Positions 1-24,557 of a stretch of DNA of 24,557 bases are shown here, piece by piece (the stretch's first letter is position 1; the number at the start of each line of letters is the position of its first letter). Under the pieces are notes generated by a model. The model had not been told where the DNA came from and ran no database searches. It saw only the letters and a list, made by a program, of their open reading frames with translations. The stretch spans positions 1-24,557 of the forward strand of contig JAYUUO010000266.1 of NCBI GenBank assembly GCA_043754515.1, written 5' to 3'. Made by a program: the position numbers and the translations under genes. This DNA comes from Armatimonadota bacterium (GTDB taxonomy: Bacteria > Armatimonadota > Armatimonadia > Armatimonadales > Armatimonadaceae).

Positions 1-160
1 GGTTTTTACCGACTTGCGTGTCGCCTATGCTCTTGCGGAGTACGGTGACCGCCTCCTCCAGATCGCCGTCCGCTTCGGTGAGTGCTTTCTTACACTGCAT
101 CATGCCCGCGCCAGTCTTCTGGCGCAGTTCGTTAACCAGTGCCGCTGTGATTGTCGCCAT
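1..160 (-). CDS. tsf: Translation elongation factor Ts, 5' part (runs off window edge)
   Basis: Manual translation from ATG at 160 gives [43 protein letters not shown], the typical EF-Ts N-terminus. AGAAAGG SD lies upstream, and the gene follows rpsB as in the conserved rpsB-tsf operon. It is absent from the ORF track. Confidence 0.95.
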
Positions 161-244
161 GGTGAGAATGCCTTTCTGATCAAAAAATGGTTTGTATTTG
201 ACCGCCCGTGTGAGGGGCGTTTCTGTATCGCCGGTTCGTCCACG

Positions 245-285
245 CAAAGCAAAGGGCGCGCGCGAATAAAACGCGCCGCGCCCTT
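245..285 (-). terminator. GC-rich hairpin with short U-tract between rpsB and tsf (terminator/attenuator-like)
   Basis: Minus strand reads AAGGGCGCGGCGCGT-TTTATT-CGCGCGCGCCCTT followed by TGCTTT. Confidence 0.6.
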
Positions 286-328
286 ACGGTTCTACCTCAA
301 CCCGCCCGATTCCTGTACCAGGGGAGTT

Positions 329-1423
329 TTAGCCGGACTTGTGCGCGTTGGAGCCAGTGCTACCCACGTTCAAGCCGCTCCCGATTGACACCGAGCCGGG
401 GTCGTTGCCCGTCTCGCGGGCGATGATCTGCGTGGCTTCCGCTGCGCCGACGTTCACGTCGCCTGTGCCCTGCGCGGCTGTGCTGTCTTGCAGATCTGAC
501 AGGCGAGACTCGGCGTTCGCGACAATCGCCTGCGGATTCGAGGCGGCGAAGAGTGCCTCCTCTTCCTTCAGAGCGGCTTCCTTCAAACGTCCTTCCTCGT
601 CGTAGTCGAAGTTCAGCCCGCGCGAGTCAATCTCCATCTGGCGGCGGCGGTCTTCCGGCGAACGCGGCGCGGCGGCGGCTTCGTCATCGGTCATCAGCGA
701 TGCGGGCAGTTCCGGCGCGCCGAGGCCCTGCTCGTCCCACTCATGTTGCTTGACTTCCACGATGGCTTCCGCGATCTTGCCCGCGATCAGTTTGATCGCG
801 CGGATCGCGTCGTCATTGCCGGGAATCACGTAGTCCACTTCGTCCGGGTCGCAGTTCGTGTCTACGATCGCGACGATCGGGATGCCGAGGGAACGCGCTT
901 CCTTGATCGCGAGGTGCTCCTTCTTCGTGTCTACCACGAAGAGACACGCGGGAAGGCGCGGCATTTCTTTGATCCCGCCCAGGACCCGCTCCAGCTTGTC
1001 CTTCTCCTCGGTCAGAAGAGCGGCTTCCTTTTTGGTGAGCTTGAGGAAAATGCCTTCGCGCTCCATCTGCTCGAGTTCGCGCAACCGGGTGATACGCAGC
1101 TGAATCGTGCGGAAGTTGGTCAGCATCCCGCCGAGCCAGCGCGATGCGACGAAATACTGGCGCGAGCGGATCGCGGCTTCCATAACGGCGTCGGACGCCT
1201 GTTTTTTGGTGCCGACGAACATGATGCTCCCACCGCCTGTCACGATGTCCTGGACGAACTTCGCCGCGTCCTCAAAAAGTTTGAGCGACTGGTGGAGGTC
1301 AATGATATAGATGCCGTTGCGCGAACCATAGATGTACCGTTTCATCTTGGGGTTCCAGCGGCGGGTCTGATGTCCGAAGTGAACGCCTGCTTCGAGCAGG
1401 TCCTTCATGGCGATAGTTGCCAT
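329..1423 (-). CDS. rpsB: 30S ribosomal protein S2 with long acidic C-terminal extension
   Basis: Motifs [29 protein letters not shown] and [23 protein letters not shown]. True start is probably ATG 1423 ([10 protein letters not shown]) with AAAGG upstream, not 1513. Confidence 0.98.
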
Positions 1424-1429
1424 AGTGAT

Positions 1430-1545
1430 ATGAAGCCTTTCCCGGTTTTGTCGGACGGGCATGTCGCCACGTCCCCTCCCCCGATTCGGGTCATGCCGCG
1501 TGAGTCGGCGCAACCGGGACGAACCGGGGTGTGTGGTGTATTCTG
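1430..1545 (-). ncRNA. Probable S2 (rpsB) autoregulatory leader RNA
   Basis: The 5' UTR has CACACAC followed by the stem CCCCGGUUCG...CGAAUCGGGG, similar in position and layout to known rpsB leaders. Confidence 0.55.
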
Positions 1546-1572
1546 TTTTTATCGCACACGCAAAACCTTCCC

Positions 1573-1601
1573 GTTATATCACGGTACCAGTTCGGTGGCA
1601 A
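1573..1601 (-). promoter_or_regulatory. Sigma70-type promoter of rpsB-tsf
   Basis: TTGCCA-17 nt-TATAAC with an extended -10 TG. Confidence 0.75.
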
Positions 1602-1718
1602 ATCCAACATGCTTTTGCCGATCAGTAACGTCGCTTTTTGGAGGGAATGTTCATGGTATAGTAGGAACAATAGCCCTCTATGTCAACCGGTTTATAGACC
1701 ACGAAAGACGAAGTCCTT

Positions 1719-3212
1719 ATGTACAATGTACTCGCTGTCATTTTGATCCATGCCCTTTTGTCATCAGTCGGCGATACACCCTTTGTCTTGAATAACTCCG
1801 TGACTGGCCCTACCGCGCCTGCTGACAGTATTCGTCTGGAAGCTCGTCAGGCAACATTGTCAGCGGGGGTAACACTCCGTGAGACGCCAGGAGCCACCGG
1901 TAAGGGATATGCGGGAGATTTCGTTCCCCAAGGCTCGAAAATTACCTGGACGATACCGAATGCACACGCGGGAATATACTCGGTTCGCATCCGGTACCAG
2001 GCACTGGGGGGGCAGAAAGGATACGACCTCGTTGTCAACGGTCATAAGTCCAGTAATATGTTCCCGGCGACGCAAAACTATTTCTCGGAAGTCTCGGGCG
2101 GGAAGGTCGAGTTGATGGACGGGGCGAATACTATCTCCATTGAGCGGGGCTGGGGTTATTTTCAGATAAATGTGGTCGAACTTTCGACTTCTCCTCCACA
2201 GTCGCCGCTTCGCCCCATTCCCGCGCAACTTTCCGATAAAAATGCGACACCGGCGACGCATGCCTTATTCGCCATGCTTCGCCGCGACTACGGCACTAAA
2301 ACTCTTTCCGGGCAGGCGGAGTTCGGTGACACAAGGTTTCTGGAAGACACTCTCGGATCTACCCCGGCAATTCAGGCGGGCGACTTCATTGAGTATTCAC
2401 CTACACGGCGACAACGTGGTTCCGATCCTCACAATGAGGTGGAAAACGTGATCGCGGCCGCGAAGCGTGGGCAAATCGCTTCCATGCTCTGGCACTGGAA
2501 CGCGCCGAGCGGTATCCTGGACGCTCCTTATACTGACAAAGCAGGTAAAAAGGTAGACGCACACTGGTACTTCGGCTTCTATACGCACTCGACTACTTTC
2601 GATCTGGCGAAGGCGATGAGCGAACCGAAATCACCGGAGTATGCTCAACTTGTGAGCGATATAGACGTGATCGCCACACAAATGAAAAAGTTCAGCGACG
2701 CGGGCGTGCCGATACTGTTTCGTCCCCTCCACGAGGCAGAGGGCGGCTGGTTCTGGTGGGGTGCGAAAGGCCCCGAGCCCTGCAAGAAACTGTGGCGACT
2801 ACTTCATGAACGGTTGACGAAGACGCACGGGTTGCACAATCTGATCTGGGTCTACAGTTCCGGTACAGACCCGAAATGGTATCCGGGGGATGATGTGGTA
2901 GACATCGTGGCGGTAGATCAGTACCCGACCGATGTAAGTGACCCGCTCGTTTCGGTCTGGGAAACGCTTCTCGCGCAATACGATGGGCGCAAAATGCTCG
3001 CGCTCACGGAGTTCGGCGGGGTCCCGGACATCGCGCGAATGCGTCGTTTCGGCGTGCGCTGGAGCTATTTCGCATCCTGGCAAGGTAACGATCTTGGGCC
3101 GAGGCGACACGCCCTGCCCGAACTGAAACGCCTTTACACTGCGTCAGGGATCGTGACACTCAAGGACCTACCGGCGTCACAGACCGGTCATGTCCACTCG
3201 CGGCCCTGGTAA
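1719..3212 (+). CDS. Secreted GH26 beta-mannanase with N-terminal CBM35/CBM6-like module
   Basis: Signal-like N-terminus, a CBM-like region (LEA...GYAGDF...GWGYFQI), and GH26 motifs WHWNAP, RPLHEAEGGWFWWG (acid/base Glu), WYPGDDVVDI and ALTEFG (nucleophile). Confidence 0.92.
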   Translation: MYNVLAVILIHALLSSVGDTPFVLNNSVTGPTAPADSIRLEARQATLSAGVTLRETPGATGKGYAGDFVPQGSKITWTIPNAHAGIYSVRIRYQALGGQKGYDLVVNGHKSSNMFPATQNYFSEVSGGKVELMDGANTISIERGWGYFQINVVELSTSPPQSPLRPIPAQLSDKNATPATHALFAMLRRDYGTKTLSGQAEFGDTRFLEDTLGSTPAIQAGDFIEYSPTRRQRGSDPHNEVENVIAAAKRGQIASMLWHWNAPSGILDAPYTDKAGKKVDAHWYFGFYTHSTTFDLAKAMSEPKSPEYAQLVSDIDVIATQMKKFSDAGVPILFRPLHEAEGGWFWWGAKGPEPCKKLWRLLHERLTKTHGLHNLIWVYSSGTDPKWYPGDDVVDIVAVDQYPTDVSDPLVSVWETLLAQYDGRKMLALTEFGGVPDIARMRRFGVRWSYFASWQGNDLGPRRHALPELKRLYTASGIVTLKDLPASQTGHVHSRPW

Positions 3213-3295
3213 TCATCGCACGCCTCCGGAGGACCCTATTGCTCGCTTAGGCCGACAGTTATCGCTTAGTTACGGCCTGTACAGTCGTCTACACT

Positions 3296-4696
3296 ATGAC
3301 ATCCGACTCCCCCACGAAACAAAGCCGCTTCGCCCGCTACCGGCTCCTCGCGACGCTGGTGCTATACGTCGCCGTGCAGATCCTCTGGGTACGGGCGACC
3401 CCGACCCAGTCCATTTACCTACCGGATAATCTGCCGACGTACCTCGCGACGGATTTTTCGCTGGTTGTCGGCCTCGGTCCAGACGAGAAAGAGCACTACC
3501 TCTACGTTCTGTCCCTCGCGGATAACGGCCGGCTCCCGAAGCCCTCTCCCGCGTTCCGCGCGTCGCCGGACGATTACGTTTCGTATCAAGCCCAACATCC
3601 GCCGCTCTTTTACGCCCTGAGTGCTGTGATTTACAAGGCGGCGCATCCCCTTGTCGGCGACATAAAGATCTGGTATCTCCTGCGCGGGTTTTGCGTCCTC
3701 TGCGGGCTGGGAGTCATCGTGCTGACTGATCGAGCGGCGAAAACTGCCTTCCCCGACCGCCCTCTGGTCGCGCTGGGCACCGCGCCGTTCGTTGCGTTTT
3801 TGCCGATGTTCGGGCACATGACCGGTAATTTCTCGAACGAGCCGCTGGCGATGCTATTCGGCGCGGCGGTGTGGCTCCAGTCGGTGCGGCTCTTGCGCCG
3901 CAGCACGCCGCCTACTATTCGGGAGGCGTTACTTCTCGGCCTCACGCTCGCCCTCGCCTGTCTGACTCGCCTCACCGCGCTGTTATGGCTCCCCGTGGTC
4001 AGCATCGCGCTACTGCGAAGGGGGCGGGTCGCGCTCCCGGCGGCACTCGCGGGGTTCGCGCTGTTCGCGCTTCTTCTCGCGCCCTGGTTTGCCTACAATC
4101 AGGTCGCTTACGGGCACGCGTTTTTGCGCACTTTTGATCGCCCGCTTCTGGCGCGAGGACCCATCTCAGACTTCTTCGGGCGCGGCCTGGTACCCGCCGA
4201 GTTTCCCGTGCCGATCAATTCTACCCAGTCACTCCTCTGGTACGCCGGAACCGCCTGGCTCCCGTTCTGGCTGACGCAGTTTTATATGCCCGATTTACGG
4301 CCCATTTTTCTGCTCCTCGACGCGGGCGCGGTGATTCTGCTCGTGCTGAACGTCAGCAAACTGACGCGCGATGGCGTGCCCGACGCGTCTGGCAAAGCGA
4401 TTGTCGGCGCGGCGTTCGCCGCAACCCTGTTCTGCTTCGCCGCGCTGATCCAACAGGAATTATTCGCCGACTGGAATGTCGTGCTGTCCGCGGGCCGCTA
4501 CCTGGTCGCCGCCGCGCCCGCGACGGGGCTTTTATTCCTGCTCGCCCTTTCCACACTCCGCCCGCTGAACCGCCCGGTGGTCGCGGCTCTGGTCGCGGCG
4601 GTGATGCTCGCCTTCGACGTGTACGCCGCGAACACGGTACGGCAGTTCTACGGGGATCATCCGACGCAAGCCGAAATCCAGCCGATAACGAAATAG
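3296..4696 (+). CDS. Multi-pass membrane glycosyltransferase (GT-C, ArnT/GT39/DUF2142-like)
   Basis: PDEKEH and QHPPLFY loop motifs, SNEPLA, GRY and many hydrophobic helices. Confidence 0.8.
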   Translation: MTSDSPTKQSRFARYRLLATLVLYVAVQILWVRATPTQSIYLPDNLPTYLATDFSLVVGLGPDEKEHYLYVLSLADNGRLPKPSPAFRASPDDYVSYQAQHPPLFYALSAVIYKAAHPLVGDIKIWYLLRGFCVLCGLGVIVLTDRAAKTAFPDRPLVALGTAPFVAFLPMFGHMTGNFSNEPLAMLFGAAVWLQSVRLLRRSTPPTIREALLLGLTLALACLTRLTALLWLPVVSIALLRRGRVALPAALAGFALFALLLAPWFAYNQVAYGHAFLRTFDRPLLARGPISDFFGRGLVPAEFPVPINSTQSLLWYAGTAWLPFWLTQFYMPDLRPIFLLLDAGAVILLVLNVSKLTRDGVPDASGKAIVGAAFAATLFCFAALIQQELFADWNVVLSAGRYLVAAAPATGLLFLLALSTLRPLNRPVVAALVAAVMLAFDVYAANTVRQFYGDHPTQAEIQPITK

Positions 4697-4734
4697 GTTC
4701 GCCATCGGCTGGTCGTGCCATTACCCTGCGGGTG

Positions 4735-6174
4735 CTAAGGAGTAGCGGCGTTCACCGATACCGCGTGCCGGATCGTGCCGACGCCGGGGCAACCCAGCGT
4801 GAACGTCCCTTCCACCGTCTGGGAAGTCCCGGCGGGGACCGTAACCGTGTAGTACGGGAAGATCGCGGAGCGCACCACCGTCTGTTGCCACGCGCCGCTG
4901 ACGTCCCTGTAAGCGATCGGACTGCCACTCCCGGACGAGTTGTTCAGCGTCAATTTGAAAACGCGGCTCGCCGCGCCGTTGTTAATGAGCGTCACCACGT
5001 CCCGGTAGATGATTCCCCAGTTGCCAATGTTTCCTTGCCTAAACGGTGTGTTCGGCGCGACGGTCGGCGCGAGCGCGAACACGCGCCCGAATCCAGGCAT
5101 AGCGATGTCGAACATGTCACCGCCGACGACCTTGATCGTGCCGGTATCGCGTAGGGGCGTGTTGTGGGTGTACCAGCCGGTGCCGGAAACCGTGGCGGTC
5201 GCCGATGGCCCGTACACACCCGTGCTCGGGTCGGCGACGTACTGCGCGTACGTGACCGGCAGTTCCCCAGCGACCGTCGTGTCATCCACGGCAAACGTCA
5301 GGTTTGTCACCACCCCCGCGCCAACTCCTGGCGTGTTCGGGTAGGACATCAAGCCCTTGTAGACTCGCGATTCCGGCGCGGCGGCGGCGGAGTACCGGCG
5401 CGTCACGAACCCCATATCGGCGATCTGCGCGAGCCGCGCATAGTAGTCAGCGACGGTGTAGAGGTTACAGTACCGCTTCCCAGTCACGGCAGGCAGGCTC
5501 TGGTAAGCAATGTTGGTCACCTCGCACGTACCGCCGCTGACGTCAAAATCCACGACTCCGCTGAAGAAGTTTCCCGGATTCACCGGGCGGGTGCCGCCGA
5601 AGTCCACGTCGCTGCGCAGTAGCCATATGAGCCGCCCGGGGCCCACTTCGTAAGTTTGCGCGTCGGAGCTGTTGAACACATCAATGAGAGGTTGTCCTCC
5701 CGCAGTCCCGACGGTGAATCCCTTGCCATAGAGCGTCACGAAGAGCGGATCCGTGTTCGGATTGCGGAGCAGAACCGCATAGCTGATAGACTTCGTCGCA
5801 CTCGCCGGGGTGGTCGCGCGGGTCAGATTGTACACGTGCTCGAACAGGTCGCGGTAGTTGCCGGGGTCGAGCATGATCCGTTGAATCGCTTTCTGTCCCA
5901 GGGTCAGGTCCGCTAGATCGTTGTAGGTAGTCCCAAAGTCTACCGAACCCGCTACCGCGTCGGTATAGCCAAGTTCTAATCTCTCGGGGTTGTTGACGAA
6001 GATCAACTGGCGGCTGTTGCCGGGATCCGGGCTGTAGGAAACAAATGGTGACGGGCCTGACTGTGCCCTCGCGGGTAGTGAGTTGCCAGCAACTAGGAGG
6101 GACAAAAACAGGAAGAGCGCGGGAACCGTTCCGGAAATAAACGGAGTTCGGGCAGATGCGGGAGAGAAACTCAA
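4735..6174 (-). CDS. Secreted hypothetical protein, DUF3370-like motifs
   Basis: 479-aa ORF with a signal peptide ending ARA-Q. LIFVNNPE near the N-terminus and GNWGIIY near the C-terminus resemble the S-N-S-P-E and GNYGV-x-Y motifs of that group. TTG start with AAAGGA upstream. Confidence 0.6.
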   Translation of the reverse strand: MSFSPASARTPFISGTVPALFLFLSLLVAGNSLPARAQSGPSPFVSYSPDPGNSRQLIFVNNPERLELGYTDAVAGSVDFGTTYNDLADLTLGQKAIQRIMLDPGNYRDLFEHVYNLTRATTPASATKSISYAVLLRNPNTDPLFVTLYGKGFTVGTAGGQPLIDVFNSSDAQTYEVGPGRLIWLLRSDVDFGGTRPVNPGNFFSGVVDFDVSGGTCEVTNIAYQSLPAVTGKRYCNLYTVADYYARLAQIADMGFVTRRYSAAAAPESRVYKGLMSYPNTPGVGAGVVTNLTFAVDDTTVAGELPVTYAQYVADPSTGVYGPSATATVSGTGWYTHNTPLRDTGTIKVVGGDMFDIAMPGFGRVFALAPTVAPNTPFRQGNIGNWGIIYRDVVTLINNGAASRVFKLTLNNSSGSGSPIAYRDVSGAWQQTVVRSAIFPYYTVTVPAGTSQTVEGTFTLGCPGVGTIRHAVSVNAATP

Positions 6175-6311
6175 TGGTTGGAAATCCTTTCGGCGAATAG
6201 CCTACGACATGCACCCTATAATATCGGTATATTAGGACTTTTTCGTGATAGCAACTGGTAGGGACGAGATACCAGTTTCGCCGGAACCGACCAAACCCGT
6301 TTTTTTCGCGG

Positions 6312-6317
6312 TACAAT
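6312..6317 (+). promoter_or_regulatory. -10 element directly upstream of redoxin start (leaderless-type)
   Basis: TACAAT lies 8 nt before ATG 6326, with no SD. Confidence 0.5.
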
Positions 6318-6325
6318 GACATCAC

Positions 6326-6868
6326 ATGTCAGCGCAAGCCGCCAACGCTACCCCGTCGCCGCGCCACGTTGCCGCCGTGCCTAAAGCGTCGCCCCTGGTC
6401 GGCAAGACCGCGCCGCCCTTCGCGTTGCCGGATCCCGTGACCGGCGAATGCGTCACGCTCGACTCCTTGCTCGGCAAGGATGTACTGCTGATCTTTCTGC
6501 GCGGCACCTGGTGCCCATTTTGCGTTTACCAACTACAGGTACTCAAGGGCAACTTCGAGAAACTGCGGGCGGGCAACGTCGCCGTAGTCGCCATCGCATG
6601 CCAAAGCCAGATCACGGTGAAGTTGTTCCTCAAAGCCTTGCCGCTCCCGTACCTGCTCCTTTGCGACGGCTCCCGCACCGTCGCGAAAGCCTACGGGACG
6701 CACTATGTCTTCTCGCTTGAGGGTTTTAACCTGTCGCACCCCGCGCTGTTCATTCTCGACAAGACACAGACCGTTACCTTCGCGCACATCGGGCGCAACA
6801 TGTCCGATCTTCCCGTCTCCCAGATTCTGGAGAAGTTCGTCGCCCTTTTGGGAGACACGGGCGTCTAA
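6326..6868 (+). CDS. AhpC/TSA (peroxiredoxin-like) redoxin family protein
   Basis: Motifs GKTAPPFALPD, FLRGTWCPFC (CxxC), VAKAYG and PALFILDK. Confidence 0.88.
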   Translation: MSAQAANATPSPRHVAAVPKASPLVGKTAPPFALPDPVTGECVTLDSLLGKDVLLIFLRGTWCPFCVYQLQVLKGNFEKLRAGNVAVVAIACQSQITVKLFLKALPLPYLLLCDGSRTVAKAYGTHYVFSLEGFNLSHPALFILDKTQTVTFAHIGRNMSDLPVSQILEKFVALLGDTGV

Positions 6869-6871
6869 ATC

Positions 6872-7714
6872 ATGGCGAAGGGGGCGACACGGGACTGGGC
6901 GCAACTCGAAGCGTTCGAGGAAGAATACACACAGCGGCTGAACGACGAGAAGGAGTGGGACGAGAAGCGTTCGCAGTACCTGACGTTTCTACGACTACTG
7001 GCGTCGGGCGTGGACGATTTCTATACAGAGGAGACGAAAAGCCGGGACGATGATACGCGCCGACTCTTCGCCTTGCGCGGGAAGATCCTCTCGCTTCGTG
7101 ACAGGGTGGGCGTCATGGCGGACGCCGACGGCATTCTGCCCGCCGAACGTTCTTACGTTGCCAGGGTCACCCCGAAGCCCGCCGACTCCACGAAGACGGC
7201 GAAGGTACGGATGTTCACCGATGTCCCGCCCCCGAACCATTTGTACCCGGTCACCTTCGCCGATGTCCGCGAGACCCTCGCCACTCTCCCCCTGGAACAC
7301 GCCGCCGTGGTGCGCGAGGTCCGGCTGTCCAACCAGAAGCGCACCGGCTCGGACGCCGACTGGCTTGAGGGCGAGATCCGCCTGCATTGCCTGCTAGAAG
7401 CGGTGAAAGACGACGCCGGAAATAGCACGATGGGGCGGCGACTGGTCGGGCGGCGCGAGGACAGCATGGACACCGAGCGGTTCGGTGGCAAATTCGTCTG
7501 GGACGGCAACAAACTATACGCCGTTTGGGCACTAGACGTCTACCGGGCCTTCGTGCTCAAACGCGCGCTGATTCATGAGGTCGCGCACGGCATCGCCGAA
7601 CTGCCCGGCTACGCGGCGCAGGTGCGCTCGGTCGGGAGCGTGGAAAAGTTCTGCGAGCGGTACGCCGAGAACTACTATCGCCCGGCGGGGAAGTCCGTGC
7701 GCCTCGGCTTCTGA
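6872..7714 (+). CDS. Hypothetical protein with C-terminal zincin-like HEXXH motif
   Basis: 280-aa ORF 3 nt after the redoxin stop. LIHEVAHG is followed by E-KFCERYA, a typical third-ligand helix. Confidence 0.7.
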   Translation: MAKGATRDWAQLEAFEEEYTQRLNDEKEWDEKRSQYLTFLRLLASGVDDFYTEETKSRDDDTRRLFALRGKILSLRDRVGVMADADGILPAERSYVARVTPKPADSTKTAKVRMFTDVPPPNHLYPVTFADVRETLATLPLEHAAVVREVRLSNQKRTGSDADWLEGEIRLHCLLEAVKDDAGNSTMGRRLVGRREDSMDTERFGGKFVWDGNKLYAVWALDVYRAFVLKRALIHEVAHGIAELPGYAAQVRSVGSVEKFCERYAENYYRPAGKSVRLGF

Positions 7715-8261
7715 TAGGTTCCCGTGAGGGCAAGAACATCCTCGACGAACTCGGTCTTCGCTTCGGAATAGGCGTCAACGTCCCCGAAAAATCGTCCGGC
7801 AAGTTCACGCTTCAGCACGGCGTAGTCTGCGGCGGCTTCGGGGTGCGTTCGCAGGTAGTCGCGGAGGGCGATATGACGACGTAGTTCCCGACTGCCTTTC
7901 GGACAAACATGCAGATGATGGCCCATCCAGTGGGACACCCCGAGCCATCGCGGGGGATGTCACTCCCTTGTCGGTTGAAAACCTCGCGATCCGGGACTTC
8001 GCGTTGCCCGATATGTTCATACCTGGAAGTCGCAAGGCTCACAACAACCTCAGGCGAAACCTCTAGCAAGTGAGTCACCACGTCAACATCCAGGATCGCC
8101 TTCGTCGGGAGACCCAGCACCGCCGTGCTCCCGGCGTGTTCAATGGCGACGGCGAGATCGCCCAGCGCGGCCTTCCAAACGTCCCGCAGAGCCACGAATT
8201 CCGTAGCCCATCCGGGATCGTGCGACGCCAGCGTGACCATGTGAACGCCGCCGCCGCTCAT
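7675..8261 (-). pseudogene. GrpB family (UPF0157) nucleotidyltransferase-like gene, frameshifted near 7930-7945
   Basis: The N-half (DPGWATEF, IEHAGSTAVLGLPTKAILDVDV) and C-half (HHLHVC, HIALRDYLRTHPE, YAVLKRELA, YSEAKTEFV) lie in different frames. Confidence 0.85.
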
Positions 8262-8272
8262 TTTGACCGCAA

Positions 8273-9319
8273 TTAGCCTTTCAACACTGACTCGATGAGC
8301 TCCAACTCGTCGGCAGCAAACGCGGTCTTTTCCGCAGCTTTGGCGTTCTCGATGACCTGTGCCGGGCGGCTCGCGCCGATCAGCGCGGAGGTGACTCGGG
8401 AGTCGCGTAGCACCCAGGAGAGTGCCATCTGCGCGAGGCTCTGGCCGCGATCCGCCGCGATAGTGTTCAGCTTCTTCAGCTTCTCCACCAACTCGGGCGT
8501 GACGGCGTTCTCGCCGAGCGCACCGCTCTCCTGTTTGGCGCGGGAGTCGGCCGGTATGCCGTTCAGGTACTTTCCCGTAAGCAAACCCTGCGCGAGCGGA
8601 CAGAACGCGATCACGCCCATGCCTGTCTCATCGGTCGCCGGGAGCAGGTCCGTCTCCACCCAGCGGCCCAGCATCGAGTATGAGGGCTGGTGGATGATCG
8701 GCGTCACGAACCCGTTCGCCGCGCAAATCGCCTTCACGTTCCGTGTCTGCTCGCCGTTGTAGGACGAGATGCCGACATAGAGTGCCTTGCCGTGCCGCAC
8801 CGCCGAATCGAGCGCGCCGAGCGTTTCTTCGAGCGGTGTGTTGGGGTCGAAGCGGTGCGAGTAGAAAATGTCTACGTAGGGGATTTGCAACCGCGTCAGC
8901 GACTGGTCGAGCGACGCGAGCAGGTACTTGCGGCTCCCCCACTCGCCGTAGGGTCCGGGCCACATCCCGTATCCGGCCTTCGATGAGATGATCAACTCAT
9001 CGCGGTAACTCTTGAAGTTATCGCGCAGGATGCGCCCGACGCGAGTTTCCGCCGCGCCCGGCACGGGGCCATAGTTGTTCGCGAGGTCGAAGTGCGTGAT
9101 GCCGTTGTCGAACGCCGTAAACAGCATCGCCTTCGCGTTCTCATGCAGGGCGGACTCGGCGTCGTGGTGGCCCGCGTCGGTGCCGGGGTCGCCGAAATTA
9201 TGCCAACACCCAATGGAGATGGCGGGCAGGAGTAGCCCGGATCGCCCGCACCGGCGGAACCAGCCCGGTGAGTTGTTGTAACGCCCGTCGGCGGGCTTGT
9301 AGTCAGTCGTTTCATTCAT
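8273..9319 (-). CDS. Aldo/keto reductase, YghZ/MgrA (L-glyceraldehyde-3-phosphate reductase) type
   Basis: Motifs RRCGRSGLLLPAIS, GITHFDLANNYGP, SSKAGYGMWPGPYGEWGSRKYL and PLAQGLLT. Start is probably ATG 9319 (MNETT). Confidence 0.93.
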   Translation of the reverse strand: MNETTDYKPADGRYNNSPGWFRRCGRSGLLLPAISIGCWHNFGDPGTDAGHHDAESALHENAKAMLFTAFDNGITHFDLANNYGPVPGAAETRVGRILRDNFKSYRDELIISSKAGYGMWPGPYGEWGSRKYLLASLDQSLTRLQIPYVDIFYSHRFDPNTPLEETLGALDSAVRHGKALYVGISSYNGEQTRNVKAICAANGFVTPIIHQPSYSMLGRWVETDLLPATDETGMGVIAFCPLAQGLLTGKYLNGIPADSRAKQESGALGENAVTPELVEKLKKLNTIAADRGQSLAQMALSWVLRDSRVTSALIGASRPAQVIENAKAAEKTAFAADELELIESVLKG

Positions 9320-9325
9320 AGTGAT

Positions 9326-9354
9326 AGGATAAAACATGTTGCCGCGTGTGTCAA
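9326..9354 (-). promoter_or_regulatory. Sigma70 promoter giving a leaderless AKR mRNA
   Basis: TTGACA-17 nt-TATCCT-6 nt-ATG(9319). Confidence 0.75.
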
Positions 9355-9480
9355 GCAACGGTACCAGGGCGATTGCATCATAGACGGGTTTTTGCTGGTC
9401 AGGTGTATGCTCGCGGCGGAACGCTTCCAGCGGAGCAATTCATTGCCCGCTCCCCCGACAGGAACGACGTGTGGCGTCCT

Positions 9481-10926
9481 CTATACTAACTCGACGTGGA
9501 AGCCCCACAGGTGCGACTCGACCGCGCGGACCCGTACCATTTGCCCGAGCAGATCACGCCCGGACGGGAAGTGGACCGTCTTTCCGCCGCGCGTCTGTCC
9601 CTGCCATAGCTCCGGGTTCTTCGGCGAACGGCCGTCCACCAACACCTCGAACTCGCGCCCCGCCGCGGCATGCGCGGCGTTTATCTCACACGTGATCTCG
9701 TTGATGCGGGCGATTAGAATCTCGAGTCGCCGGATCTTCTCTTTATGCGGGATCTGATCCGGCAGTTTCGCCGCCTGAGTCGGGTCGCGCGGCGAGTAGG
9801 CGAACATGAACGCGCCGTCGAAACGGATCTCGTCCACGAACCGCATCGTGTTCTGGAACTGCTCCTCCGTCTCGCCGGGGAAGCCGAGCATGAGGTCAGT
9901 CGTGATCACGATGTCCGGCATGGCGGCACGCAACTTACTGACGATGACACGATACTCGTCCAGCGTGTAGCCCCGGTGCATCCGCTTGAGGAGCGTGTCA
10001 TCACCGACCTGTACGGGCAGGTGTACCTGCTCGCAGACGTGCGGAAGGCTCGCCATCGCGTGGATAACGTCGTCGGTGAAGTCTTTGGGGTACGGCGATG
10101 TGAACCGGACGCGCTCTATCCCCGGCACGTCACTCACGCGGCGGAGCAGTTCCGCAAACGAGCAGGTCGCATCCAGCCCTTTCAAGCCGTACGAGTTTAC
10201 CGTTTGGCCCAGGAGCGTTACCTCCCTGGTGCCGTGCGCCGCCAGATGCTCCACTTCGCCCACTATCTCGGATGCGGGGCGGGATCGCTCCTTGCCGCGC
10301 GTCAGAGGCACGATGCAGAAGGCGCAGAACTTGTCGCAACCGTACATGATCGAGACGAACGATTTTAGTTTGCCGGTGGTCACGCGCTTGCGCTCCGGCA
10401 GGAACAACTGCGACTCTTCCTTTTTGCGCGGCAGTTCAAGCTGGATCAGCACCTCGGACGGCCTGCCGTTCCGCGCCGCGCCCGAGTCCAGCGCGGCGCG
10501 GCGGGCGCGGAGCAGTTCGGGAATGCGCTCGAGTTGCGCGGTACCAGCCACTAAGTCAATGTGCGGCGCGCGACGCGCGATTTCCGACCCGGCGCGTTGC
10601 GCCATGCATCCGGTGACCCCGATGGTCAGGTTGGGGTTGTCCCGTTTGCGCTCGGCAAGTTCCCCGAGTTTGCTGAACACCTTGTCCTCTGGCTTCTGCC
10701 GCACGGAGCAGGTATTGAGCATGATCACGTCGGCGTCGTCCGCGCTGTCGGCTTCGACAAGGCCGTCGGCTTCGAGCAGGTTCTTGATCTGGTCGGAATC
10801 GTCCACGTTCATCTGACAACCCCACGTCATGACATGGAACCGCCTCGGGCGTGGGGCGGCTTCGGCAGTAACAGGCGAGGACGCGGGCGCGGCGTCGGTG
10901 GTAAGGGTATCGTTTTCGGCGAACAT
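9481..10926 (-). CDS. miaB: tRNA-2-methylthio-N6-dimethylallyladenosine synthase MiaB
   Basis: TWGCQMN, NTCSVR and GCMAQ (UPF0004 domain), radical SAM CDKFCAFC, RFTSPYP and a C-terminal TRAM domain. Confidence 0.96.
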   Translation of the reverse strand: MFAENDTLTTDAAPASSPVTAEAAPRPRRFHVMTWGCQMNVDDSDQIKNLLEADGLVEADSADDADVIMLNTCSVRQKPEDKVFSKLGELAERKRDNPNLTIGVTGCMAQRAGSEIARRAPHIDLVAGTAQLERIPELLRARRAALDSGAARNGRPSEVLIQLELPRKKEESQLFLPERKRVTTGKLKSFVSIMYGCDKFCAFCIVPLTRGKERSRPASEIVGEVEHLAAHGTREVTLLGQTVNSYGLKGLDATCSFAELLRRVSDVPGIERVRFTSPYPKDFTDDVIHAMASLPHVCEQVHLPVQVGDDTLLKRMHRGYTLDEYRVIVSKLRAAMPDIVITTDLMLGFPGETEEQFQNTMRFVDEIRFDGAFMFAYSPRDPTQAAKLPDQIPHKEKIRRLEILIARINEITCEINAAHAAAGREFEVLVDGRSPKNPELWQGQTRGGKTVHFPSGRDLLGQMVRVRAVESHLWGFHVELV

Positions 10927-10934
10927 AGCCGCTC

Positions 10935-10963
10935 ATTGTACGCCGGGGGCGAGCGTTGCGCAA
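10935..10963 (-). promoter_or_regulatory. Sigma70 promoter giving a (near-)leaderless miaB mRNA
   Basis: TTGCGC-17 nt-TACAAT-8 nt-ATG(10926). Confidence 0.7.
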
Positions 10964-11155
10964 AAATCGCGGGACCCGGAATATGGTCGTGAGAGGTTGT
11001 ATGTGCTTGACGGCGGCAAGAGGAAGAGATTAAAGGCGCGAGACGTATTATTCGTATCTGGATCGCCGCTGTTAAGCGGGCGAGATAGCGGCAGTCGTAG
11101 ATGGGCGCGGCAGACTGGTGTGCACCGCAGACGAAATCAAGGACGGATTAAGCGG

Positions 11156-11186
11156 TATAATCGGTCACCCCCTGTTTAGTAAGGAG
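11156..11186 (+). promoter_or_regulatory. -10 box and RBS for the small ORF-dcd operon
   Basis: Perfect TATAAT at 11156-11161 and AAGGAG 7 nt before ATG 11194. No clear -35. Confidence 0.55.
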
Positions 11187-11193
11187 TTGAACC

Positions 11194-11442
11194 ATGTCAA
11201 CGCGATTACGCGTCTCGGACATCAAGCCTGGGATGTTCTCTACGGAATGGTATGTTCGTTTTGCTGGTGTCGGTGGTGATTACGAGTTGTTCGTAGATAA
11301 AGCCAGTGTTCAAGACCAGGAACATACGATGGACGTGCAACTGGTCTATACGAATGATGAACAAGCCGTTGTGGAGCTACCCCGTGACACGATCAGCGGG
11401 CACGGCCGGGTGCAGGTTCCTATATCGGCTTTAGCTCTATAA
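11194..11442 (+). CDS. Small hypothetical beta-rich protein (82 aa) upstream of dCTP deaminase
   Basis: Strong AAGGAG SD, globular composition (PGMFSTE, ELFVD, VVELP) and a 14-nt gap to dcd, which has its own AAGGA RBS. Confidence 0.8.
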   Translation: MSTRLRVSDIKPGMFSTEWYVRFAGVGGDYELFVDKASVQDQEHTMDVQLVYTNDEQAVVELPRDTISGHGRVQVPISALAL

Positions 11443-11456
11443 ATAAGGAACGTGTC

Positions 11457-12026
11457 ATGATCTTAAGCGACAGCGAAATACAGGCGGCGTTGCAAAGCGG
11501 TCAGATCCGCATCGAACCGCCGCCGTCGCCAACGAGCTATACAACCACCGCAGTAGATTTATCCCTCGGCGGCGGCGACTTCAAGCGTTGGATCATTCCA
11601 CCAAGCGGCGTTGACATAATCATAGACCCGGCCAAGCCGGGCTTCTTCGCCAATCTCGCGCCTTATCTGGAGTCGGTCCCCTTGCAGGAGAACGCTCTTG
11701 TATTGAAGCCGGGGGAGTTCATCCTGGCTTTGACGCGAGAGCGTGTGGAACTGCCGGAAACAACACGAATTGCCGCGCGTGTCGAGGGAAAGAGCTCGCT
11801 TGCCCGCATCGGGCTGGCGGTTCATGTTACCGCACCGACGATACACGCGGGATTTAAGGGCAACATCACGCTCGAAATCAAAAACCATGGAGTCTTGCCC
11901 ATCCGTCTCACTGTCGGAATGCCGATCTGCCAGTTGATTTTCGAGATGGTCTTCGGAACCCCGTCGAAGGTGATGAGCGGCATTTTTCAGAATCAACGCA
12001 GTGTTTTAGGATCAACAACACCGTGA
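11457..12026 (+). CDS. dcd: dCTP deaminase (trimeric dUTPase superfamily)
   Basis: Motifs MILSDSEI, VDLSLG, LKPGEFILALTRERV, ARVEGKSSLARIGL, APTIHAGFKGNITLEI and GMPICQLIF. Confidence 0.93.
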   Translation: MILSDSEIQAALQSGQIRIEPPPSPTSYTTTAVDLSLGGGDFKRWIIPPSGVDIIIDPAKPGFFANLAPYLESVPLQENALVLKPGEFILALTRERVELPETTRIAARVEGKSSLARIGLAVHVTAPTIHAGFKGNITLEIKNHGVLPIRLTVGMPICQLIFEMVFGTPSKVMSGIFQNQRSVLGSTTP

Positions 12027-12246
12027 CACCTACTCGGAATAAGTGGGGCGGCAGTTTGGGTGGCGGCGACAGCGGCGAACATAATTATCATTTGGTAAAG
12101 GAGCTTTGCGGTGTGGCTCCCTGACGCGAAATAACTGACACTCTTTAGCTCGATGCTCAGGACTAATTGACCGGCATGTTGTGAAAGGCTGGCTATAGAT
12201 GTTGGACACAGCACGTTTCTCAAGGGGGGAAAGACTTATCTCTATT

Positions 12247-12711
12247 ATGCGATGGGCACGATTGGTGGTATTTGCCTCCGCGATATGTTTGACGGGGTGC
12301 GGCTTACATGCCAATCTTATGACACAACCTTCCCCCGACGGGAGATGGGGAGTTCATCTGTACACCGATGGGAAAACCGACCTCGGCATGAAAGTAACTC
12401 ATCCTCCCTCTTCACAGTCTGTGGATATGAGAAGTGCCAGTTTCATTCAAGACAATCCGAAACCTATTCTCATCGTGTGGGATGCCGACAGCAAAGAGTT
12501 CGTAGTTTTCTACCGGTGTAGCGAGGTCTCTGCCCTGGCACATAGCGGGTTCTCGGTCACAGACTCCGGCGGCAGCATAAAAGTACGGAGTCTAGAAGCA
12601 GATCCGAAATGGCTGAAGGAAACACTGCGAAAATTGAAGGCGTCACCAGACTGGAAAACACGTTACACAGCCGTCGAAATCTGGAAAAGTGCCTATCTGC
12701 GCGAACAGTGA
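12247..12711 (+). CDS. Putative lipoprotein, paralog 1 (possible immunity protein)
   Basis: Lipobox LTG-C after a hydrophobic stretch. Shares PSPxGxW, LGMK, F-QD, VW--DS-EFV-FY and PKWLK with 13049..13588. Start is uncertain (12199 or 12247). Confidence 0.75.
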   Translation: MRWARLVVFASAICLTGCGLHANLMTQPSPDGRWGVHLYTDGKTDLGMKVTHPPSSQSVDMRSASFIQDNPKPILIVWDADSKEFVVFYRCSEVSALAHSGFSVTDSGGSIKVRSLEADPKWLKETLRKLKASPDWKTRYTAVEIWKSAYLREQ

Positions 12712-12730
12712 TGCGGAAGGTGATTCGAGT

Positions 12731-12910
12731 ATGAGCGTAACGAACTACTACACCATGGCGGGCCGGCTACTAGGCGAGCATGCTACCGGCGCGGCGCGGC
12801 TAGACTATGCGACCGACGGCAAGGGCAACGTTATTCCCGTCACGAACCAGAGCGGGCAGTGCAACGGCCGGACCCCCTGTCCCGTGAGACACGATCAAAG
12901 CCCTCCGTAG
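12731..12910 (+). pseudogene. Truncated Rhs/YD-repeat core fragment
   Basis: GGAAGGTG SD, then MSVTNYYTMAGRLLGEHATGAARLDYATDGKGNVIPVTNQSGQ, resembling the Y-x-x-D-x-x-G-S/N-V...TD-x-x-G Rhs repeat. Similarity ends abruptly near 12860. Confidence 0.65.
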
Positions 12911-13048
12911 TGGGGCCGACACGTTCGCCCCCGCCTTGCACCATTTCAACATCGGACCGGAGCCGTAACGTCGGATCACGATGACTCATCACCGAGGTAT
13001 GATTATATGCGGAGATTTACGAGACGCACGGATTCTGGAGGCCCACGT

Positions 13049-13588
13049 ATGATAAAAACACCAAGCCCTCCGCTACGACCGCCCGCGTACAGGTGGGTTC
13101 TGTTGTTGCTCGCGTTCGCCCTGTGTTTAACGGGATGCGGGATAACTACAGTACCATCCGACATCACGGAACCTTCCCCCAACGGCAAATGGCGGGTTCG
13201 CTTGTATCATAGCCAGAAGCGCGAACTCGGCATGAAGATAGAATATGTGCCTGCCTCTGAGACCATCGAAGTGGATGAAACAGGCTTTCGTCAGGACAGC
13301 GCGCGACCAGAACTGGTCGTGTGGGGTAAGGATAGTGCGGAGTTCGTGGCTTTTTACAGTGCTGGTGAACTATCCTCTCTGCTAAAAGTAAGGTTCTCGG
13401 TGGCGAGATCCGGGGGCAAGACGGTGGTAACACTGATGCCCAACCCGGAACCGAAATGGCTGAAACAGGCCTTCCGCCAGAAGATACTGCCGCTGGACAA
13501 AGCGGCTCATTCCGAAGCACAGAAGGAGGCTCGTTCCAGAGCACGAAACGTTTGGGAACAGTTTTACGGTTCCCCCTTCGAGGAATGA
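13049..13588 (+). CDS. Putative lipoprotein, paralog 2 (possible immunity protein)
   Basis: GGAGG 7 nt before ATG 13049, lipobox LTG-C, and collinear similarity to 12247..12711. Confidence 0.78.
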   Translation: MIKTPSPPLRPPAYRWVLLLLAFALCLTGCGITTVPSDITEPSPNGKWRVRLYHSQKRELGMKIEYVPASETIEVDETGFRQDSARPELVVWGKDSAEFVAFYSAGELSSLLKVRFSVARSGGKTVVTLMPNPEPKWLKQAFRQKILPLDKAAHSEAQKEARSRARNVWEQFYGSPFEE

Positions 13589-13883
13589 TTTATCCATGAC
13601 CCAACTCCGTTCTATCCGCCAGCGTTGGCGTTAGCCCCCGCGCTGGTTCCGCGCTTCCCCTTCCTCCTTTCGGGCATTCTCCGCAGACACGGTCGGTCCT
13701 GCGTACCGGAGCGAACGGTGGGCGTCGCTCTTCGTCGTGAGTGGTCAATCAGAAGCGTCTACTATCCAATCACTCACCTGCTACTCGGCAGACGCGTACT
13801 TATAGATTCGCGTCCATCGGATGCCGCGCTGAACCGGTGTTTACGCGTGCGGGGAGCAACGTTCCCCGCGCGTGACGTACGCG

Positions 13884-13920
13884 AAAAAGGCGGGCATGGA
13901 ACTGTCGTCCCACGCCCGCC
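13884..13920 (-). terminator. Rho-independent terminator of DUF1800-DUF1501 operon
   Basis: Minus strand reads GGCGGGCGTGG...CCATGCCCGCC-TTTTT, about 30 nt after the stop. Confidence 0.8.
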
Positions 13921-13949
13921 CTCGTTAATGCATAACCCTCCGCTCTCCC

Positions 13950-15317
13950 TTACCCGCGAACCACCCCCCGGAAGTCTCCGACCCCGCCGGTGTAGCCGGG
14001 GAACAGTTTCGTGATCCGTGACGTGGGGATCGCCAGGTGCTTCGTCGCCACTTCCGCGAACACGGCGCGGAAGTCGGTCGTCACCGCGAGGTCGCGGTTC
14101 TCGTACAACTGGCCGTCCGCGAGGCCCGGCCACTTGCCGAGCACCTTGCCACCGTTCACGTCGCCGCCGAGCGCGAAGTAGCAGTTGGCGTGCCCATGGT
14201 CGGTGCCGCCGCCGCCGTTCTGCCGGGCTGCCCGCCCGAACTCGCTCATCGTCAGGATCGTGACATCCGCCATCCGGTCACCGAGGTCGGCATACAGCGC
14301 GGCAATCGCCCCGCCCCAATCCCGAAGATTATTGGCGAGCCGCCCGTTCGCGCCGCCCTGCGCGACGTGTGTATCCCAGCCGCCCATGTCCGCGAACGCG
14401 ATCTGCACACCGACATCGGCCTTGATCAGCTGCGCGATTTGCTGGAGTGACCGCCCGAAGCCGCCGTTCGGGTACCGCGCCCCGTTTTCAGGCATGTAGT
14501 TGTTCAATTTCAGATGTTTCAGAACACCCAGTGCCTCGAATGATTCCGACGCCGAGCCGTGCAGCACGTCGCCGACCGCCTTATCATAGATGTTCTCAAA
14601 GCCGCCCTCGGCGGAGGTGCCGGACGCAATAATCGCGGCCTCCGCCGCCGTCACGTCGTCGTCGCCTGGCATCGGTTTGTGTCGGTTGTTGCTCGCGAAC
14701 AGTCCGCGATCCTGAATCCCGAATGAGCGCAGGTCGGGAATAGCGAGTGCCCCGGCGTCGCCCTGCAAGATGCGCGGCATCGCGCCGCCCATGGCAAGGG
14801 CACGGAACGCCGAGTTGGTTTTCGCCTTCGCGCGGTCTTCGGGACACAACAACGCGGTCCGGGAAAGCCAGCCGTCGGGGACGCTTTTGTTATCGGGAGT
14901 GCCCGACTCCATGAAATCCTGCGCGTCGAAGTGCGAGCGGGTCCCGCTGGTCGAGCCGGCGGCGTGTACCACCGCCATGTGTCCCGACTTGTAGATCGGC
15001 AGGAGCGGCGCGAGTGCCGGGTGTAGCCCGAAAAAGCCGTCCAGGTCGAGTAGCGTCGCCGCGTCGCCGTTGCGCGGTTTCTCTACCGCGATATTCTGAC
15101 GCAACTTGTACAGGTCCGGGTCGCCGAACGGCGTGACCACGGACAGGCCGTCCGCCGCGCCGCGCTGGAACAGGCAGATCAGCACCTTGCCCCGCTTGCC
15201 CGGTTCCGCGCCGTATGCCGCGCGTCGCAAGAACGACGGCCAGAGCGCGGGCATCAAACCGACCGAGGCGAGCGCGATGCCGCCGCCCTTCAGAAACAAT
15301 CGTCGTGATATTTGCAT
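13950..15317 (-). CDS. DUF1501 domain protein with Tat signal
   Basis: SRRLFLK twin-arginine motif, plus FQRGAADGLS, GLHPAL, RSHFDAQ, GGWDTH, SEFGR and GTDHG. Confidence 0.92.
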   Translation of the reverse strand: MQISRRLFLKGGGIALASVGLMPALWPSFLRRAAYGAEPGKRGKVLICLFQRGAADGLSVVTPFGDPDLYKLRQNIAVEKPRNGDAATLLDLDGFFGLHPALAPLLPIYKSGHMAVVHAAGSTSGTRSHFDAQDFMESGTPDNKSVPDGWLSRTALLCPEDRAKAKTNSAFRALAMGGAMPRILQGDAGALAIPDLRSFGIQDRGLFASNNRHKPMPGDDDVTAAEAAIIASGTSAEGGFENIYDKAVGDVLHGSASESFEALGVLKHLKLNNYMPENGARYPNGGFGRSLQQIAQLIKADVGVQIAFADMGGWDTHVAQGGANGRLANNLRDWGGAIAALYADLGDRMADVTILTMSEFGRAARQNGGGGTDHGHANCYFALGGDVNGGKVLGKWPGLADGQLYENRDLAVTTDFRAVFAEVATKHLAIPTSRITKLFPGYTGGVGDFRGVVRG

Positions 15318-15351
15318 GATGTATTTCCCGGTACCGTGAGCGGCACCATTT

Positions 15352-17418
15352 CTAGCGTCGTTGAAACTCCGGCGCGCCCAGCACCAGCGCGGTGAGTCGT
15401 TTTTCTAGCGTCTGACCGGCGGCGGGGCTATTATCCGCTACTTCAGCATTCGCCTGTCGCAGGAGTGTCGCCCGCGTCGAGGGCGAGACGTCACCCTGCA
15501 ATACTTTGCTCGTCACCGCGTTCACGATGCTCCCCGGATCGCTTCCAGTCGGGATAGGCATCTCAGGCAGTTGCACCTCAATCAGGTCGCCGCGCATCAG
15601 ACCCAGAGCGAAGTTCAGGCGCGAAACGAGTGCCCCGGTCGAGACCCATTTACGGGAATCCTCGGGCCAGCCAGTCGGTGCCTGGAACTGGTAGAGCGGC
15701 TCACCCATAACCCCGATCTGCCCGACCAGCGTCCGCCCCTGCGTGATCGTGAAGTAGTCGCCACCCCCGCCATTCTTCTGATTGTAGCGGGCACGTTGCA
15801 AAGCGACGGGCGACAGGTCGAATGTCCCGCCCAGAGCACGAACCGACGAGACGGCGTACTCGAACGGCGACTTGATCTTCTGCCGGTACGCCTGCCGCGT
15901 GCTGAACTCGGGCGCGGTGACGATGGTGCGCACGATCTCGCGGATGTCGCCGTCGGTGCGCTTCCAGGTCGCCACGCATCTGTTGACCAGAGATTCCGGC
16001 GGATTGTCGGAAAACAGTCGGCGGCACAGTTTCGTCGAGATGAAGCGCATCGTCGCCGGGTTCGAGGCAAGAATATCTAACACCTTTTCGCCGTCCTGCT
16101 CCCCGCCGCCCGCCGGGATCGTCTGCCCCAGTACGACCTTCTCGCCGTTGTCATGACGGCGGGCGTTGAAGACGAACTCGCCGGGGCTACCCTGCCGCGC
16201 GTTCCCGACGCTCCAGCCGGTGAGACAACGCGCGACTTCCTGGACGTCTTTTTGCGTGTAGCCGCCGTCAACGCCGAGCGTGTGAAGCTCCATGATCTCG
16301 CGCCCGTAATTTTCGTTTACGCCCTGCTTCGGGCGGGCGTTCACGATCACGGCCTGCGCCAGCGGATTTTGCGCGTTGTTCGCCGCTGCTTTATCGAGCA
16401 TCGCCTGCCGGATCTTCTCACGGCGCGGGTTGTCGGGTTGCGGCGCGACATTCTGGAAGTTGTCCAGGTAGACGAGCATCGCGGGCGAGTGCGCGGACGC
16501 GCCGAGTAGGTCGCGGAACTTGCCCAGGGCGTGCTTACGAATCACGTCGCGCTCGTCCGCAACCTTGAGCACCCGGCACTGGTTCTTGCGAATATCAATG
16601 TTGAAGTGGTTCGACCAGAAATCGCACATCACCTCGTAAAGTTGCTGATTCGATTCGGTCGCCCGTACTGCCTTCGCCACCGACAGTTGGCGATCCGCCG
16701 CCTGTAATGCCTCCTTGCGCCCGCTCTTGTCGCGCTCGGCGAGGATCTGCTTGATCTGGTCGCGCTCTTCCGGCGTCGCGTAGGCATAGAGGGCTTTGAA
16801 ATATCCTGGTGCGCCCGGAGGCGGCATGACATTATCGCCTGGCATAGCGGGGGTTCCCGGTGCGGTTGCGACCGGGGGTTGCGGGGGGCTGACGGGTACG
16901 TTCCCCGGTGTTCCTGGAAGCGAAACACCCGACGGAACTGGTTGCACGGTCGCGGCGGCTCCCGACTTCATCCGCGCTTCGATCTCGCCGCGAATCTTTT
17001 GCAGAGCCTGGCCCTGCTTCAGACCGGCGGCATAGTCCGCCGCTAGTTCCGCGCCCGACGACTGAAGCATGGTAAAACCGGACAGTTTGGCGTCCACGGC
17101 AGAGTTATCAATCGTCTCCGGGTGCAACTGCTGGTCAAGGTAAGCGGCGGGACCCATCGCCTTGACCCGCGCGACATCGCCGGGGCGTGGCCCGAACCCG
17201 ATGCGGTTCAACAGGTGTACCACTTTCTGGTCTTCCGTCAGCGGCGTGTTGTCCACGAAGCCGGGTTGCGTGCTCTGGGGCACAGCAGGCTTCATCTCGG
17301 ATTTAGTGGTATTCGCGTTCTTTCGCGGGGGCGCGGCATGCGTGGCGGCGAACCCGCCCAGCGCGGCGGCGACGCCGAACGCGGCGGCGATTCGTAGGTG
17401 ATTGCGGTAGTTTTTCAT
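15352..17418 (-). CDS. DUF1800 domain protein, secreted
   Basis: Motifs HLLNRIGFGP, FWSNHFN, PAMLVYLDN, NENYGREIMELHTLG, KIKSPFE and PEFQRR. Lies in the canonical position upstream of DUF1501. Confidence 0.93.
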   Translation of the reverse strand: MKNYRNHLRIAAAFGVAAALGGFAATHAAPPRKNANTTKSEMKPAVPQSTQPGFVDNTPLTEDQKVVHLLNRIGFGPRPGDVARVKAMGPAAYLDQQLHPETIDNSAVDAKLSGFTMLQSSGAELAADYAAGLKQGQALQKIRGEIEARMKSGAAATVQPVPSGVSLPGTPGNVPVSPPQPPVATAPGTPAMPGDNVMPPPGAPGYFKALYAYATPEERDQIKQILAERDKSGRKEALQAADRQLSVAKAVRATESNQQLYEVMCDFWSNHFNIDIRKNQCRVLKVADERDVIRKHALGKFRDLLGASAHSPAMLVYLDNFQNVAPQPDNPRREKIRQAMLDKAAANNAQNPLAQAVIVNARPKQGVNENYGREIMELHTLGVDGGYTQKDVQEVARCLTGWSVGNARQGSPGEFVFNARRHDNGEKVVLGQTIPAGGGEQDGEKVLDILASNPATMRFISTKLCRRLFSDNPPESLVNRCVATWKRTDGDIREIVRTIVTAPEFSTRQAYRQKIKSPFEYAVSSVRALGGTFDLSPVALQRARYNQKNGGGGDYFTITQGRTLVGQIGVMGEPLYQFQAPTGWPEDSRKWVSTGALVSRLNFALGLMRGDLIEVQLPEMPIPTGSDPGSIVNAVTSKVLQGDVSPSTRATLLRQANAEVADNSPAAGQTLEKRLTALVLGAPEFQRR

Positions 17419-17500
17419 TGGGGGTTGTGGTGTCGGTTTGAGCGATCTGGATTCACAGGGGTGGTTGTCGTTCCGCCGGTTCTGTCCTTCTGCCCTTGTG

Positions 17501-17526
17501 GACGTAATGCGGGCGGCGAAGGTTCA
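17501..17526 (-). promoter_or_regulatory. Candidate ECF sigma promoter for DUF1800-DUF1501
   Basis: TGAACC-16 nt-CGTC matches the AAC/CGT ECF consensus and lies ~80 nt upstream of the start. Confidence 0.45.
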
Positions 17527-17577
17527 TTCGAGCGGGGCGGAATGTTCCACGCTGTATGTTCGGAGCAGTTCGCCGAT

Positions 17578-17606
17578 ACCATTAAAGGTAAGTCACCTTT
17601 AACGGT
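17578..17606. promoter_or_regulatory. AT-rich palindrome (operator-like) in divergent intergenic region
   Basis: ACCATTAAAGGT-aagtc-ACCTTTAACGGT, with 11 of 12 bases matched between arms. Confidence 0.5.
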
Positions 17607-17679
17607 CACGCCTATGTGAGGACTTGAGTGTTGCCGGAACGGTATAAACGCGCGACGGCGATACAATACCGCGACTACA

Positions 17680-18613
17680 ATGCCCGATGCTACGCCGCAG
17701 ACCGCCGCCCAGTACTTAGATCAATGGCCCATCGCCACCACTATTGGGGGGGAATGGTTCCCTTACCTAATCCCCGGCGCGGGACAAGCCGAGCTCCTCC
17801 AGTTACTCGAGGGGCGCATTACGCATCCTTATGACCCAAAACAGTTCTTTCACGCGGCGACCTTTTTGAGCGAGGCATGCCGACTGACGCCAGAGATAAT
17901 CAAGTCCGGCTTCCGCAACGCCGTGCGTGCCTCGTCGGTCATTCCCGCACTCCTGAAAGCGTGTGATACGGACGGCTCTTTTGCCAGTCGCCACTCCACT
18001 ATTCATACGCTGGCGATGGTCAGTTCAGGGGATGTGGTGCCGGGATTCGAAGCCGTGCTGTGTAATCGTCGCGATACCGATCCACTTCTTCTGCCAAAGC
18101 TCATCCTCGAAATCGGCTGGCTGGGCGGAGATTCGGATCGGGCGTCGCATCACGTCGCGTCAAGTACCCAGTATCTCTCATGCTGGTCGCTCCTAAATAA
18201 TTTTCTTCGGGGCAAGCCCCGAGGTATTTGCAGGACGGTGACCCGATAGTCCCCTAGAAGACTATGTCGCCTGAAAGCGGCATAGACGCCCAAAACAGGA
18301 ACGGTGCAAGCACTGGGGTATTGGACCCGCCGCGCTTTCAGCGAATAACTCAAGTGCGAGGGATGACATCCCGTTGCTAACGCGTTTCGCAGGCGATCCC
18401 GACCCGAATATCGTTGCAGAAGCGCGTCATCGGCTCGCCTACCGGGAGTTACGCGAGCGTAAGGGTGCCACCCGCTTGCATGACGCGGAGGCACCGTTGA
18501 CCTTCGAGTTTCTTGTGTTGCGCTTCTACCACGGCCTAGCGTGGCAGGACTACACGGTCTCTGAACTCGACGCATTCGTGCATGACGAGGTCGCCCGTAG
18601 GAGTGGTGCGTAG
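17680..18613 (+). pseudogene. Disrupted HEAT-repeat-like hypothetical gene
   Basis: ORFs 17680-18249 and 18374-18613 are in different frames. Both have HEAT-like segments (VIPALLKAC...SRHSTIHTLA; LLTRFAGDPDPNIVAEARHRL). Confidence 0.5.
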
Positions 18614-18653
18614 GAACACATGCGTATTCCGCGCCGCCGAAACGCGTCAGGAC

Positions 18654-19679
18654 CTATCCCCGAACCAGAGGCGCGACACGCGTACCGAGTATCTCAATGG
18701 CATGTAGCATCTTCGCCTGCGGAACAGCGGCGGCGTTCATCTGGAACGTCACGCGTGAAATCCCGCCCAGGTCGTTGCTCACGCGCAGGATCTTTGCCGC
18801 CACCGTTTCGGCATCGCCGACGAGTAACGCGCCCGCCGGGCCACGCCCCGCGTCGAACTGCCGACGCGTGGTCGGGGGCCAGCCGCGCTCCTTGCCGATG
18901 TTGGTGAACATGTGCGCGTAGCCAGGGTAGAACTCGTCTGCCGCCTGCTCTGTCGTATCGGCGACGTAGCCGAGCGAATGGACGCCGACGAGTAGCTTAT
19001 CGGCCGAATGCCCCGCGCGAAGACCCGTCTCGCGGTACAGGTCAACCAGAGGGCGGAACTGACGCGGTTCGCCGCCGATGATCGCGACCATGAGCGGCAG
19101 ACCGAGCATTCCGGCGCGGGCGAACGAGTTCGGCGTTCCGCCCACGCCGAGCCAGATCGGGAGCGGGTTCTGCAAGGGGCGGGGGTAGATCCCCTGCCCC
19201 GTGAGCGCGGCGCGGTGATTGCCGACCCAATGGATGTGGCTGTTGTTTCTGATCTTCAGGAGCAGATCAAGTTTCTCGGCAAACAGCGAGTTGTAATCGT
19301 CCAGTTCGAGGCCGAAGAGCGGAAAGGCTTCGGTGAACGAGCCGCGCCCGGCGACGATTTCCGCCCGGCCCTGTGACAGTAGATCCAGCGTCGCGAACTC
19401 CTGAAAGACCCGCACCGGGTCGGCGGCACTCAGCACCGTGACGGCACTGGTGAGGCGAATTTGCTTAGTGCGCATGGCGGCCGCGGCGAGGAGCACGGCG
19501 GGCGCGGAGTCGAGAAACTCGCCCCGGTGGTGTTCGCCGATGCCGAATACGTCTAAGCCGACCCGGTCGGCGGTCTCGATTTCCTCCATCAAGTCCCGGA
19601 TGCGCTCGACAGGGCTGAGGGTGATCCCGGTCGTGGAATCCGGGAGCGTAGCGACAAAGCTATCAATGCCTATCTGCAT
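18654..19679 (-). CDS. LLM-class flavin-dependent oxidoreductase (luciferase-like)
   Basis: Motifs GLDVFGIGEHHR, IRLTSAVTVLSAADPVRVFQEFATLD and GRGSFTEAFPLFG, with a GGAG SD. Confidence 0.94.
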   Translation of the reverse strand: MQIGIDSFVATLPDSTTGITLSPVERIRDLMEEIETADRVGLDVFGIGEHHRGEFLDSAPAVLLAAAAMRTKQIRLTSAVTVLSAADPVRVFQEFATLDLLSQGRAEIVAGRGSFTEAFPLFGLELDDYNSLFAEKLDLLLKIRNNSHIHWVGNHRAALTGQGIYPRPLQNPLPIWLGVGGTPNSFARAGMLGLPLMVAIIGGEPRQFRPLVDLYRETGLRAGHSADKLLVGVHSLGYVADTTEQAADEFYPGYAHMFTNIGKERGWPPTTRRQFDAGRGPAGALLVGDAETVAAKILRVSNDLGGISRVTFQMNAAAVPQAKMLHAIEILGTRVAPLVRG

Positions 19680-19726
19680 GAGGACGCTCCTGTGACAGAA
19701 CTGATTTTAGGGCTACTCTCTGGTTA

Positions 19727-20011
19727 TTACTTTACGGCTGTTATCGCAAACAATTGCTTCCCGTATTCGACGATTTTGTCCCGCATTATTTACCAAGGAA
19801 CCTTTAGGCGATCAAGCGCAACGCGATTCTCTTCGGTCATCCGCAGATATTCCGCGCGGAGGTGCCGTGTCTCGGTTCGGAGTTGTTCGGTTTTGAGGAG
19901 ACCGCGCCCTATTTGCTCGTTCAACACGCTCATGTCCCGAAGGAGTTGATCGGCAATTGCTTCCTGCACGGAGAAGTCGCTGGTTGTCTGGTGGATGGAT
20001 TAGTCATTCAT
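19727..20011 (-). pseudogene. Decayed pair of small coiled-coil ORFs
   Basis: 20011-19790 reads MND*SIHQTTSDFSVQEAIADQLLRDMSVLNEQIGRGLLKTEQLRTETRHLRAEYLRMTEENRVALDRLKVPW, with TAA at codon 4 and a GAGG SD. It is followed 3 nt later by MRDKIVEYGKQLFAITAVK* (19786-19727). Confidence 0.45.
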
Positions 20012-20124
20012 CGCCTCGCTGGAATATTTTATCACAACGCTTTTTGTGGCCAAACGCCCGACTGTCACCGTCTGAGTGTCGCGCCTCATACGGTAAGGTC
20101 AATCGCTAAAATCTGATGGGTACG

Positions 20125-20159
20125 AAAAATAGGATCCCCTGTCAAATGGCAGGGGATCC
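20125..20159 (-). terminator. Rho-independent terminator after lon
   Basis: GGATCCCCTGCCA-TT-TGACAGGGGATCC-TATTTTT. Confidence 0.85.
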
Positions 20160-20189
20160 CGTTCAACTTGTCAAACCCTCTCGCTATCT

Positions 20190-22811
20190 CTACTTCCCCG
20201 CCGCGTGCGCCGGTGGCCCCGTCGGCTGCGGGATGTCGGGCGGGATCGGCGTATCCATCGTCACCGGGGCGGACCCGGTGACTAACTTCTCGCTCCGACC
20301 GCTCGCTTTTACCTTGACCTGCGTCGGCGCGACCGGCTTCTCCAGCGCGAACGCCAGCACCTCGTCCACCGTGCGCGCGAACTCGAACGTCATCCCCTCG
20401 CGCAGTTCCGCCGGGATGTCCTCGTCCAGATCCTTGCGATTGCGCTCCGGCAGGATCACGGTCTTGATACCCGCTCGCTTTGCCGCCAGCACCTTTTCTT
20501 TAATGCCACCGACCGGGAGCACCTTGCCCGTCAGCGTCACCTCACCGGTCATCGCCAGAGCGGGCTTGACCGGGCGCCCGGATAGAAGCGAGGTCATCGC
20601 CGTGGTCAGCGTCACGCCCGCCGACGGCCCGTCTTTCGGGATTGCGCCCGCCGGGACGTGGATGTGTATCTCGGTGTCGTTCCAGAACTTCGGGTCAATC
20701 CCGAAATCCGCCGCGTGCGAGCGAACGTAGGACAGCGCGGTTTTGGCCGACTCCTGCATCACGCTACCGAGTTGCCCCGTCAGTTGCAGGTTCTTGCCGC
20801 CGTCCATCTTCTGCGCCTCGATGAATATCACGTCGCCGCCGACCGGCGTCCAGACGAGTCCCGTGACCACGCCGGGAATCCCGGTGCGCTCCTCAATCTC
20901 CTCGTACTCGTAGCGTGGCGCGCCCAGGTAGTTCTTGACCTTCGTCGAGTCTACCCGCACCGGCTCCATGTTGCCCTCCGCGAACGCGCGAGTGACCTTG
21001 CGGAACACCGAAGCGATCTCGCGCTCTAGATTACGCACCCCGGCTTCGCGGGTATACCCGCGCACCAGCGTCGTCAGCCCGTCGTCGGTGAACGTCACCT
21101 TCTCCGGGTCCAGCCCGTGTTCGCCGAGCTGCTTGGGCACCAGGTGTTGCCGCGCTATCGCCACCTTCTCCTGCTCGGTGTAGCCCGCGATCTCGATGAT
21201 CTCCATCCGGTCGCGGAGTGGCCCCGATATGTTCTCCAAGTTGTTCGCGGTGCATACGAACAGCACCTTCGACAGGTCGAACGGCACGTCGAGGTAGTTG
21301 TCCCGGAACGTATGGTTCTGCTCCGGGTCCAGCACTTCAAGTAGCGCGGACGACGGGTCTCCCCGGAAGTCCGAGGACACCTTGTCAATCTCGTCCAGCA
21401 TGAAGAGCGGGTTGTTGGTCTCCGCGCGCTTCAGGTTCTGGATGATCTGCCCTGGCATCGCGCCGATATATGTGCGCCGGTGGCCGCGAATCTCGGCCTC
21501 GTCGCGCAACCCGCCGAGTGAGATGCGGTGAAACTTCTTGCCGAGGGCACGGGCGATGGAACGGCCGAGCGACGTTTTGCCGACTCCCGGAGGGCCGGAC
21601 AGACACAGGATAGGCTGGCGAGTCGTACCCTCCTTCTTGAACTTGCGAACCGATAGGTACTCAAGGATGCGGTCCTTAACTTTCCCCAAGCCGTGGTGGT
21701 CCTCGTCCAGAACACGCTTGACCTCGGCGATGTCGAGATTATCGTCGCTCGACTTGATCCACGGCAGGGTCGCGAGCAGGTCAATATAGGTGCGCGACAC
21801 AGTGTATTCGGGCGCGCCCGGCGACATCCGTTGCAGACGATCGAGTTCGCGGTCGGCTTCCTTACGGGCCTCCTCCGGCATCCCCGAGTCTTCCACCTTC
21901 TTTTTAAGCTCCTCAATCTCCTGGCCGCGCTCATCGCCCTAGCCGAGTTCCTTCTGAATCGCCTTGAGTTGCTCCCGCAGGTAGTACTCGCGCTGGGCTT
22001 TGCCCATCTCGCCCGCTACCTGATTCTGCAAATTGGCACCGAGTTCCAGCACCTGCGCCTCTCGGGTCAGGAAGCCAAGCAACTTGGTCATGCGCTCCTT
22101 GACGTTCAGGGTTTGCAACACCTCGATCTTGTCAGCCGTCGAGAGCCGCCCGACGTGGGCCGCCATCAGGTCGGTCGCGACGCTCGGCTGCTCGATGCCC
22201 GCGATGTTCTTCAGCTCGTCGGGCATATCCTGCGACAGGTCAACGATCCGCGTGAACAGGCCGGCGAGTTGTCGCTTCAGCGCCTCGATCTCTACGGAAT
22301 CTTCCGGGACGGTTTCGTCGTCTAGCAGACGCACTCGCGCCGTCATATACGGGTCGGTGCCGGCGACCTGTAGTATCTGGAAGCGTTGCAAGCCCTGGAC
22401 GATGAGCCGGGTCGCGTCTTGCCCCTTGCCCATCATGCGGATGGCTACCGCGACGCCCATTGGGTAGATGTCGCCGGGTCCGGGTGTCTCCGTAGCGGGG
22501 TCGCGCTGCGTGACCATGCCGATGATTCGGTTGCCGCCGACGACCGAGTCGTCGATAAGCTTGACGAACTGATCCCGCCCGACCGCTATAGGCGCGACAA
22601 GCATCGGGAATACCACCGCGTCCCGGAGGGGGAGCAAATTCAGTTCGTCGGGGATAGTGATGTGGTCATTCCCCTCACCCTGGCCAACCCGCACCGTCTC
22701 GTCGCCGTCGCTTCGGGCGAGATCTTCCAGTATGTTCCCGATCTCCTCGTTTGTATCGCCGCCGACGAGGACGCCCGCTAGCGGCTCTTTAGTATCATTA
22801 TCGTTACTCAT
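20190..22811 (-). pseudogene. lon: ATP-dependent Lon protease interrupted by one in-frame TAG at 21939-21941
   Basis: N-domain (LLPLRDAVVFP, QREYYLREQLKAIQKELG), then TAG, then in-frame [21 protein letters not shown]. Walker A GPPGVGKT, Walker B LDEIDK, catalytic PKDGPSAG and GGIKEK are all intact. Functional status is uncertain. Confidence 0.9.
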
Positions 22812-22824
22812 TTTATCTCCTAAG

Positions 22825-23280
22825 TTAGCTTGCCTGAACTTCGATCGGGATCGAACGGGATGCCGTTTTCGCCGCCCGCCGGGGCAACGTAATGGTCAAA
22901 AACCCTTCCTTCAGCGACGCGCCGATTCGGTCCCGGTCGCTCTCGAACTCACCTGGTATGGTGCACGTTCGCTCGAACGGGCCGAAGTAAATCTCCAACT
23001 GATGGCAACCGGTGCGCGGGGCGCGCTCCGACAAAGGCTCGGAGCGTACTCCCGCGACAGTCAATCGCCGACCGTCGCCGGACAGCGAGACCTGTATATT
23101 CTCGGCGGTGACGCCCGCTAACTCCATCTTGATGACGATGCCCGCCTCTGTCTCGTGGATGTCCGCTCCCGGTTGCCAGAAGCGGTTCGGGGTCTCTAAA
23201 AACCCGAATGCTTCCTCCGTAAAACGGTGCATGTCGTATTCCATCTGCCGCATCAGATCGCGGTAATCGCGCCAAGCCAT
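22825..23280 (-). CDS. Hsp20/alpha-crystallin small heat shock protein
   Basis: Motifs WQPGADIHET, MELAGV, EIYFGPFER and ASLKEGFLTITLPR. GGAG SD, 13 nt upstream of lon. Confidence 0.93.
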   Translation of the reverse strand: MAWRDYRDLMRQMEYDMHRFTEEAFGFLETPNRFWQPGADIHETEAGIVIKMELAGVTAENIQVSLSGDGRRLTVAGVRSEPLSERAPRTGCHQLEIYFGPFERTCTIPGEFESDRDRIGASLKEGFLTITLPRRAAKTASRSIPIEVQAS

Positions 23281-23322
23281 CGTTAGTTATCGCTCCCCAT
23301 ATTACTATATACTCGATATTTC

Positions 23323-23351
23323 ATTGAGCGTTCCACGCTCATATTGTATCA
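23323..23351 (-). promoter_or_regulatory. HAIR-like (HspR) inverted repeat abutting an extended -10 of hsp20-lon
   Basis: ATTGAGC-N7-GCTCATA (23323-23343) versus the HAIR consensus CTTGAGT-N7-ACTCAAG. Minus-strand TGATACAAT at 23351-23343. Confidence 0.6.
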
Positions 23352-23544
23352 CTGAGAGAAACAAGTCGCCGTTGTCAAGCGACTTCATCTAGCACACCCT
23401 TGCACATCGGTGTACGTTGGAATACACGAAACACGCCCGCGCCGTTCCCCGCGAGGGGCCAGATGGGAATGTCATGCCCGGCCACTTTTAGGACTTTCGC
23501 CTTATTCGCGGATGAGGGATCGGACGGGAACGAACCATACCGGT

Positions 23545-23880
23545 ATGCAAAACGGCTAGCCCTTGGTGGTCATGCCAAAGACCCACTGTGGGGAACGGCA
23601 ACCGCCGGGGGATAAGCGGTAAGCCATTGCCTGGCGAGGTCGCCCTGTTTGCGAAGGCGGGTGACGCGGCAGTGATCAACTCCGCGGTCTGGCACTCCGG
23701 GTCGCGCAACAAGAGCGCGACCCGGAAGCGGCGCGCGATCTATCTGTATTACGGCTACTGGTGGCCGGAGTGCTTCGAATCGGAGACCGCGCTACCGTGG
23801 CAGGCACTACAAGGCGCGAGCCAGCAGCGGCTCGAACTACTCGGCATCAAAATGCCACATCCGAGTATTCATGAGTTAGG
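23545..23880 (+). pseudogene. Phytanoyl-CoA dioxygenase (PhyH)-family C-terminal remnant
   Basis: NG*PLVVMPKTH (cf. NGPL-x-V-x-PGSH) in one frame, then KAGDAAVINSAVWHSGSRNKS..RRAIYLYY in another. No N-terminal HxD region was found. Confidence 0.65.
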
Positions 23881-23975
23881 AGTTACGCGGTTGGCGGTTT
23901 CGGATGCCCGTATTCGCGCCGTCCCACCCGCAAGCGGGTACCCGACGTCCGGCGCGGAACGCGTCTAGAGAGGCA

Positions 23976-24014
23976 ATCGTCAAAACAAGTTTTGACTGTA
24001 CTTGTTTTGCCGAT
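23976..24014. repeat. Nested palindrome/hairpin
   Basis: ATCGTCAAAACAAGT-9 nt-ACTTGTTTTGCCGAT (14/15), overlapping the perfect GTCAAAAC-aa-GTTTTGAC. Confidence 0.7.
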
Positions 24015-24019
24015 GACGT

Positions 24020-24363
24020 GGTTTCGACCCGCGTTCCTTGACGAACCGCGTAACTCCTAATGAGTATACAGTCGCGGCGGGTTAGTCGGGCGGGACGGCG
24101 ATACGGGGTCCCGGCGTCGCGTTGCCTCCGCGTCCACTGGCACGCGAGGCATCCGCAGATGGTGGGTGGCGAAGTTCGGCTCTTCTGAGCACGATTGACT
24201 AGGAGAAATCGCCGATCACGCTCATGCCGGTTCGTAGCACCGAGGAGATCAAGGGCGCACTGTGCGTGGTCGGGCGGATTTGATATGTCGGGGTAGCCCG
24301 AAGTTAGCATCGCGATTTCCCACGTGCGCCTGGTCGCGCGGTCTCGAACGCGGGTTCGAAACC
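24020..24363. repeat. ~345-bp non-coding segment bounded by 17/18-bp inverted repeats
   Basis: GGTTTCGA-CCCGCGTTC (24020-24036) versus GAACGCGGGTTCGAAACC (24346-24363), differing by one indel. Confidence 0.65.
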
Positions 24364-24423
24364 TCAGTAACCAGACCGAAAGTTACCGACCAAGCATCCA
24401 CGAAGCACCGCAAGGAGGTCACC

Positions 24424-24557
24424 TTACGCATCCCGAAGCGCGGCGAGCAACGTCTCCTCGTCCCACGAGTCATCGAAGCGCGTGCCGTTGATGAAAAACG
24501 TCGGGGTCCCATTCACGCCGGAACGCACGCCGGACAGGAACTCCATCTCGATCCGCT
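24424..24557 (-). CDS. DsbA/thioredoxin-fold protein, 3' end (partial)
   Basis: Manual translation gives RIEMEFLSGVRSGVNGTPTFFINGTRFDDSWDEETLLAALRDA*, containing the GV-x-GTPTFFING motif. Confidence 0.88.
   Translation of the reverse strand, partial: RIEMEFLSGVRSGVNGTPTFFINGTRFDDSWDEETLLAALRDA

Follow-up and report, generated by a model that had tools for sequence, protein, structure and literature searches.

A horizontally mobile pair of a small beta protein and a specialized dCTP deaminase, a candidate anti-phage system of several bacterial phyla

The DNA analyzed here, a 24,557-nt stretch from an Armatimonadota genome (the window; source genome 5.1 Mb, 92.7% complete), carries a two-gene unit of ~830 bp, all of whose features lie on the forward (+) strand. 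The unit begins with TATAAT (11156–11161), a putative −10 element without a consensus −35, and continues with an AAGGAG ribosome-binding site (11181–11186) placed 7 nt before the ATG of a gene for an 82-amino-acid, all-beta protein that we term the partner (11194–11442; alignments, structure model and complex model). A spacer of 14 nt containing AAGGA (11443–11456) separates this gene from dcd (11457–12026), which encodes a 189-amino-acid trimeric dUTPase-fold dCTP deaminase of the HxTAPTIH type (assigned by TIGR02274, Foldseek and a tree). This layout is the one given by an earlier reading made from the sequence alone, with the proviso that TATAAT stands as a lone −10 element: a sigma-70 scan made no + strand promoter call at 11156–11161. 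That reading had also placed the unit at the edge of an apparently low-GC patch, which agrees with a GC3 of 0.52 for the partner gene and 0.65 for dcd against a genome median of 0.78 (469 called genes).

The same reading described toxin/immunity-like debris directly beside the unit. Adjoining genes are present, but they comprise two paralogous lipoprotein-like orphan genes (12199–12711 and 13007–13588), 43% identical to each other, and, between them, a 59-amino-acid fragment (12730–12910) that is presumably RHS-repeat-like and has no match in Pfam or NCBIfam. Signal-peptide matches of the paralogous pair are weak and under the cut-off, and a clear homologue is absent from the rest of the genome. 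Two degraded patches lie elsewhere in the window, one with a split gene that we take to resemble GrpB (7805–8261) and one with HEAT-repeat-like fragments whose Pfam match is weak (17680–18613). Contigs from four DNA runs are fragmented, and no joint across the module was found among them; a look-up of RNA data sets that hold the sequence listed none. A single 1,810-nt contig (run X8, record 21) matches only window positions 11238–11553 and diverges from the window past 11553; this one contig may reflect an insertion within dcd in one population.

The deaminase passes the TIGR02274 dCTP deaminase cut-off (123.6 bits versus 92.8), and its confident structure model matches E. coli Dcd (PDB 2j4h) in a Foldseek search with an E value of 3.8e-16, a TM score of 0.81 and ~35% identity. 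Where E. coli Dcd has IDPGW and M. tuberculosis Dcd has IDPGF, it carries TIHAGF, a departure from the canonical (I/V)DPG(F/W) that the sequence-only reading had picked out. In a tree rooted on canonical Dcd, from which sequences >80% identical or <140 residues long were removed, the 76 tips of this kind are monophyletic with respect to 42 other Dcds (FastTree support 0.897). The signature of the clade consists of two replacements, Pro127 (E. coli His125) and His130 (E. coli Asp128), within the allosteric loop and motif III that run from H123 to F133 (11823–11855). A Pro after the HVTA peptide is found in 102 of 104 clade Dcds, and a His in place of the motif III Asp likewise in 102 of 104, a set that includes one misfiled canonical enzyme. 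The clade is a large one: among the top 150 representatives at 50% identity, the signature His occurs in 101 and Asp in 13, and 24 were not parsed.

Alignment with the E. coli enzyme suggests which activities the clade has kept. Motif II (K112-S113-S114-L115-A116-R117, 11790–11807; E. coli R110–R115) is seen in both the alignments and the complex model, and the catalytic Glu140 (11874–11876) is invariant in 63 and 79 aligned clade members. S113, R117, H123 and E140 are all invariant and align to E. coli S111, R115, H121 and E138; the residue matching E. coli A124 is retained, and an aromatic occupies the W131 position. We assume, in part, the catalytic roles of the matched E. coli residues (S111, R115, H121, A124 and E138). 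As these catalytic-site residues are retained, deamination is likely intact in the clade.

The two signature positions point to altered properties. The motif III Asp of dUTPases positions the hydrolytic water (PMC5519681). Because His takes the place of this Asp, at a position judged from alignment to be equivalent in bifunctional DCD-DUT and dUTPase enzymes, hydrolysis of dUTP has likely been lost in the clade. E. coli Dcd keeps the motif III Asp and yet is no dUTPase, so the exchange may have consequences for sugar binding as well. In canonical enzymes dTTP feedback acts through the HVTA loop, whose counterpart in some dUTPases is held in check by a Pro (PMC4827122). By analogy, we infer that the clade Pro has left these enzymes without dTTP feedback.

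The partner is a real gene. Homologues of both genes are under purifying selection, with a median dN/dS of 0.25 for the partner (433 homologue pairs) and 0.14 for dcd, in each case over pairs that are not independent. The predicted partner structure is all-beta (pLDDT 90.9), with G13, E18, L59, E61, L62, P63, R72 and V75 conserved in alignments. It has no match in Pfam, NCBIfam, PADLOC, PDB sequences or PHROGs (the last queried with 33 members), HTH, RHH and AbrB matches are absent, and a Foldseek search of the model against the PDB and viral models returned nothing at E 0.001. A wide structural search gave half-length SH3/KOW/Tudor matches only (best Z 4.9, rmsd 1.6, 46 of 82 residues), which establish neither a known nor a new fold, and in the ESM Atlas the protein falls in unnamed clusters only, of low recognition value. 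An internal two-fold repeat is visible in the secondary structure, but profile comparison is weak (probability at most 21%) and we do not claim it. Longer or fused forms amount to 1 protein of 175 amino acids among 7,996 candidates, likely an early start call. Upstream of the partner, a conserved promoter or operator is not evident. The gap between partner and dcd in 96 homologous pairs is most commonly +1 (32 pairs) and then −4 (19 pairs), which is consistent with translational coupling.

Linkage of the small open reading frame to dcd in other genomes, on which the sequence-only reading had staked its case, is tight. The partner lies directly upstream of 106 of 111 distinct HxTAPTIH Dcds and of 0 of 109 other Dcds, counted with a broad partner profile over 296 loci, 33 partners having built that profile; the remaining five comprise three Dcds without a partner and two loci that are cut short. 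Genome loci with a Dcd 46–68% identical to that of the window number 20 and belong to Armatimonadota, Planctomycetota, Acidobacteriota and Alphaproteobacteria; each has a partner homologue immediately upstream, and one of the loci (L056) is frameshifted. A 23-sequence partner profile built from these loci was then applied out of sample to 80 independent metagenome loci and matched at 77. Of the three misses, two have <80 nt of upstream DNA, and the third (L236) is genuine. Pairwise distances of partner and Dcd are also correlated (Mantel r 0.85, null maximum 0.20 in 999 shuffles). The pair was further seen on four viral contigs and on three rhizobial plasmids examined; searching viral sequences with a divergent clade member gave no match. 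Partner and clade Dcd are thus a coupled two-gene operon that moves together as one unit. Chance adjacency of a small open reading frame and dcd is ruled out by the tight linkage to the Dcd clade.

No other dcd was found in the source genome, whose dut lies on another contig. The gene of the window is nonetheless accessory rather than vertically inherited, as had been proposed. A Dcd above the cut-off is present in 0 of 31 genomes of the same family (completeness 61–98%), and in a genome of the same genus similarity to the window breaks off at position 10966, a short way upstream of miaB, where a different gene, which we take to be hflX-like, follows and the module is missing. With the low GC3, these observations make the module an acquired insertion. 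A vertical housekeeping dcd is ruled out by the family genomes and by the differing site beside miaB. The source genome also holds thyX and a gene that we label dCMP-deaminase-like on the strength of a Pfam match and its motifs; together these would supply dUMP without Dcd.

Carriers are rare across phyla, at 0.5–2% of genomes: the partner profile detects 6 of 401 for the host's phylum, and the phyla of three further carriers give 7 of 351, 2 of 401 and 3 of 351, each count including the carrier used as center. At 36 of 37 loci the module has a lower GC content than the flanking DNA, with a median difference of 8.8 points. A stronger-scoring canonical Dcd accompanies the module in 8 of 25 carrier genomes, four carriers hold two divergent modules, and in several carriers the clade dcd is the sole dcd found. 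The pair is shown by this distribution to be horizontally mobile between unrelated bacteria, with patchy spread. In two related genomes (loci L030 and L031; G039:C2 and G051:C1), the housekeeping dcd is split by ~1.1 kb of in-frame sequence within open frames of 560–564 amino acids, possibly an intein.

To describe the surroundings of the pair we took 44 non-redundant loci, each offering 2.5 kb of DNA or more, and annotated their 270 neighbors within 4 kb with Pfam. The flanks are mostly housekeeping genes, and no third gene is conserved. Ribonucleotide reductase adjoins the pair at 2 of the 44 loci (L050 and L118), and thyA, thyX and dut are found 0 times among the 270 neighbors. These data bear on an explanation in which the enzyme is an accessory metabolic Dcd that provides dUTP for thymidylate synthesis or dNTP balance, the partner replacing dTTP feedback. 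The ordinary flanks, the two reductase loci, the TIGR02274 match and the sole-dcd status in the source genome and several carriers would fit such a role. The module is, however, rare, scattered and low in GC, coexists with canonical Dcd in about a third of carriers and is duplicated in some; thymidylate genes never adjoin it, the host family lives without Dcd, and broken copies exist. We consider a metabolic role improbable.

A defense, toxin-antitoxin or mobility gene lies nearby at 15 of 44 loci, a tally made by reading annotations and without a control count; restriction-modification, Cas, AbiU-like and toxin-antitoxin genes adjoin some of them. Raw PADLOC matches number 8 of 44 module loci versus 7 of 22 canonical-dcd control loci, in a comparison of 124 proteins preselected as non-housekeeping (mostly from module loci) with 147 unselected control proteins. 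Six of the seven control-locus matches were judged by hand to be generic homologues. After this curation the counts are 7 of 44 versus 1 of 22 (Fisher p 0.25), so that enrichment in defense islands is not shown, a result that is compatible with the metabolic explanation and does not sustain the proximity to defense islands expected from the sequence-only reading. In behavior the pair is closer to a lone mobile module than to a resident of defense islands.

Individual loci lie among conflict genes. At L203 and L207, the pair sits directly behind an HTH gene and a capP-like peptidase gene, opposite genes for ubiquitin-like and E1-like proteins. Regulators of this HTH/capP-like peptidase kind control immune operons (10.1101/2022.04.27.489752 and PMC13373217), though at these loci the operon under their control may be the divergent one and not the pair. 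The L203 locus (80–12542) is an integrase-linked island with DUF2188, ubiquitin-like, E1-like, HTH, IrrE-like peptidase, module, FRG and PRTase-CE genes. At L120 the pair is prophage cargo. Separately, in a 540-amino-acid protein (P0025) a phosphoesterase domain is followed by a fused Dcd domain whose active-site loop is altered. The phosphoesterase domain matches the anti-phage models PDC-S60, DS8 and DS9 with scores below the NCBIfam cut-off, and the fusion suggests that Dcd domains serve as conflict effectors elsewhere.

The organization of the pair recalls type II toxin-antitoxin modules, in which a small gene also comes first and is coupled to the second. The solitary mobile insertion and the predicted direct binding of the two products extend the likeness; unlike such modules, the pair has no match to a known toxin or antitoxin family. 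A purely selfish addiction module, in which a toxic Dcd and an unstable inhibitor cause post-segregational killing without anti-phage benefit, would account for solitary insertions between core genes at unrelated sites, for the lack of a conserved third gene, for the other toxin-antitoxin pairs near some loci, and for occurrence on plasmids and in prophages. Set against it are the loci behind capP-like regulators and beside defense genes, and the existence of intact orphan dcd genes. A clade dcd with an intact frame and no partner occurs at L236, L287 and L293; in one of the three, Ser replaces the aromatic residue of motif III. A search of the L287 and L293 genomes gave no partner at another site either. 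As a strict toxin would seldom be expected to outlast its partner, these orphans weigh against strict toxicity, and of the explanations considered we hold pure selfishness to be the least probable.

Decay also runs in the other direction. At L163 (= G070), L148 and L235 dcd is broken and the partner is seemingly intact, and at L056 both are broken; with both directions seen, the decay pattern gives no direction of dependence between the two genes. The partner-less dcd of L236 (6001–6700) lies downstream of an unrelated membrane protein gene and adjoins an apparent tRNA gene, noted by eye in the translation. Partner copies with no dcd were seen in one genome, G399, twice (L248:7499–7876 and 10610–11017), each with an acidic tail of ~40 amino acids. 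These copies sit in a duplicated block among ParE, PIN and AbrB genes; their tails, which we take to resemble antitoxin C-termini, have zero family matches.

We modeled the partner together with the Dcd trimer by co-folding. The complex scores 0.78, versus 0.23 for the best of three controls; of 157 solved complexes 116 attain this mark, as do 2 of 215 mismatched pairs, figures that are roughly valid for co-folding as done here. Runs agree in at least 93% of contacts, with a partner pLDDT of at least 86. The partner is predicted to bridge two Dcd subunits, touching residues 112–117 of one and 132–138 of the other, so that the interface comprises both active-site walls, motif II from one subunit and motif III from its neighbor. 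Among the predicted contacts are the Ser/Arg helix that binds phosphate and the motif that stacks on the sugar, and 8 of the 11 most conserved partner columns fall in the interface (p 0.004). Binding of the partner across the active-site cleft is thus supported by the model, and symmetry predicts at most three partners per trimer. The sequence-only reading had the small protein gating the enzyme as an inhibitor or phage sensor. Co-folding favors the physical part of this idea, a partner that would cover the active site; in this ligand-free model an inhibitor and a cap look alike.

A structural precedent for inhibition at this site is Stl of SaPIbov1 (PDB 7pwx), which inhibits trimeric dUTPases by binding the active-site cleft of the dUTPase fold via motifs II and III (PMC9927489), as the partner is predicted to do. 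Stl is a phage-satellite repressor and acts in trans on an enzyme of a phage; by contrast, the partner is a small beta protein encoded in cis beside the enzyme that it would bind.

The main rival to inhibition is that the partner activates the enzyme or sets its specificity. The C-terminal arm after the catalytic Glu, the site of a third clade-wide change, has a median length of 44 residues in the clade versus 57 in other Dcds (~13 shorter), and the KY-x-Q tail is present in 1 of 104 clade Dcds versus 47 of 88 others, so the partner could complete the active site rather than block it. Dcd and partner would then form a conditional defense enzyme that is harmless if either gene is lost, acting on dCTP or on 5-substituted dCTP of the kind some phages make. 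The placement of the partner at the mouth of the active site in the model fits such a subunit, as does the occurrence of both intact orphan dcd genes and orphan partners. The HVTA loop of canonical enzymes shifts to admit a 5-methyl group (PMC4827122), and the clade has Pro as the next residue and His for the motif III Asp. Against this, the predicted contacts fall on those parts of the fold to which Stl binds when it inhibits dUTPases. We regard an activating or specificity subunit as unlikely, if less so than the metabolic and selfish explanations, which follow it.

We favor inhibition, with a probability of about 0.45, that is, tentatively and at slightly less than even odds: the partner would inhibit an unbraked dCTP deaminase until phage infection or stress frees the enzyme to deplete dCTP. 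By covering the active site of the specialized trimer, the partner would hold the enzyme off. His130 would remove dUTP hydrolysis, leaving dUTP as the product, and Pro127 would stiffen the dTTP-feedback loop and so release the enzyme from its brake. The trigger would be phage infection or stress that removes or displaces the partner, upon which the freed Dcd would drain dCTP and DNA replication would stall. Depletion of dCTP is reported to block phage (10.1101/2021.04.26.441389). The benefit to the host would then be anti-phage defense, with addiction as a side effect. This reading draws on the linkage, the separate clade, the accessory spread, the complex model, the gene order and the loci with defense neighbors. 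Counting against it are the comparison that shows no defense-island enrichment, the mostly housekeeping flanks, the three intact dcd genes that lack a partner, ribonucleotide reductase beside the pair at two loci, the shortened C-terminal arm and the absence of HTH, RHH and AbrB matches in the partner. We speculate, in the same tentative spirit, that the pair constitutes an undescribed anti-phage system of several phyla, built on a Dcd that has lost dUTP hydrolysis and dTTP feedback, gated by a new family of small beta proteins that are inhibitor and infection sensor in one, and possibly specific for 5-modified dCTP from phages.

Housekeeping Dcd and DCD-DUT enzymes (E. coli 1xs1/2j4h, M. tuberculosis 2qxx; TIGR02274, PF22769) share the fold and catalytic-site residues of the clade. 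The clade enzymes differ in forming a separate clade with the D128-to-H and H125-to-P replacements and a shorter arm, in having a dedicated upstream partner, and in their patchy horizontal spread. The outcome proposed here, conversion of dCTP to deoxyuridine nucleotides and starvation of replication, is shared with the anti-phage deaminase of E. coli AW1.7, which we take to be of the AvcD type. AvcD is gated by an RNA antitoxin. The AW1.7 protein has 576 amino acids and combines a kinase with a zinc-dependent deaminase (10.1101/2021.04.26.441389); the clade Dcd, unlike it, is a metal-independent dUTPase-fold trimer of 189-residue subunits with a protein partner. Membership in the kinase-zinc deaminase family, whose members exceed 350 amino acids, is ruled out by this length, by the dUTPase fold and by the absence of a PADLOC match.

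Literature searches over the main texts of papers outside subscription found no description of the pair, which supplementary tables of large defense screens could nonetheless list, and no precedent for a dedicated protein regulator of dCTP deaminase. The module is hidden under an ordinary 'dcd' annotation and is missed by PADLOC. The partner is a candidate for such a regulator, and the clade is a natural experiment on what the dTTP feedback loop and the motif III Asp contribute to enzyme behavior. If the favored reading is true, the pair would represent an independent invention of dCTP depletion from a core metabolic fold, for which one enzyme architecture is known so far.
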